Assembly: GCA_964515055.1 (NCBI GenBank)
Contig: CAZEUG010000002.1
Location: 38,032-102,031 of the forward strand
Length of the DNA stretch: 64,000 bases
From: an uncultured Oscillospiraceae bacterium
Lineage (GTDB): Bacteria > Bacillota > Clostridia > Oscillospirales > QAMX01
Direction of reading: 5' to 3'
Positions 1 through 64,000 of the stretch are shown in pieces (positions within the stretch are counted from its first letter, which is position 1; each line of letters begins with the position of its first letter). The notes below the pieces were generated by a model. The model was not told the DNA's origin. It did no database searches and saw only the letters and a program-made list of their open reading frames with translations. The translations under genes were made by a program, and so were the position numbers.

Positions 1-1028
1 ACTGTATTCTGATTTTCGGCGTCTCCATTCTGCTCACGGCGCTGCTGATTCTGGCCGCCAACGATATGTTTGCGCTGGTCAAGTCCGATCAGGAAATCAC
101 CATTGCTATCACGGACGATGATTCTCTCCGCGACATTGCCGATACACTCTCCGACAACGGCATCATCCGCTATCCCTCCCTGTTCTGGACGTTTGCCAAA
201 ATGACCGATATGGATGACCGGATTCAGTCCGGCTCCTACACGCTCAGCCCATCCATGGACTACCGTTCCATTCTGTCCACCATCCGTTATCGGCCAAACT
301 CCCGGCAGGTCGTCACCGTGACCGTTCCGGAGGGCATGACGCAGGACGATATTTTCGAATTGCTGGAGGAAAACGGCGTCTGTGAAGCGTATCTGCTCCA
401 CGCCTATGCCAAATACTATGATTTTTCCTACAGCTTTCTGAAGGAGCTTCCCTATTCCGACAAGCGGCTGGAGGGGTATCTGTTCCCGGATACCTACGAT
501 TTCTACATCGACGACTCGCCGGTGCGCGTGCTGAAAAAATTCCTCTCGAACTTCAGCCGGAAATGGGACGTCGATCTGAAATCCCGCGCCGAAAACATCA
601 ACATGAGCATCCGCGATATCACGATCATTGCTTCGATGATTGAGCGTGAAGCCAAGTATGACGAGGAACGGCCTGTGATTGCCTCCGTCATACACAACCG
701 TCTGCGCAGCAGCCGGTTCCCCTATCTGCAGATTGACGCCACGGTGCAGTATGCCCTGCCGGAATGGAAGGAGTATCTGACCGAGGAAGATCTCAAAATT
801 GACAGCCCCTACAACACGTATCTCTACGAGGGGCTGCCGGTCGGACCGATCTGCAACCCCGGTCTGGCCACCATCCGTGCGGTGCTGTATCCGGAGGATA
901 CGGACTACTATTACTATGTTGCACGGAAAAACGGTTGGCATTACTTTGCCTCGACCTATGACCAGCATCAGGAAAATATTCGCCGTGCATCCGATGAAGA
1001 TCTTTCGACGCCGGGGGATGCCTCATAA
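1..1028 (+). CDS. mltG: Endolytic murein transglycosylase MltG/YceG family (5' end outside window)
   Basis: Frame is open from nt 3; a TM-helix-like ILLTALLILAAND precedes the tracked Met at 66. YceG-type motifs PYNTYLYEGLPVGPICNPG and DYYYYVARKNGWHYFAST. Confidence 0.85.
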   Translation, partial: CILIFGVSILLTALLILAANDMFALVKSDQEITIAITDDDSLRDIADTLSDNGIIRYPSLFWTFAKMTDMDDRIQSGSYTLSPSMDYRSILSTIRYRPNSRQVVTVTVPEGMTQDDIFELLEENGVCEAYLLHAYAKYYDFSYSFLKELPYSDKRLEGYLFPDTYDFYIDDSPVRVLKKFLSNFSRKWDVDLKSRAENINMSIRDITIIASMIEREAKYDEERPVIASVIHNRLRSSRFPYLQIDATVQYALPEWKEYLTEEDLKIDSPYNTYLYEGLPVGPICNPGLATIRAVLYPEDTDYYYYVARKNGWHYFASTYDQHQENIRRASDEDLSTPGDAS

Positions 1029-1051
1029 ATCATGGAAAGGATTGTTTTATT

Positions 1052-2785
1052 ATGGAGTATCATCTGCAATGCTCGGACACGTTTCGTGCGTCCTGTTCCG
1101 AGTTCTGCCCCGAACCGGGTATTGTTTTGCTGCATCTGACTGCGGATGCCGTGGCGTCGCCCGCCAAGCTGGAGCTGACCGTTCACTGGGAGATGCCGAA
1201 CACCGGCATTGCTCTGACATGGACGCCCAGCAACTATCGGGATAAGATCGTCGGGCCGAACTGGCGGCAGCTGAACGATTCGTGCGGGATGTCCGGTGCG
1301 CCAATCTATGTGAGCGTCGGCGACCACGATCAGAACTGCCTGACCATCGCCTGTTCGGACGCCAAAAACCGTGTCGGGATGCGCACCGGTGTGATCGAGG
1401 AGAACGGCTGCATGGACTGCCGCGTCCGCATCAACGTGGACAGCGCCATTTCGCACTACGAAGCGGATATCCGTCTGGATCGCCGCGACCTGCCGTTTTA
1501 CAAGTCGATTCAGGATGTCCAGCGCTGGTGGACGACCTATGACGGCTATACGCCCGCTCCCGTCCCGGCGGATGCGCGCGAGCCGCTCTACTCCGCCTGG
1601 TACAGCTACCATCAGGCCATCGACGTGCCAGCCATTGTGCGAGAATGTGCATACTTCGCCAAGCTGGGAACACGCGTGCTGATCGTTGATGACGGCTGGC
1701 AGACGGATGACGGGAGCCGCGGCTATGACTACTGCGGCGACTGGCAGACCGCCGCCTCCAAGGTACCCGATATGCGCGCCTTTGTCGATGCGGTTCACGC
1801 ACAGGGCATGAAGTTTGTACTCTGGTATTCCGTTCCGTTCGTTGGTGAATACACCGCCGCCTATGAGCGGTTCAAGGACAAGCTGCTCGGCTCCCGCGGG
1901 CACAACAATGCATCCAAGACGCACGTGTTTGATCCGCGCTATCCGGAGGTTCGCGCTTATCTGATTGACCTGTACCGGAAGGCCGTGCTGGATTGGGATC
2001 TGGACGGCTTCAAGTTTGACTTTGTGGACGCCTTCTACCAGTCGGATGATACGGCGGAGGGCATGGACTATGTCTCGGTCTACGACGCGGTGGATCGTCT
2101 GATGAAGGACGTCATTGCCGAGCTGCGTACCATCAAGCCGGACATTCTGATCGAGTTCCGGCAATCCTACATCGGCCCGCTGATGCGCACCTTCGGCAAT
2201 ATGTTCCGCGTGGGCGATTGCCCCTGCGACGCGTATTCCAACCGCGTTTCTTCCATCGCGCTGCGGATGCTCTGCGGCAACACTGCCATTCACTCCGATA
2301 TGGTCATGTGGCATCCGGAGGTCAGTGCAGAGCAGGCGGCCTATCAGCTGACCAGCGTGCTCTTTGCCGTGCCGCAGATTTCCGTCCGGCAGGATCAGCT
2401 TTCGCCGGAGCAGACGGAAATGGTCGCCGCGTATCTCGCGCTGTGGCGGAAATATCGGGATGTGCTGCTCGACGGAGAGATGTTCTACCATGGCTACGCC
2501 AGCGATTTCCCGTATGTCTCCTCCCGCAAGGGCAATACGCAGGTCGGTGCCGTCTACGGCGGCATGATCGCCTATCTCCCGGAGGTGACCGACGAGATCG
2601 TTCTCGTCAACGCCTCGCCGGACAGCCGGATTCTGCTGGATGCGCCCTGTGCCGGAACGTATCGCTACAGCATCACGGATTGCTGCGGTAAGCCGGTCGG
2701 CAGCGGCACCATCGCGCTCAACGGTGCCTTCCCGGTGATTGATCACGTCCCGGTCAACGGCGTGGTCACACTGACTCGTGCATAG
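1052..2785 (+). CDS. Alpha-galactosidase-like glycoside hydrolase (GH36/melibiase-like)
   Basis: 577-aa ORF with LIVDDGWQTDDG and LDGFKFDFVD motifs typical of clan GH-D alpha-galactosidases. GGAAAGGA RBS upstream of the ATG. Confidence 0.7.
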   Translation: MEYHLQCSDTFRASCSEFCPEPGIVLLHLTADAVASPAKLELTVHWEMPNTGIALTWTPSNYRDKIVGPNWRQLNDSCGMSGAPIYVSVGDHDQNCLTIACSDAKNRVGMRTGVIEENGCMDCRVRINVDSAISHYEADIRLDRRDLPFYKSIQDVQRWWTTYDGYTPAPVPADAREPLYSAWYSYHQAIDVPAIVRECAYFAKLGTRVLIVDDGWQTDDGSRGYDYCGDWQTAASKVPDMRAFVDAVHAQGMKFVLWYSVPFVGEYTAAYERFKDKLLGSRGHNNASKTHVFDPRYPEVRAYLIDLYRKAVLDWDLDGFKFDFVDAFYQSDDTAEGMDYVSVYDAVDRLMKDVIAELRTIKPDILIEFRQSYIGPLMRTFGNMFRVGDCPCDAYSNRVSSIALRMLCGNTAIHSDMVMWHPEVSAEQAAYQLTSVLFAVPQISVRQDQLSPEQTEMVAAYLALWRKYRDVLLDGEMFYHGYASDFPYVSSRKGNTQVGAVYGGMIAYLPEVTDEIVLVNASPDSRILLDAPCAGTYRYSITDCCGKPVGSGTIALNGAFPVIDHVPVNGVVTLTRA

Positions 2786-2821
2786 TTATGCGCTTGCGTG
2801 AAATACGCTGAAAGCCATTCA

Positions 2822-2865
2822 AAACCGCCCCGGGCTGTTTGACACAGCTCAGGGCGGTTTCATTG
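2822..2865. terminator. Bidirectional intrinsic terminator between convergent genes
   Basis: AACCGCCC...GGGCGGTT stem with inner GCTGT/ACAGC pairing. T-run on the + side, A-run (U-run on the minus strand) on the other side. Confidence 0.6.
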
Positions 2866-2917
2866 TCCATTCAGGCAGTCGCGGTTGGCGTGTGGAGGAA
2901 TTCCGGGCATTTCTGTA

Positions 2918-3664
2918 TCAGGCATAGCGGTACAGGTTTTCCCGGCCGCTCCGGCCAACGCACAAAACGGCCTGCATGGAAACGAGCAGGTTCAGCGCCT
3001 GCTGGGCATCGCGTCGGCGGATATGCGCCGCAGCGGCCAGCATGGCGCTGGTAAACGGTTCTTCCATCCCCTTCGGCAGCAGGGCTGCATAATCGGCGGG
3101 TGTGCGCAGGGCAATGACGGAGCGCAGCGCGGTCGGGATTTTTTCATAGCGCGTTGCGTGGCGTTTACGTGTTTCGCCGGTTCCATCCAGCAATCGATAT
3201 TCGTCCAGCGTCAGGCAGACGAGATCGACCGTCAGCCCCGGCATTTGCAGTCGGGATTTCAGCGCACAGAGATCCGACAACGCCTCCAGCGGTTTGCCGT
3301 GGACGCGTGAGCGCCGCGTTTCCACCACTTCCCCGCTCGCCGGTTCCAGCCAGAGGATGCGTGCATCGGTCACCACCGGGCAGACGATTCGCACATCCGT
3401 CACCGGCAAAAAGGCGTCCAGCTTTCGCGCCAGCCGGTGCAGCTGTGCCGTCTGGATTTCCACGGCGCACGTTTCTGCCAGGGCGTCCGTCACATAGCCC
3501 TGCAGCTTGCGTTCGTGACGTGTTTCGTCCGGCTCATAGAAATATTTCAGCGTGAGGTGCAGCGTTTTTTCGCCGAGAGAGCCAATCCCGTTTTCGCCGC
3601 GGCGCGCGGCGGCGGCGCGGAGACAGGCCTCTGCAAACGCCTGCTGCTGTTCAGTCTCAGTCAA
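2918..3664 (-). CDS. Conserved hypothetical protein, possible PD-(D/E)xK nuclease-like fold
   Basis: 248-aa ORF, TTG start 9 nt after GGAAGGAG. D..x10..VEIQT motif; function not recognised with confidence. Confidence 0.5.
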   Translation of the reverse strand: MTETEQQQAFAEACLRAAAARRGENGIGSLGEKTLHLTLKYFYEPDETRHERKLQGYVTDALAETCAVEIQTAQLHRLARKLDAFLPVTDVRIVCPVVTDARILWLEPASGEVVETRRSRVHGKPLEALSDLCALKSRLQMPGLTVDLVCLTLDEYRLLDGTGETRKRHATRYEKIPTALRSVIALRTPADYAALLPKGMEEPFTSAMLAAAAHIRRRDAQQALNLLVSMQAVLCVGRSGRENLYRYA

Positions 3665-3758
3665 GGGTCATGGCTCCTTCCCGTTTTTCCGGATATCTGC
3701 CCTTGATTATACCACATTTCGCCGCCTTTGAAAAGGGATTCCGTGCGTTTGCCGCGGT

Positions 3759-6062
3759 TTACGTGACTGGCAGCTCGTGATCGGTATAATGCAGCACGAT
3801 CACGGTGCGATCGTCGCCGTTGTCGTCCGTTTTCGCCATCCGCAGCAGCAGCTCTGACAGCTCCCGCGGATTGTCGCAGTGCAGCTTTTTCAGGCAGCTG
3901 CAAAATTCCTCCGGCGACTGACCCGCCAGGACACCATCGCTGGTCAGGACGATCAGGTCGCCCGGCGTGAGTGCTGTCCGCGTCACGCTGATTTCCTCCA
4001 TCGACGGCTTGCTGCCCAGAATGCGGACGTGATAGGCGTTCCCGCATTTGCGGCGGAGGAAGGTCGGCGCGGCGCGGTATTTGATCGTGTGGAGCTCGCC
4101 GGTTTTCGGATGCACCACGGCAATGTCCACCGTTGCGAAATTTTCGCCGTCTGAGCGAATCTGCACGGAGGAGCGGATGATATCGACGGCCTGTCCCGGT
4201 TCGATGCCCGCTCTGAGGAAGCTCTCCAGCAGCTTCACCGTTCGCACGGCTTCCTCCCGCGCTTCCGTCCCGCTGCCCATGCCGTCGCAGAGCACCACGT
4301 ACATACTGCCGTCCTTCCCGGTGAAATACGTCCCGCAGTCGCCGCTGATGCGTTCTCCGCGCCTTTTCTCGGCGGTTGCGCCAATCTGGCAGGAGCATTC
4401 CGGGCGTTCGGAGAAGGTCATGCAGGAGAGGTGCCGCCCCTCCAGCTGCTCCGGCATCGCCATTCGCACGCCGCTGATATGGCTGATGGCCTCCGCCAGC
4501 TCCTCGCCACGGCCGTTCAGCGCACGCAAATTCGTCCCGCACAGCTCGACGTGCAGGCGATCCTCACCGTCCCGGTAGGCGATCACCTCGGCCTCTGCGC
4601 CGTATTCTGCCGTCAGGCGCTTCAGCTCCGCTTCCAGCTTCGCCTCGAACTGCGGTTCGTTTGACAGCTCCACCGCCTCCGCATCCAGCAGCGCCGACAG
4701 CTGGCCGTACTGCCGGGAGAGGAGCGCACGGTTGTCGCGGTACTCCCCTTTTCGGATGTGCCGTTCCCGTCCGGCGCGAATGGCGAGCGTCAGGCAGGCA
4801 CAGACATCCTCCAGACGCGAGCAGCGCGTGCGGACGCTTTCACAGAAATCTGCCGGCTCCGCACGGCCGCGACCCATCATGGCGCGAAAGCCATTTCGCT
4901 CCGACGCCATTTCCCGGATGCAGCCCGTCCGGTTTTCGCATCGGCCGCAGGAGGCTTCCAGACCTTCTGCCAGCCAATCCGTCTCCTGCGCGTTCTCGCG
5001 CGTCTGGTCGGGCTTCATGGTCTTTGCCAGATCATCATAGGCACCCGCCAGACTTTGCAGCCTGGCCTGCATATGGCGGCGGATGTGGGCATCCGCGCCG
5101 CTGTGGTCGGTTTGCATTTTGCTGATCGGCCTTTGGAGCCACGCAGCCGGCAGGAGTGCGAAGGCGGCTGCGCCGACGGCCGCCTCAATCACAGCGCCGA
5201 ACGACTGCGCCTCCGTTGGGAGGAGCAGAATGGCCACGGCGTGGACGGCGACAAGTGTCAGCGCGGATGCCACGCGGCCGCCGCGGATGCTCCATCCGGC
5301 AGTCAGGCCGCCGAGCGCGTACAGTGCCGTGCAGAGTGGAACGCCGGAGCCGGTCAGATCCATGGTCAGGCCGATGGCCAGTCCCGCAACGGTTCCGCCG
5401 TAGGCTCCGGCTGCATACGCAGCGGCAAGCACCAGCGTGACGGCCGCCATGCAGCCGATTCGAATCGACAGGCCGCCGATGGAAAAGCCCGGCAGCGCTG
5501 CGCCGCAGAGTGCCAGCAGAACGAGCTGCGCGAGGAACTGTTTTTCCGAATCGAGCGCACTGGGCACGCGGCGGTTGGAGCCGTGGAGTGCTGTCGAAAA
5601 CACGGCTGCTGCGGCCATGGAGAGCATCAGCTCCGCGAGGTCGAGCAGCACGGCCAGCGCACCGCCGCCCGAGGTCAGGTGCCAGACCAGCCCCGTCAGG
5701 CCAATTGCCAGACCGGTGGAGAGCATGGCAAAGAGCGGTGTGCGCGTTCGGAACACCTGTCGAAGCGTCAGTTTGAGCATCATGGCGATCAGCGCGGCTG
5801 CCAGGTAGCGGATGCTGTCAATGCGGTTCCACGCGGCACAGGTGCCGATCAGAACACCCGCCGCTGTCGCCAGCAGCCGTCTGTTTTTCTGCTGTGCCTG
5901 CAAAAATGACACGCCGAACGGTGCGCGGCTGCCATAGATGATCGTCTGTGCCAGCAGGAAGCCGCCGACCGCAGCCAGGCAAAGCGCCAGCACCTCCCGC
6001 TGTTCGGGTATTCGCTGTTCGCGGACTTCTGTCGTGTTCGGGTCAAATTCCAAGAGTTTCAT
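3759..6062 (-). CDS. spoIIE: Stage II sporulation protein E (polytopic membrane domain + PP2C phosphatase)
   Basis: 767 aa. N-terminal ~320 aa is multi-TM; C-terminal PP2C/SpoIIE domain (GDCGTYF...VVLCDGMGSGTEAREEA...LTSDGV). Confidence 0.9.
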   Translation of the reverse strand: MKLLEFDPNTTEVREQRIPEQREVLALCLAAVGGFLLAQTIIYGSRAPFGVSFLQAQQKNRRLLATAAGVLIGTCAAWNRIDSIRYLAAALIAMMLKLTLRQVFRTRTPLFAMLSTGLAIGLTGLVWHLTSGGGALAVLLDLAELMLSMAAAAVFSTALHGSNRRVPSALDSEKQFLAQLVLLALCGAALPGFSIGGLSIRIGCMAAVTLVLAAAYAAGAYGGTVAGLAIGLTMDLTGSGVPLCTALYALGGLTAGWSIRGGRVASALTLVAVHAVAILLLPTEAQSFGAVIEAAVGAAAFALLPAAWLQRPISKMQTDHSGADAHIRRHMQARLQSLAGAYDDLAKTMKPDQTRENAQETDWLAEGLEASCGRCENRTGCIREMASERNGFRAMMGRGRAEPADFCESVRTRCSRLEDVCACLTLAIRAGRERHIRKGEYRDNRALLSRQYGQLSALLDAEAVELSNEPQFEAKLEAELKRLTAEYGAEAEVIAYRDGEDRLHVELCGTNLRALNGRGEELAEAISHISGVRMAMPEQLEGRHLSCMTFSERPECSCQIGATAEKRRGERISGDCGTYFTGKDGSMYVVLCDGMGSGTEAREEAVRTVKLLESFLRAGIEPGQAVDIIRSSVQIRSDGENFATVDIAVVHPKTGELHTIKYRAAPTFLRRKCGNAYHVRILGSKPSMEEISVTRTALTPGDLIVLTSDGVLAGQSPEEFCSCLKKLHCDNPRELSELLLRMAKTDDNGDDRTVIVLHYTDHELPVT

Positions 6063-6228
6063 AGGGTGGTCTGTCCTTCCTGAGAATGCTTTTGTATCGG
6101 GCGATTGCCCGCCTGTATATCATACCGTCCGGGCGGTGGTATTTTTTGTCGCATTGGACAGACCGATTCTTTTTTCACCGTTGGTTCTTTTTCGAAAATC
6201 CGACACGTTCCATCATTTGAAAGCACCT

Positions 6229-6273
6229 GAAAACGCCGCATTCCATCCCCTTCGATCGAATGCGGCGTTTTTT
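6229..6273 (-). terminator. Intrinsic terminator downstream of rlmH
   Basis: 12-bp stem AACGCCGCATTC/GAATGCGGCGTT with A/T runs on both sides, 9 nt after the rlmH stop. Confidence 0.6.
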
Positions 6274-6281
6274 GCGTCTGT

Positions 6282-6755
6282 TTATTTATGATATTTGCGG
6301 TGGTTCAGAATTGCAAAGGCGCGATAGAGCTGTTCCAGCAGCATAACACGCGCCAGGTGGTGCGGAAACGTCATTTTGGACATGGACAGCAGCCAGCCTG
6401 CGCGCTGCTTCAGGCGCGGGCTGAGGCCGTTGGAGCCGCCAATGACCAGGCACAGGCGGCTGTCGCCGCCGCTCGCCAGCGTGTCAATGCGGGCGGCGAA
6501 GGCTTCGCTCGCCAGCTGAGCGCCCTCCGGCGTCAGGACGATCAGGAATGCGCCCTTTGGAATTGCCCGCTCAATGGCATCGCACTCCGCTTCCAGCGCG
6601 GGGGCGATTTCCGAATCGTTGTCCACCGGGCGCTCCGGCAGCTCAAGCACCGTGACGGATGCGAAGGGACGCAGGCGCTTCAGGTATTCCTCACAGGCGG
6701 CCTGATAGTGCTTTTCCTTCAGCTTACCGACGCAGATCAGTGTGACAGAGATCAT
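6282..6755 (-). CDS. rlmH: 23S rRNA (pseudouridine1915-N3)-methyltransferase RlmH
   Basis: 157 aa, SPOUT family. MISVTLICVGKLKEKHY...LVIGGSNGL...MTFPHHLARVMLLEQLYRA is the characteristic RlmH pattern. ATGA overlap with the upstream gene. Confidence 0.9.
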   Translation of the reverse strand: MISVTLICVGKLKEKHYQAACEEYLKRLRPFASVTVLELPERPVDNDSEIAPALEAECDAIERAIPKGAFLIVLTPEGAQLASEAFAARIDTLASGGDSRLCLVIGGSNGLSPRLKQRAGWLLSMSKMTFPHHLARVMLLEQLYRAFAILNHRKYHK

Positions 6756-7624
6756 AAGTCAGGGGCCTCCGGCGCTTCCGGCGGGGTGTCCTCCGGGGAC
6801 GTCCGGTTCCGCTCATCCGCCGAGCGGACATATTCCGCATAGACGACCTGCGTCATCCGCATATACGGCATCAGATAGAGCAGCGGCAAAAACATGAACA
6901 GGGCGCACATCAGATACCATCCGGCGAAGCTGACGATGCAGAGTACCCATTCCCACACATGGCCGCGCATGGCGCGCCACGAGCGCAATGCGGCATCAAA
7001 CGGCCCGGCCTCCGGGTGGTCGAGGAAATAGTACGGCGTCAGCAGCAGGCGGATTGCAAACAGCGCGTAGATCAGCATACATCCCAGTGAGACGGCAACG
7101 ACGCGGCCATCAACGAGCGCCCAGTTGACCGTCGGCGATGCCAGAGCGGTCAGCTGCTCCGACAGATCGGCCAGCACAGCATCCGCCGTATCGAGCAGCC
7201 AGCTGGCTGGGATGCTGTACAGTGCAAGGGAGATCAGGCCGGTCACGACGGTGTAAACATAGTATTCCAGCACGCGCTTCAGCCGTTCGCCATCGGAATA
7301 CCATAGAAAAACATCCATCACACGCGGCTTCTGGCGGCGAAACGCCTTCATCAGGAATTCGGCAACACCCAGTGTCAGCGGTACCAGCAGGAAGCCGGTC
7401 AGGACGGTCAGCAGAGCGGAGGAAAGATCAAAGCGATAGACCCAGATTTGAACCATGCAGATCAGCCCAAATCTTTGTGTCAGGCCGGAAATTACCGTGG
7501 AAAGTGCGAAACCGGTCACCGTTTCCAAGGCAAGGAGAAAAACGATTTTGAACAGATACGGCGCCATGGCCGGTTTGGCCAGGCCTTTTGCCGTTCGAAT
7601 GACCTGTGAGCGTGGCAGTTTCAT
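6752..7624 (-). CDS. Polytopic membrane protein (DUF975-like), Pro-rich C-terminus
   Basis: Several hydrophobic helices. Start chosen at MKLPRSQVIRTAKGL (uncertain); stop overlaps the rlmH start. Confidence 0.55.
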   Translation of the reverse strand: MKLPRSQVIRTAKGLAKPAMAPYLFKIVFLLALETVTGFALSTVISGLTQRFGLICMVQIWVYRFDLSSALLTVLTGFLLVPLTLGVAEFLMKAFRRQKPRVMDVFLWYSDGERLKRVLEYYVYTVVTGLISLALYSIPASWLLDTADAVLADLSEQLTALASPTVNWALVDGRVVAVSLGCMLIYALFAIRLLLTPYYFLDHPEAGPFDAALRSWRAMRGHVWEWVLCIVSFAGWYLMCALFMFLPLLYLMPYMRMTQVVYAEYVRSADERNRTSPEDTPPEAPEAPDL

Positions 7625-7744
7625 AGGGCGACTGATTTCATCCTTTCTTTGCGGGCTGCACGCTGCCATCAGACAGAGCCCGTGAACAAACACGCCCGCC
7701 CGACATGGTGCGCACGTCGGACGGGGTGGATGGATCGTTCCGGA

Positions 7745-9424
7745 TCAGATGCCCGGAGCGTTGGGATCATCGGTATCAACCGGCTCTGTCGGCTGCGGCG
7801 GCGCGGTCGTTGTCTCCGGCGGATTGGTCACCGGTGGTTCCGTGACAGGCGGTTCCGTGACAGGCGGTTGCGTTTCGCTGACAGCCGGGCCGACATAGGT
7901 CAGGCCGTTATACGGGCTGTATTTGCTGGTGTTGACCTTGACCTCCTGCTGGAGGACGCCATCGACGTAGATCTGCTTATACAGTTCGACCTTGTAGCCC
8001 GGCATACCGGTCCGCACTTTTCTCTCCGTGCCCGGTGCAAGGGTCGAATCTTCGACATATTTCATCGTCTGTTCGTAGGTTTCCAGAACGACGGACTTGA
8101 ACTTGATCGTCCGGTTGGCAGCCCGCGACTCTTTCCCATAGATGGAGACGGTCAGTGTGCCGTTGCTGGCTTTGGCCGAAATCCGGATGGGTTCATCCGT
8201 GTTGTTGCGGAAAACGTAGTCCAGAGAGCCATAATAGAGGGTGGCATCCATGCCGAGATCAACGTAGGAAACCTTGTAGGCGTGGACATAGCGGGAAATC
8301 TGATCCATTTCGGCGTACAGCGAGGCGACGTAGAGCGTCGAACTCACCTGGCAGATGCCGCCGCCGAGACCCTCCTGCATTCCGCCGTTTTGGAAGACGG
8401 TCGCCGGTTTGTAGCCCTTTTCCTTGGTTCGTTCACCGACAACGCGGTTGAAGGAGAAGGTCTGTCCCGGCAGAACGACAGATTCATGGATAGCAGCAGT
8501 TGCCAGGCCGACGTTGACCGTGCGGTTGGCCTCTGCGGGGTTATAATAGGTGATGCACTGTCCCAGCAGGTCTTTGAAGTACTGGTTCGGGAGCGTTTCC
8601 GCCGTGACAGCCGGTTGAATTTCCTGCTTGAGGAATGTCTTTTCCGTCCAGTTGCCGTTGTTCAGCTCCTGACGAATCTGGTCGATGTCGATGTCGTAGC
8701 CGATGACTTCCCTGACAACGATGGTATTGTTGTCGGCGTCCACATCGTAATAGGCGTCGGCGGGCGCGCAGTAGATCATGGTATACAGTTCATCGAGGTT
8801 CGGCATTTCCGGCGCCTTTGTGATCGTCTTCAGCTCCAGCTCTCCGGTCTGATGGTCATCCAGCGCATTCACGACCTGACGGAAGGCTTCTTCCTTATCG
8901 ACAGAGGTGTGCTCCGTGCCGCGACGGAAGGTCACGCCGTTTTCCGTCAGCTCATACTCGGTATCGGAGCCGGTATCGATGCTGGCAACCAGCTCGTCTA
9001 TCCGTTTGATAATGTATTCCTCGTCAACGCCGGTGATATCAGCCTTGATCGCCTGAATGGACTGATACTGGGCAATCAGCGACAGGTCATAGCCCTTGCT
9101 TTTCATGTAGGCGGTCAGTGCGTCATAGTCGACCGGGGCATTTGCCTCGTTGAGGCTGATTTTCACGGATGCACCGGCGGCCTTCACCGTCAGCGCCTGA
9201 TCCTTTCGGGAATCCGTGATATAGCCCTTGACGAGCATTTCAACCTCGCTGCTGGCAACCGGCGTGGAGGATGCGGAGGGATTCTCCGTGACGTCGGGCG
9301 GATCCTGAAACGTATCCTTCAGCTCACCGACCAGCCAGATTCCCAGCAGAATCAGCAGGACGGCGGAAATGGCCAGCAGAACGATCAGCGTAATTTTCGG
9401 CATTGTCGTTTTCTTTTTGCTCAT
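7745..9424 (-). CDS. VanW-domain protein with N-terminal TM anchor and C-terminal (PPVTE)n tail
   Basis: [12 protein letters not shown] VanW signature. Start re-picked at MSKKKTTMPKITLIVLL (GGAG RBS). Degenerate 15-bp repeats at 7819-7877 encode TEPPVTEPPVTEPPVTNPP. Confidence 0.85.
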   Translation of the reverse strand: MSKKKTTMPKITLIVLLAISAVLLILLGIWLVGELKDTFQDPPDVTENPSASSTPVASSEVEMLVKGYITDSRKDQALTVKAAGASVKISLNEANAPVDYDALTAYMKSKGYDLSLIAQYQSIQAIKADITGVDEEYIIKRIDELVASIDTGSDTEYELTENGVTFRRGTEHTSVDKEEAFRQVVNALDDHQTGELELKTITKAPEMPNLDELYTMIYCAPADAYYDVDADNNTIVVREVIGYDIDIDQIRQELNNGNWTEKTFLKQEIQPAVTAETLPNQYFKDLLGQCITYYNPAEANRTVNVGLATAAIHESVVLPGQTFSFNRVVGERTKEKGYKPATVFQNGGMQEGLGGGICQVSSTLYVASLYAEMDQISRYVHAYKVSYVDLGMDATLYYGSLDYVFRNNTDEPIRISAKASNGTLTVSIYGKESRAANRTIKFKSVVLETYEQTMKYVEDSTLAPGTERKVRTGMPGYKVELYKQIYVDGVLQQEVKVNTSKYSPYNGLTYVGPAVSETQPPVTEPPVTEPPVTNPPETTTAPPQPTEPVDTDDPNAPGI

Positions 9425-9529
9425 ATGTTTTCTCCATCTGTCTACAGATATGGGGTTCTCAGGCATCCATATTTCCGGGCGGCGAATGACGCAGCGCCAT
9501 GGAAAACCCTTTTCGGATGATACTTCTCT

Positions 9530-9558
9530 ATTATAGCAGTCTGCGGCCGGAAAATCAA
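9530..9558 (-). promoter_or_regulatory. Putative sigma-A promoter for the VanW gene
   Basis: Minus strand TTGATT-17 nt-(TGc)TATAAT, about 100 nt upstream of the start at 9424. Confidence 0.4.
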
Positions 9559-9758
9559 TGACAGTCCGCTTACAAACTGGATAATTTTTGGAAACAGCTG
9601 TATTTTCTGCACAGCTATCCGTTTCACAGCGGTTCTCCATCCGGACGGAGAACCGCCCGGACATTTTCTGTCCGGGCGGCTTTTTGTTTCCGGTTGATGT
9701 TGACGGCTGTCCACTCAACGTGCGGTTGGTGAGACGGTTCGGCCGTGCAGTGCAGGAT

Positions 9759-10610
9759 TCAGCAGTTCGGCGTTTCGTCCATCATGGCCGCGATTCTCCG
9801 GCCTCTTTCCAGCGCCTGACGCAGATAGGCATCCTGATCGAGTTCGGCATACCGGTCATGAGTGTTCCGACCCGGCTTCGCCTGGCTGCACAGCTCCATC
9901 ATCAGGATGCCCTGATAGTGGGCGCGTTTCAGGCGTTTGCAGATGCCGGCCCAGTCCGCCGTTCCGTCGAACGGCATCAGGTGGGCATCGTCCAGGAACG
10001 TCAGGACGGACGGATCCGTCATGCCGAGGTTGTCATTCAGGTGGGTACAGATGAGCTTGTCGCCGTAGCGTGCCGGGACGTCCTCGGCATGGTTGTAGCA
10101 GAGCTCATGGCCGGTATCCCAGCAGAAGCCAACGGCGGGCGAATCGGCGAAGGCATCGATGAGCGCCTGCAGATAGTTGATGTGCTCGACGTTTTCAAAG
10201 GCCAGACGTACCGGTGTCTCCTCCGCGGCTTTGATGATGCGTTCAAACCGTTTCAGACCCAGAGCGGACGGCGGCGTATTGCGATCCATGCCGATGATCG
10301 GGTGCATGACCGCGATCGGGACATCGTTCTCCGCGCAGTCGTGGATGCAGCGGATCAGGACGGAGGCAAATTCATCGCCGGCGTCCCCTTCATCCCACAG
10401 AGTGCTGCACGGGCCGAACGGCGCGTGAATGGATTGATAGATCAGACCGAGGGAGCGGATGCGCGCAGCCAGTGCAGCGACATCGGTTGTTTCATTCCAG
10501 CCGGTGAAGCAGGCGTCAAAGCCCGCCCGCGCAATCGCGTCAATGGATTCTTCCGGTGTCTGGACACGGTATGCACCGGCATTGATTCCGATTTTCCAGG
10601 TTTCGCTCAT
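9759..10610 (-). CDS. Sugar phosphate isomerase/epimerase (xylose-isomerase-like TIM barrel)
   Basis: 283 aa, with the pattern of conserved H/D/E metal ligands (HAPF...FENV...CWDTGH...HLND) typical of AP-endonuclease-2/TIM-barrel isomerases. Confidence 0.8.
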   Translation of the reverse strand: MSETWKIGINAGAYRVQTPEESIDAIARAGFDACFTGWNETTDVAALAARIRSLGLIYQSIHAPFGPCSTLWDEGDAGDEFASVLIRCIHDCAENDVPIAVMHPIIGMDRNTPPSALGLKRFERIIKAAEETPVRLAFENVEHINYLQALIDAFADSPAVGFCWDTGHELCYNHAEDVPARYGDKLICTHLNDNLGMTDPSVLTFLDDAHLMPFDGTADWAGICKRLKRAHYQGILMMELCSQAKPGRNTHDRYAELDQDAYLRQALERGRRIAAMMDETPNC

Positions 10611-10647
10611 AAAACAGCCATCTCCTTTGAATCAATTGATTTTTGAT

Positions 10648-12087
10648 TTAATACTGTCTGCCCCAGACCACCAGATGCTTGGCCGGTTTCCCGCAGCAGA
10701 CGCAGACGTCGCCGATGGGCTCGCCGTCAAACGGAATGCAGCGGCTCTTGACACCGCCGGTTTCATCCTTCAGCTGGTTTTCGCAGGCTTCGTCGCCGCA
10801 CCACATTCCGCGGATGAAGCCCGGATGGTTTTTGGCAAGATCCAGGAATTCGTCGTGGTTGTGCGCATCGTGCGTTTTCTGATGCAGATTGTCGAGTGCG
10901 CGCTGGTACAGACCGTCATGCACCGCCTGCAGCGCGTCAGCCACGGCTGTCTCCAGCTGATCCAGCGATACGGCGATTTTTTCGCGGTTGTCGCGGCGAA
11001 CCAGAACGCAGGCGTTGTTTTCAATGTCACGCGGGCCGATTTCCAGGCGCAGCGGAATGCCCTTCATCTCGCACTGGCTGAACTTCCAGCCGGCGGAGTT
11101 GTCGCTGACATCGACGGAAACGCGGAACGAACGGCTCAGGCGGGCGCGGAGCTCCTCCGCCTTTTCCAGAACGCCCGGCTTATGTGAGGCGATCGGCAGA
11201 ATCATGACCTGAATCGGTGCGATGCCCGGCGGCAGAATCAGTCCGCTGTCGTCGCCGTGGGTCATAATGACGGCGCCGATCATCCGGGTGGAGACACCCC
11301 AGGACGTCTGATGCGGATATTTCAGCTGGTTATTCCGGTCGGAGTAGGTGATCTCAAAGGCGCGGGCGAAGCCGTCACCGAAATAGTGCGATGTGCCACC
11401 CTGCAGTGCGACGCCGTTGTGCATCATAGGCTCGATCGTGTAGGTTTCGACAGCACCGGCAAACTTTTCCTTATCGGTTTTCCGGCCGGTAATTGCCGGG
11501 ATGGCCAGCGTTTCGCGGTAGAAATCCTCATAGCACTTCAGCATCCGGAGTGTTTCTGCGCGGGCTTCTTCTTCGGTTTCGTGCATGGTATGGCCTTCCT
11601 GCCACAGAAATTCCGAGGTGCGGAGGAAGGGGCGCGTGGTCTTTTCCCAGCGCACAACGCTGCACCACTGGTTATACAGCTTCGGCAGGTCGCGGTAGGA
11701 GTGAATGATATTCTTATAGTGTTCGCAGAACAGCGTTTCTGACGTCGGACGGACGCAGAGGCGTTCCGCCAGCTCCTGCTGGCCGCCGTGCGTGACCCAG
11801 GCCACCTCCGGTGCAAAGCCCTCGACATGGTCCTTTTCCTTTTGCAGCAGGCTCTCCGGGATGAACATCGGCATATAGAGATTCTCGTGCCCCAGTTCCT
11901 TGAAGCGTCTGTCGAGATCGTGCTGCATATTCTCCCAGATTGCGTAGCCATACGGGCGAATGACCATGCAGCCCTTGACGCCCGAATAGTCAGCCAGCTC
12001 GGCCTTTTTAACGACGTCTGTGTACCATTGCGCAAAATCAACGTCCATCGACGTGATCTGCTCCACCATCTTTTTTTCCTGTGACAT
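10648..12087 (-). CDS. proS: Proline--tRNA ligase (archaeal/eukaryote-like type with C-terminal Zn-binding domain)
   Basis: Class II aaRS motifs ([19 protein letters not shown]), no INS editing domain, C-terminal CxxC...YxxxWGRQY-type tail. Start re-picked at [10 protein letters not shown]. Confidence 0.92.
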
Positions 12088-12134
12088 AAAGATGTCCTTT
12101 CGTTCTGTGTATTTCTGTATCCGTTGCTTCCGTC

Positions 12135-13802
12135 CTACGGGGCGGGGTTCACTTCGACAATCTGGGTCTGGCTCTTGTAATAGCTCTTGTTGGCCAGGCG
12201 GCGCTCCAGCAGCGTGTCGCCGTTGTAGATGAGCTGATACGTTTCGCACTGATACCCATCTTTTCCGCGCTGCGTCTGCCGCTGCGTTCCATAGGCCAGG
12301 GTTTCATTGTAAACATATTCCGTCGAATACGGGTAGGTATGCGTGGTCACGGTTTCCACCTCGACGTGGCGGTTGGGATCCGTTTTCGTGCCGTACAGGC
12401 AGACCGTCAGGGTGCCGTCCTGCATCACGGCGCTGACGCGGACAGGATAGGCGGTATTGTTGACAAACCGGTAGTCCAGATAGCCCCACTGCACCGTGGC
12501 GTCCTGACCCAGCGGCACATAGTCCACCGTGTATGCATGGACGGCGCGTTCGGTCACTTCCAGATCGGCGCGCAGTGTCGCCAGATAGATGGTTGAGGAG
12601 ACCTGGCAGATGCCGCCGCCGGTTCCGTCCACCATTTCGCCGCCGGCAAAAACGATGGCCGGTTTGAAGCCGCGCGCCTCCGTGCGTTCGCCGACAATCC
12701 TGTTGAAGGAGAACTCCTCGCCCGGCAGCAGAATGATCTCATTGACCTTTTCCGTCGCCAGCTTCAGGTTGGTGGTGCGGTTGGCTTCGGCGCTGTTATA
12801 CGGGGAGACCGCCTGTCCGAGTACATCGCGGAAGAGCAGCTCGCCGAGCATCTGCTTGGTCATCTGCGGGGTGGTGTAGATAAAGGGATAGGTTTTCTCC
12901 GTCCACGCCTCTTCGCTCTGCATATCCTCATTGAGCTGATAGATATCAATGTCTTTTCCGATGACTTCCTCGACAATCTGATAGCCGCGGGAACCGGATT
13001 TTTCGACATAGGCGTCCTGTGCCGCGACACAGAAGGTTTCCCGGAGGATGTTCCAGTCCGGAATTTCCGCCTTTGTGACCTTCGGCTCGACAACATACTC
13101 GCCATACGATCCGGTTTCCAGCATGGAATGCACGGTATCGCCCAGAGCGGTACGGTTGATCTCGACGCCGTCATTGCCGCGGGTGATCGTCAGGCCGTTG
13201 CTGTCCAGCAGATAGCTGTACGCCCTGTATGTTTTCTCCACGGAGGCCACAAGCGAATCGAGCGCCTGATTGACCGCGTCCCGGTCATAGCCGTTCAGGC
13301 CGGAGACGGAGAGCTTATGCTGTGCTTCGGATTTGATCAGCGCATAGCGGCGGAAGACCGAACGTTCCCGCCCGTATGCATACGCCTGATGGGCAATCGA
13401 CTGTGCGTCAATCCCGGTCATGATGTCGCGGGCCTGAATGGTGACGCTCTGATCCAGGCAGCGAACCGTCAGGCTGCGGCTGGAAAAATAGTTTTCGCTG
13501 TACTCATTCAGGGCGTTGACGGCTTCATCCTCCGTCATGCCGCCGAGCTGCACGCCGAGCGCCGTGACGCCGGGATAAATCCGGTCATAGCGGTTCACGC
13601 GGCTGCACATCAGCACGAGGCAGACGATGCCCGTCAGGAGCAGCAGCGAGAAGACGCTGATGCAGACCCCAAAAAAGGCCGGGCTGAGCCCCAGAATTTT
13701 TTTCCTGCTCTTGGCCTGCAGGTTGATTTCCGTTGTGCGGAACTGTTTTTCATCCCCCGGGTCATCCGGGAGCTGATCCAGAATTTTCTTCCAGTTATTC
13801 AA
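12135..13802 (-). CDS. VanW-domain protein (paralogue of 7745-9424)
   Basis: [14 protein letters not shown] signature, N-terminal TM helix, same domain order as the first VanW gene. Confidence 0.85.
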
Positions 13803-13941
13803 AATCGTCTCTCCTTTCGGAAGATCGCATGATGCTGCGCGATTCCATGGTGTATGATATCATAAAATACACACAGGCGGCAACAACAGTGCGGTTACGA
13901 TTTGGGAACGGTTCGGATACGAACGCGACCGCCATGGGCGA

Positions 13942-15339
13942 TTAGAAGCCGAAATAGGCTTTGGCGTTGTCGTGTGAAATGCCTGCGACAATCCGGTTCA
14001 GCAGTGCCGGGTCGTTCGGGAATTCCCCGTCATCGACCCATGTGCCGATCAGGTTGCAGAGGATGCGGCGGAAGTATTCATGGCGCGGATAGGACAGGAA
14101 GCTGCGGGAGTCGGTCAGCATACCGACAAAGGTGGACAGCAGGTTCAGGCTGGCCGTTTCGCGGAGCTGCTTTTCCATCCCGTCCTTATGGTCAATGAAC
14201 CACCAGGCGGAGCCGAACTGCGTTTTGCCCCGGACACCTGTCCCTGTGAAGCAGCCGCAGAGAGCCAGCATGGCGTAGAAATCCTTCGGGTTCAGCGTGT
14301 AGAGAATGGTGCGCGGCAGCTCGGATTCCCGGTCAATCCGATCCAGCATACGCGACAGGCTGGAAGCGACTTCAAAGTCAGACATGGTGTCGAAGCCGGT
14401 ATCCTTGCCGATGCGGTTGAACATTTTGGTGCTGTTGTTCCGCATGGCGCCGCAGTGCAGCTGCATCGTCCAGTCTTTTTTGGCAAAATAACCAGCCAGG
14501 CAGAAGAGGATGTAGGATTTGTATCCGTCCGCTTCCTCAGTGGTCAGGGTGCCGCCGTTCATTTTCTTGGCAAACACGCGCTGCGCTTCCGCGCCATCCG
14601 CCTGTGTCGCCGGGAGGCGGCCAAAGTCATGGTCGGAGAGGCGGCAGCCGTGTTCGGCAAAATAGTCCACGCGGCGATACAGCGCCGTCAGCACGTCCTC
14701 CGCATTCTGAATTGCGACACCGGACACATCGGCCAGCTTGGCGATATAGTCGGCGAAATCGTCCTTTTCGATCAGGACAGCGCGATCCGGACGGAAGGTC
14801 GGGCGGACTGAGCAGCCCGATACCGGGTTGTTGGCAATGGACTGATGCCATTCCAGCGAATCGATCGGGTCGTCCGTTGTGCAGATGACCTCGACGTTGG
14901 AGGAGGTGATGAAGCTGCGGGCAGACGTTTCCGGCCTGGCCAGCACGGCGTTCATCTGGTCATACAGCTCTCTCGCATTGTCCGCGGTCAGTGCTTCGTC
15001 AATCCCGAAGAAGTGGTGCATTTCCAGGTGCGTCCAGTGGTAGAGCGGGTTGCCGACGGCGCATTCCAGCGTTTTGGCATAGGCCAGGAATTTGTCGAAA
15101 TCGTCGGCATCGCCCGTGATGTAGGCTTCATCCACACCGGCCAGGCGCATCAGACGCCATTTGTAATGGTCGCCGCCGAGCCACGCCTCCGTGATGGTCT
15201 GATAGCGGCGGTCGCCTGCAATTTCAGCCGGGCTGAGGTGGCAGTGATAGTCGATGATCGGGAGGGATTCTGCAACGGAATGAAACAGGTTCTGTGCGGT
15301 TTTTCCCTTCAGGAGGAAATTTTCATGCATGAATTTCAT
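13942..15339 (-). CDS. uxaC: Glucuronate isomerase
   Basis: MKFMHENFLLKGKTAQNLFH...PIIDYHCHLSPAEIA matches the UxaC N-terminus. Start re-picked at the ATG at 15339. Confidence 0.9.
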   Translation of the reverse strand: MKFMHENFLLKGKTAQNLFHSVAESLPIIDYHCHLSPAEIAGDRRYQTITEAWLGGDHYKWRLMRLAGVDEAYITGDADDFDKFLAYAKTLECAVGNPLYHWTHLEMHHFFGIDEALTADNARELYDQMNAVLARPETSARSFITSSNVEVICTTDDPIDSLEWHQSIANNPVSGCSVRPTFRPDRAVLIEKDDFADYIAKLADVSGVAIQNAEDVLTALYRRVDYFAEHGCRLSDHDFGRLPATQADGAEAQRVFAKKMNGGTLTTEEADGYKSYILFCLAGYFAKKDWTMQLHCGAMRNNSTKMFNRIGKDTGFDTMSDFEVASSLSRMLDRIDRESELPRTILYTLNPKDFYAMLALCGCFTGTGVRGKTQFGSAWWFIDHKDGMEKQLRETASLNLLSTFVGMLTDSRSFLSYPRHEYFRRILCNLIGTWVDDGEFPNDPALLNRIVAGISHDNAKAYFGF

Positions 15340-15349
15340 GTGGATGACC

Positions 15350-16729
15350 TCATTTCTCTTGTATAGTGGTTGAACCGGCCAGCTGTGCCGCAACGCGGTT
15401 GACGTTGCCTGCACCGCAGGTCAGGATCAGGTCGCCCGGCTGTGCCATTGCGGCCAGGCAGACCGCAGCATCGTCCAGGGCGGGGATATATTGTGCGCCG
15501 GGAATCTCCGCCGTCAGGTCGGCAGAGGAAATCCCGAAGGTATTCTGTTCGCGTGCGGAATAAATATCCGTACAGACAACGACATCGGCCAGCCGCAGCA
15601 CCTCGCAGAAGCGATCCTTCAGTGCGACGGTTCTGGAATACGTATGCGGCTGGAACAGGCAGATGACCCGTTGGAAGCCGAGCGTTTTGGCGGTTTTCAG
15701 CGTGGTTTCCAGTTCGTCCGGATGGTGGGCGTAGTCATCCACCACGACGGCGCCGTTGCAGGTGCCGATGCGCTGGAAGCGGCGCAGCACGCCGGTATAG
15801 CTCTGGAGTCCGCGGGCAATGACATCCGGGGCGAAGCCGTAGCCGCGGAGTACGGCGGCGACAGCCAACGAATTGTCCAGGTTGTGCTGTCCGGGGACGG
15901 CCAGCTCGATTTCGCAGAGCGGCGTCCCGTTTTCGGTCAGGGTATAGGCCGCGCAGCCCTGCTGCATCCGAACAGCTTCCGCCCGGTATTGTCCGTCGCC
16001 GCCAAACGTCAGGATGCGGCGATTCAGACCGGTAACGGCGCGCATGGCGTTTTCATTGGCCGCATTCACAACGAGCAGCCCGTGCTCCGGTGTATGCTCA
16101 GCAAACACGCGAAACGCGCCGATGATCTCCTCGATTCCGGAATAATAGTCGAGATGATCGGGCTCAACATTCAAAATCACAGCCGTTTCCGGATACAGCT
16201 CGTGGAAGGAGCGGCAGTATTCGCACGACTCCGCAACGAACCAGGGGCTGTGACCCAGTGTATAGGTGCCGTGAATTTCCGGCAGCGGTGCGCCGAGGAA
16301 CGCAGTCGGCGACTGGTCATCCTGCAGCAGCACATGGGTCAGCATACCGGAAACCGTCGATTTTCCATGTGTGCCCGAAACGCCGATCGAATGCGGGTAT
16401 TCGCGCATGATCTGTCCGAGCACCTGCGGGCGCTCAAGGATGGGAATGCCGGCTGCCCGCGCATAGGCGATATCCGGTGAGGTGTCGGCAATGGCGGCGT
16501 TGCGGACGATGACTGCTGCGCCTGCGACATATTCCGGCCGGTGTCCGATGGCGACCGGGATGCCATGCTCGCGCAGCATGGCGGTATTCTCGGATTCGTC
16601 GCGGTCACTGCCGGTGATGTGGGCACCGCGCCGGGCAAGTTCCAGCGCAAGAGAGGACATCATGACGCCGCCGATTCCGATGAAGTGAATCCGTGCATGG
16701 TTTGCAACGGCCTGTTCAAGCTGTTTCAT
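15350..16729 (-). CDS. murC: UDP-N-acetylmuramate--L-alanine ligase
   Basis: IHFIGIGGVMMSSLA Rossmann N-terminus and GTHGKST P-loop; Mur ligase architecture. Confidence 0.92.
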   Translation of the reverse strand: MKQLEQAVANHARIHFIGIGGVMMSSLALELARRGAHITGSDRDESENTAMLREHGIPVAIGHRPEYVAGAAVIVRNAAIADTSPDIAYARAAGIPILERPQVLGQIMREYPHSIGVSGTHGKSTVSGMLTHVLLQDDQSPTAFLGAPLPEIHGTYTLGHSPWFVAESCEYCRSFHELYPETAVILNVEPDHLDYYSGIEEIIGAFRVFAEHTPEHGLLVVNAANENAMRAVTGLNRRILTFGGDGQYRAEAVRMQQGCAAYTLTENGTPLCEIELAVPGQHNLDNSLAVAAVLRGYGFAPDVIARGLQSYTGVLRRFQRIGTCNGAVVVDDYAHHPDELETTLKTAKTLGFQRVICLFQPHTYSRTVALKDRFCEVLRLADVVVCTDIYSAREQNTFGISSADLTAEIPGAQYIPALDDAAVCLAAMAQPGDLILTCGAGNVNRVAAQLAGSTTIQEK

Positions 16730-16764
16730 GCTGAAACAATCGCCTCCGATTTCACGATTTGGCA

Positions 16765-17802
16765 CTACATCCGCTGAATCTGCCGTTTGCGGGCGATGTT
16801 CAGCGTTCCGTCCTGCATGGCGGTCAGGTTGTCAAGCGCTTTGCCGGTTCCGTAGGCCACGCACGACACCGCGTCCTCTGCAATGTGTGTTTCAATCCCG
16901 GTATGGGATGCAATCAGCCGGTCAAAGCCGTAGACGAGGCTGCCGCCGCCGGTCATGGTGATGCCGTTGGTGGAGATGTCGGAGACCAGCTCCGGTGGTG
17001 TCCGTTCCAGTACGGAGTGTACTGCCTCGATGATATTCACGGTGACTTCTTCGAATGCTTCCATGATCTCCGAGGAGCTGACCATGAAGACCTTCGGCAG
17101 GCCGGACATCAGGCAGCGCCCCTTGACGTCCATCGTCAGATCCTCCGGGCGCGGATAGACGCAGCCGATGTTGATTTTCAGCTCCTCCGCTGTGCGTTCG
17201 CCGATCATGACGTTGTGTTTGCGCTTGATGTATTTGATGATGGCTTCATCGAACTTGTCACCTGCGATTTTGATCGAGCAGGATTCCACAATGCCGCCCA
17301 GGGACATGACGGCGATATCCGTTGTGCCGCCGCCGATATCGACGACCATGTTGCCGTTGGGCTTGGTGATGTCGATGCCTGCGCCGATGGCTGCTGCGAC
17401 CGGCTCCTCAATCAGGTTGACCTGTCGGCCGCCGGCCTGCAGACCCGCGTCAAAGACGGCGCGTTCCTCCACCTCCGTGATACCGCTCGGCACGCAGATC
17501 ACGATGCGCGGTTTGAACAGGCGAAAGCCGCAGACCTTCTTGATAAATTCGCGAATCATGCGCTGTGTGATTTCATAATCCGAAATCACGCCGTCTCGCA
17601 GCGGACGGATGGCAACGATGTTGCCGGGGGTGCGACCCAGCATCCGCTGAGCCTCCGTGCCGATGGCCAGCATCCGGCCGGTTTCCTTATTCAGCGCAAC
17701 CACGCTCGGTTCGCGCAGAACAATCCCTTTTCCTTTGACATAAACAAGGATCGTCGCGGTCCCGAGATCGATCCCGATGTCGCTTGTAAACATATCTGTC
17801 AT
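16765..17802 (-). CDS. mreB: Rod shape-determining actin homologue MreB/Mbl
   Basis: DIGIDLGTATILVYV and VVDIGGGTTDIAV actin-fold phosphate motifs. Confidence 0.9.
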   Translation of the reverse strand: MTDMFTSDIGIDLGTATILVYVKGKGIVLREPSVVALNKETGRMLAIGTEAQRMLGRTPGNIVAIRPLRDGVISDYEITQRMIREFIKKVCGFRLFKPRIVICVPSGITEVEERAVFDAGLQAGGRQVNLIEEPVAAAIGAGIDITKPNGNMVVDIGGGTTDIAVMSLGGIVESCSIKIAGDKFDEAIIKYIKRKHNVMIGERTAEELKINIGCVYPRPEDLTMDVKGRCLMSGLPKVFMVSSSEIMEAFEEVTVNIIEAVHSVLERTPPELVSDISTNGITMTGGGSLVYGFDRLIASHTGIETHIAEDAVSCVAYGTGKALDNLTAMQDGTLNIARKRQIQRM

Positions 17803-17877
17803 CACAGTCTTTCTGAACGATTCTTCTGATGATATCAATCTATTCTATATTATATAACATTCGTGCGTTCATTTCAA

Positions 17878-18594
17878 CTACTTTTCTGTTTTTTGCTTCG
17901 TTCGGGCAATTGTCACGCAGACAACCTCCTCCGGCAGCAGGTAGGATACCGTTTTAGCGGCCTCGGCGAGGGTGGCGCCGGTGGTCAGAATGTCGTCTGC
18001 CAGCAGGATGCGTTTGCCGATGGCCAGCGGTGCGCTGTTGGCAGCCGGGGTGAACACGCCAATGACGTTTGCGCGGCGCTGCTTCTCGTCCAATGCGGAC
18101 TGCGGTGGGGTATCAGTCGTCTTTTCGATCAGCCGTGCAAGGGGCAGCTCCAGCCGTTCGGCCAGCGCTTCCGCAAACAGCCGCGCCTGATCATAGCCGC
18201 GCTCTCGCAGTCGAGCCGTTGAGACAGGGACATAGGTGACGAGCTCCGGCATGGCCAGACTGCCGTCACAGACGGCGCGGCGAACAGCCTCCGCCGCGTA
18301 GGCGGCAAACACCGGTGCATAGGAGCGGACACCCTGGAATTTGTATCGCAGCACGGAATCGCGCAATGCGCCTTCATAGTAAAACGGTGCCACGATGAAC
18401 GAGGCGAAGGAAATCTGGCGTGTTTTCGCCGTCTGGCATTCCGCGCCGCTTGCCGCCGTTTTCGGCAACTGATCCTCACAGGCCGAACAGACCGCGTTCT
18501 CCGCGCCGTCCACGATTCGGCGGCAGATCGGGCAGCGCGAGGGATACAGGACAGACACCAGTCCCTTTCCGATTCGACGCAGCTGCTTCAGCAT
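17878..18594 (-). CDS. comF: ComF-family protein (phosphoribosyltransferase domain, N-terminal Cys4 motif)
   Basis: CPICRR...CSAC zinc motif and PRTase loop ILLADDILTTGATL. Overlaps the recD2 stop. Confidence 0.8.
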   Translation of the reverse strand: MLKQLRRIGKGLVSVLYPSRCPICRRIVDGAENAVCSACEDQLPKTAASGAECQTAKTRQISFASFIVAPFYYEGALRDSVLRYKFQGVRSYAPVFAAYAAEAVRRAVCDGSLAMPELVTYVPVSTARLRERGYDQARLFAEALAERLELPLARLIEKTTDTPPQSALDEKQRRANVIGVFTPAANSAPLAIGKRILLADDILTTGATLAEAAKTVSYLLPEEVVCVTIARTKQKTEK

Positions 18595-20846
18595 GGCTCT
18601 TCGCCCGCCTGATAGGCCGTCAGCCGCACCAGAAATCCGCTGTAGCGCTTCAGACGCCGCCGGTTTTCCACCATGGCCGCCACGGATTCCGGGTTGCCGA
18701 CAATGATCAGCAGCTCCTTGGCGCGGGTCATGGCCGTATAAAACAGGTTGCGGTTGACCAGTCGGGAGCGAACGAGCGACGCGACAAAGATGACGGCGCG
18801 GAATTCGCTGCCCTGCGCCTTGTGGACGGTAATGGCATAGGCGTGTTCCAGATCGTTGAGCATATCAAACGCGTAGTCGCAGGATTTGTCATCGAATTCG
18901 ACCGTAACCGTCTGTGCAGACGGATTGATCTGGCGAATGACGCCGATATCGCCGTTGAAGACGCCGCGCCCCTCTTCCGTTGCGGGCATTCCCGGCTGGC
19001 GCTTCCATTCGAGATCGTAGTTGTTTCGGATTTGCATGACGCGATCGCCGACGCGGAACGTCGTCCGGCCGTTGGCGCGCTCCGCCTTGCCCTCCGCAGC
19101 CGGGTTGATCAGATCCCGCAGCACCTCATTCAGGCGAATCACGCCCTCCGCATATTGGCGGGACGGCGACAGCACCTGGATGTCCTCCGGCGGAATGCCC
19201 ATGTTTTTGGGCAGACGGCGCGTGCAGAGATCGGCAACCGTAGCAACCACCTCATCGCCCGTCCGGCGGTTCAGGAAAAAGAAATCTTTTTTATTGTTGG
19301 AAAGTTTCGGCTGTTCGCCGCGATTGACGGCGTGTGCATTCATCACGATGTCGCTTTCCTGTGCCTGGCGAAAGACCTCATCGAGGTGAATCGAGCGCGC
19401 CAGTCCGCTCCGGATGACATCCGACAGCACGGTGCCCGGGCCGACAGAGGGCAGCTGATCCGGGTCTCCGACCAGAATCAGGCGGCAGCTGTTTTTTACG
19501 GCGCGGAGCAGCGATGCAAACAGTGGCAGATCGACCATGGAGACCTCGTCCAGAATCACAGTATCCGCATCGAGCGGGTTGTTTTCGTTGCGGGCAAAGC
19601 GCAGGCCGTTGTCCGCGTAGGTCACCTCCAGCAGTCGGTGAATCGTTTTCGCTTCGCGGCCGCACAGCTCGCTGAGCCGTTTGGCTGCGCGGCCGGTCGG
19701 TGCGGCCAGCAGTGTTTTGGCGTTCATGCGGTCGAGCAGGCCGAGCATTCCGCGCACGGCAGTCGTTTTCCCGGTGCCCGGCCCGCCGGTCAGCACCATG
19801 ACCGGTTCGGCCACCGATGCGGCCACCGCTTCGCGCTGTTTCGCAGAAAAAGCAAAGCCAAAGCTCTGCTCCAGCTCCGTAATGGCCTTATCCACGCCGC
19901 GCGGCGGTTCATAGCGGCGCGACGCTAAAAAGACCAGTCGGCGCGCCGTGGCGTCCTCCGCTTCGTACATTTCCCGGAGGTAGCACATCGTCACGCCGTT
20001 GATCGGGCAGAGAACGATGGTTTCGGCGGCGCGCATCAGCTCCATGGCTTCGGAGACAAGCTCCGGATCCAGCGACAAAAACTGCGCCGTCACATCCGTC
20101 AGGCGGTCGAGCGGCAGGCAGACGTGGCCTTCATTTTCGTTATAGGACAGCTCAAATGCAATCCCCGCCTGGATACGTTCGAGCGATTCCGGGCCAAAGC
20201 CGAAGCTCTGCGCCATCTGATCGACCTGTCGAAAGTCAACGCAGTACGGGTTCAGCACAAGCTGATAGGGGTTTTCCGTGACGAATTCCCGGCTTTTATG
20301 GCCGTAGCGCTTGTAGACGGCCATGGCCACCGAGAGGTCAATGCCGTATTCGGCAAAAAATGTCATCAGTTCGCAGACGGCAATCTTCGTCCGCAGCTCG
20401 GCCGAAATCGCCTCGGCCATTCTCTGGGTGATGCCTCGGATGGAGAGGAGCTCTTCGGGGTGATTTTCGAGAATTTCAAAGGTTTCGATGCCGAATTTGG
20501 AGACGATTTTCCGGGCAGTGACCGGGCCGATGCCCTTGATCGCGCCGGAGGCCAGATAGCGCAGAATCGCGCCCGTCTCCGCCGGGAGCATCCGGTCAAT
20601 GTGCGTGCATTTCAGCTGGCTGCCGTAGATGGCATGAGTCGTATAGACGCCCTCGGCATAAATGCTTTCGCCTTCTCCGGGGTATGGAATGGTGCCGACG
20701 GCCGTCACAACGCCGCCTTCGGCCAGCTCCACCTCAATCACCGAGTAGCCGTTTTCTTCATTTGTATAGACCACGGACACAATGTCCCCGCTGATGGTCA
20801 CTGTTTCTCCGGCATCGGCCGAAACGGCATGGTATGCTTCCGTCAA
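18588..20846 (-). CDS. recD2: RecD2-like SF1B ATP-dependent DNA helicase
   Basis: 752 aa; GGPGTGKTT Walker A, DEVSMVD Walker B, C-terminal YAITVHKAQGSEF. TTG start 9 nt after AGGAGG. Confidence 0.88.
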   Translation of the reverse strand: MTEAYHAVSADAGETVTISGDIVSVVYTNEENGYSVIEVELAEGGVVTAVGTIPYPGEGESIYAEGVYTTHAIYGSQLKCTHIDRMLPAETGAILRYLASGAIKGIGPVTARKIVSKFGIETFEILENHPEELLSIRGITQRMAEAISAELRTKIAVCELMTFFAEYGIDLSVAMAVYKRYGHKSREFVTENPYQLVLNPYCVDFRQVDQMAQSFGFGPESLERIQAGIAFELSYNENEGHVCLPLDRLTDVTAQFLSLDPELVSEAMELMRAAETIVLCPINGVTMCYLREMYEAEDATARRLVFLASRRYEPPRGVDKAITELEQSFGFAFSAKQREAVAASVAEPVMVLTGGPGTGKTTAVRGMLGLLDRMNAKTLLAAPTGRAAKRLSELCGREAKTIHRLLEVTYADNGLRFARNENNPLDADTVILDEVSMVDLPLFASLLRAVKNSCRLILVGDPDQLPSVGPGTVLSDVIRSGLARSIHLDEVFRQAQESDIVMNAHAVNRGEQPKLSNNKKDFFFLNRRTGDEVVATVADLCTRRLPKNMGIPPEDIQVLSPSRQYAEGVIRLNEVLRDLINPAAEGKAERANGRTTFRVGDRVMQIRNNYDLEWKRQPGMPATEEGRGVFNGDIGVIRQINPSAQTVTVEFDDKSCDYAFDMLNDLEHAYAITVHKAQGSEFRAVIFVASLVRSRLVNRNLFYTAMTRAKELLIIVGNPESVAAMVENRRRLKRYSGFLVRLTAYQAGEEPC

Positions 20847-20962
20847 AGGCGTCCCCTCCTGTCTCCCTTTATTCTACAACACTCCCGGCAAAAAAGCAAG
20901 TATCTTTCTCCGTGTGTGCGATGGGTTGCGCTCCTGTTTTTTCGTTTCGGCTCATTTTTCGC

Positions 20963-21013
20963 AAAAAAACACCTCACTGCTCAGCGGTCGGATGGAGCCT
21001 GGGCAATGAGGTG
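20963..21013 (-). terminator. Intrinsic terminator after the Dabb-family gene
   Basis: Imperfect long hairpin (CACCTCA.../...TGAGGTG) followed on the minus strand by a 7-U run. Confidence 0.5.
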
Positions 21014-21026
21014 GAGGGTGAACGGT

Positions 21027-21308
21027 TCAGCATTCGCAGTCAGCGGCAAGGCGCGTGGCAATCAGGTGGTGAAAGTGTGTCTTCGCTTCCAGATGCAGCG
21101 GGTGAACGGTATAGTTTTGCAGCGCTTCGCGGCTTTCGAATTCGGAATACAGCGCATAATCCGCGCCCTGGTAGGCCTGACGGATTTCCAGGTGCAGCAG
21201 ACCCGGAATCTGCCCCACGAGAGGCTCCAGCGCGGCGCGGACAGTGGCCACGGCCGCCGCCTTGTCGGCGGTTTCCCGGAGGGTATAGAGAACGATATGC
21301 TTGACCAT
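21027..21308 (-). CDS. Dabb (stress-responsive alpha/beta barrel) family protein
   Basis: 93 aa. MVKHIVLYTL...HPLHLEAK pattern typical of Dabb domains. Confidence 0.75.
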   Translation of the reverse strand: MVKHIVLYTLRETADKAAAVATVRAALEPLVGQIPGLLHLEIRQAYQGADYALYSEFESREALQNYTVHPLHLEAKTHFHHLIATRLAADCEC

Positions 21309-21339
21309 ATGGGACAGCTCCTTTTAGCGGTTGGACTGA

Positions 21340-21840
21340 TTATTCCGAGCGCAGCGGTCGGGCGCGGCGGAAGCGCTTTTCACAGGCGCGCTTTTTCCGC
21401 TCCATGCGGCTCGTTTTGTAGGCAAGCGGCTCGACCAGCACGGTATGGATCCCGGCGAGATTGCCGCCGACAATGTCCGTAAAAATCTGGTCGCCGACGG
21501 CAACGGCCTCCCGACGGCGAATCCGCAGCTTCCGGAGCGCACGCAGATAGCCGAACGGCAGGGGCTTCATCGCCATGGAAACGCATTCGACGTTCAGCGC
21601 CTGGCAGAAGGGCAAAACCCGATGCGTTTTGCCGTTGGTCAGGATGCAGATTTGCAGCCCGCTCTCCCGGAGCTGTTGAATCCACCGGGCAATGGGTTCG
21701 CTGGGTTCCGTCTTATAATAGGGGGCGAGGGTGTCATCGAGATCGCAGATCACGGCCTTGACGCCGCGGCTCCGAAGCCATTCGGGGGTCAGGTCACGGA
21801 TGCTGTTCATCTGCGTCACCGGGTAAAATATGCGGGTCAT
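21340..21840 (-). CDS. yqeG: YqeG-family HAD-IIIA phosphatase
   Basis: ICDLDDTL (HAD motif I), ILTNG, VGDQIFTDI motifs. Start re-picked at MTRIFYPVT. Confidence 0.8.
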   Translation of the reverse strand: MTRIFYPVTQMNSIRDLTPEWLRSRGVKAVICDLDDTLAPYYKTEPSEPIARWIQQLRESGLQICILTNGKTHRVLPFCQALNVECVSMAMKPLPFGYLRALRKLRIRRREAVAVGDQIFTDIVGGNLAGIHTVLVEPLAYKTSRMERKKRACEKRFRRARPLRSE

Positions 21841-22008
21841 AGAAGCCTCCGATGCAGTCTGTCCTTCGGCAGCACTGCGTATCGCATCATGATGCCGGTT
21901 TCTGTGCATATTATAGCATTGATGGCGGCGAAATTCCAGCAGATATTGTGTCAGAACCGTAAATTCTTTGGCCAAACCGTCCGATTGTGCAGAGAGGGTG
22001 GATGTTTC

Positions 22009-22647
22009 ATGTCAGAAATTCCCGTTTTTCAGGTGTTGGGGGCTGCCGAAGGTGGTTTGGACAGCCGCTACCGGCAGATGCGGCTTGGCTGGCGCTCATC
22101 GCCGGACGGTCTGCTGATTCCGGGCAAAGCACTTCCCTGTCAGATGCTGCATCTGTCCGGCGTTCTGCCGCCGGTTCCGGATGCGCTGGTGCAGCTGCTC
22201 CGCGCAGAGTGTCGGCGGGTGGGTGCTGACAGCGTTTTTCTGGACATCCCGCCGGAGGCAGCTGCGCTGGCCGATACTGCTGCACAGCTCGTCCGTCTCG
22301 GCTGCACTGTCTATGGGCAATCGGCGGCGGGCGGGATGATCCCGACGTACCCGGATGCGGAGCGGCCGGAATCGGCCGGGCGGTTCGCCGTTGCCCTGAC
22401 CCGCCGCGCCACGCTGACCACACTCGGAAGCGGCAGCGCCGTCCGGCAGACGCTTTCGCCGCCGGAGCTGCAGGCGCTTCTGCGCCGTTATGCGCCGCAG
22501 GTCGCCTTTTCGCGGGAGCTGGCCGCCAATTACTGCACGCTGGTGTCCGATCAGGGGACGCAGTTTCTGCTGTTTGATACCGATGAGACGATGCAGTTTC
22601 GTCTTCTGCGGCTGGCCGAATCCGGTGCGGTCGCCTGCTTTCTGTGA
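22009..22647 (+). CDS. Hypothetical protein
   Basis: The 3' 213 codons of tracked ORF 21445-22647. The 5' part overlaps yqeG antisense, so the start was moved to MSEIPVFQ after GAGGGTGG. High GC3 codon pattern but no recognisable motifs. Confidence 0.45.
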   Translation: MSEIPVFQVLGAAEGGLDSRYRQMRLGWRSSPDGLLIPGKALPCQMLHLSGVLPPVPDALVQLLRAECRRVGADSVFLDIPPEAAALADTAAQLVRLGCTVYGQSAAGGMIPTYPDAERPESAGRFAVALTRRATLTTLGSGSAVRQTLSPPELQALLRRYAPQVAFSRELAANYCTLVSDQGTQFLLFDTDETMQFRLLRLAESGAVACFL

Positions 22648-22806
22648 GGCGGGTGTCCGTCTGCATATTTTTTCCGTTCGATGAAAAAACCTGTCGTCAA
22701 GCGTATTGTTTTGTGTTATAATGGTAACGGGTGATGCGGCAGCGCCGCGCACAGCCGGTGGCTGCGTCCCCGATCTGTATTCTGAATTCAGAAAGGATGA
22801 ATTGCC

Positions 22807-23769
22807 ATGAACAAAGTGAAGGTTGCTTTCTGCGGCTGCGGAGGAATCTGCAAATTCCATTTGAGCCATCTCGTTCTCTTTGACGACGTCGAATTTGTCG
22901 GTTTTTTTGACATCCACCCGGAGCGCGCAGAAGAAAAACGGCAGATGGCCGGCGCAGGGACGGTCTATTCCAGTCTCTGTGAAATGCTCGACAGCGCACA
23001 GCCGGACATCCTCTACATCTGTGTTCCCCCGGATCAGCACGGCGAAATCGAATTTGAAGCCATTCGCCGCGGCATCAACTTCCTGGTTGAAAAACCAATG
23101 GCGTTGAACATGACCCTTGCGCATTCCATCCGCGATGCAGCCGAAGCGGCTGGAATTATCACCGCTGTCGGCTTCCAGGATCGTTATCTCGACATCATCG
23201 CCCGGACGAAGGAATTCCTGACCGAGCACCAGGTCGCCTTTGTGGACGGCGCATGGGTCGGTGGCATTCCGGGCGCTTACTGGTGGCCGAAGTATGAAAC
23301 GTCCGGCGGGCAGATTGTCGAACAGAACATCCACCATTTCGACATGGTGCGCAACCTGTTCGGCGAGCCGATCTCCGTTTACTGCACGGCACGGCGCGGT
23401 CTGGTGGAGCGCGAAGGCTACGACCTGCACGACTGCTCCATCGCCACCATCACCTTTGAATCCGGTGTCCTTGCGTCCATCTTCACCGGCTGCTACACAA
23501 ACGGCCACCCGGGCTATCACAACGGCCTGCACATTCACTGCGTGGACGGCGAGGTCGATTATCAGCTGCGCAACAACGTCACCTTCAAGACGCAGAATGC
23601 CACGCTGAATTATCTGCGCGTGGAGGATGCGGGAATCACCGAGGATCGCACCGTCATCGACGCCATCAAGGCGCATGACCAGTCGCTCATCCGCTCCCCC
23701 TATCGCGATGCCTGCAAGACGCTGGCCTGCAACGAATCCATCCGAACCGGTCAGGTCATCCAACTTTAA
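22807..23769 (+). CDS. Gfo/Idh/MocA-family NAD(P)-dependent oxidoreductase
   Basis: VAFCGCGGI Rossmann N-terminus and EKPMAL motif. Confidence 0.85.
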   Translation: MNKVKVAFCGCGGICKFHLSHLVLFDDVEFVGFFDIHPERAEEKRQMAGAGTVYSSLCEMLDSAQPDILYICVPPDQHGEIEFEAIRRGINFLVEKPMALNMTLAHSIRDAAEAAGIITAVGFQDRYLDIIARTKEFLTEHQVAFVDGAWVGGIPGAYWWPKYETSGGQIVEQNIHHFDMVRNLFGEPISVYCTARRGLVEREGYDLHDCSIATITFESGVLASIFTGCYTNGHPGYHNGLHIHCVDGEVDYQLRNNVTFKTQNATLNYLRVEDAGITEDRTVIDAIKAHDQSLIRSPYRDACKTLACNESIRTGQVIQL

Positions 23770-23797
23770 TTCGTCTCTACGAAAGGAAATTTTGCCT

Positions 23798-24586
23798 ATG
23801 TTTACTCTTTCTGCCAATGCGGGCTGGTTTGAGGGCGACTCCTACCAGCGCTATTATGAAGCCGCAAAGCGCGGCTTTACGGCCATTGAAGAGCTTCGCT
23901 GGCTGCACCTGGATCTCGACCGGGTGCGTGCCGTCATTGACGAGACCGGCGTTGCACAGTCTGCGCTGCTGTTCCAGTCCCACGATGAGGACAAGGCTGC
24001 GCTGATCGCCAACCAGCACGGCATCGTCTGGGAGGATGCCGCAGACGCCTTCGCCTCCTCAATTGAGGAAACGCTGGTCGCCGCGCTGAAGATGAATGTC
24101 AAAAACATCGTCGTCACCACCGGCAATGAGCGTTCGGACGTTTCGCGCTATGTCCAGCACACCAACGTCGTCACGGCGCTGCGCCGCGGTGCCGATATTG
24201 TCCGCGATTCGGGCGTGCAGCTCGTTTTGGAGCCGCTGAATGTTCTGGTGAATCACAAGGGCTATTATCTGGTCACGACGGCGGAATCCGTCGAGATCAT
24301 CGACGAGGTCGGTTCACCGGACGTCCGTCTGCTGTACGATGTCTATCATCAGCAGATCAGCGAGGGCAACGTCATCGACACCATCCGCAACAACATTTCG
24401 AAGATCGGGCACATCCACACCGGCGACGTCCCCGGCCGCAAGGAACCGGGTACCGGCGAGCTGAACTACAGGAACATCTTCAAGGCCATTGCCGAAACGG
24501 GCTATGACGGCTTTGTGACGTTTGAATGCGGTCGCAGTGTCGATGTGGACACGGTCTGTCGGAATATGCTCGCCCTGCTGCCGTAA
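23798..24586 (+). CDS. Hydroxypyruvate-isomerase-like TIM-barrel protein
   Basis: MFTLSANAGWFEG... N-terminus and HIHTGD / FECG motifs typical of the Hyi/xylose-isomerase-like family. Start re-picked inside tracked ORF 23627-24586. Confidence 0.8.
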   Translation: MFTLSANAGWFEGDSYQRYYEAAKRGFTAIEELRWLHLDLDRVRAVIDETGVAQSALLFQSHDEDKAALIANQHGIVWEDAADAFASSIEETLVAALKMNVKNIVVTTGNERSDVSRYVQHTNVVTALRRGADIVRDSGVQLVLEPLNVLVNHKGYYLVTTAESVEIIDEVGSPDVRLLYDVYHQQISEGNVIDTIRNNISKIGHIHTGDVPGRKEPGTGELNYRNIFKAIAETGYDGFVTFECGRSVDVDTVCRNMLALLP

Positions 24587-24629
24587 GCGGAGCGTTTCCA
24601 TCGCCACAAAAGAAAGGAGCGTTGTGCGC

Positions 24630-25496
24630 ATGGCTGAAGCAAAGCAGCTGACCCGGCCGGACTGGCAGGCACCGCGCATCGACCTGTCCGGGCGGCGGCT
24701 GGTCTGGCACGATGAATTTGACGGCGACACGCTGGACGATTCCAAATGGAAGTGCATCGTCTGGCCGGAAACGCCGAAATGTGACGTCACCTGCAACGTC
24801 TACGCAGCGGACATGGTTTCCGTACACGATGGCTGCGTCTGGCTCCGCTGTGCGTTTCGAAAGGACGGACCCTATGGGCCGGGCTTCTACTCCGGCTGGA
24901 TCAGCACGGAGAACAGCCTCTGTACGACCTACGGCTACTACGAGATCCGTTGTCGGGTACCGAAGGCCGAGGGGATGCACGCGGCCTTCTGGACGTATGC
25001 CAACGAGAAGCCCTATGCCGGCTGCGGCAGGGACGGGACGGAAATTGACATTTTTGAAACCGCCCGCTACCGTGTGGACAGCACGGATGCGGAGGCCAAC
25101 AGTTCCTACGCCATCACCATTCACACCGGCGACGAAGCCGGGCAGCTGATGTCGTATGGCTGTCCGGACGTCGCCACGCTGGATCCGGCGGGGCATCATC
25201 TGTACGACGGCTTCCACACGTTCGGGCTGGAATGGACGCCGACGGCCTATCATTTCTATTATGACGGGCTGGAGGTTCAGTGCATTGATTTTTCAGGCGG
25301 TTCGGTTGGGCGCTTTGTCGGCACCTGCTCGCGTCCGGAGTTCATCTACCTCTCCACGCACGTCGGCAGCCGCATCGCCTCGGACGGGCATATCATTGCG
25401 GATTGGAACGGCAATGCGTTTAAGAATCCGGCCGGAACCTTCCCGGCGGATTTTGTCATCGATTATCTGCGCTACTATGCGCCGAAGGATGCGTAA
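24630..25496 (+). CDS. Glycoside hydrolase family 16 (beta-glucanase-like)
   Basis: WHDEFDGDTLDDSKW and catalytic GTEIDIFE (ExDxxE) motifs. No signal peptide seen. Confidence 0.75.
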   Translation: MAEAKQLTRPDWQAPRIDLSGRRLVWHDEFDGDTLDDSKWKCIVWPETPKCDVTCNVYAADMVSVHDGCVWLRCAFRKDGPYGPGFYSGWISTENSLCTTYGYYEIRCRVPKAEGMHAAFWTYANEKPYAGCGRDGTEIDIFETARYRVDSTDAEANSSYAITIHTGDEAGQLMSYGCPDVATLDPAGHHLYDGFHTFGLEWTPTAYHFYYDGLEVQCIDFSGGSVGRFVGTCSRPEFIYLSTHVGSRIASDGHIIADWNGNAFKNPAGTFPADFVIDYLRYYAPKDA

Positions 25497-25541
25497 TGCT
25501 TTCTTCTCCGGGCAAAAAATCTGGTTCAGGACGGTTCATGC

Positions 25542-26543
25542 ATGAGTAAAATCAAGTATCTCTTTCAGCGGGTCTGTCGAATTGACTATGGGCGGTTGTT
25601 CCGCACCATTCGGCAGACATCAGACATTTCAGGGCGAAGCCGCATCGGAATCGCCTTTGATATGCTGCGCTGCGCCATTCGCTATACGGCTGCACCGGCC
25701 GACTACGCGTTGTTTGAGTTCTGGGCGCTGACACCTGCACAGCGGAAGACGTATGTCACCCGCGGGATCAACGACCGGCTCGTCAAAAAGTACAACGATC
25801 GGTCGCTCTGGCACATTTTTGACAACAAGGCGGAGTTCAACACCCGTTATGCGGCCTATGTCGGGCGCGACTGGATGCAGCTTGCACCCGACGGGTTTGA
25901 AGCGTTTGACGCGTTCTGTTCCCGCCATCCCTGCATCTTTTACAAGCCGCTCAGCCTCTCCTGCGGGTGGGGCATTGAGAAAATCGACGTGGCCTCCGTT
26001 CCGGATCGCCATGCGCTGTTTGAACGGCTGGTGCAGAAGGAAGGCGGCGGTCTGATCGAGGAGCAGATTGTGCAGCACCCGGAGATGAACCGGATGTTCC
26101 CCGGCTCCGTCAACACCATTCGCCTCGTCACCATCAACGACGGCCATGACGTCACCGTTGTCTTTTCGTTTCTGCGGGTGGGCAATGGGAAATTTGTGGA
26201 CAACCTGAACAGCGGTGGAATGGCCGCGCCCATTGACCCGGCCACCGGCGTTGTGACGCACCCCGCAGCCGACAAGGACTACAAGGCCTACGACTGCCAT
26301 CCGGCCACCGGGACGCCGTTTGTCGGCTTCCAGATTCCCCGGTTTGCCGAGGCCGTTGCACTCGTCCAGGAGGCGGCCACGCTGGAGCCGCGCATGGGCT
26401 ACATCGGGTGGGACATTGCCGTCACGCCGGACGGGCTCTGTCTGGTGGAGGCCAACAGCTTCCCCGGTCACGATATTCTTCAGCTGCCGCCGCACGTCCC
26501 GGACAAGATCGGTCTGATGAGCCGGATTGAGCGGTTTCTCTAA
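25542..26543 (+). CDS. ATP-grasp domain protein (sugar-transfer-associated ATP-grasp-like)
   Basis: 333 aa; C-terminal GWDIAVTPDGLCLVEANSFPG resembles the ATP-grasp Mg/ATP-binding end. Assignment by pattern only. Confidence 0.6.
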   Translation: MSKIKYLFQRVCRIDYGRLFRTIRQTSDISGRSRIGIAFDMLRCAIRYTAAPADYALFEFWALTPAQRKTYVTRGINDRLVKKYNDRSLWHIFDNKAEFNTRYAAYVGRDWMQLAPDGFEAFDAFCSRHPCIFYKPLSLSCGWGIEKIDVASVPDRHALFERLVQKEGGGLIEEQIVQHPEMNRMFPGSVNTIRLVTINDGHDVTVVFSFLRVGNGKFVDNLNSGGMAAPIDPATGVVTHPAADKDYKAYDCHPATGTPFVGFQIPRFAEAVALVQEAATLEPRMGYIGWDIAVTPDGLCLVEANSFPGHDILQLPPHVPDKIGLMSRIERFL

Positions 26544-26561
26544 CATTTTCCACAAAAACAG

Positions 26562-26601
26562 ATCCGGTCTGACGGTTCAAACCGTCAGACCGGATTTTTT
26601 T
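26562..26601. terminator. Strong bidirectional intrinsic terminator
   Basis: 15-bp perfect stem ATCCGGTCTGACGGT/ACCGTCAGACCGGAT, 4-nt loop, T7 run, with an A-rich run upstream. Confidence 0.8.
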
Positions 26602-26616
26602 AGATGCAATTGATTT

Positions 26617-27354
26617 TCAGGCGTTTGCGCGTTTCAGAAGCTCCGACACCGTGATTTCATAGGCGCGGTCACTGTGCTCCGTTTCACAGGAGATGGAGAC
26701 GGTCTGGCCGGTTTTCCGCTCGATGAGCCATGCGGCCAGCCAGCGCTTCAGCCACGGGTTGCGCGCCAGCACCGGGCCGATGACATAGGTCGCCAGGACG
26801 TTGCCGGTTCGGATGCCTTCGTCCGGCGCTTCCGCGCCGTCTTCTGTCAGGATGCCGCCGGGGCCGAACCGTGCATGGAACAACGGCGCTGCGACGTGCT
26901 GCAAATACCCGCTCTTGTTGATGAAGCCGGCCAGCAGCTGCTCCGACATCGGTGATTCATAAAGGACGTCGCCGAGCTGACGGCCGTCTGTCCGGACTGC
27001 ATCGCAGTCGGTCAGACCCAGGCACGGCTGCGCTTCGCCTGACGGCAGCTGCAGCGTCCGTGCCGTCAGCTCTGCGGCAGAGCCTGTAAAGAGCATAGGC
27101 ACCCCGTCTGCGGCGGCGCTTTGGAGCTCTGCCGCGTATGGCAGCAGTGCGCGCCGCGCCAGCTCCAGCTTGCGCTCCGTACCCGCGCCCGCATACACAA
27201 AATCCACATGGTTCAGGTGGAGTGTCTCCCCCATCGCAACGGTTTCCACATCGACCGCATGGCCAGCAGCCTGCAGCGTCCGCTGCAGCACGAGCAGGTT
27301 GGCAGCTTCGCCGTACAGGTTCAGGAGTTCCGGATACAGGTGGACAATCTTCAT
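26617..27354 (-). CDS. gatD: GatD-like CobQ-type glutamine amidotransferase subunit (catalytic residues apparently substituted)
   Basis: 245 aa. MKIVHLYPELLNLYGE start, translationally coupled to murT (TGATG overlap). See finding on loss of Cys/His. Confidence 0.75.
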   Translation of the reverse strand: MKIVHLYPELLNLYGEAANLLVLQRTLQAAGHAVDVETVAMGETLHLNHVDFVYAGAGTERKLELARRALLPYAAELQSAAADGVPMLFTGSAAELTARTLQLPSGEAQPCLGLTDCDAVRTDGRQLGDVLYESPMSEQLLAGFINKSGYLQHVAAPLFHARFGPGGILTEDGAEAPDEGIRTGNVLATYVIGPVLARNPWLKRWLAAWLIERKTGQTVSISCETEHSDRAYEITVSELLKRANA

Positions 27355-28688
27355 CAGAGGTTCTCCTTTCTTTCGACGGCGTCCGACGGCAGGCGTGACA
27401 GGAATTTGTCGCGGTCGGAGAAGCAGGTGATGACGTACAGATCCTGCTGCTCCGCGAATACAGTGGACAACTCGTCCAGCGTCGGCAGCAGATGGATTTT
27501 TTCGGACGGGATGTCGGTATAGTCGAGGCGCGTGGCCAGGTCATACCGATACGTTCCGGCGAGGTAGATGTTCCGGATGGACGGATGGTTCAACCGATCA
27601 AAGGTGATATCCCAGAGCCAGGACGTCTCCCCGGTGAAATATTTGCGGCTGATGGCGTCAACAATCAGCAGCACATCGCCGCCGTTCCGGACGGCCAGGT
27701 CAATCGACTGGTCGTAGGAGGTGGAATTTTCATGTTTGGAGGTCAGCAGCGCGATTTTCCGGCCATTCTGCATCCAGCTGCGGGTGCGGCCGTTTTTGAA
27801 AATGTAATCGCTGATCGTCTCACCAATCAGCGCCGGTTGAACGCCCAGCTCGGCCGCCACGGCATATGCCGCCAGCATATTGTACAGCTGGTACAGCACG
27901 CGCAGATTCGTATGCAGTGCGGTTTCGCCGTTGACCGTCAGGGTGCCGTTGTCGAGATCGGCTGATGTAATGGCATAGTCGCAGTCCTGCCGGTGATAGC
28001 CGCAGGCATCGCAGCGGTAGAGGCCGAAGCCCGGCCGATGGCTGTCGGTAAAGGTCAGCGGTGCGCCACATTTGGGGCAATAGACCGCATCCTGATACCG
28101 GGCGGGCTGTTCCGGCAGACCGGCGGACGCATTGATGCCGAACCATTTGACATCGGCGACCTCTTCTGCCAGCAGGGAGACCAGCGGGTCGTCGGCGTTC
28201 AGAATCAGCTTCATGTTCGGTTGGACGGCTTCACGGATTCGCTGCCAGATGAATTCCGGATGGCCGTTTCGCGTCATCTGGTCGCGGTAGAGGTTCAGCA
28301 CGGCGAAATGCGTGGGCTGCATATAGCGGAAGGTGTGCCGCGCATACTGTTCATCCGATTCCATGACGATCACGTCACTTTTTACGCGACCTGTCCAGGT
28401 GGCGTTCCGAATAAGCATCGTCGCGATGCCCTCGATCTGGTTGGAGCCTTCGCGGTTCCAGCAGACGTGCTTCCCGGCGCGCTCCAGAATCCGGACGATC
28501 ATTTCAACGGTTGAGGTTTTGCCGTTGGAGCCAGTTACTGCGACGACATACGTTGGAAGCTGAATGCGGGCAATGATGTCGGGGCAGATTTTCAGAGCCA
28601 GCTGACCGGGCTTGGACGAGCCTTTTTTCACGATGCGTCCGGCCAGCGCCGCCAGCTTACAGACCATGATGGCAAGGAATTTTCTCAT
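27354..28688 (-). CDS. murT: Lipid II isoglutaminyl synthase subunit MurT (Mur ligase family)
   Basis: VTGSNGKTST P-loop, Cys4 ribbon CPKCG...CDACG and a DUF1727-like C-terminus. ATGA overlap with ribF. Confidence 0.85.
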   Translation of the reverse strand: MRKFLAIMVCKLAALAGRIVKKGSSKPGQLALKICPDIIARIQLPTYVVAVTGSNGKTSTVEMIVRILERAGKHVCWNREGSNQIEGIATMLIRNATWTGRVKSDVIVMESDEQYARHTFRYMQPTHFAVLNLYRDQMTRNGHPEFIWQRIREAVQPNMKLILNADDPLVSLLAEEVADVKWFGINASAGLPEQPARYQDAVYCPKCGAPLTFTDSHRPGFGLYRCDACGYHRQDCDYAITSADLDNGTLTVNGETALHTNLRVLYQLYNMLAAYAVAAELGVQPALIGETISDYIFKNGRTRSWMQNGRKIALLTSKHENSTSYDQSIDLAVRNGGDVLLIVDAISRKYFTGETSWLWDITFDRLNHPSIRNIYLAGTYRYDLATRLDYTDIPSEKIHLLPTLDELSTVFAEQQDLYVITCFSDRDKFLSRLPSDAVERKENL

Positions 28689-29593
28689 ACGCTCTCCTCC
28701 GTGTCGAGTTCCGGAATCGGAACCTGTTTCGCTTCGTCAATATCTGCTGCAATCTGCCGAACCAGAGCGTCCGCATTCGCGAAGCGCTGCTCCGGGCGCA
28801 GGAATGCATACAGGGCAAGGACAGCCGCCTCGCCGTAGGTCGGTTCTCCGGAATAGGAAAGCAGGTGCGTTTCGCAGTCATAGATGCCGTCCTGATAGAA
28901 TGTCGGCCGGGTGCCAAAATTGGTGATGGAGCGGTATGTTCTGCCGCGCAGGTGGACAGATGATGCATACACGCCGGCACGCGGGCGCAGCAGCTCCTCC
29001 GGCAACGTCAGGTTCATGGTGGCAAAGCCCAGCTGTTGGCCGCGGCCATCGCCCGGAACCGCCTGTCCGGCCAGCAGGTACGGATGTCCCAGCAGTCGAT
29101 TGGCTTCCGACAGCCGCCCGGCCTCCATGCAGGCGCGGATGCGCGTGGAGCTGATGACGCCGCCGGCTTCACAGACGGCCTCCACCGTATCAACTGGGAG
29201 CTGTTGGCGCAGGCGCTCCGGGTTGCCGATGCCGCCGCTGCCGAATCGGAAGCTACTGCCACAGACGGCATGGGTCACCTTCAGGCGGCCGATCAGCGTT
29301 TCCGTGGCGAACACATCCCAAGGCGTCGCCTGCATGGATGCGTCAAAGGGCAATTCGATCAGCTCGACGCCGGGAAAGAGCCGGTTCAGCAGCAGTGCCC
29401 TGGTCTGTCGATCGGACAGTAATCGCACGTTCTCCTGCCGGACGGCATTTTTGGGGCGGCGGTCAAACGTGATGACGCACGGCGTTTTGCCGGTTTTCAT
29501 CGCAAGCTCCGCTGCACGTCGAATCACCGCCTGGTGGCCGCGGTGCAGCCCATCAAAAAAGCCGAGCGCCGCGACACGTCCCTGTTCTGGCAT
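28685..29593 (-). CDS. ribF: Bifunctional riboflavin kinase / FMN adenylyltransferase
   Basis: ALGFFDGLHRGHQAV nucleotidyltransferase motif; C-terminal riboflavin kinase (TNFGTRPTF, ETHLL). Start re-picked at MPEQGRV after GGGGAGGA. Confidence 0.9.
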   Translation of the reverse strand: MPEQGRVAALGFFDGLHRGHQAVIRRAAELAMKTGKTPCVITFDRRPKNAVRQENVRLLSDRQTRALLLNRLFPGVELIELPFDASMQATPWDVFATETLIGRLKVTHAVCGSSFRFGSGGIGNPERLRQQLPVDTVEAVCEAGGVISSTRIRACMEAGRLSEANRLLGHPYLLAGQAVPGDGRGQQLGFATMNLTLPEELLRPRAGVYASSVHLRGRTYRSITNFGTRPTFYQDGIYDCETHLLSYSGEPTYGEAAVLALYAFLRPEQRFANADALVRQIAADIDEAKQVPIPELDTEESV

Positions 29594-29610
29594 GATATTC
29601 CTCCCCGCCG

Positions 29611-30540
29611 TCAATCGTTTGATTCGTTTTGTCCGAAAAAGCGTTTTTCAATGAGAACCCGGCCGCTTTCCACCGAGCCAACGGCGAGAAATTCACCGGA
29701 TTCGCCATAAAAGCGCCGAGCCGCCGTCTGCGGTTCCGCACCGTCTGCCACGCATTCTGTCGGAATGTCGAGGCCGGTTTTCAGGTACCGCTCTCCCAGT
29801 GCGTTCAGGACGGCGCGTGGGCGATCCGCAAACACGTCATCAATCGGCCTCACAAAGCCGTAATCCCCGGCGGCCACGTGTGCTTCCAGCTGTTCGAGCG
29901 TCAGCGCATCCCGGATGGAAAAGCGGCCGACTGCCGTCCGGCGCAGTGAGGCCATGGTGCCGTACACGTTCAGCGCCCGGCCGATATCGCGGCACAGCGA
30001 CCGGATATACGTCCCCTTGGAGCAGGCGACGCGGAGGGTGAACCGCTGGTTGGCCTCATCGGCGCGGAGCAGCTCCAGCGAATGAATGACGATCTGTCTC
30101 GGCGTCGGCTCCACTTCCTTCCCGGCGCGGGCGAGCTCATACATTTTTCGGCCGCCGATTTTAATGGCAGAGTAGATGGGTGGAATCTGCTCCAGCGAGC
30201 CGGTAAACTGTGGGAGCAGGGCGGCCACCTCTGCCGCTGTGCAGCGCGACTCCGAAGATGCGGTTACGGTACCCGTGGTATCCCCGGTATCCGTTTCTTC
30301 GCCCAGCTGCAGCTCGGCGAGATATTCCTTATCGCAGCCGGTCACATAGGCGCAGACCTTGGTTGCGCGGCCAAAGCAGATCAGGTTCAGTCCGGTCGCG
30401 ATCGGGTCGAGTGTCCCCGTGTGACCGGCAGATTTGACGCCGTAGATTCGTTTGAAGCGGGAAACGAGTGCCTGTGACGACAGCCCCTGTGGCTTATCGG
30501 CCAGGAACATACCGCTGACTGGTTTTTGCTGTTGTTCCAT
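29611..30540 (-). CDS. truB: tRNA pseudouridine(55) synthase
   Basis: GHTGTLDPIATG catalytic Asp motif and a PUA-less TruB layout. Start uncertain (30540 or 30510). Confidence 0.9.
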   Translation of the reverse strand: MEQQQKPVSGMFLADKPQGLSSQALVSRFKRIYGVKSAGHTGTLDPIATGLNLICFGRATKVCAYVTGCDKEYLAELQLGEETDTGDTTGTVTASSESRCTAAEVAALLPQFTGSLEQIPPIYSAIKIGGRKMYELARAGKEVEPTPRQIVIHSLELLRADEANQRFTLRVACSKGTYIRSLCRDIGRALNVYGTMASLRRTAVGRFSIRDALTLEQLEAHVAAGDYGFVRPIDDVFADRPRAVLNALGERYLKTGLDIPTECVADGAEPQTAARRFYGESGEFLAVGSVESGRVLIEKRFFGQNESND

Positions 30541-30560
30541 AGACGAAAGACCCGTTCCTC

Positions 30561-31532
30561 TCATGCGTTGCAGTCGGGCAGACTGTCGGCAATTTTCCGG
30601 CAGACCGCTTCCACCGCGTCCTTCGGTGACATTGGCAGGCTGCATCCGGCGGCACCGACATGGCCGCCGCCGCCAAATGCGGCGCAGACAGCCGACGCAT
30701 CCACCGCACCGTTCGTCCGGACGGAGATTTTCGTCGTGCCGTCCGGCTGTTCATAGGCGGAAACACCGGCCAGGACGCCCTCGATTTTTCTGGGGAGGGA
30801 GGAGAGGTCATCCAGGTCATCCTCCGTTGCGCCCGTCTCACGGCGCATCTGCTGAGTGACCGTGATGGCGGCAATGCGGTCATTGGCGAAAAACCGCATT
30901 TCCTTATAGATGATCCGTTCGATTTCGATGCGCGCACGGCGTTTTTTCTCAAAAAACTCGAGATTCAGTGCGGCCAGATCAATCCCTTCCCGGAGGCAGG
31001 ATGCCGCGATTTCATGCGTTTGCGCCGTGGTATTGGCAAACAGAAAGCAGCCGGTATCCGTGGCCAGGGCAATGTACAGCAGGGTGGCCAGTTCCCGATC
31101 CATCGGGAGCTGCATCGCCTGAATCAGGCCGAAAATGAGTTCGCCCGTGGCGGCCGCAGACGGGTCGTCGATTTTGGCGACACGCGCCGCCATGGTGTTG
31201 GCCATATGGTGGTCAATGATGTAGTCGATCCGGTCGGCATATTCCCGCGCCGGGGCGCTCAGCTGGGATTCGGACGCGACATCGACCGTCACCACGGCAT
31301 ACGCCTGATCGTCCTCCGGCAGACCGGCATACGGTGTCAGATAGTTCTTCAGGCGATCCGTGATTTCCGGATTCCAGCAAATCATGGCACGCTTGCCGAG
31401 TCGGCGCAGAGCAAGACAGAGTGCCGCAGCGGAGCAGACCGTATCGCCGTCCGGTCTGCGATGTGTCAGAATCAGAAATTGATCATCGGCTTTCATCTGC
31501 TGTGCCATGCTGCACAGGTTCGCCTTATCCAT
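30561..31532 (-). CDS. nrnA: DHH/DHHA1 phosphoesterase (NrnA-type oligoribonuclease/pAp phosphatase)
   Basis: HRRPDGDTVCS (DHH motif I-II), DHH at IIDHHM, GGGGH in the DHHA1 domain. Confidence 0.8.
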   Translation of the reverse strand: MDKANLCSMAQQMKADDQFLILTHRRPDGDTVCSAAALCLALRRLGKRAMICWNPEITDRLKNYLTPYAGLPEDDQAYAVVTVDVASESQLSAPAREYADRIDYIIDHHMANTMAARVAKIDDPSAAATGELIFGLIQAMQLPMDRELATLLYIALATDTGCFLFANTTAQTHEIAASCLREGIDLAALNLEFFEKKRRARIEIERIIYKEMRFFANDRIAAITVTQQMRRETGATEDDLDDLSSLPRKIEGVLAGVSAYEQPDGTTKISVRTNGAVDASAVCAAFGGGGHVGAAGCSLPMSPKDAVEAVCRKIADSLPDCNA

Positions 31533-31566
31533 ATCGTTTTGTGTCCCCTTTTGATGTTTTTGCAGG

Positions 31567-31932
31567 TTATTCTTCCGCGCTCTGCGTCTCTGATGCGGTC
31601 AGCTCCTGCATCAGCTCCAGCGTATGCTGGCCGCGCAGCATCCCCTTATCAGCTACGAACGTCAGCTCCGGCGTATTGCGAAGCTGCATGGCTGCCGCAA
31701 GCGCCCGGCGGATATATCCGGCGGAGGAGCGGAAGCCCTTCAGTGTTTCGTTCAGATGCGATTCATCGCCGAGCGCGCTGATATAAACGCGGGCATATTT
31801 GGAATCATTGGAGACCTCCACCCGCGTCACGCTGACAATTCCGCTGATGCGCGGATCCTTCAGGGTCGGAATGATTTCGCTGATTTTTGTTTTGATTTCA
31901 TCGCCCACGCGGACGGAACGGTAATTGGCCAT
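31567..31932 (-). CDS. rbfA: Ribosome-binding factor A
   Basis: MANYRSVRVGDEIKTKISEII...VTRVEVSNDSKYARVY is the classic RbfA pattern. Start re-picked. Confidence 0.9.
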   Translation of the reverse strand: MANYRSVRVGDEIKTKISEIIPTLKDPRISGIVSVTRVEVSNDSKYARVYISALGDESHLNETLKGFRSSAGYIRRALAAAMQLRNTPELTFVADKGMLRGQHTLELMQELTASETQSAEE

Positions 31933-32029
31933 TTTCAGACTCCTCTCTCTAAAAACACGGAAATCCCGGCAAAAGCCGGGATTTCTGCAAGCGGAGCGTC
32001 CGGCTGCGCGTTGTATGCGCAATCCGCGC

Positions 32030-34366
32030 TTAAATCTGAACCATCAGGTAGTTTTCGATGATGTCGCCCTCTTTGATGTCGCTGAAGCGTTCCAGGCTGA
32101 TTCCGCATTCGAAGCCGGTCGCCACTTCGCGGGCATCGTCCTTGAAGCGTTTCAGGCTGGAGATTTCGCCCTCGTGGATGACCACACCGTCGCGGACAAG
32201 GCGAACCTTGGCCGAGCGCTGCACCTTGCCGTCCTTGACCATGCAGCCGGCAATCGTTCCGGCGCCGGTGACCTTAAAGACCTGGCGAACCTCTGCCGTG
32301 CCCAGGATTTCTTCGCGGAATTTCGGGGCAAGCATCCCCTTGATGGCTGCTTTGACCTCGTCAATGCATTCGTAAATGACGCGGTACATCCGCATATCGA
32401 TGCCCTTCTGTTCCGCCGACATTCGGGTATTGATATCCGGGCGGACGTTAAAGCCGATGACGATGGCGCTGGAGGCGTAGGCCAGCATAATATCGTTTTC
32501 GTTGATCGCGCCGACACCGGTATGAATGATGCGGACGCGGACTTCCTCGTTGGAAAGCTCCTCCAGGGAGGCTTTCAGCGCTTCGGCAGAGCCCTGAACA
32601 TCGGCTTTGAGAATGATGTTCAGATCCTTGACGCTGCCGTCCTGGATGTTGGCAAACAGATCCTGCAGCGACATTTTCTGTGCGGCCGTTGCGCTGGCAT
32701 CGCGTTCCTTCTGTTTGCGCTCCTCGACCAGCTCCCGCGCCATGCGTTCATCGCCGGCCACGCGGAAATGATCGCCCGCGCCGGGTGCCTCATCCAGACC
32801 GATGATTTCAACGGGCATGGACGGACCGGCAGCATTGATTTTCTGACCCTTGTCATTGGTCATGGCGCGGACACGGCCAACGGACGTCCCGGCAATGACC
32901 AGGTCGCCGACGTGGAGTGTCCCGTTCTGAACCAGCAGGGTGGCCACGGCACCACGGTTTTTATCCAGGCGCGCCTCAATGACGGCACCGGACGCCTCGC
33001 GGTTCGGGTTGGCCTTCAGCTCCTGCATATCGGAAACCAGCAGCACCATTTCCAGCAGCTCCGGCAGGCCGGTTCCGTTGGTGGCGGAGACTTTACAGAT
33101 AACCGTATCGCCGCCCCATTCCTCCGGGAGCAGGTCATGCTCCGTCAGCTGGCGCAGGACGCGATCCGGGTCGGCGCTCGGTTTGTCCATTTTATTGACC
33201 GCGACAATAATCGGCACGTTGGCCGCTTTGGCGTGGTTAATCGCTTCGATGGTCTGCGGCATCACGCCGTCATCCGCTGCGACGACGAGAATGGCGACGT
33301 CTGTGACGGATGCGCCGCGGGCGCGCATGGAGGTAAAGGCGGCGTGTCCCGGTGTATCCAGGAAGGTGATCACGCGGCCGTTGGCTTTGATCTGGTAGGC
33401 GCCGATGTGCTGTGTAATGCCGCCCGCTTCGCCCGCAACAACGTGCGTTTTGCGGATGGCGTCCAGCAGCGACGTTTTGCCGTGGTCAACGTGACCCATC
33501 ACGACAACGACCGGGTCACGCGGCACCAGCTCAGACGCATCGTCAACGTGATCAACGTCTGCAAAGAGGCGTTCCTCGATGGTGCGGTGGATTTCATGCT
33601 CGATCTTTGCGCCGAACTCCATCGCAACCAGGCTGGCAGTATCGAAGTCAATGACGTCCGAAACCGCGGCCATCACGCCCAGCTTCACCAGCTGCTTCAC
33701 AACCTCTGCGCCCGTCTTCTTCAGGCGGGAGGCCAGCTCACCGACGGAAATTTCATCGGGGATGGAGACCTTGATCGGCTGCTTTTTGCGAACCTCCTGC
33801 TGCAGGCGGCGCATTTTTTCCTGTTCCTCCAGCCGGCGTTTCTGGCTGAAGTTGGACGGCTTTTTATCTGCCGCCTTCTTGATTTTCTGTTTGCCGGAAC
33901 CGGCATTCGCGGCCTTTTCCGGCACCATATCATCGACGTGTTCATCGTATTTGGACATATCGACATTGGAGTTCCGCGTATCGACATAGCGGCGTTCCGG
34001 CTTTTTGGGTTTGGCCGGTTCCTTCGGCGCTTCGGCCGTCTTCTGCGGTTCGCTGGTCGACTGTGCAGCTGCCGCCGGTTTGGCGGATTCCTTCTCGGCC
34101 TCTGCCTGAGCCGGCACGGATGCCTCGACTGCCGCCGGCGCATCCTGTTCAGCAATCCGCGTTTTGCTCAGTGCTTCTTCAATATCACTGACCTCGTTCA
34201 TTTTCGTGATCTCGTTAAAAATCAGATTCAGTTCACTGTCTTCGAGCACCTTTGCCGGACTTTTCGGGACTTCTCCATGATCTGACAGAATCTGCATGAC
34301 CACCTTATTGCGAACGTCAAAATCCTTTGCGACATCGCTGATCCGTGTTTTATTCATGTTGCTCAA
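32030..34366 (-). CDS. infB: Translation initiation factor IF-2
   Basis: [13 protein letters not shown]1 motif, DTPGH and NKMD. TTG start 9 nt after GGAGG, overlapping the ylxR stop (TTGA). Confidence 0.95.
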
Positions 34367-34674
34367 ACAGGGTCACCTCCAAATTTCATCTGCTCCGAAA
34401 GCTGTGCATAAATTGCATCGCTGATGGTTACATTGGGCCGCGTCTCGCTGGACAGAGCCCGTTCCAGCGCTCGGGTTTTCCGGGCTTTCGCCAGGCAGGC
34501 CTCATTGCGGCAAAGATATGCGCCTCTTCCGTTTTTCTTGCCCCGGAAGTCGAGACTGATGCCGTTTTCGTCGCCGTCCGGCGGTAGCACCACCCGGATC
34601 AGCTCGCGTTTTTCTTTCATCACGCGGCATCCGACACACATTCTCATCGGGATTTTTTTCTGCGGCATACCCAT
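34363..34674 (-). CDS. ylxR: YlxR/RnpM family RNA-binding protein (DUF448)
   Basis: MRMCVGCR...GRGAYLC motifs, located between nusA and infB. Confidence 0.85.
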
Positions 34675-34720
34675 ATCCACCTCCGGTTCTATTCGATTCC
34701 GTTCCGAAAACGGCTGCGGC

Positions 34721-35794
34721 TTATTCCGCCTCGTTTTCCACGGATTGGGACTTGATATCGATTCGGTAGCCGGTCAGCTTGGCGGCCAGTCGTGCATTCT
34801 GCCCTTCCCGACCGATGGCCAGCGACAGCTGTTCATCGGCAACAACCACCTTGCAGCTCTTATCCTCCGGCGTGACATCCACACTGACAACGGTGGCCGG
34901 AGCCAGTGCCGCTGCGATGAACTGTGCCGGGTCGTCCGAATATTTGACGATATCGATCTTTTCGCCGCGCAGCTCGTTGACGATTCCGGCAACTCTCGTC
35001 CCCTTCGGGCCAACGCAGGCACCGACCGGGTCAACGTTCGGGTCATTGGCTTTGACGGCGATTTTGGAGCGCAGACCGGCTTCGCGGGCGACGGAGACGA
35101 TTTCGACGATGCCGTCGTAGATTTCCGGCACCTCCATCTCAAAGAGCCGTTTGACCAGCCCCGGATGAGAGCGGGAAATTTGCAGCTGCGGACCCTTCAG
35201 GGTGCGCTGGACGCCGACCAGATAGACCTTCATGCGGTCGCCCTCGCGAATCGGCTCATTCTTGATCTGTTCAGCCGGCGGCAGCACAAAGGTCTGTTCC
35301 TCCGAGCTGCCCGGCAGCGTCAGAATCATGTTGCCCGTGCGGAGGTCGATCTTGATCACCTGTGCCGTCAGAATTTCCTGTTCCTTGGAGGAATACTCGC
35401 GGTACAGCGCGCCGCGCTCCGACTCGCGGATGCCCTGAATGATAACCTGTTTGGCGGTTTGTGCGGCGATTCTGCCAAACTGCTTCGTGTCCACTTCGAC
35501 CGAAACGATCTGGCCGATGGCCGGGGCGCCGGACACATAGCGGCGCGCATCCTCCGGGCTGATCTCGGTGAGCGGATCCGTCACCGGGTCGGCAATCGTT
35601 TTGTGCGCGTACATCCGCATGGACATGGTTTTCGGATCCATCGCGAACGAAACCTCACCATTCGGCGAATATTCGCGGTGATAGGCGGCTGTCAGCGCCT
35701 GCTGAATTTTTTCGATCATATAATCTTTGGGGATATTTTTTTCTTTTTCCAGTGCTTCCAGCGCCAGAAACAGGTTATCTCCGGATTTATCCAT
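34721..35794 (-). CDS. nusA: Transcription termination/antitermination factor NusA
   Basis: S1 + two KH domains (DPVGACVGPKGTRV, AIGREGQNARLAAKLTG). Confidence 0.95.
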   Translation of the reverse strand: MDKSGDNLFLALEALEKEKNIPKDYMIEKIQQALTAAYHREYSPNGEVSFAMDPKTMSMRMYAHKTIADPVTDPLTEISPEDARRYVSGAPAIGQIVSVEVDTKQFGRIAAQTAKQVIIQGIRESERGALYREYSSKEQEILTAQVIKIDLRTGNMILTLPGSSEEQTFVLPPAEQIKNEPIREGDRMKVYLVGVQRTLKGPQLQISRSHPGLVKRLFEMEVPEIYDGIVEIVSVAREAGLRSKIAVKANDPNVDPVGACVGPKGTRVAGIVNELRGEKIDIVKYSDDPAQFIAAALAPATVVSVDVTPEDKSCKVVVADEQLSLAIGREGQNARLAAKLTGYRIDIKSQSVENEAE

Positions 35795-35841
35795 GAATTT
35801 GAAGCCCCTCTCTCCCGGCCTATGCAGCCGACGAATTTGTA

Positions 35842-36321
35842 TTAAAAGTCATAATGGATGCGGCATTGTGCCATATCGGCACGCTTCAGCCGCTTTTCTT
35901 CGCCGTTTTCTTCCAGAATCAGTTCACTGTCTGTGCGGCCAAGCAGCCTGGCCGTCAGGCTTTTGCGCCCGGAAGCATCCGGATGATACAGTTTCAGATC
36001 GACCATGCTGCCAACGAACCGGTCAAAATCGCTGTCGCGGTACAGCTCGCGGTTGATGCCCGGTGAGCTGACCTCCAGGCAGTAGCTCTGTTCGATCGGA
36101 TCGGCTTCATCCAGCCAGGTATCCAGTGCGCGGTTGACCGATTCGCACATATTGATATCGACGCCGCCGGGCGGATCCGTATCCAGCAGAACACGGAGCA
36201 CCCATTCGCCCGCCTCCCGGAGAAATTTCACATCCCAAATCTGACAGCCAACAGCCTCCGCGAACGGCGTCGCTGCCTGCGTCACGAGTTGTACGATCTC
36301 CTTTGCGTTCATCGTTTTCAA
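35842..36321 (-). CDS. rimP: Ribosome maturation factor RimP
   Basis: 159 aa with the LEVSSPGINREL motif, first gene of the nusA operon. Start is TTG at 36321 or ATG at 36312. Confidence 0.88.
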   Translation of the reverse strand: MKTMNAKEIVQLVTQAATPFAEAVGCQIWDVKFLREAGEWVLRVLLDTDPPGGVDINMCESVNRALDTWLDEADPIEQSYCLEVSSPGINRELYRDSDFDRFVGSMVDLKLYHPDASGRKSLTARLLGRTDSELILEENGEEKRLKRADMAQCRIHYDF

Positions 36322-36351
36322 ACCATCCTGTTCCGTAAAATTCTCTCATTC

Positions 36352-36377
36352 AACAAGAAAGAGCGGGAAACCCGCTC
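36352..36377 (-). terminator. Terminator-like hairpin in the rimP-nusA leader (candidate attenuator)
   Basis: Minus strand GAGCGGG-UUU-CCCGCUC followed by UUUCUUGUU, 30 nt upstream of the rimP start and downstream of the predicted promoter. Confidence 0.45.
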
Positions 36378-36462
36378 CATCCAGACAAATCGAACAGGCC
36401 GCCTGTCAAAGCAGCAGACCGTCGAACCTCCGGGCAACGTCCATGCGTGCCCTCACACGTTT

Positions 36463-36491
36463 ATTATATCACACAAGTTCTGTTTATGCAA
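36463..36491 (-). promoter_or_regulatory. Sigma-A-type promoter of the rimP-nusA-infB operon
   Basis: Minus strand TTGCAT-17 nt-(TGa)TATAAT. Confidence 0.55.
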
Positions 36492-36589
36492 GTCTTTTTC
36501 GAGATTTTTTACCGAAAAAATGGGTGGAACACGCATTTCCGGCATCGTCAGCCGTCCGTTTGGCCGATTTGCCCGCACAACCGCCGCGC

Positions 36590-38128
36590 TCAGCGGTTGT
36601 CCTCCGGCTGAAGCAGATGCCATCCGGCCTCATCCCGCACAAGTGTCAGGCTGCCGGAGCGCAGGATCCCCGGCGCATACAACAGGCACCATGCATCCGT
36701 CTCGGTGTAGGGTGTGTAGACAATCCGGTAGGTTTCGCTCGTTTCGGTGCTGATCTGCTCGTTTCGGCTCACGCTCCAGCTTTTCATCCGAACCGTCGGA
36801 TACGCGTGAAGGCCGTCCGGCAGCAGCACACAAAGGGTATGCCAGTCATTCCGGGCGACGGCGGTTGCAAACGCCTGCGCCAGCTGCTGTGGTGTGGCCG
36901 TTTGCATCGCATCTGCCGACAGCTGTGTCCCCGGCTGCAGCAGGTACTGTTCGACCGGGCAGACCTTCAGCGCAACGGGCGAAACGGCAACAGTCTGCGT
37001 CTGCCCGCTCATCAGGTTGACATAGGTGCAGGTGTCCGAATCATGGAAAAAGACAACGGCGTTGCCCGCGCCATCCGTGCGGTAGTCCATCAGAGAGCCC
37101 AACAGCAGCGCCTGATCCTCATCCTCCGGGTATTTGACGATGGCGAGCTGATCTTCCCCGTGGTCACCGTTGCGGCGCACCAGCGCCCGGGAGCCGCCGG
37201 TCATCATCACGACGCCGCTCCGATACTCCGCAGAGTGGCCGATCAGGTTGCCGAAAAAGAGCTTTTCGCTGCCCGCTTCGGTCGAGCCGAACAGCAGACC
37301 CTCCGTCAGGACGGCATAGAGCCGGTCTCCGGCCATTTCGATGCGGTCGAGCAGTTCGCTGTTGGCCAGCCAGGAGTAGGTCGAGCCGCTGGCACGGTCG
37401 TGGAAATAGAGGGTACCGTGTGACGTGCAGAGCTCCGTCAGGTAACCGCTGCCCGTGCGGCCGACCGTATAGAGGACGGTTCGCTCGCCCGTGCCGATGG
37501 TTTGCCGGATGATTCTCTCGACGCCGAGGTCGCTGGCGATGTAGTAGAGGGCGTCATTCAGAAAGACCGCCGTCTGCCGTGTCGGTGACAGGACGCAGCC
37601 GTTGAGCAGCGTGGTGGACCAGATGCCGTTCAGCGGGTCATAGCTATAGAGCAGCGTCTCTCCGGAAATGCTTTCCGGATCGCTGAGGAAATAGAGTACG
37701 CCGTTTTTCATGGCACCGCTGCCGAAGGGCATCCGGTAATAGGTGGTCAGCTCTGTCCCGTCCATGTTGACGGCGCAGAGCTCACCCGTATCCAGATTGC
37801 GGAAAAAGACCCGGTTTTCCAGAACCAGAAACTCCCGATAGGCCGGGAGGTCACAGATCACAGCGGATTTCCCGGTGGTCAAATTCAGGGAGGTCAGGTG
37901 GTTATCCAGCGGGGAGACGAGAACGATCGTGCTGCCGCGGCGCCAGAGCTGCGTGGACAGCACAGTTTTCTCCTGGCGGATGGTGTCCAGCGGATCCTGA
38001 AACGTTGGCGGCGCGCTCGTCTGTTCGGTGGTTTTTGGTTCCGAGCCGGACGCACCAATGGCACGGCAGGCCGTCAGCGACAGCAGCAGAGCGATGACAG
38101 TCAGCAGCAGGATGCAGCTTTTTTTCAC
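36590..38128 (-). CDS. Lipoprotein with beta-propeller-like repeats (DUF5050-like)
   Basis: GTG start 7 nt after GGAGGG gives VKKSCILLLTVIALLLSLTAC (lipobox LTAC). Repeated ...LYF/LYY...D motifs and NMDGTE. Confidence 0.65.
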   Translation of the reverse strand: MKKSCILLLTVIALLLSLTACRAIGASGSEPKTTEQTSAPPTFQDPLDTIRQEKTVLSTQLWRRGSTIVLVSPLDNHLTSLNLTTGKSAVICDLPAYREFLVLENRVFFRNLDTGELCAVNMDGTELTTYYRMPFGSGAMKNGVLYFLSDPESISGETLLYSYDPLNGIWSTTLLNGCVLSPTRQTAVFLNDALYYIASDLGVERIIRQTIGTGERTVLYTVGRTGSGYLTELCTSHGTLYFHDRASGSTYSWLANSELLDRIEMAGDRLYAVLTEGLLFGSTEAGSEKLFFGNLIGHSAEYRSGVVMMTGGSRALVRRNGDHGEDQLAIVKYPEDEDQALLLGSLMDYRTDGAGNAVVFFHDSDTCTYVNLMSGQTQTVAVSPVALKVCPVEQYLLQPGTQLSADAMQTATPQQLAQAFATAVARNDWHTLCVLLPDGLHAYPTVRMKSWSVSRNEQISTETSETYRIVYTPYTETDAWCLLYAPGILRSGSLTLVRDEAGWHLLQPEDNR

Positions 38129-38171
38129 AGGCAATCCCTCCGATCGGTTCAGTTGGGTGATTTTTGGAACA

Positions 38172-38900
38172 CTACAGCACCAGATCAGCCAGGCAGGGGC
38201 AATGATCCGATGCCAATAGCTGTGGAATCTCCGCCGATACAGCGCGGAATTCCGGGGATGCAAAAATATAATCGATTTTGATGGTTGGGCGCTCCGACGG
38301 GAAGCTCCGGGTCTGCTCCGGCAGGAGGCTGCCGGTATCCCGGAAGACCGCCGACAGCGGCTGCAGAATCGGATGCTCCGGCGTCAGGTTCAGGTCGCCC
38401 ATCATCAGCATGGGCGCTCTGCGGCGTTCCGCCAGCTCCAGAACGGCTGACACGGCATTTCGCTGTTCCGGCGGTGTCAGGCCAAAGTGCGTGATCAGGA
38501 CCTCGAAGCGCTCCGGCGCGTCGAATTCCGCGTGCAGGATGCAGCGCGGCTCACAGCCCTCCTCCGACAGCGGAAGCGGGATGGGAATGGTTTTGGCGCT
38601 GCGGATGGGCAGGCGGGAGAGGATGGCGTTGCCATACGGTCCGTTGCCCTGATCGTCGATGGCCTTGGCGAAATAGACATGGTCATAGCCCAGCGCATCG
38701 GCGAGCAGAATGGCCTGTTCCCGATAGGCCGGGGAGACGCCGCGGTCGCGCACCTCATTCAGGCCGACGATATCAGGATGGAACGCACGAATCACGTCCG
38801 CAATCTGCGGCAGGTTCAGCTGTTCCGGTTCACCCTTCACGGCGCGGTGATGATCCGCGCCGTGTTGGATGTTATACGTCATAACACGCAGATTCATCAC
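38172..38900 (-). CDS. Endonuclease/exonuclease/phosphatase (EEP) family protein
   Basis: MTYNIQHG, GLNEV and C-terminal SDHCP motifs. Confidence 0.8.
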   Translation of the reverse strand: MMNLRVMTYNIQHGADHHRAVKGEPEQLNLPQIADVIRAFHPDIVGLNEVRDRGVSPAYREQAILLADALGYDHVYFAKAIDDQGNGPYGNAILSRLPIRSAKTIPIPLPLSEEGCEPRCILHAEFDAPERFEVLITHFGLTPPEQRNAVSAVLELAERRRAPMLMMGDLNLTPEHPILQPLSAVFRDTGSLLPEQTRSFPSERPTIKIDYIFASPEFRAVSAEIPQLLASDHCPCLADLVL

Positions 38901-40102
38901 AGCGTTGTCTCCTGTTTGTCCGACCGGTACAGGCAGCGGCCGTCGCGGTAGACGCGCTGCATCCGGATATCATTGTCGAACACGGTGAGATCGGCCTTGA
39001 AGTCCGGTGCCACGCGTCCGCGATCGTTCAGGCCCATGATGCGTGCCGGTGTCACTGTCACCATACGGACAGCGTCCTCAATCGTTGCACCGGCGACATC
39101 GCGCATCACGCGAACCAGCCGATCCGTTGTGGCGACGCTTCCGGCAAACGCGGTGCGATCCATCAGCTTGGCGACGCCGTCCTCGATGATCACCGGGACA
39201 CCCGTCTCGCGGTCGCCCAGCATGGAGGTGCCGCTCGTCTGTCCGGCGGCACGCATTGAGTCGGTAATCAGGGCGATATGCGCCGGCCCCTTGGTCTGAT
39301 AAATCAGCTTCAGCAGTGTCTGCGGCAGGTGGACGCCGTCGGCAATGATTTCCACGTCCAGATCGTCCGTGATGAAGGCCGTTTCCACGGGGCCTGCATG
39401 GCGGAAGGCATGAATCCGCTGTACACCGGCCATCGCCGAATACAGGTGTGTGCAGAGGGAGAAGCCGTTTTCAAACGCCTCGATGACCTGTTCATAGACT
39501 GCCATCGTATGTCCCATGGACGGCAGAATGCCCGCCGCGCGGAGGCGGCGACCCATTTCCAGTGCGCCCGGCAGCTCCGGCGCGATGCTCCAGCGGACGA
39601 TATCGTCCGAATGCGACAGGATATCTTCGACTTCCTGCAGGTCGGGATTGCGCACATGGCGCGGATCCATTGCGCCCTTCTGCGCAATGTTGAAATAGGG
39701 ACCTTCCAGATGGAGGCCGCACAGCGCGGCACCGTCATTCTTCATCGTTTTGGCCTTGCGGTACGCATCGAACACCGGGAAGAGCGATTCGTTGGTGGAG
39801 CTGACGGTGGACGGGAAAATGGAGGTGGTACCGTGCTCCAGATGCGCTCTGGCCGCGCCGAGGATGCCCTCTGCCTCCCCGTCCATAAAGTCGAAGCCGC
39901 CGCCGCCGTGCGTATGGAGGTCGACAAAGCCCGGTGCGATGTAGCTGCCCCCGACGTCGATTCGTTCATCGCACGTCACATCGCCCGTTGCGCCGGTGCC
40001 GACTGCCAGAATGCGGCCGTCCGCATCGTCAAACAGGACGTAGCCGTCCTTCAGGACTCTCCACGGTGTAATGACATTCCCATGATATAAAAGCGTTTTC
40101 AC
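38897..40102 (-). CDS. nagA: N-acetylglucosamine-6-phosphate deacetylase
   Basis: GFVDLHTHGGGGFDF metal-binding motif. GTG start 8 nt after AGGAGA is preferred over the tracked TTG at 40129. Confidence 0.88.
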   Translation of the reverse strand: MKTLLYHGNVITPWRVLKDGYVLFDDADGRILAVGTGATGDVTCDERIDVGGSYIAPGFVDLHTHGGGGFDFMDGEAEGILGAARAHLEHGTTSIFPSTVSSTNESLFPVFDAYRKAKTMKNDGAALCGLHLEGPYFNIAQKGAMDPRHVRNPDLQEVEDILSHSDDIVRWSIAPELPGALEMGRRLRAAGILPSMGHTMAVYEQVIEAFENGFSLCTHLYSAMAGVQRIHAFRHAGPVETAFITDDLDVEIIADGVHLPQTLLKLIYQTKGPAHIALITDSMRAAGQTSGTSMLGDRETGVPVIIEDGVAKLMDRTAFAGSVATTDRLVRVMRDVAGATIEDAVRMVTVTPARIMGLNDRGRVAPDFKADLTVFDNDIRMQRVYRDGRCLYRSDKQETTL

Positions 40103-40172
40103 GAAGCATTTTCTCCTTTTTTTGCACAAGTCCCCTGCCGCCGAAGCGCTGCTCCGGCGGCAGGGGCTGTAA

Positions 40173-41741
40173 TTATTTCAGCATACTGGCTTCCCAGCAA
40201 TCCGGCGCTTTGAGGCCGAACAGTGCGGCAACGGTCGGTGCGACATTCGCCAGACCGAATTCGCCGTCTGCCAGTTCAACGGTACGCTCTTTGTCGTAGA
40301 CGATGAACGGAACCGGGTTCAGCGAGTGCGCGGTGCGCACCTGCAGCTTGCCCTTCTTATTCTTTTCGGCCATTTCATCGGCATTGCCGTGGTCGGCCGT
40401 CACGATCAGGGTGACGTTTTCCTCGTCACAGACAGCCTTCAGCCGTGCGAGCATCAGGTCCAACGCGGAGACAGCGACGATGGCCGCGTCCATGCTGCCG
40501 GTGTGGCCGACCATATCGCCGTTCGGGAAGTTGCAGCGGAGGAATCCATACTTCTTCGAGCGGATGGCATCGATCAGATCGTCCGTGATTTCGGCGCATT
40601 TCATCCACGGCCGCTGGTCAAACGGGACGAGGTCGGAGGGGATTTCATGGAAGGTTTCGAGCTGTTCATCGAACTTGCCGCTCTTGTTGCCGTTCCAGAA
40701 ATAGGTCACATGACCGTATTTCTGCGTTTCGCTGACGGCGTACTGGGCGATGTTGTTTTCGATCAGGAGCTCGGAGAGCGTATGGCGGATTTCCGGCGGA
40801 TTGACGAGGAAGCGCTTCGGCAGCTTCAGGTCGCCGTCATACTGCAGCATACCGGCATAGACAACCTGCGGACGGCGCTCGCGGTCAAAGAACGTGAACT
40901 GGTCATCGTCGAACGCCATGCTGATTTCGATGGCGCGGTCGCCGCGGAAGTTGAAGAAGATCACGCTGTCGTTGTCTTCGATGGTGCCGACCGGCTGGCC
41001 GTTTTCGCCGATGACGAACGGCGGCAGATCCTGGTCAATCGCACCGGTCTCTTCGCGCAGCGTCTCAATGGCGGCCTTGGCGGTTGCGAACTGGCGACCC
41101 TTGCCGAGGACGTGTGTATCCCAGCCGAGCTTGACCATATTCCAGTTGGCCTGGTAGCGGTCCATGGTGATGACCATGCGGCCGCCGCCGGATGCGATTT
41201 TCGCGTCAAACGCGCCGTCGTTCAGCTCGGCCAGCTTTTCTTCCAGCGCATCGACGTACGTCAGCGCGGAGGTGGCGGGGACATCGCGGCCATCCAGCAG
41301 GATGTGGACGCGGCAGCGGCGGACACCGTCAGCCTTGGCGCGTTCCAGCATGGCAAACAGGTGGCTGATGTTGGAGTGGACATTGCCGTCCGACAGCAGG
41401 CCTAAAAAGTGCAGCGTGGAGCCGTTCTGCACGCAGTTGCCGCTCGCCTCTTTCCAGGCGTCGGAGTCATAGATTTTGCCGCTTTCGATGGATTCATTGA
41501 CCAGCTTGGCGCCCTGCGAATAGATCTGGCCGCAGCCGAGGGCGTTATGGCCGACCTCGCTGTTGCCCATATCGTCATCAGTCGGCAGACCGACAGCGGT
41601 GCCGTGTGCCTTCAGGCGAACCGTCGGGCATTCAGCCAGCAGCTGATCGAGTGTCGGCGTGTGTGCCGCCGTGACGGCATCCCCGATGCCGGTTTTCGAA
41701 AATCCTACGCCGTCCATGACGACAAGAAGAATGGGTTTCAT
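40173..41741 (-). CDS. gpmI: 2,3-bisphosphoglycerate-independent phosphoglycerate mutase
   Basis: 522 aa; MKPILLVVMDGVG...NSEVGHNALG...TADHGNAD iPGM motifs. Confidence 0.95.
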   Translation of the reverse strand: MKPILLVVMDGVGFSKTGIGDAVTAAHTPTLDQLLAECPTVRLKAHGTAVGLPTDDDMGNSEVGHNALGCGQIYSQGAKLVNESIESGKIYDSDAWKEASGNCVQNGSTLHFLGLLSDGNVHSNISHLFAMLERAKADGVRRCRVHILLDGRDVPATSALTYVDALEEKLAELNDGAFDAKIASGGGRMVITMDRYQANWNMVKLGWDTHVLGKGRQFATAKAAIETLREETGAIDQDLPPFVIGENGQPVGTIEDNDSVIFFNFRGDRAIEISMAFDDDQFTFFDRERRPQVVYAGMLQYDGDLKLPKRFLVNPPEIRHTLSELLIENNIAQYAVSETQKYGHVTYFWNGNKSGKFDEQLETFHEIPSDLVPFDQRPWMKCAEITDDLIDAIRSKKYGFLRCNFPNGDMVGHTGSMDAAIVAVSALDLMLARLKAVCDEENVTLIVTADHGNADEMAEKNKKGKLQVRTAHSLNPVPFIVYDKERTVELADGEFGLANVAPTVAALFGLKAPDCWEASMLK

Positions 41742-41780
41742 ATTGTTTCCAGCTTTCCTTTTCAGATTTGATATCCAGTT

Positions 41781-42647
41781 TTATTTGCAGTCGATCCAGC
41801 GCTTCAGGTTGGCAATGCCGCACTCAATCGCCTGCAGTGTTTTTTCCATGCCTTCAAATTCAACGGTGACATAGCCGTCATAGCCGGCGGTTTTCAGGAT
41901 GCGGAGATCCTGGCGCACCGGGACGACGCCGTGACCGATGACCGTGCCGCGCAGGTAGTTCCCGGCGCGGGAGCAGAACCAGCCGTCTCCGGGGTTGTCC
42001 TCCATGCCGGATTTGCGGAGGAAATCCTTGGCGTGGACGTGGACGGTGAACGGAGCCACCTTGCCGACGGCAATGGCGCTGTCCTCATCGGCGCAGAGGA
42101 AGTTGCCCATATCGCAGAGCGCACCATAATTTGTGTGGTTGACAGCCGTGACCAGTGCGACAATCCGGTCGGCATCCTGCGCAAACAGCCCGTGGTTCTC
42201 GCTGCAGGTGCGGATGCCGCGGGCGGCGGCATATTCCGTGACGCGGCGGCAGCTCTCGGCCAGGCACGGCAGGACGGCGGGGAAGGTGCGGATGCCCTGA
42301 TACCACGCCGGGAAACCGTATGTGACGTCGTGCCGCATGACGGGGACGCCCAGAATTTCAGCCAGATCGACTTCACGGCACGCCTGCTCCACTGCATCGT
42401 CCGGGTTTTCGTCCTTCAGGAAATTCGCGCCGACTGCGTAGGCCACGATCGGCAGGCCGATTTTCTCGCTGTATGCGCGCAGCTCACGGGCGCGTTCCTC
42501 CTTTGTCATGCCCTCCGGCACGTCAAAGCCGGCAAACTCAAAGCCGTCTGCGCCGTGCTGCTTTGCATGATCCATGGCGTCAAAGATGGTGAAATCCGCG
42601 TTGATCGCCTGGCTGTAGCTGTAGGAAGTGACCGATACTTTCATCAT
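41781..42647 (-). CDS. Sugar phosphate isomerase/epimerase (TIM barrel)
   Basis: Xylose-isomerase-like TIM pattern (ENH..., HVHAKD, VEFEG). Start at one of two adjacent ATGs after GAGGAG. Confidence 0.8.
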   Translation of the reverse strand: MMKVSVTSYSYSQAINADFTIFDAMDHAKQHGADGFEFAGFDVPEGMTKEERARELRAYSEKIGLPIVAYAVGANFLKDENPDDAVEQACREVDLAEILGVPVMRHDVTYGFPAWYQGIRTFPAVLPCLAESCRRVTEYAAARGIRTCSENHGLFAQDADRIVALVTAVNHTNYGALCDMGNFLCADEDSAIAVGKVAPFTVHVHAKDFLRKSGMEDNPGDGWFCSRAGNYLRGTVIGHGVVPVRQDLRILKTAGYDGYVTVEFEGMEKTLQAIECGIANLKRWIDCK

Positions 42648-42687
42648 AATCTCTCCTCGATTCAATCGGATACGGGGCAGACCCGCA

Positions 42688-43818
42688 TCAGTTTAGAAAA
42701 TCCTTCAGGCGTTTGGAACGGCTCGGATGGCGGAGCTTGCGGAGTGCCTTCGCCTCAATCTGGCGGATGCGTTCCCGCGTGACATTGAACTCCTTGCCCA
42801 CCTCTTCCAGGGTGCGGGAGCGGCCATCCTCCAGGCCGAAGCGAAGCTTCAGCACCATTTCCTCCCGCGGGGTCAGCGTTTTCAGAACGCCCATCAGCTG
42901 TTCCTTCAGCAGCAGGAAGCTCGCCGCTTCCGCCGGTTCCGGCACATCGTCATCCGGGATGAAGTCGCCCAGGTGGCTGTCTTCCTCTTCGCCGATCGGC
43001 GTTTCGAGAGAGACAGGATCCTGCGCAATCTTCATGATTTCGCGGACCTTGTCGATGTTCATGTTCATTTCTTCGGCAATTTCTTCCGGCTGCGGGTCAT
43101 GTCCGAGCTCCTGCAGCAGCTGGCGGGAAACGCGGGTGACCTTGTTGATGGTTTCGACCATATGTACCGGGATGCGGATGGTTCTGGCCTGATCGGCAAT
43201 GGCGCGGGTAATGGCCTGACGAATCCACCAGGTGGCATAGGTTGAAAATTTATAGCCCTTTGTATAGTCGAATTTTTCGACGGCTTTGATCAGGCCGAGG
43301 TTGCCTTCCTGAATCAGATCCAGAAAATGCATATTGCGACCCATGTAACGCTTTGCAATACTGACGACCAGTCGGAGGTTCGCCTCCACCAGCCGCTGCT
43401 TGGCGGCGACGTCACCTGCGGCCATCCGGTGCGCCAGTTCCGTCTCCTCATCGCTGGACAGAAGATCGACCTTGCCGATTTCCTTCAGGTACATCCGGAC
43501 GTGGTCGTCCACAGCCAGGTTTTCCATCAGGGATGCATCGCTCAAATCCTCCGGCGGGATTTCCTCCAGGCTGTCCAGATCCATATCCTCATCGGAAATC
43601 AGGTCGTCATCCGCCTGATTGACGTAATCCACCTGGATTTCTATGCCCATATTTTCGAGGCCGTCAATGAATTTGTCGATCTGCTCGCCGTCCAGGTTCA
43701 AATCCTTCAGCGTTTCGGAAACCTCCTTGTAGTTCAGCTTCCCGCGTTTTTTCCCCTGTTCGATAATATCGTGCAGAACGTTCATTTTTCCTTCGTTTTC
43801 CACTGCGTTATCCTCCAT
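42688..43818 (-). CDS. rpoD: Primary RNA polymerase sigma factor (sigma-70/SigA)
   Basis: [27 protein letters not shown] (region 2.4/3.0) and region 4.2 [20 protein letters not shown]. Confidence 0.95.
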
Positions 43819-45574
43819 CCCGCTGTTTGTTCTTCATCTTTACCATGCGTTCCAGCATATCCTGCTGATCTTCGCCGTCCGCCATGAGGCGGCGGCGCGA
43901 CAGCGCTGCGCACAAATCCTCCAGCTCCCGCTCCGGGTTGATGTGCGGCCGTTTGGCCGCAAGAATCCGGCTCAGCAGGCGAACCGTACCATCATCGGCT
44001 TCGCCACTGATGCGGTTGAGGTGGAATGACGCATCCGTCCGGATTTTCTGCACCAGCAGTTCAAAAATCCGTGCCAGCTCCGCCGATGTAAAATCCTCCG
44101 GCTGAAGCCGGGCAGCGGCGCGTTCGGCCAGCGCCGGGCGCTCCGCAATCAATGCAATCAGGTCTTCCTCAGCGCGGGCCGAGGCCGGATTTTCATAGTG
44201 GACGCCCATCTCCCTCGGCGGCTGAATGCGCTGCTCCACGCTGACATCGGCCGCGTGCTGTTTTTTCTGTTCGGTGCGGACGCGCTTTTTGCGAATCGCC
44301 GCAATTTCGGCCAGCACGGCATCGCGGCTGACACCGGCCGCCTCCGCCACGCGCCCGGCATAGACTTCCGTTTCGATTTTGGAGCCCAGCTCTGCCAGCA
44401 GCTGTGCCGCGCTGCGGATATAGCGGATGCGTTCCTCGTCATTTTGCAGATCGACGCCCGTTTTCAGGGCAGCCAGGCGGTAATCCATCTGCTCCTCGCT
44501 GCGCTCCAGCACCCGTGCAAACGCTTCCGCGCCGTTGGTGCGGATGAATTCATCCGGGTCTTTTCCTCCCGGAACGCGCAGAATCCGGACGGTTTTCTCC
44601 GTCACCTGTGACAGAACCTTCACCGCCCGCTCCGTCGCCGCAGTTCCGGCGGCGTCCGTGTCGTAGGCGATGATGATCTGATCGGCGGCCTTGGCCAGCA
44701 TCCGTGCCTGCTCCTCCGTCAATGCGGTACCCAACGAAGCAACGGCGAAGCCAAAGCCGGCCTGATGCAGTGAAACGACGTCCATATAGCCCTCAACCAG
44801 CAGAATCCGGTGATCGCCGGATTTTTTGGCGAGCTGATAGGCATACAGGTTATTTTTCTTGGAGAATACGGGCGTATTACCTGTATTCAGGTATTTTTGT
44901 CCCTTGACATCGGCAGCCAGCACACGGCCGCCGAAGCCCACCACGTTCCCGCGGACGTCAATGATCGGGAACATGAGCCGGTGTCGGAATGTATCATAAA
45001 TGCTGCGTTCGCCCTTTTTGGCCAGTCCGGCCTCCACTAACTCATAGTCGGCGAAGCCCTTGCCCTTGAGGTAGCGCGTCAGTGCGTCCCAGGAATCAGG
45101 GGCATAGCCGATACCAAACCGGCGAATCGTCGCCGCAGTCAGGCCGCGGCGGCGCACATAGGCCAGCGCCTCCTCCGAGGTTTTGTCCGCCAGCCGGTCA
45201 TGGAAAAACCGGGCAGCCAGGCGGTTTGCCTCCAGTGTGCGTTTGCGGAGGTCGGCCAGCCGGTCATTTTCGCCCTGCGGCATTTCCATATGGTACATTT
45301 CGGCAAGGAACGCCACGGCCTCCGGAAATTCGAGCCGTTCGACCTCCATGATGAACTGGATAACGCCGCCGCCCTTTCCGCAGCCGAAGCAATAGTACAG
45401 ACCCTTGTCATCATCCACCGTAAAGGAAGCGGTTTTCTCCCCATGGAACGGGCAGAGTCCCCAGAGGCGGCCACCGCGATTGGTCAGCTGGGTATAGCGG
45501 GAAACGACCTGTGCCAGATCGGCACGCGCCGTCAGCTCATCCAGAAATTCCGGGGGAATTCGCGCCATGTCCAT
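43808..45574 (-). CDS. dnaG: DNA primase
   Basis: Zinc finger [11 protein letters not shown]...CFGCGKGG and [14 protein letters not shown]. Overlaps the rpoD start. Confidence 0.93.
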
Positions 45575-45610
45575 CGCCTCCTTTTCCGAGTTCGGGCACT
45601 GCTGCGGCGT

Positions 45611-46354
45611 TTACAGGATGGCCTCCGTGCCGTCCAGTGCGATGACAACCGGGATATCCAACTTCTTCGCCAGCGCCTGAATCAGCGGGACGCCGCTGCG
45701 GCCATATTGGATGCCGTAATGATTGAAGATGATTTTTTCCGCGCCGGAGTCCTTGAGAATCGGCTCATACAGCGCCGCATCGAAATGCGCCGTTTCGCAG
45801 ACGACAATCTGCGGGCGCTCAGCCAGCAGCGGTAGCGGGAAATCGACGTCCGGGCTGCGCAGATCCCCGGTAAACAGGATTTTCCTGCCGGTTGCCACTT
45901 CTTCGAGCAGGAACGCATAGGAAATATCGCAGTGCTGTGTCCGGCAGGCCGTCACGCGGAGAACTCCGTCATCGAAAATAACGCCGGGCTGAATCACGCG
46001 GAAATCCATCGGGCGAAGTGTCGCATTCAGTGTGGAAAACCAGCCATTCAGCGCCTGAATGCCCCGTTCATGCGGGAAAAAGACGGCAGCATCGACCGTC
46101 CGGAAATACCAGTTGGCCAGATCGACAAAGCTGAGCAGGCCGTCAATGTGGTCGCCGTGGAGATGCGTCAGGAAGATGCCCTTGACGGAATCCGGTGCCA
46201 TGTCGCGTGTGATCAGTTCGTCAATCGCCTGCATACCCATATCGACAAAATAGCGGTTCGTTCCGCATTCGACGAGTGCGCAGGAGCAGTGCCGGTGCTT
46301 TTCCGGCACACCGTGGCTTGTCCCTAAAAAAATCAGTCTCATGATCTGTTTCAC
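45611..46354 (-). CDS. MBL-fold metallo-hydrolase (RNase Z-like)
   Basis: HLHGDHIDG metallo-beta-lactamase motif. Confidence 0.8.
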   Translation of the reverse strand: MKQIMRLIFLGTSHGVPEKHRHCSCALVECGTNRYFVDMGMQAIDELITRDMAPDSVKGIFLTHLHGDHIDGLLSFVDLANWYFRTVDAAVFFPHERGIQALNGWFSTLNATLRPMDFRVIQPGVIFDDGVLRVTACRTQHCDISYAFLLEEVATGRKILFTGDLRSPDVDFPLPLLAERPQIVVCETAHFDAALYEPILKDSGAEKIIFNHYGIQYGRSGVPLIQALAKKLDIPVVIALDGTEAIL

Positions 46355-46385
46355 GCTTCCTTTCTGTTTGGAGCTGTGTTGTTTT

Positions 46386-47540
46386 TTAGAAAATATGCCA
46401 GTTTTTTGGGATATAGATCTCTTTGAAAATTTCGACAGCGTAGCGATCCGTCATGCTGGAAAGATAGTCGCACAGGACACGCGGAATGCTCTCCTGCGCC
46501 AGCATGGCCAGGTACATGGGCGGCAGCTCCTCGAGCCGCCGTTCAAAATACCGGTACAGCTCTTCGAGAATCAGCCGCGCCTTGGACTCCTCGCTTTTGG
46601 CGGTCGGGTTCTGGTAGACATGGGCAAACAGAAAATCGCGCAGCCCATCCGTCGCTGCGCCGACACCGGGCGACATGGCAATGACAAAGCCCTGCGCCGT
46701 CAGCCCGCTGTTTTGGATGGCGTCTACGACCATCGTATTGATCCGATCGTGCGTTGTGCGGCCGAGTATGTCGCCAAACGCGGACGGGATATCAGATTCG
46801 TGCAGGACACCGGCGCGGACGGCGTCATCGATGTCGTGATTGATGTACGCAACGCGATCCGACATGGCGACAATGCGCCCTTCAAAGGTATCGGCGCGTT
46901 TGGGGCCGGTATGGCAGAGAATCCCATCGCGAACCTCTGCAGTCAGATTCAGGCCGCGGCCGTTGTTTTCCAGCACATCCACAACGCGGAGGCTGTTTTC
47001 ATTGTGCTTGAAGGAGATTCCGGCGATTTCCGCCAGGGCGCGTTCGCCCGCATGGCCAAACGGGGTGTGACCCAGATCGTGTCCCAGGGCGATGGCCTCC
47101 GTCAGGTCTTCATTCAGGCAAAGGGCGCGCGCAATGGTGCGGGCAATCTGCGAAACCTCGAGCGTATGCGTCAGGCGGGTTCGGTAATGGTCGCCGTCCG
47201 GCGACAGGAACACCTGCGTTTTATGCTTGAGGCGGCGAAACGACTTCGCGTGCAGAATTCTGTCCCGGTCGCGCTGGAAGCAGGTGCGGACAGGGCATGG
47301 CGGTTCCTCCCGGAGACGCCCGGCAGAGTCCCCTGCAAATGCAGCCGACGCACAGAGCGACTCCCGCTCCCGCCGTTCATTCTGCAGACGAATGCGATGT
47401 GTTTCAGCAGTTTGCGCGTCCATGTGATCACCGTCCATCCGTTGTCCGTTTCGGTTCCTGTCGTCCTCGGCAAAGCACTCCATGGATACAATCCGCATTT
47501 CGCGCGGAAAACCCTCTTTTTGCGAGAGCGCTTTCGTCAT
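46386..47540 (-). CDS. dgt: dGTPase-like HD-domain triphosphohydrolase
   Basis: FQRDRDRILHAKSFRRLKHKTQVF and GHDLGHTPFGHAGE. N-terminal start uncertain. Confidence 0.85.
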   Translation of the reverse strand: MTKALSQKEGFPREMRIVSMECFAEDDRNRNGQRMDGDHMDAQTAETHRIRLQNERRERESLCASAAFAGDSAGRLREEPPCPVRTCFQRDRDRILHAKSFRRLKHKTQVFLSPDGDHYRTRLTHTLEVSQIARTIARALCLNEDLTEAIALGHDLGHTPFGHAGERALAEIAGISFKHNENSLRVVDVLENNGRGLNLTAEVRDGILCHTGPKRADTFEGRIVAMSDRVAYINHDIDDAVRAGVLHESDIPSAFGDILGRTTHDRINTMVVDAIQNSGLTAQGFVIAMSPGVGAATDGLRDFLFAHVYQNPTAKSEESKARLILEELYRYFERRLEELPPMYLAMLAQESIPRVLCDYLSSMTDRYAVEIFKEIYIPKNWHIF

Positions 47541-47600
47541 TTTCGGCTCATCGTCCGATTGAAAGGGCGATTTTTCAGGTTTCTTTGTGGATTTTGCCGT

Positions 47601-48536
47601 TTATTGCAGACCCATTGCCGCGTTCAGGCGTTCTGACAGCTCATGCGCGGCGTTGTAGCCCATGCGTTTATTGCGGTCATTCATGGCGGCGACCTCGATG
47701 ATAATGGCCAGGTTGCGCCCCGGGCGCACCGGCACCGTCAGGGACGGCACATCGATGCCCAAAATGTTCGTGTATTCCGTATCCTCGCCCAGGCGGTCAT
47801 AGATTTTGCCCTCTTTCCAGGGTTCCAGATGAATCACCAGATCCACCTTTTCCGTCATTTTGACGGCAGCCATACCGAACAGGCGCTTGACGTCAATGAT
47901 GCCGATGCCGCGCAGCTCGACAAAATGGCGAATGATTTCCGGCGCGCTGCCAACCAGCGTTTTCGACGAGACGCGTTTGATCTCAACGGCATCGTCGGCG
48001 ATCAGGCGGTGGCCGCGCTTCACGAGCTCGATGGCCGTTTCGCTCTTGCCGACGCCGCTGTCGCCCATGAGCAGGATGCCCTCGCCGTACACCTCAATCA
48101 GCACGCCGTGCCGGGTGATGCGCGGAGCCAGGTGGATTTTCAGCGAAGCGATCAGCGCGCTCAGCGTGGTGGAGGAGTCTTCCTTTGTCCGCAGAATCGT
48201 CACGCCGTACTCCTTCGCCAGCTCCAGACATTCAGGATACGGTTCAATGTTGCGCGTAATGATCAGCGCGGGAATGTTCATTTTGAAGAGCTTTTCCAGA
48301 GAGGAACGGCGGCGCTCCGGCGTAAACCGGCTCAGGAAGGTCGTTTCGACCTTGCCGATCATCTGGAGACGTTCATTGTCGAAGAAATCATAAAACCCGG
48401 CCAGCTGAAGTCCGCAGCGGTTGACATCGTCCGAATAGACCAGAATATCCCGATAGCCCTCCGGTGCCGTTTCAACTGTAAAGGCCAGCTCATCAATCAG
48501 CGTTCCGAGTGCCACACTGTATCGGACACTATCCAT
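47601..48536 (-). CDS. hprK: HPr kinase/phosphorylase
   Basis: GDSGVGKSETAIELVKRGHRLIADDAVE P-loop/signature. Start re-picked at MDSVRYS after GGAGAGGAG. Confidence 0.92.
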   Translation of the reverse strand: MDSVRYSVALGTLIDELAFTVETAPEGYRDILVYSDDVNRCGLQLAGFYDFFDNERLQMIGKVETTFLSRFTPERRRSSLEKLFKMNIPALIITRNIEPYPECLELAKEYGVTILRTKEDSSTTLSALIASLKIHLAPRITRHGVLIEVYGEGILLMGDSGVGKSETAIELVKRGHRLIADDAVEIKRVSSKTLVGSAPEIIRHFVELRGIGIIDVKRLFGMAAVKMTEKVDLVIHLEPWKEGKIYDRLGEDTEYTNILGIDVPSLTVPVRPGRNLAIIIEVAAMNDRNKRMGYNAAHELSERLNAAMGLQ

Positions 48537-48615
48537 TTTGGAACATCTCCTCTCCGTTGTGAACCGGTGCATTTCCGTCGCGAAAAGCATCCGGTTCCAA
48601 TTCTCATCCATTCTT

Positions 48616-48645
48616 ATTATACCATATCTGAGCCCTTTCCTGCAA
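48616..48645 (-). promoter_or_regulatory. Putative hprK promoter
   Basis: Minus strand TTGCAG-18 nt-TATAAT. Confidence 0.4.
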
Positions 48646-48724
48646 GTCTGTGCCGTTCGGAAAGGACTGATTTCTTTCTTCGAAGCATCCGGCAATGCTT
48701 TTCCCGTTTCCGGTCAAATTCCGT

Positions 48725-48753
48725 TTGACAGGGAAATCGATATCTGTTATACT
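48725..48753 (+). promoter_or_regulatory. Putative promoter of the nucleotidyltransferase-fold gene
   Basis: TTGACA-17 nt-(TGt)TATACT, 67 nt upstream of the ATG at 48820. Confidence 0.5.
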
Positions 48754-48819
48754 GAAAGTGTCAGCCATTCGAATTGACTGTAGATTTCGAATATTTCCTG
48801 CGGAAGGAGTGCATTGGTC

Positions 48820-50508
48820 ATGTCATCTGTGACCGATCGATTGATTCAGTTTCTTCAGCTGCACGCACCTGCCGAATCCGCCCCGGAGTTGGATCCCGCC
48901 TCTTTCCTGTCCGCACACCGTGTTCCCCTGCCGATCACCGTGGGGCATGAAGATCCGGGACAGAAAATTCAGCGGTTCACGCAGCGGCACATCCAGACAA
49001 AGCTGCTCCGTGCCATGCAGGAGTTGCTCACGTGTTTTCAATCGCATGGCATCGGTGTTCTGTTTCTGAAAGGGCCGTTGCTGGGATTGGAGCTGTATGG
49101 CGAAACCGGAATCCGTCCGACGTCCGATCTGGATCTGTTTGTTGCGGATGCTCAGGTTGCCGATGCATTGGACGCGTTGACGCAACTTGGCTATACCCGA
49201 ACAAACGGCACACCCTATTCCGGGAAAGACCGTGTTTACGAACTGAACCGTGGCGATATGCGTCTGAAAATGATGGGGCGGCATCTGACTGCCGTCCGAT
49301 CTTCCGGAAACTGGACGATCACGGTGGAATTGCACGCCACGCTGTTCCGGCACTATACTGCCATTTCACCGGCCTCTTTGGAATCGCAGGCAAACCGGAT
49401 CTTTTCTGACAGCCGCAGCATATCCTGTCAGGGAATTGACTACCCCGTTCCGGGCGTTTTGGATTCGTTCCTGATGCTCTGCACGCACTTTGCACGGCAC
49501 ACGGTGGAGGCATTGACCGCATTCTGTGCCAGAAAACAGCGGCCGCGTTTTCCGCTGCATCAGTTGCATGATCTCGCACTCTTTTTTGAGCACTGGTCGG
49601 ATGCGCTGTCGGCTTCCGACCTTTGGGCGCGTGCCCTGGTGTTCGGCAGTCAGGCCGATCTGGCCTTTGCCTGCCGGTATTTGCATGAAATATATGGAAT
49701 CGACCTTTGGCGATCGATTGCGCCATATCTTTCCGACAAACCGGATGACGATTTTGAAAATGATATCGTATGGAGCATTCTGCGGCAGCTTTCCGCTGCA
49801 GAGCTGCTGTTTTGTGCGCCGTCAGACAATCTCGCCCGTTTGCAATCCGTTGTTCCTGTCCGCCGCTGTTATGAACTCCGGAATGTGCGCGAGCTTTCTG
49901 CCGTTCCGGCCGACTATGAAGTCCGGGAGGTCTTTGATGATCTGTCCCGGCCACCTCTGCGGGAGCCCTATTCCTTCCGTTGGGGCGCTGCGTGTTCCGA
50001 TGAACAGCTCATGTTCTGCGTGGAAATTCCAACAGACCGTGTTGTCTTTCTGGGGGGATGCCAGAAAAATCTTCGTCGAAACTGTACCCGCTCCGACTGT
50101 CCGAAAGACTGTGCCGCACAGCACGGCGCCAATACGTTGATTCGTTTGCTGCTGCCCGGGACACATTGTCCGACCGAGGCCGGCAGCTGCATGAATCTGT
50201 ATGAAATCAGCATGATACAGACCGCAGACGGTCTCCGGCTCACAGCCGACCGAAACGGCCATCCGTTCGCCCTGTCCGGAGCTTCCGTTACAGAGAAAGA
50301 CGGCTTTTGGCAATTGCGGTTTCTGTTGCCGATCCCGGATTCCGGTGTTTCCAACGCCCTGCCTTTTATGATTTCCCGTGAAATTCTGCTTCCATTTCCG
50401 CACCGTCCGGAGCAAGCCATCGCCTTTAGTGTGCGCTGGCTGAACAGTGTTGCGGTTTCGCATCAGACCTGTCTGAGTTGCGGCCTGCTGCGAAAATCCC
50501 GCCTGTAA
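48820..50508 (+). CDS. Nucleotidyltransferase-fold protein (uncharacterised NTP_transf_5/PF14907-like) with ~250-aa C-terminal extension
   Basis: FLKGPLLGLELYGETGIRPTSDLDLFV matches the K-G...Y...R..D.D..V signature of that family as I remember it. ATG 10 nt after GGAAGGAG. Confidence 0.65.
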   Translation: MSSVTDRLIQFLQLHAPAESAPELDPASFLSAHRVPLPITVGHEDPGQKIQRFTQRHIQTKLLRAMQELLTCFQSHGIGVLFLKGPLLGLELYGETGIRPTSDLDLFVADAQVADALDALTQLGYTRTNGTPYSGKDRVYELNRGDMRLKMMGRHLTAVRSSGNWTITVELHATLFRHYTAISPASLESQANRIFSDSRSISCQGIDYPVPGVLDSFLMLCTHFARHTVEALTAFCARKQRPRFPLHQLHDLALFFEHWSDALSASDLWARALVFGSQADLAFACRYLHEIYGIDLWRSIAPYLSDKPDDDFENDIVWSILRQLSAAELLFCAPSDNLARLQSVVPVRRCYELRNVRELSAVPADYEVREVFDDLSRPPLREPYSFRWGAACSDEQLMFCVEIPTDRVVFLGGCQKNLRRNCTRSDCPKDCAAQHGANTLIRLLLPGTHCPTEAGSCMNLYEISMIQTADGLRLTADRNGHPFALSGASVTEKDGFWQLRFLLPIPDSGVSNALPFMISREILLPFPHRPEQAIAFSVRWLNSVAVSHQTCLSCGLLRKSRL

Positions 50509-50577
50509 GGCTTTTGCCGTACACCGCGCCCACCGAGTCGTAAAACGAAATCGGTGCATTTATGATTTTCCAGCCTT

Positions 50578-50820
50578 CGCACAAAACAGTTGTCAGGCAA
50601 AGAAAGCGTATGGAAATTGAAATGTTTTCACAGCCTTGGTGTTGGTATGGTGGTGTATTTGTGAAAGCGCAGACTGAGCCTGTTTCAGGTGATGTCTGCG
50701 CTTTTTTGGCCATTGTCAGGAGAAATCAAAAAACGACCGTATCATTCGTCAGCGAATTATTGATAAGAGGATGGTTGAATCATGGGAACGGAATGGAAAA
50801 AGAGTCGGTATGCATTCTTT
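50578..50820 (+). repeat. Direct repeat copy 1 (243 bp)
   Basis: Identical to 50929-51171 except G/C at 50592/50943. Contains a terminator hairpin, an RBS and the first 13 codons of the rSAM gene. Confidence 0.95.
50664..50707 (+). terminator. Intrinsic terminator (in repeat copy 1; likely ends the nucleotidyltransferase transcript)
   Basis: AAAGCGCAGAC...(inner CCTG/CAGG)...GTCTGCGCTTTTTT. Confidence 0.65.
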
Positions 50821-50862
50821 TGTCTTTTCTATTTTTTTGTAAAGTGCTTGACAGGTGAATAA
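50782..50862 (+). pseudogene. Duplicated 5' stub of the rSAM gene (13 native codons, then 13 unrelated codons and TAA)
   Basis: ATGGGAACGGAATGGAAAAAGAGTCGGTATGCATTCTTT is identical to 51133-51171; the reading frame then diverges (MGTEWKKSRYAFF-CLFYFFVKCLTGE*). Confidence 0.6.
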
Positions 50863-50876
50863 AGAAGTGATATAAT
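50848..50876 (+). promoter_or_regulatory. Consensus sigma-A promoter in the 108-bp segment between the repeat copies
   Basis: TTGACA-17 nt-(TGa)TATAAT: perfect -35, optimal spacer, extended -10 and perfect -10. Confidence 0.65.
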
Positions 50877-50928
50877 GTTAACAGTTAAAGAATCCAATGA
50901 GTTTCATCAGCAATCAACCGCATAAATC

Positions 50929-51171
50929 CGCACAAAACAGTTCTCAGGCAAAGAAAGCGTATGGAAATTGAAATGTTTTCACAGCCTTGGTGTTGGTATG
51001 GTGGTGTATTTGTGAAAGCGCAGACTGAGCCTGTTTCAGGTGATGTCTGCGCTTTTTTGGCCATTGTCAGGAGAAATCAAAAAACGACCGTATCATTCGT
51101 CAGCGAATTATTGATAAGAGGATGGTTGAATCATGGGAACGGAATGGAAAAAGAGTCGGTATGCATTCTTT
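50929..51171 (+). repeat. Direct repeat copy 2 (243 bp; leader and start of the rSAM gene)
   Basis: See copy 1; the offset between copies is exactly 351 bp. Confidence 0.95.
51015..51058 (+). terminator. Terminator hairpin inside the rSAM 5' leader (candidate attenuator)
   Basis: Same hairpin + T6 as 50664-50707, lying between the consensus promoter (50848-50876) and the rSAM ATG (51133). Confidence 0.55.
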
Positions 51172-52455
51172 ATTGAGCAGGAAAATGGTGCAATGATCAT
51201 TTATCATTCGACCACAGGTTTTATCTTACAATGTACAGAACCGGAATACATTGAAAAGGCACAAAAGATCGCCAATCAGTCCGCTTTTGAAATGGATGAA
51301 GGAAATGATTTAATGTGTTTGCTGCGAGACAAAGGTGTCCTTTTGGAAAACGATTTTGACGAAGATGCTCAAATTCGGCAATTGTACGATCGGGTCGTTA
51401 TGCACAGAAATCAACTTTCTCTGACGTTAATCGTAACGAGGCAGTGTAATTTTCGTTGCGTTTACTGCGGTCAGAAACACGAGAGCAACAAGCGTATGTC
51501 TCGTGAGATCTATGATAGAGTCCTATTGATGATTGAAAAAACATGCCATGATAAAAAGATAGACAGTGTTTCCATTTCTTTTTTTGGCGGAGAACCGCTT
51601 TTGGAATGTGAAGGAATTCTATATTTTCTGGAGAAATTACAGGGATTATCAAAAAAGACCGGAATTCCCTATTATGCAGGAATGACCACAAATGCATATT
51701 TACTGACAAAAAATAATTTCGAGCGTTTGGCACAGTTGAATTGTTTGGATTATCAAATAACATTGGATGGTATGGATGAGACTCATGACAAAAAAAGATA
51801 TCTCATCGGAAAAAGGAAAACATGGAAAACCATCGTAGATAATCTGCTCTATATCAAGTCAACAGATTATCCTTTCAAAATCATTTTGAGGACAAATTTT
51901 GATACAGAAGTCTTGCAATCAGTAGATTCATATTTGAATTTCGTGTCAGAAAATCTGAATGACGATCGTATCCTGATGTATCACGAAACCATTAAGGACC
52001 ACGGGAATCCCGAACAAAACGAATACATGTCGCAGTCTGAAGCGATTTTAAGCAACGTCGAAATTTCTCGTCTTTTGAAAGAGAAGGGTTTGAAATCTTC
52101 ACTTGTTTTTTCTTCAACAACGCCTGCCTGTTCGATGTGTCGAGCAGGAATTCCTGATTTTTATGTAATCGATTACGATGGAAGTATCAAAAGATGTACA
52201 CACCGATTGGATACTGAACCAAACTACCTGGGCAATCTGTCAGATGATGGTTCCATGATCATTGACCCTTCTCTGGATGCAAAATGGATTTATCGGGACT
52301 ATTTGTCCGATGATGAATGTAAAGAGTGCAAATTACTTCCTCTGTGTTTTGGAAAACAGTGTCCTGTTGCGCGGGTTGATCCCCAATTGGAGTTCGATTG
52401 TAACAAAGATTTGCGTGCTCTGGAACTGGAGGAAATCCTGCGCGTTCATTTATAG
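51133..52455 (+). CDS. Radical SAM/SPASM peptide maturase with N-terminal RRE-like domain
   Basis: CNFRCVYC (CX3CX2C). C-terminal CRAG-x10-DG-SIKR-C then CKECKLLPLCFGKQC ... DC gives the SPASM Cys pattern. About 95 aa precede the rSAM core. Confidence 0.9.
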   Translation: MGTEWKKSRYAFFIEQENGAMIIYHSTTGFILQCTEPEYIEKAQKIANQSAFEMDEGNDLMCLLRDKGVLLENDFDEDAQIRQLYDRVVMHRNQLSLTLIVTRQCNFRCVYCGQKHESNKRMSREIYDRVLLMIEKTCHDKKIDSVSISFFGGEPLLECEGILYFLEKLQGLSKKTGIPYYAGMTTNAYLLTKNNFERLAQLNCLDYQITLDGMDETHDKKRYLIGKRKTWKTIVDNLLYIKSTDYPFKIILRTNFDTEVLQSVDSYLNFVSENLNDDRILMYHETIKDHGNPEQNEYMSQSEAILSNVEISRLLKEKGLKSSLVFSSTTPACSMCRAGIPDFYVIDYDGSIKRCTHRLDTEPNYLGNLSDDGSMIIDPSLDAKWIYRDYLSDDECKECKLLPLCFGKQCPVARVDPQLEFDCNKDLRALELEEILRVHL

Positions 52456-52495
52456 AGGGACAGGATTACAATTCAGGAAGAAAGGAGGATCAAGT

Positions 52496-52663
52496 ATGCA
52501 TGTGGTTCAAGATGCGGCAACCCCCGCAATGATTGCACGGAGAGTGCAAAGCAATGGTTGTGATTGCAATTGTAAGTGTCATGGTGGTACCGGCAGCTCC
52601 GGGGGAAGTAATTGCAACTGTCGTTGCAGCCAACCGTCTAAATCCAATAAGGTTGTGGATTGA
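52496..52663 (+). CDS. Cys-rich RiPP precursor candidate A1 (55 aa)
   Basis: AGGAGG 7 nt upstream of the ATG. MHVVQDAATPAMIARRVQSNGCDCNCKCHGGTGSSGGSNCNCRCSQPSKSNKVVD. It is hidden in the 3' end of tracked ORF 52262-52663. Confidence 0.75.
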   Translation: MHVVQDAATPAMIARRVQSNGCDCNCKCHGGTGSSGGSNCNCRCSQPSKSNKVVD

Positions 52664-52675
52664 AAGGAGGGACAA

Positions 52676-52825
52676 ATTATACATATCGTAAAGGATATTG
52701 CGATTCCTGCGTCCATTGCACGCGCCACTCAGGAAAACGGTTGCAATTGCAATTGCAATTGCAATTGTCATGGTGGTAGCGATGGCGGTTCCGGCGGTAC
52801 CAAGTGCAACTGTCGTTGCAGCTAA
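52676..52825 (+). CDS. Cys-rich RiPP precursor candidate A2 (48-49 aa, non-canonical ATT/ATA start)
   Basis: AGGAGGG RBS at 52665-52671; paralogue of A1: (M)IHIVKDIAIPASIARATQENGCNCNCNCNCHGGSDGGSGGTKCNCRCS*. No ATG/GTG/TTG in frame; ATT at 52676, and ATA at 52679 aligns with the A1 ATG. Confidence 0.6.
   Translation: MIHIVKDIAIPASIARATQENGCNCNCNCNCHGGSDGGSGGTKCNCRCS
52742..52765 (+). repeat. (TGCAAT)x4 hexanucleotide tandem repeat encoding (Cys-Asn)4
   Basis: Read directly: tgcaattgcaattgcaattgcaat, followed by tgt. Confidence 0.95.
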
Positions 52826-52832
52826 ACCGCCT

Positions 52833-52875
52833 GTCACGGCAGGCAGATTTTCGAGAAATCTCTGCCTGTCGTGAC
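52833..52875 (+). promoter_or_regulatory. Intra-operon stem-loop after the precursor genes (partial terminator or mRNA stabiliser)
   Basis: 15-bp stem GTCACGGCAGGCAGA/TCTGCCTGTCGTGAC (one G-U); the T5 run begins 7 nt after the stem, 8 nt after the A2 stop. Confidence 0.5.
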
Positions 52876-52921
52876 TCCAGATTTTTCCAATCATTCAACA
52901 AACAGAAAAGAGGATTCTGTT

Positions 52922-54736
52922 ATGAAAACCTTAAAAAGGGTACTTGGTTGCCAGTCTTTCATGTTGAAGCGAATGTATCGGGACAGCAAACGGCTCTTTT
53001 ATGTGACCCTGATTCAGTCGATTCTGTCCGGTATTTATCCAACCATCGAGCTGGTTGTCAGCAGGAACCTGATTGATGCCCTGGTACGGCTTTCCCTGCG
53101 GGATGCCATGATCAGTATTTCTGTCCTGATCGGCAGCTCCCTGCTCTATTATATTCTGAAAAAGCTGCTGAGTTTTATTGCCGACAATGCGTATAACCTG
53201 ATTCGGCGCCAGATGCGGTTTGACCTTTTTGAAAAGACCTGCTCGCTCGATCTGGCCGTGGCAGATCTGCCGGAAAACAGAACCCTGTATGAAGAAGCAC
53301 AGGGTGCCAACCAGAACAACCGTTGCATGCGGGTTCTGGATTCCTTTTTCAGCATTTTTACCGCCTGTATCACGTTGATTTCTTCCTATATCGTGATGAT
53401 CACAGTTGATCCATGGATTATGATTGTCATTGTCGCCGTGGTCATTCTGCAATCGTTTATCACCATTCGATCGCAGAAGCTGGCTTATGAGACCTGGCGG
53501 GAAGACGCCCGAACCAACAAGGAGGCGTCCTATGTTCTGGGGCTGCTGTTTGACCGCAACTGTGCCTTTGAAATGCGGCTGCACAATCTGTCACAATGGG
53601 TCATTCGGAAATTCAACAAGGTGCAGACCGAATCCGATCTGCTTTGGATTGAAAACAACAAAAAGCAGCAGAGAAACGATGTTTTGAATTTTGCCGTACA
53701 GCTGGTGCAGAAAGCGATTCTGTACGTTTATCTGGCACTGCAGATGCTTTACGCCAATATGACCGTTGCGAATTTCACACTGTGCTTCAATTCTCTGAAC
53801 CAGATTTCCAACAATCTGGTCGCCCTGATTCGCACATTTATTGATATTTTTGAAAATTCCAAGTATATTTACAGCTATAAAAAATATCTGGCGCTGGAAA
53901 ATACAATTGCCGTGCATCGGCCGGATGAAAAGCCGGTCGCCAGAAATGAAGCCCGCAACAACGAAATTGTCTTTGATCACGTCAGCTTCCGTTATCCGGA
54001 AGCACCGGCAGACGTGCTGCACGATATCAACCTGCATCTGGAGCCGCAGAAGTTTTATGTCATCGTTGGTGCGAACGGCGCCGGGAAAACGACGCTGATC
54101 AATCTGCTGATGCGTTTGTATGATCCGTCGAGCGGTTCGATTCGCCTGGGGCAGACCGATATTCGCGACTATGATTTTCAAAGCTATCGGGACTGTTTTG
54201 GTGTGGTTTTCCAGAATTTCAAGGTTTTTGATTATTCGTTCTTTGAAAACATCACGCTATCCGAGGAGGAAAATGAGGAGATCGATGCAGAGGTTCAGCA
54301 GGTCATTCAGAAGGCCGGATTGGCCAACAAGGTGTCACAGCTTGCCAAAGGGATGCACACCTGTGTCGGTAAAGCGTTTGACCAGGATGGCGTCAAGTTA
54401 TCCGGCGGCGAATATCAGAAGGTTGCTCTGGCCAGAGCGCTGTACAGAGACAGTCAGATTCTGATTCTGGACGAGCCATCCAGCGCATTGGATGCGTTGG
54501 CAGAGGATGATCTGATTCAGACCTTCCAGCGAGCCAGCACCAACCAGACGGTTTTCTATATTTCGCACCGTCTCTCCGTGGCGCGCTTTGCATATCGCGT
54601 GATTTTTGTCGGCGATCATACGATTTTGGGCTGCGGCAGCCACGACGAGCTGATGCAAACCTGTCCGCAGTATGCAGAGATGTATACGGCACAGGCCAAA
54701 TATTACACGGAACAGGAAACCGCCCCTTCGCACTGA
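52922..54736 (+). CDS. ABC exporter, fused permease + ATPase (no C39 peptidase domain)
   Basis: Six-TM N-terminal half; GANGAGKTT Walker A, LSGGEYQKVALARAL signature, ILILDEPSSALD Walker B. Start re-picked at MKTLKRVLG. Confidence 0.9.
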   Translation: MKTLKRVLGCQSFMLKRMYRDSKRLFYVTLIQSILSGIYPTIELVVSRNLIDALVRLSLRDAMISISVLIGSSLLYYILKKLLSFIADNAYNLIRRQMRFDLFEKTCSLDLAVADLPENRTLYEEAQGANQNNRCMRVLDSFFSIFTACITLISSYIVMITVDPWIMIVIVAVVILQSFITIRSQKLAYETWREDARTNKEASYVLGLLFDRNCAFEMRLHNLSQWVIRKFNKVQTESDLLWIENNKKQQRNDVLNFAVQLVQKAILYVYLALQMLYANMTVANFTLCFNSLNQISNNLVALIRTFIDIFENSKYIYSYKKYLALENTIAVHRPDEKPVARNEARNNEIVFDHVSFRYPEAPADVLHDINLHLEPQKFYVIVGANGAGKTTLINLLMRLYDPSSGSIRLGQTDIRDYDFQSYRDCFGVVFQNFKVFDYSFFENITLSEEENEEIDAEVQQVIQKAGLANKVSQLAKGMHTCVGKAFDQDGVKLSGGEYQKVALARALYRDSQILILDEPSSALDALAEDDLIQTFQRASTNQTVFYISHRLSVARFAYRVIFVGDHTILGCGSHDELMQTCPQYAEMYTAQAKYYTEQETAPSH

Positions 54737-54745
54737 AAGAAGCTG

Positions 54746-55630
54746 ATGACCGTGCTCGTGTATAGTATATACGGTTTATCCGTGGAATCGAATCTGGAGC
54801 TGTCTTATGTAGATGCAGGCCGTCCAGGTGTCTGTGATATGCGGCTGCACGTGTCCTTTGCGGAAATGCCGCCGGTTCAGCCCATACGGATTCTGGAATC
54901 CGAACAATGGCTGACCATTGAGCTGTTCCCCTTCGCGGTTTATCGGCTGGACAGGTATTCCAACGATGTTTTTTGTCAGGCAGCAGATTATGAGTCATTT
55001 TACTCGACATTTTTCAATCTGCCGTGCTCGGTCTTTCTTTTGCAGCGCGGTGATCTGCTTTTGCACGCGTCATCACTGGTTCACAGTCAAACAGGTGAAT
55101 TGATCGGTTTTGCCGGGCAGAAAGGTGTCGGGAAAAGCACGCTGGTGCATCTGTTGTGCGGGGAAACGTATCAGATTTATGCGGATGATACCCTGCGGAT
55201 TCCGATGGATACCTCTATGGGATTCCGGGGAAATTCTCTTTTGAAACTGACGCCGGAGACGTCCGCCCTCATTCAGGGCAGGCTTCAACTGACGGGACAT
55301 CAAAATGCAGTCGGAAAAGATTATGCCGCCATTTCAACAGATTCCCGGCAACGTCCGATTCGGGCAATCGTTCAACTGACGCGAACTTCGGAGGTAACTT
55401 TTTCCATCCGGCCGGTAATCGCCCCGTTACAGCGTGCCCAAATCATTTGCAGACATCTGACAGGCATCCCGTTCTGGACGGCTTCCATGATTCAAAAGGT
55501 CATGCAGCTTGTCAAAAAAGTCGAGATTCCCGTTTATTCCATGCGAATCCCCGATTCTCTGCATCGTTTGGAGCAGCAAAAGTCGGACATCCTCTCAGCC
55601 CTTGAACAGATGACGAACTCGGTTCTGTGA
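54746..55630 (+). CDS. HPr-kinase-like P-loop protein (putative RiPP peptide kinase)
   Basis: LHASSLVHSQTGELIGFAGQKGVGKSTLVHLLCGETYQIYADDTLRI parallels the genuine HprK in this window ([44 protein letters not shown]). Confidence 0.7.
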   Translation: MTVLVYSIYGLSVESNLELSYVDAGRPGVCDMRLHVSFAEMPPVQPIRILESEQWLTIELFPFAVYRLDRYSNDVFCQAADYESFYSTFFNLPCSVFLLQRGDLLLHASSLVHSQTGELIGFAGQKGVGKSTLVHLLCGETYQIYADDTLRIPMDTSMGFRGNSLLKLTPETSALIQGRLQLTGHQNAVGKDYAAISTDSRQRPIRAIVQLTRTSEVTFSIRPVIAPLQRAQIICRHLTGIPFWTASMIQKVMQLVKKVEIPVYSMRIPDSLHRLEQQKSDILSALEQMTNSVL

Positions 55631-55638
55631 CATTCGGT

Positions 55639-55678
55639 AAAAAAGCGTCTGCACGCATTCTGTGCAGACGCTTTTTTT
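55639..55678. terminator. Bidirectional intrinsic terminator between the island and clpB
   Basis: A6-GCGTCTGCAC-loop-GTGCAGACGC-T7. Confidence 0.85.
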
Positions 55679-55712
55679 ATGCTTCCATGAGAAGGAACGC
55701 GCTTTGCCGCGT

Positions 55713-58364
55713 TTAGCGTACTTCGTCGGGTGAATAGACTTCACCGGTCAGAACCGGGTGGCAGGTCAGGCGGCCATCGGCTGCATCGAGCACGAGGGTG
55801 GAGCCGGCATCCAGATTGCCGGCCAGAATTTCGCGGGCAATGAGCGTTTCCGCCATTCTTTGCAGGCAGCGCTTCAGCGGTCGTGCGCCGTAAACCGGGT
55901 CGTAGCCCTGATCGATGATGAGCGCCCTGGCCGCATCGGTCACTTCCAGCTGCAGCCCGCCTGCGGCGCGGTCGGCCATACGCGTTTGCAGACCGGTCAG
56001 CAGCAGATCGACGATGGCGTTCAGGTTTTCCTTGGTCAGCGGTTTGAAGAATACGATTTCGTCCAGGCGGTTCAGGAATTCCGGTCGGAACGCTGCCCGG
56101 AGCTCGGCCTGCACGCTGGCGCGTGCCGCTTCGCTGACGGAGCCGTCCGGTGCAATGCCGTCCAGCAGATACTGGCTGCCGAGGTTGGAGGTCAGGATGA
56201 TGATCGTATTTTTGAAATCAACCGTGCGCCCCTGGCTGTCGGTGATGCGGCCATCGTCCAGAATTTGCAGCAGGATATTGAACACATCCGGGTGCGCCTT
56301 CTCCACCTCATCGAAGAGGATGACGCTGTAGGGGTGGCGGCGGACGGCTTCGGTGAGCTGGCCGCCCTCGTCATAGCCGACATATCCCGGAGGCGCACCG
56401 ATCAGGCGGGACACGCTGAATTTCTCCATATACTCCGTCATGTCAATCCGCACCAGACTGCGTTCGTCATCGAACAGACTTTCGGCCAGCGTTTTGGCCA
56501 GCTCCGTTTTGCCGACACCGGTCGGCCCTAAAAAGAGGAAGCTGCCGATTGGGCGGTTGGGGTCTGCGATCCCGGCACGGCTGCGCTGAATGGCTTCACT
56601 GACCAGGCGCACTGCTTCATCCTGTCCGACGACACGCCGGTGCAGGATATCTTCGAGTCGCAGCAGCTTTTCCCGTTCGCCCTCGACGAGTCGGGATACC
56701 GGGATGCCCGTCCAGCGTCCAACGACCTCGGCGATCTCTGCATCGGTTACGGTGGAACGGACGAGTCGGTTCTGGTTCTGCCGTTCTGCCGTCTGTTCGG
56801 CCTCCGCCAGCTGTTTTTTCAGCGTCGGCAGCTCGGAATATTGCAGGCGCGCCGCCTTTTCATATTCGCCGTGCAGCTGAGCCTGTTCCATTTCGCCTGT
56901 TTTCTTCTCGATCTCCGTTTTGATCTGCTTGACGGTTTCCGCCGCTTCCTTTTCTGATGTCCAGCGCGCCTTCATTTCGCGGAGCTGATCCTGCTTTTCC
57001 GCAAGCTCCGCCGTCAGCTTGGCCAGACGGTCCCTGGAGAGCTGATCTTCCTCTTTTTTCAGCGACATTTCCTCGATTTCCATCTGCATGATATCGCGGC
57101 GCAGATCATCCAGCTCGCTCGGCATGGAGTCAATCTCCGTGCGAATCATGGCACACGCCTCATCGACCAGGTCAATCGCCTTATCCGGCAGGAACCGGTC
57201 GGTGATATACCGGTTGGACAGCGTGGCCGCCGCCACCAGCGCGTTGTCGTGAATGCGGACGCCGTGGAAGATCTCATACCGTTCCTTCAGTCCGCGCAGG
57301 ATGGAGATCGTATCCTCCACAGTCGGCTCCTCCACGATGACCGGCTGGAATCTCCGTTCCAGTGCGGCGTCCTTTTCGATGTATTTGCGGTATTCGTCCA
57401 GCGTGGTGGCGCCGATGCAGTGCAGCTCGCCACGCGCCAGCATCGGCTTGAGCAGGTTGCCCGCGTCCATGGAGCCCTCTGTCTTCCCGGCACCGACGAT
57501 TGTATGCAGTTCATCAATGAAGAGCAGGATGCGCCCATCCGCCTTTTTGACCTCATTCAGAACGGCTTTCAGGCGTTCCTCAAATTCGCCGCGATATTTT
57601 GCACCGGCCACCAGTGCGCCCATATCCAGCGAGAAAATGGTCTTTTCCTTCAGGCCGTCCGGCACATCACCCCGCACGATTCGCTGCGCCAGACCCTCGG
57701 CGATGGCGGTTTTGCCGACGCCCGGTTCGCCGATCAGGACGGGGTTATTTTTGCTCTTGCGGGACAGGATGCGGATTACGCTCCGGATTTCGGCGTCCCG
57801 GCCGATGACCGGATCCAGCTTCTGTGCCCGTGCGCGTTCGACCAGGTCTGTGCCGTATTTGTTCAGCACGTCATACGTATCCTCCGGATGGTCACTTGTC
57901 ACCGGTGCGCTTTTCACGCGGGACAGCTCCTGCAAAAAGCGTTCCTGCGTCACGCCGTGCCGTTGAAAAATGCCCTGTACCGTCCGGCCGCCTTCAGCAA
58001 TCAGACCCAGCATCAGGTGTTCAACGGAGAGGTATTCGTCCTTCAGCTGCTCTGCCATTTTTTCGGCGAAGCGCAGCACAGCCGACACCTCGCTCGATGG
58101 ATACAGATCGCCGCCCGTCCCCGTCACCTTCGGCAGCCGTTCCATTTCGGCATTCAGCTCGCCCAGCATGGCGCCAACCAGATCGGTGTTGCCGCTCTGG
58201 CGACCCATCCGTTCCAGGAGCGTCCCGATCAGGCCGCCCTCCTGCGACAGCAGCGCATACGCCAGATGCTCCGGTGCGAGCGTCTGATTCTGTTTGTCCC
58301 GCGCCAGATTTTGTGCGCGGTTGATCACATCTATCGTCTTTTGTGTCATTTTTTCTGCATTCAT
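55713..58364 (-). CDS. clpB: ATP-dependent chaperone ClpB
   Basis: 883 aa; two AAA+ modules ([22 protein letters not shown]) with a long middle coiled-coil. Confidence 0.95.
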
Positions 58365-58412
58365 AAAAAGGATCCTCCCTTTCCGTTTATCTCATCCGTT
58401 ATGCCGAATGTC

Positions 58413-59084
58413 TCAGAGTATCAATGAGCGGGTTTTCCAATCGTCCGCATACATCTCCGCGAGCGTCTGCGCATCCGCACCGCCGACACACGCCTTCAGC
58501 ATTCGATCCACCAGCCGGACATAATCGGTCATGGCGCCGGACAGCTCGTCTGCGCGGAGCGGATACGCCGTGGTCAGCCCGTTTTTCCGCACCGGGTACA
58601 TCAGAGGGCGCAGAAACCGCCCGTTGTCGAGGACGCAGGAAATTGTCCGCATCAGCAGCTGCTCCTCAATTCGGCAGAAGCAGCGGAAAAACCGGTTCAG
58701 CAGCTCGAGCAGACCCTCCGACTGTGTGCGGAAGATCACCGTCAGTGTGCCGATCATCTCGCCCGGGCAAAATTCATTGGCCAGCTCCACCTCATATCGG
58801 AGCGTTGGCCGGTATTTATACGCCAGGCTGGAGCGCACCGCGACGCGCTGTGCGCTCGGTGCCGCCATCGGAACCAGCTCTCCGGTCGCCGACAGTAACC
58901 GTTCCATGTCCGAAAAAATATCGCGCAGCTGCTGCTCCGGCGTGCGCATTTCCACCCGTTCCGCCAGAATCATGTTGACGAGGTTGGAACGGTTCGTCCC
59001 CATTCTGTGCGCCAGTGCATCGACCTCCCGCATGATATCGTCCGACAGCATCAGGCTGTATAATGTTTTTTTCACGGAGCGCAT
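58413..59084 (-). CDS. Hypothetical protein with N-terminal ribbon-helix-helix (CopG-like) motif
   Basis: Only the 3' third of tracked ORF 58413-60335. KKTLYSLMLSDDIMREVDALAHRMGTNRSNLVNMILAERV resembles an RHH. Start is ATG at 59084 or GTG at 59075 (9 nt after GGAGG). Confidence 0.55.
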   Translation of the reverse strand: MRSVKKTLYSLMLSDDIMREVDALAHRMGTNRSNLVNMILAERVEMRTPEQQLRDIFSDMERLLSATGELVPMAAPSAQRVAVRSSLAYKYRPTLRYEVELANEFCPGEMIGTLTVIFRTQSEGLLELLNRFFRCFCRIEEQLLMRTISCVLDNGRFLRPLMYPVRKNGLTTAYPLRADELSGAMTDYVRLVDRMLKACVGGADAQTLAEMYADDWKTRSLIL

Positions 59085-59129
59085 CCTCCCTTTTCTGTCT
59101 GCCGTTGCAGACATCTGCCCGGCGCTTTT

Positions 59130-59158
59130 ATTGTAGCACGTTTCATGTAATTTGTCAA
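59130..59158 (-). promoter_or_regulatory. Putative promoter of the RHH-gene/clpB unit
   Basis: Minus strand TTGACA-17 nt-(TGc)TACAAT. Palindrome ATTTATATAAAT (59162-59173) lies just upstream. Confidence 0.55.
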
Positions 59159-59256
59159 GTGATTTATATAAATTCTCTGCCGAATTTTGTATGCTGCAGA
59201 GGTCGTCCGTTTTGGAATGATTTTGCGTGTTTTCGTGCAAAAACAGCCGATGCAGA

Positions 59257-59285
59257 TTGACAAAGGCGTATGGACGTGCTATAAT
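59257..59285 (+). promoter_or_regulatory. Consensus sigma-A promoter of the zinc-ribbon membrane protein gene
   Basis: TTGACA-17 nt-(TGc)TATAAT. Confidence 0.6.
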
Positions 59286-59393
59286 AGAGTGCGTGCTGGC
59301 GTTTTTCTGTAGTTCTGTTTTGACAGGTTTCACTTTTTCAGGAAGCCTGAGCCCAGTGCTTCTACATTTTATTGAAAAGAGTGAATCCGATCT

Positions 59394-60299
59394 ATGAAGT
59401 ATTGTCCGAATTGCGGCACCGCCGCTGAAGACAACGCCGTTTTCTGTACGCAGTGCGGAAATCATTTTGCCCCGGCCCCGCAGCAGGCAGCACCGGAGCA
59501 GCCGGTGTACGCACAGCAGCAGGCAGCACCGCAACAGCCGGTGTACGCACAGCAGCAGGCAGCACCGCAGCAGCCGATGTACGCTCCGCAGCAGCCCATG
59601 TATGCTCCGGCTCCGCAGAAGAAAAACAGGGGCGTGTTCATTGCGCTGATCATTGTCATCGTCCTTCTGCTGGCCGTCGGCGGTTTCTTTGCCTTCCAAT
59701 ATTTCTTCTCCGACTCGGACAAGGATGATCGGGTCGATAGACCGCTGACGTCCGAAACCACTCCGCCGGCAACCAACCCGCCGGTGGTTCTCGGCTATAC
59801 CAAGGGTTCCATCGAGAACGGTTACTATGTGAACGAATGGGCCAATCTGAAAATTCAGACCAGCGGCCACTGGTCTGGTCTCAACTGGGATGTCGGCACC
59901 GATGAAGCATATGCTTCTTATCAAAACGCTTCTACGGACTGTGGTCTGATCCTTGCGGAACGCTATGCCGGTTATCAGGTCGCGATCGCATTTGAGGATC
60001 TGACTGCTTCCAATCCTTCCATTTCCGAGTCCGAATACATGGACATTATTTTGGATGGACTGATCTCGGTTTACTCTTCGTCCGGTATTGAGTATTCCGT
60101 TCTTTCCTCCTACTGGTCTTACAATCTTTGCGGCAATTCTTATCTCACAGGTGGTGTGTCCCTGGCCGCCGGCGAGACCAGCTTTGTGCAGGTGTTCCTG
60201 ACCCGGAAGCTGGATGATCATATAATCTTCATTGCACTGACGCTTCCGACGATCGAATCGGCCGACGAGATTCTGGAAGACTTTGTACCGGTGAATTGA
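59394..60299 (+). CDS. Zinc-ribbon membrane protein with Gln/Pro-rich repeats and extracytoplasmic domain
   Basis: MKYCPNCG...FCTQCG zinc ribbon, (QQAAPxQPxYA)3 repeats, one TM helix (VFIALIIVIVLLLAVGGFFAF). Confidence 0.75.
   Translation: MKYCPNCGTAAEDNAVFCTQCGNHFAPAPQQAAPEQPVYAQQQAAPQQPVYAQQQAAPQQPMYAPQQPMYAPAPQKKNRGVFIALIIVIVLLLAVGGFFAFQYFFSDSDKDDRVDRPLTSETTPPATNPPVVLGYTKGSIENGYYVNEWANLKIQTSGHWSGLNWDVGTDEAYASYQNASTDCGLILAERYAGYQVAIAFEDLTASNPSISESEYMDIILDGLISVYSSSGIEYSVLSSYWSYNLCGNSYLTGGVSLAAGETSFVQVFLTRKLDDHIIFIALTLPTIESADEILEDFVPVN
59481..59588 (+). repeat. 36-bp in-frame tandem repeat x3
   Basis: cagcaggcagcaccg(g/c)a(g/a)cagccg(g/a)tgtacgc(a/t)c(a/c)g units read directly. Confidence 0.9.
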
Positions 60300-60310
60300 T
60301 TGACGATTCC

Positions 60311-60346
60311 AATCTGTTCGGACGGATCCTTTCATCCGAACAGATT
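60311..60346 (+). terminator. Hairpin after the zinc-ribbon gene (weak U-tract)
   Basis: 12-bp stem AATCTGTTCGGA/TCCGAACAGATT, followed by only TTT. Confidence 0.4.
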
Positions 60347-60351
60347 TCCAT

Positions 60352-60428
60352 GGACCTTTAGCTCAGTCGGTCAGAGCATCCGGCTCATAACCGGTCGGTC
60401 CGGGGTTCGAGTCCCTGAAGGTCCACCA
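60352..60428 (+). tRNA. tRNA with CAT anticodon (Met by anticodon; possibly tRNA-Ile2/lysidine type), CCA encoded
   Basis: GGACCTT...AAGGTCC acceptor stem, GCTCAGTCGGTCAGAGC D-arm, CCGG-CTCATAA-CCGG anticodon arm, GGTTCGAGTCC T-arm, ACCA 3' end. Confidence 0.9.
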
Positions 60429-60565
60429 CGTCAGAGCAAAGTGCGTTTGACTCCGTTTCCGCCCTTCGGCGAAACCATCCATCCACTTCCCTGTTCTTCC
60501 TTTTCCCCGATCCCCGGAAGTCCTGTCGAAGCTTGTCTGGATAGCAGCGTATTTGCTCCACCAGA

Positions 60566-60603
60566 AAAACCTCTTTTGTCCGCCCAGACAAGAGAGGTTT
60601 TTT
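60566..60603 (+). terminator. Intrinsic terminator about 140 nt downstream of the tRNA
   Basis: AAAACCTCTTTTGTC-loop-GACAAGAGAGGTTTTTT. Confidence 0.75.
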
Positions 60604-60879
60604 CAATGAGATTTGCCCGTCATACGGTGACAGCTCCCCCAGAGGGGCGCCAGGGCAGAGGATGGGCGGTGGAAGGGGATGCGGTTTCGCAGGTGACGGC
60701 AATCCTTCCGGCGCGGTTTCGCCGCACCACCTCCCTTTGCACAAAGGAGGCTCGTGAGCATCCCCGATGCGGACGGCTATGGCTGTCCCGGAGGAGAGTT
60801 TTTGGGTGGTGTCCAACGTTGGCGGCTGCAGGCGTCATGAGAAATCCGGGGCAGGGCAGGAGACAGCCCCCGCCCTGCC

Positions 60880-60929
60880 TTCTCACCTTCTCACCTTTCA
60901 CCTTTCACTTCTCACCTTTCACCGATCAC
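60880..60929 (+). repeat. Pyrimidine-rich heptamer/octamer array (T)TYTCACC x6
   Basis: ttctcacc ttctcacc tttcacc tttcac ttctcacc tttcacc gatcac, immediately after the GGCAGGGC/GCCCTGCC hairpin (60850-60879). Confidence 0.6.
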
Positions 60930-60980
60930 TGATCTTTCCCGGTTTGGATGACCCCATCAATCAAAAGCGGAGGAAATCGC

Positions 60981-62330
60981 ATGAAAAAGTCCATTTGGAA
61001 TGCTCTGAAGCCGCAGATTCAGCAGGTCTGGCATCTCAGCCTTCCCGCCATTTTAACACAGATCACGACCATCGCCATGCAGTACATCGACTCTGCCATG
61101 GTCGGCGCGCAGGGCGCCAATGCCTCGGCGGCCATCGGTCTCGTTTCATCCACCACCTGGCTCTTCAACGGCATCCCCTATGCCGTTTCGGCCGGGTTTT
61201 CCGTTCAGGTCGCGCACTGCATTGGCGCGGAGCGGTTCCGGGATGCGCGGAGGGTCGTCCGGCACGGTCTGGTGACGGCACTCCTGCTTTCCGGCATTCT
61301 CTGTGCAGCCGGGGTGCTGATCTGCCGCCCGCTGCCCGGCTGGCTCGGTGGTGATCCGGTCATCCGTAACGATGCTTCCCTCTATTTTCTGACATTCGCG
61401 CTCATGCTGCCCTTTCACCAGCTGAACTCGCTGACCGCTTCGTTTTTGCAATGCAGCGGTGACATGGTCACGCCCAGCATTCTGAACGCCGTCATGTGCG
61501 TTCTGGACATCCTGTTCAACGCCCTGTTCATCCCGTCCTACGGCGTCCTCGGCGCCGGAATCGGCACGGCGCTGGCCTGTGCGGTTGTCAGTCTGCTGAT
61601 GGCATGGTTCTGCTGCTTTCGCCGCCCATCGCTCCGGCTTCGCCGCGCTGAGCGTGGTCATGTGGACTTCGCCATCCTGAAGTCCGCCCTGCGAATCGGC
61701 ACACCGGTCGCCGTGCAGGAAATCGCGATGTGCGGCGCCATGGTCGTCTCCACCATGATTCTCGCACCGCTCGGCCCGGTCGCCATTGCAGCCAACTCGT
61801 TTGCGGTCACAGCGGAAAGTCTGTGCTATATGCCCGGCTATGGCATCGGCTCCGCCGCGACGACGCTGGTCGGTCGGAGCATCGGTGCCGGAGATGTGCA
61901 GCTCGCCCGGCGCTACGGCATCATCTGCACGGCCATGGGCGGCATTTTGATGGGCTGCACCGGGGCACTGATGATGCTGCTCTGTCCGTTTGTCTTCCGG
62001 CTGCTGACGCCGGAGCTGTCGGTTCAGGCGCTGGCGACCAGTGTGCTGCGCATTGAGCTGTTCGCGGAGCCGCTCTTTGGCATTTCGATCGTTGCTGCCG
62101 GTGCGCTGCGCGGTACCGGCGATACGTTGATTCCCAGTCTGCTCAATCTGGGCAGCATCTGGATCGTTCGAATTGGCCTGTCGCTGCTGCTGGTGCGGCC
62201 GCTTGAGCTGCACGGCATCTGGATTGCCATGGCCGTTGAGCTGTGCGTCCGCGGGCTGGTGCTTCTGTATCGGCAGCGCACCTCTCCCTATTATGACCGA
62301 AAACCGGCGGTGCAATCAGACGCCGCATAA
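60981..62330 (+). CDS. MATE-family efflux transporter
   Basis: 12-TM profile. N-terminal LSLPAILTQITTIAMQYIDSAMVG is typical of MatE. ATG 7 nt after GGAGGA. Confidence 0.9.
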   Translation: MKKSIWNALKPQIQQVWHLSLPAILTQITTIAMQYIDSAMVGAQGANASAAIGLVSSTTWLFNGIPYAVSAGFSVQVAHCIGAERFRDARRVVRHGLVTALLLSGILCAAGVLICRPLPGWLGGDPVIRNDASLYFLTFALMLPFHQLNSLTASFLQCSGDMVTPSILNAVMCVLDILFNALFIPSYGVLGAGIGTALACAVVSLLMAWFCCFRRPSLRLRRAERGHVDFAILKSALRIGTPVAVQEIAMCGAMVVSTMILAPLGPVAIAANSFAVTAESLCYMPGYGIGSAATTLVGRSIGAGDVQLARRYGIICTAMGGILMGCTGALMMLLCPFVFRLLTPELSVQALATSVLRIELFAEPLFGISIVAAGALRGTGDTLIPSLLNLGSIWIVRIGLSLLLVRPLELHGIWIAMAVELCVRGLVLLYRQRTSPYYDRKPAVQSDAA

Positions 62331-62350
62331 AGCTCGACAAAAAAGTCACC

Positions 62351-62392
62351 CCCCCTGACGCCGCAGCAATCGGCATCAGGGGGTAGTTTTTT
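62351..62392. terminator. Terminator between convergent MATE and hypothetical genes
   Basis: CCCCCTGACGCCG/CGGCATCAGGGGG stem (1 mismatch) followed by TAGTTTTTT, with an A-run upstream. Confidence 0.7.
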
Positions 62393-62406
62393 GGCGCAGT
62401 GCCCGA

Positions 62407-63804
62407 TTATTGGGCCGTTGGCTGCACCGGTTCCAGGCCGAGCGCCCGGCAGAGTGCCTCTCCATCCTCCGCCGACAGCTGCCCATTGCGCAGCATGGCT
62501 GCGATGCTGCCCCGCACATTCTCATCCTGCGCCGCATTGTGGACGGTCTTACCGGACGAATCCTTTCGATAGAGCTGGCTGTAAAACCGGCTGTACAGGT
62601 CGTCGAAATGGTAGGCGTATGTCTGCGCGGGCGGTGCCTCATACGTCTGGCTCCACGGCATCTGTTTGAGAATCAGGTCGCGGTAGAGGCGGTAGCCCGC
62701 TTCGCCGTATTGATGGGTCAGATACGTTTCAAACCCGCTCAGCTGATTCAGCACCTCCTGTCGCGGCGCATTTTTCTGGTTTTCCGCGAAGGAGAGCGCC
62801 AGCCCGGCGATTTCCTCGTATTGCACCGGATCCATCCCCGCCGCCGTTGTCTCGGCCTGACTGCCATAGACCGTCTGGTACAGCTTCTGCGTTTCCCCCG
62901 CATATGCGCGTTCGGCGGCGGTCGTATCAATGCCGAGCGAGCGCAGCGGTTTGAAATCGCCGTATTTGGCGGCTGCGTAGGCGTTTTCGATGGCCTGCTG
63001 TTCCTCTGCGCTTTTGGCGTTGCGCAGCTTCAAGCTCTGCTCAAACGCCACATCCGACCGCTGATCCTCGTATTGCTGCGCTGCGCGTGCATTCTGCCGC
63101 TGCTTTTCCTCGTATTCGCGGTCTGCATTCGCCTGTTCCTGCAATCGCAGCAGGTACGACGCTTCCAGCTCCGACAGCTCCGCCGCGCCGTTCTGCCGCG
63201 CCGCACGGATCTGCTGCTCCAGCGTTGCCAGCGCACGCAAACGTTCCTGCTCGTTTTCAAAGCTGCGCGTTCGATACCCATTCTGCTGGGCGATCTGCGC
63301 GCTGTCGGAATATCCGCTGTTGTAAAGTCCCTGTGAGGCCAGACTGTTGGCCAGCGCCTCCCGGCTGTTCTGGTAGCCCAGATAATTTTCTCTGGCCAGC
63401 GCGTCGTATTGCCGTCCAATGTCCGGCCGCTGCGCTTCCAGCTGCTCCACCTCCAATGCTGTTCGCGTCTGTGCCGCCTGCATCGCGGCCGACTGTGCCT
63501 GCTGCAGCCGGTTCTGCGCATCGCTCCGGGCAGGCTGCTGCTGCTCACGCCATGCGCCATACTCCACGCCGCCCTTCGGCGTCATGATCCAGGTCTGCGT
63601 GCCGGATGCATTCGTCACGATGGAGCCATTTTCAATGCGGCGTTGACCGGCTTCATCCTCGTACATCCGGTTGTCGATGGAATAGCCGATGCGGCGGCGT
63701 CCCGATGCATCAGTATAGGTCAGCGGAATTGCTTTGGGGTTGCGGCTCGATTCCACCCCTGTTTCCGGATCCAGATACCGCGTTTCGATGATGCTGTTTC
63801 CCAT
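62407..63804 (-). CDS. Hypothetical protein, Gln/Ala/Glu-rich, probably coiled-coil
   Basis: 465 aa from MGNSIIETRY (GGGAG RBS). Low-complexity central region and no recognisable domains. Confidence 0.5.
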   Translation of the reverse strand: MGNSIIETRYLDPETGVESSRNPKAIPLTYTDASGRRRIGYSIDNRMYEDEAGQRRIENGSIVTNASGTQTWIMTPKGGVEYGAWREQQQPARSDAQNRLQQAQSAAMQAAQTRTALEVEQLEAQRPDIGRQYDALARENYLGYQNSREALANSLASQGLYNSGYSDSAQIAQQNGYRTRSFENEQERLRALATLEQQIRAARQNGAAELSELEASYLLRLQEQANADREYEEKQRQNARAAQQYEDQRSDVAFEQSLKLRNAKSAEEQQAIENAYAAAKYGDFKPLRSLGIDTTAAERAYAGETQKLYQTVYGSQAETTAAGMDPVQYEEIAGLALSFAENQKNAPRQEVLNQLSGFETYLTHQYGEAGYRLYRDLILKQMPWSQTYEAPPAQTYAYHFDDLYSRFYSQLYRKDSSGKTVHNAAQDENVRGSIAAMLRNGQLSAEDGEALCRALGLEPVQPTAQ

Positions 63805-63870
63805 GCTTGTTTTACTCCCTCTGCTTTCCTGATGGGCGGGTGACCAGCAACCGGCCACCCGCCCCTTTCG

Positions 63871-64000
63871 TTATCGCGGCAGAACGAGACATCCGACGGA
63901 CAGTCCGGATGCGGAGGCTGTGATCCGGATTTTACCGTTGTCTGTTCCGTGTGTCTGCACAAACCGGCCGGACTCGACCGTCAGGTACTGCGGCACGTCT
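63871..64000 (-). CDS. 3' end of an unidentified CDS (start outside window)
   Basis: Open frame ...DVPQYLTVESGRFVQTHGTDNGKIRITASASGLSVGCLVLPR*, stop at 63871-63873. Too short to assign. Confidence 0.3.
   Translation of the reverse strand, partial: DVPQYLTVESGRFVQTHGTDNGKIRITASASGLSVGCLVLPR

Follow-up and report, generated by a model that had tools for sequence, protein, structure and literature searches.

Tandem cysteine-rich precursor peptides beside a radical SAM/SPASM maturase gene in uncultured Clostridia: a conserved RiPP family with a putative kinase and nucleotidyltransferase module for C-terminal serine

The DNA analysed here, referred to as the window, is a stretch of 64,000 nucleotides from an uncultured Oscillospiraceae bacterium. 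Read from sequence, one of its transcription units runs from a promoter through a leader with a terminator-like hairpin, a radical SAM (rSAM) gene, two short peptide genes (A1 and A2), a further hairpin and an ABC exporter gene to a gene for an HprK-related protein, and a PF14907 nucleotidyltransferase gene is located just 5′ of this unit. The features are listed in genomic order.

48820 to 50508, forward strand: nucleotidyltransferase, 562 aa (PF14907 NTP_transf_5, residues ~58-295, Pfam E 6.5e-31)
50848 to 50876, forward strand: sigma-70 consensus promoter (TTGACA, 17 nt with TG, TATAAT; 12/12 matches)
50929 to 51171, forward strand: proximal copy of a 243-nt direct repeat (second copy at 50578-50820)
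51018 to 51058, forward strand: terminator-like hairpin in the 5′ leader (GCGCAGAC / GTCTGCGC, then T6)
51133 to 52455, forward strand: radical SAM/SPASM peptide maturase, 440 aa (from NCBIfam, Pfam, invariant columns and an AF2 model)
52496 to 52663, forward strand: A1 precursor, 55 aa in the window strain
52676 to 52825, forward strand: A2 precursor, 49 aa counted from an ATT
52742 to 52765, forward strand: four TGCAAT units (Cys-Asn codon pairs), with a 6-nt indel relative to the related locus L009
52833 to 52875, forward strand: 15-bp hairpin separating A2 from the exporter gene, with a U-run 4 nt after the stem
52922 to 54736, forward strand: ABC exporter, a fused permease-ATPase of 604 aa (NCBIfam, Pfam)
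54746 to 55630, forward strand: HprK-related P-loop protein, 294 aa (from alignment, NCBIfam and hhalign)

The promoter lies ~257 nt 5′ of the rSAM start and is conserved in L011, an Oscillospiraceae MAG, while it is missing from L009, where the leader repeat is present as a single copy. The 243-nt repeat covers the 5′ leader and rSAM codons 1-13, and the leader hairpin falls within a 72-nt block that is identical between the proximal repeat copies of the window and L011. An Rfam search covering the leader of the operon as well as the peptide region gave no match beyond spurious miRNA hits to the TGCAAT repeat. The hairpin 3′ of the precursor genes (dG -28.6 kcal/mol, z -5.9, with 0 of 200 shuffles as stable) has an identical sequence in L009, and likely acts as a partial terminator that sets the ratio of precursor to enzyme. 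An ABC homologue was found directly 3′ of the peptide genes wherever downstream sequence was present, with the exceptions of L013, in which the precursor is 5′ of the rSAM gene, and L007/L008, in which no ABC homologue was found 3′. The exporter of the window gave no Pfam match to a peptidase domain, and no leader-removing peptidase was found encoded in the cluster.

The initial annotation had pointed out two tandem peptides without entries of their own in the ORF list, and both are in the sequence as it described them, A1 being nested in a 133-aa ORF that opens with TTG (52262-52663) and overlaps the rSAM 3′ end (52455). In a six-frame translation of the window, runs of at least four alternating Cys were restricted to the A1 and A2 ORFs. 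The two peptides have a common leader of ~21 aa (xHhVxDhAxPAxIARxxQxNG), which is followed by a core of 24-28 aa with the pattern C[D/N]CNCxC-[H/S]GG-(Gly/Ser linker)-[N/K]-CNC[R/H/Y]C-Ser-COOH. A1 starts at an ATG (52496) preceded at a distance of 7 nt by the strong SD sequence AAGGAGG (52482-52488), and ends in the window strain at a TGA (52661-52663), with residues 1-21 as leader, residues 22-45 (CDCNCKCHGGTGSSGGSNCNCRCS) as core and the last 10 aa as a tail, which had been given as part of the peptide. At the family stop position (52631-52633), the window and the assembly P0001 carry CAA, whereas L009 and all other homologues carry TAA. Judged by this comparison, the tail QPSKSNKVVD is a strain-specific stop loss (TAA to CAA), because of which the A1 Ser is no longer C-terminal in the window strain.

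A2 is in the frame of A1, beginning straight after its TGA, and has a strong SD sequence of its own, AAGGAGG, at 52664-52670. No in-frame ATG, GTG or TTG was found in A2, so that it is absent from the ORF list even at a 30-aa cutoff. Its first plausible start is the ATT at 52676, which is common to the window and L009, and translation from this codon would give the core CNCNCNCNCHGGSDGGSGGTKCNCRCS before the TAA at 52823-52825. A Met had been placed at the start of A2, but the window has no canonical start there; it is the homologue P0128 that has Met at precisely that codon (MIHIVKD...). Since both genes share one frame, read-through of the TGA joining A1 to A2 was considered, and was dismissed on the grounds that A2 has its own SD sequence and the homologues are separate ATG genes. 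The TGCAAT units number four in the window and three in L009 and P0128, corresponding to five and four Cys in the run, and from this alignment the Cys number of A2 varies through slippage of the repeat. The core had also been described as alternating Cys ending in His; the Cys run is indeed present, but its length in A2 varies and the His is not conserved, as P0129 and P0130 have Ser instead and several distant family members lack it. The first Cys is likewise replaced by Ser in P0129.

In a further 10 contigs, homologous peptides are encoded directly 3′ of rSAM homologues, adjoining maturases of 41-100% identity. The order of peptide after rSAM was found in L001-L005, L007-L009, L011, L014-L016 and L018-L021, L013 having the reverse. 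Pairwise dN/dS of the peptide genes was 0.05-0.31 where dS could be estimated, with one pair at 0.45. All 11 narrow-family genes compared have the Ser end, directly followed by TAA in 10 of them (window A1 has CAA there), and 10 of the 11 have an GAAAGGAG-type SD sequence 5-8 nt 5′ of the start, with the one exception being L011 A2, which has only GAAAGG directly abutting its ATG. On the strength of this conservation, A1 and A2 are paralogous, real and conserved RiPP precursor peptides beside a radical SAM/SPASM maturase gene, which bears out the earlier proposal of leader-plus-core precursors of the adjacent rSAM enzyme. A lack of conservation beside related maturases had been named beforehand as grounds against that proposal, and these grounds fall away given the conserved occurrence of the peptide family beside such maturases.

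Members of the narrow family are rare, numbering six among 1.84 billion representative proteins, and no Pfam or NCBIfam model matches A1 or A2. The narrow family is part of a broader group of C[D/N]CxC peptides, all ending in Ser, whose genes are accompanied by those for an ABC exporter, a P-loop protein related to HprK and a nucleotidyltransferase of the PF14907 family. The source of the family is uncultured gut-type, Oscillospiraceae-type Clostridia. A scan of genome contigs with the single rSAM sequence gave one true relative only, L011, and viral contigs scanned with the rSAM alignment gave no match. One JGI metagenome match to a DNA pattern for NGC[DN]C[DN]CxCHGG (L017) was rejected, since it falls in a phage-like region and encodes a Pro-rich protein that looks unrelated.

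The cluster may be decaying in the window lineage, because of the lesions in window A1 and A2, a frameshift in the HprK-like gene of L009, and the missing promoter-bearing repeat unit of L009. In its full form, this explanation holds that the peptide genes of the window strain, with the stop of A1 and the ATG of A2 lost, are little translated and give no mature product, while the family is functional elsewhere. Occurrence of the same A1 allele in P0001, an independent assembly, and of the ATT start in L009 as well as in the window speak for it, as do the frameshifted HprK-like gene and deleted promoter of L009. However, the window has intact ORFs for the rSAM enzyme, the ABC exporter, the kinase-like protein and the nucleotidyltransferase, and the extended A1 ORF stops 12 nt before the A2 ATT, at the A2 SD sequence, which could permit coupled re-initiation. 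ATT is also a weak but usable start codon in bacteria. We therefore regard complete loss of the product in the window strain as unlikely, although the A1 stop loss and the A2 ATT start mean that output there may be reduced or altered.

The 440-aa protein has the features expected of a peptide maturase of the radical SAM/SPASM type. Its CX3CX2C motif (C105/C109/C112) is invariant in 18 homologues, with a Pfam Radical_SAM match of E 9.5e-16, and its SPASM Cys residues (C336, C355, C396, C399, C405, C410 and C423) are invariant in the alignment; 689 maturase homologues were found. Full-length NCBIfam matches were obtained to TIGR04463 (4.8e-52), CefB (1.1e-50) and PapB (1.3e-31), and also to geopeptide, Clo7bot and QhpD-type models, while no MftC model was among the top NCBIfam matches. 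All equivalog scores were far below the curated cutoffs, the best being TIGR04463 (177 vs 525 bits), followed by CefB (173/600), Clo7bot (140/600), PapB (110/340), CcpM (89/500) and SCIFF (50/425). The nearest full-length profile matches are maturases of the Clo7bot, Cys-every-fifth (CefB), TIGR04463 and geopeptide families, whose targets are short Cys-rich peptides, judged by the model names and by the Clo7bot and C. tetani loci. The AF2 model (pLDDT 91.7) is closest in structure to CteB (TM ~0.7, with an alignment spanning 448-465 columns), which is also its closest solved relative by sequence; the fold match is full-length to both CteB and anSME. Residues 1-90 are modelled as a beta-sheet with helices (pLDDT >86) and may form an RRE-like domain, with no Pfam PqqD match in the maturase.

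This architecture, with a putatively RRE-like N-terminus, CX3CX2C and a 7-Cys SPASM domain, is like that of the CteB-thermocellin/SCIFF, PapB-freyrasin and QhpD systems, and those systems, like the window, have a Cys-rich precursor with an N-terminal leader, an ABC exporter, and Asp or Asn near Cys. The window cores differ from those of ranthipeptide and sactipeptide systems in that their Cys strictly alternate (C[D/N]CxC) instead of forming CX3D units, that they match no peptide model, SCIFF and freyrasin included, and that the family adds an invariant C-terminal Ser together with kinase-like and nucleotidyltransferase genes. A Cys-to-Asn linkage had been suggested as a new topology for these cores, but NxxcB reportedly carries out Cys-to-Asn beta-thioether chemistry. 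PapB supplies a Cys-to-Asp precedent, making beta-thioethers with 0-6 residues between the partners (PMC9413430). Nor is the i,i+2 donor spacing as unprecedented as first thought, since in StsA of Streptomyces sparsogenes, with the core CxCxCx4GxGxG, Cys2/4/6 are linked to Gly11/13/15, so that three Cys are joined to three Gly alpha-carbons in a hairpin (PMC10288494). StsA and the window peptides are alike in having i,i+2 Cys and then a Gly-rich segment. However, the window linker HGGTGSSGG fails x4GxGxG from any Cys, though CxCxC is present, the window cores have a second CNCxC block and 7-8 Cys, and StsB is MftC-like and requires a separate RRE protein.

A different rSAM reaction, such as a C-C cross-link, epimerisation, Cys oxidation or cyclopropanation, with the Cys serving as disulfides, recognition elements or cluster ligands, seems to us quite unlikely. 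It draws on the non-thioether SPASM enzymes TigE, anSME and SuiB, which match the maturase fold nearly as well as CteB does, and on the NCBIfam matches, which are all under their cutoffs and mostly to families that are themselves uncharacterised. Against this, strong conservation in the core across divergent members is limited to Cys, Asp/Asn, Gly and the terminal Ser, and Cys is the cross-link donor in the characterised clade members with Cys-rich substrates, namely CteB, PapB and the QhpD-type enzymes.

Conservation at the other end of the core may point to a second modification. A Ser end was found in 16 of 16 distinct family precursors from 6 divergent lineages, with A1 counted at the family stop position (the window A1 allele itself lacks the Ser end through its stop loss), and both the HprK-like and the nucleotidyltransferase gene are present in every family locus complete enough to judge. 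In comparison, two control clusters of the same rSAM clade that have neither gene, Clo7bot (9 peptides) and a relative on a C. tetani plasmid, have the Ser end in 1 of 10 precursors (Fisher p = 8.7e-4 by lineage).

The PF14907 protein, a putative equivalent of the pseudomycoidin enzyme PsmN, has a gene call in L009 as well, and PF14907 genes occur in all full-length related loci; its C-terminal ~260 aa match no family. In the alignment of the 294-aa family, H107, G124-K126-G127-G129-K130-T132 and D147-D148-T149 are invariant, which gives the protein the HprK-like core features of a His, a P-loop GxxGxGKS/T and a DD ~17 residues after the Lys. Their spacing equals that in the genuine HprK/P encoded in the window, against which hhalign of the 294-aa family gave E 8e-4 at a probability of 24%. 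HprK_rel_B and HprK_rel_A were matched by 6/6 members (best E 2.7e-5 and 5.4e-5) and ScmC by 3/6. The HprK signals are weak overall (E 1e-3 to 1e-5), and ordinary P-loop matches score similarly. These profile matches to HprK_rel_A/B systems and to ScmC (SynChlorMet) are weak but consistent, at ~20 bits against a cutoff of 200, and the cassettes concerned are themselves uncharacterised. A homologue in L016 has a precomputed Pfam ScmC match, and L015 has an adjacent ScmC and PqqD cassette; the SynChlorMet cassette also contains rSAM/SPASM enzymes. A word-based search with the 294-aa protein gave only relatives of at least 82% identity, and its AF2 model, from a shallow alignment of close homologues, reached pLDDT 32, too low for use.

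The combination recalls the clusters of the lasso peptides paeninodin and pseudomycoidin, which encode, along with a precursor ending in Ser, a P-loop protein resembling HprK and an ‘uncharacterised nucleotidyltransferase’. The likeness extends to the His, P-loop and DD motifs of the 294-aa protein (spacing read against the window HprK/P), whereas the core-forming enzyme of the window is an rSAM protein and not a lasso cyclase with a protease. In lasso systems, an HPr-kinase homologue with otherwise little specificity phosphorylates the C-terminal Ser of the precursor, and the nucleotidyltransferase then puts hexose on that Ser phosphate (PMC8498205, PMC7533575). A literature search on the core motif, HPr kinase with radical SAM, SynChlorMet/ScmC, PF14907 and the NCBIfam family names gave nothing relevant.

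Alternatively, the conserved Ser could, rather than being phosphorylated, accept a thioether by way of its free carboxylate or be recognised by the exporter; the 294-aa protein would then be a P-loop ATPase with another role. PapB can join an internal Cys to the C-terminal residue via the free carboxylate, but the in vitro reaction used Gly, D-residues and beta-residues and not L-Ser (PMC12373016). The strongest single matches of the 294-aa protein are to generic ABC-type or GTPase P-loops, which would suit such a role. We nevertheless hold this to be rather improbable: all divergent members match HprK_rel_A and HprK_rel_B and half match ScmC, the invariant motifs (His, P-loop, DD) are spaced as in genuine HprK/P, and the loci, like lasso clusters, pair the kinase-like gene with one of the PF14907 family.

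Taking these comparisons together, and agreeing with the initial annotation that sequence does not reveal the chemistry, we lean towards a model in which A1 and A2 undergo leader-guided thioether cross-linking of Cys, tailoring of the C-terminal Ser as in paeninodin and pseudomycoidin, and then export. The putative RRE-like N-terminal domain of the maturase would bind the A1/A2 leader, and the rSAM/SPASM core would turn Cys thiols into thioether cross-links, for which the candidate acceptors are Cys-flanked Asp/Asn (at the beta-carbon, as in PapB, QhpD and NxxcB) or linker Gly/Ser (at the alpha-carbon, as in StsA). The invariant C-terminal Ser would be phosphorylated on its side chain by the HprK-related protein, the nucleotidyltransferase would decorate the Ser phosphate as in the two lasso peptides, and the ABC transporter would export the product. 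A bolder version, which we offer as a long shot, is an undescribed hybrid class of RiPP, in which a very small C[D/N]CxC peptide, either densely cross-linked or retaining some thiolates and binding metal, carries a phospho-, glycosyl- or nucleotidyl-Ser C-terminus. Its biosynthesis would join an rSAM maturase to the HprK-like kinase and nucleotidyltransferase module, for which lasso peptides are the only precedent to date. At its most radical, this version, no less speculative, would make the product a secreted chelator of zinc or another metal linked to ZIP transporters.

The dense CxC motifs and His of the window peptides had first suggested a metallothionein-like thiolate/His ligand set, and an exported metallothionein-like chelator or metallophore, with most Cys as free thiolates and the rSAM modification minor or different, is the related alternative. 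Variation of the His and the first Cys among family members, as described above for P0129, P0130 and distant members, weakens this idea; A1 and A2 have no metallothionein family match in Pfam or NCBIfam, and the closest characterised relatives of the maturase consume Cys thiols. ZIP-family transporter genes (three in total) adjoin related clusters in L013 and L014, but none was found in the window or in the other loci fetched when ZIP genes were checked, and the two loci are not independent observations because their ZIP genes are orthologous (57-61% identity); this adjacency was rejected as weak evidence, and a mainly metal-binding product appears very unlikely.

Current annotation misses the family, as there is no peptide model for it and the gene call of one contig is in the wrong frame, and the antiSMASH ranthipeptide rule depends on the SCIFF peptide model. 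Because it is missed in this way, the family shows a blind spot in RiPP mining. If the model of thioether cross-linking followed by Ser tailoring holds, the scaffold would be compact, packing seven or eight Cys at i,i+2 spacing into ~25 residues, and its cross-link topology would be new whichever acceptor is used. The product would then be, among the literature searched, the first Cys-rich RiPP to combine rSAM modification with tailoring of a C-terminal Ser by a kinase-nucleotidyltransferase pair, and a tailoring logic so far confined to lasso peptides would extend to a second RiPP class.

The initial annotation had described two small genes, A1 and A2, directly 3′ of the gene for a radical SAM/SPASM maturase (rSAM), and both were confirmed in the sequence within the following arrangement:

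48820-50508 (+): PF14907 nucleotidyltransferase
51133-52455 (+): rSAM, 440 aa
52496 (ATG) to 52661-52663 (TGA): A1, 55 aa, AAGGAGG 7 nt 5′ of the start
directly past the A1 stop, in the same frame, to 52823-52825 (TAA): A2, own AAGGAGG at 52664-52670
52922-54736 (+): ABC exporter
54746-55630 (+): 294-aa protein, putatively HprK-related

A1 is nested in a 133-aa ORF with a TTG start (52262-52663) that overlaps the 3′ end of the rSAM gene. A2 lacks a canonical start codon (ATG, GTG or TTG) in its frame in the window sequence, and for this reason no ORF is listed for it even at a 30-aa cutoff; its earliest plausible start is ATT at 52676, exactly the codon at which the homologous database peptide P0128 (MIHIVKDIAIPASIARDTQENGCNCNCNCHGG...) has Met.

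Judged by sequence conservation, A1 and A2 are real genes, as homologues are kept immediately 3′ of homologous rSAM genes, which are 59-65% identical to the window rSAM at all listed loci except L020.

Close relatives of A1 and A2 (narrow family) at comparison loci
L001-3: MSIIVDVVSPESISRELQRNGCDCNCDCHGSGAGSSGGSNCNCRCS, directly 3′ of rSAM homologue
L004/5: ...CDCNCDCHGGGAGSSGGSNCNCRCS, directly 3′ of rSAM homologue
L007/8: ...CDCNCNCHGGAAGSSGGSNCNCRCS, directly 3′ of rSAM homologue
L018/19: ...NGSDCNCDCSGGLPGSGGGNNCNCRCS, directly 3′ of rSAM homologue
L020: ...NGCDCNCNCSGGQPGKSGGQNCNCYCS, beside partial rSAM gene (~48% identity)

In L011, a related Oscillospiraceae MAG, an A1-like and an A2-like gene are both present. 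Terminal Ser was present in all 11 narrow-family genes compared, 10 of which read Ser-TAA (window A1 has CAA instead), and a GAAAGGAG-type Shine-Dalgarno sequence lay 5-8 nt 5′ of the start in 10 of 11, the exception being L011 A2 with only GAAAGG abutting its ATG. Pairwise dN/dS was 0.05-0.31 where dS, which was often saturated, could be estimated, with one pair at 0.45, and these comparisons showed purifying selection on the precursor genes. The proposed RiPP precursor status therefore holds, given these mostly low ratios and the related maturases adjoining the homologues. At 41-48% rSAM identity the cores differ and the signature is the same, each core having one or more C[D/N]C units and a terminal Ser.

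Cores of the wider family
L021: GCQCSMNIGCNCKCTS
L013: HCNCSCGYGNGGNGGNDCNCHCGKGNGGNGGTDCNCGCGYTS
L014: GCDCVCPQVCPNAGCPEINVGCNNCIATS
L015: GCDCHCDEPQTACINVGACS
L016: GCNCGCAKINCSSCQKTGCDCGCVDFNCGS

In sufficiently long related loci the gene order is rSAM, precursor(s), ABC exporter and a 272-294-aa protein, except in L013 and L021, which arrange them differently, and a PF14907 nucleotidyltransferase gene is close by. Sequence comparison thus showed the precursors to be co-conserved with the maturase, the exporter, the HprK-related protein and the nucleotidyltransferase. The exporters are about 600 aa long, and the one in the window gave no Pfam peptidase-domain match. Invariant positions of the 294-aa protein are H107, the P-loop (GxKGxGKS/T) and D147-D148-T149; six of six divergent members matched NCBIfam HprK_rel_B (best E 2.7e-5) and HprK_rel_A (best E 5.4e-5), and ScmC was matched by three of the six. 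In hhalign against the genuine HprK/P of the window, the P-loop and DD motifs aligned (E 8e-4, probability 24%), and the alignments read as equal spacing of His, P-loop Lys and DD, while an AF2 model failed (pLDDT 32). We assign this protein as HprK-related with moderate confidence, the sequence signal being weak. The genuine HPr kinase/phosphorylase gene (47601-48536, (-)) lies just 5′ of the cluster on the opposite strand, probably by coincidence, since other loci are without such a gene. L015 carries a second RiPP-like cassette (3305-5762, (-)) back to back with its related cluster, in which genes for a PqqD-family and a ScmC-family protein are accompanied by two small ORFs of 42 and 38 aa and a gene for a 353-aa protein. 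L001 (11132-12964) and L014 (11163-12847) have a short PF14907 gene, then an acyl-carrier-type PF00550 gene (82-85 aa) and past it a 476-521-aa protein without family, which hint at further tailoring absent from the window.

Lasso-peptide clusters of Firmicutes offer a precedent: their HPr-kinase homologue phosphorylates the C-terminal Ser of the precursor on its side chain, with little other sequence needed, and for pseudomycoidin the Ser phosphate then receives hexose through a nucleotidyltransferase (PMC8498205, PMC7533575). Like those clusters, the window family combines a kinase-like and nucleotidyltransferase gene pair with precursors that all end in Ser. The controls were two clusters that belong to the same rSAM clade and have neither gene, namely a C. 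tetani plasmid cluster (rSAM 34% identical, precursor end ...NPGNR) and a Clo7bot cluster with nine peptides. Counted by lineage, 6/6 family lineages had precursors ending in Ser versus 1/10 precursors in the control clusters (Fisher p = 8.7e-4). This circumstantial evidence ties the terminal Ser to the kinase/nucleotidyltransferase module, and is the most specific new lead of the analysis. Alternatively, the terminal Ser could be a Cys-link partner on the model of PapB, which can join Cys to the C-terminal residue (PMC12373016). The rSAM gene on C. tetani plasmid NZ_AP029032.1 (L022, 5932-7490; 34% identity) precedes a gene for a putative precursor of 77 aa rich in Cys and Pro (...CSCPPPPPDSGCPLAICGPEMAKNPGNR), with ABC transporter, S41 and C39 peptidase genes close by, and this rSAM type occurs on plasmids of 64-113 kb in several strains.

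The window rSAM carries the CX3CX2C motif (C105/C109/C112) and, towards its C-terminus, seven invariant Cys. It matched TIGR04463 over its full length at 177 bits, below the cutoff of 525, and gave sub-threshold full-length matches to other Cys-rich-peptide maturase models (CefB, geopeptide, Clo7bot, FlmE/OhkG, PapB, CcpM and QhpD type). Its closest solved relative, by sequence (E 2e-9) and by fold, is the thioether synthase CteB (AF2 model pLDDT 91.7; TM-score ~0.7 over 448-465 columns, N-terminal domain included). Because TigE, anSME, ChlB and SuiB came close behind, the modelled fold identifies the enzyme as a SPASM RiPP maturase that has a putative leader-binding domain, but does not point to a particular chemistry.

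In the pathway we propose, an RRE-like domain would bind the leader, Cys thiols would become thioethers, the terminal Ser would be phosphorylated and then decorated, and the product would be exported. Beta-carbon links are suggested by the Asp/Asn that recurs between Cys, in line with the Cys-Asn chemistry of NxxcB and the chemistry of QhpD. PapB forms Cys-to-Asp links with 0-6 spacers (PMC9413430); the Gly/Ser linker suggests the competing option of a Cys-to-Gly hairpin as made by StsA (PMC10288494). With that precedent, the initial annotation's view of the donor spacing as unprecedented is out of date, and its reading is supported in part, the precursor status standing. Its other idea, metal binding, is improbable: the high CxC density and the neighbouring ZIP transporter genes of L013 and L014 favour it, but the stressed His is replaced by Ser in database peptides P0129 and P0130 and missing from several distant members, P0129 also has Ser in place of the first Cys, no metallothionein family matched, and the ZIP genes are orthologous to each other, with none found in the window or the other loci compared at that stage. 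These PF02535 genes (L013 11189-11977 (-); L014 2341-3132 and 4393-5178 (+)) share 57-61% identity.

The cluster varies between strains. L009, a sister strain, is 98% identical in DNA over the precursor region and shares the ATT start of A2. The codon right after CNCRCS of A1 is TAA in L009, where A1 is intact, and CAA in the window, so that the Ser has become internal and the tail QPSKSNKVVD is the result of stop loss; as the independent assembly P0001 has the same 55-aa allele, it is real and not an error. The A2 Cys run has five Cys in the window versus four in L009 and P0128, a difference of one TGCAAT unit that arose by slippage of this hexanucleotide repeat (52742-52765). The extended A1 ends 12 nt before the A2 ATT, which could support coupled re-initiation. 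All four enzyme/transporter ORFs are intact in the window. In L009 (11221-12101; strain 98-100% identical) the match to the HprK-like gene is split over two reading frames, one covering residues 1-89 and the other 85-294, a pattern that points to a frameshift, with a misassembly as the possible alternative. Loss of the pathway may be under way in this lineage; alternatively, it may tolerate the alleles.

A perfect consensus sigma-70 promoter (50848-50876) is sited between two copies of a 243-nt direct repeat (50578-50820 and 50929-51171, 351-nt spacing), which duplicates the operon 5′ leader and the first 13 rSAM codons, and a strong hairpin (52833-52875, z -5.9) lies between A2 and the exporter gene. 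The layout of repeats and promoter recurs in L011; the 351-nt unit with the promoter is missing from L009, and L009 and L010 have a single repeat copy without the promoter insert, probably through recombination between repeats. Within the repeat, a 72-nt block (50987-51058 and 50636-50707) is identical between the proximal copies of the window and L011 and matches the other L011 copy at 71/72, while its flanks diverge. It comprises a GU-rich tract TTGGTGTTGGTATGGTGGTGTATTTGTG, a hairpin GCGCAGAC/GTCTGCGC and T6. Rfam contains no match for the block, and the more distant loci did not show it; from its sequence it is a terminator-like 5′ UTR element and possibly an attenuator or a new cis-regulatory leader.

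A family profile search found six true members among 1.84 billion representative proteins and a word-based search two in 5.8 billion; a specific DNA pattern gave no true member in JGI metagenome contigs, Pfam and NCBIfam have no model for the narrow-family or more distant peptides, and literature searches found nothing on the motif. This near invisibility in protein databases may be partly because the public call over the L001 precursor (7419-7541) is in the wrong frame (MAAIVIVIAMV...), with 40-aa calls at the matching position in L002 (5615-5737) and L003 (3635-3757). In L017 (90-461), within an AT-rich, phage-like region of small genes, a 123-aa protein starting MPNADLVYNADLSTEPVVVENGCNCNCGCHG carries NGCNCNCxCHG after a leader-sized segment of ~20 aa; the rest of the protein is long and Pro-rich.

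On these comparisons the family is a rare and uncatalogued one of Cys-rich RiPPs that are modified by an rSAM and come with a module predicted to tailor the C-terminal Ser. Discoveries of new rSAM RiPP families are frequent; what is specific here, and cheap to test, is the dense Cys array with its i,i+2 spacing and the association of the kinase/nucleotidyltransferase pair with the terminal Ser.
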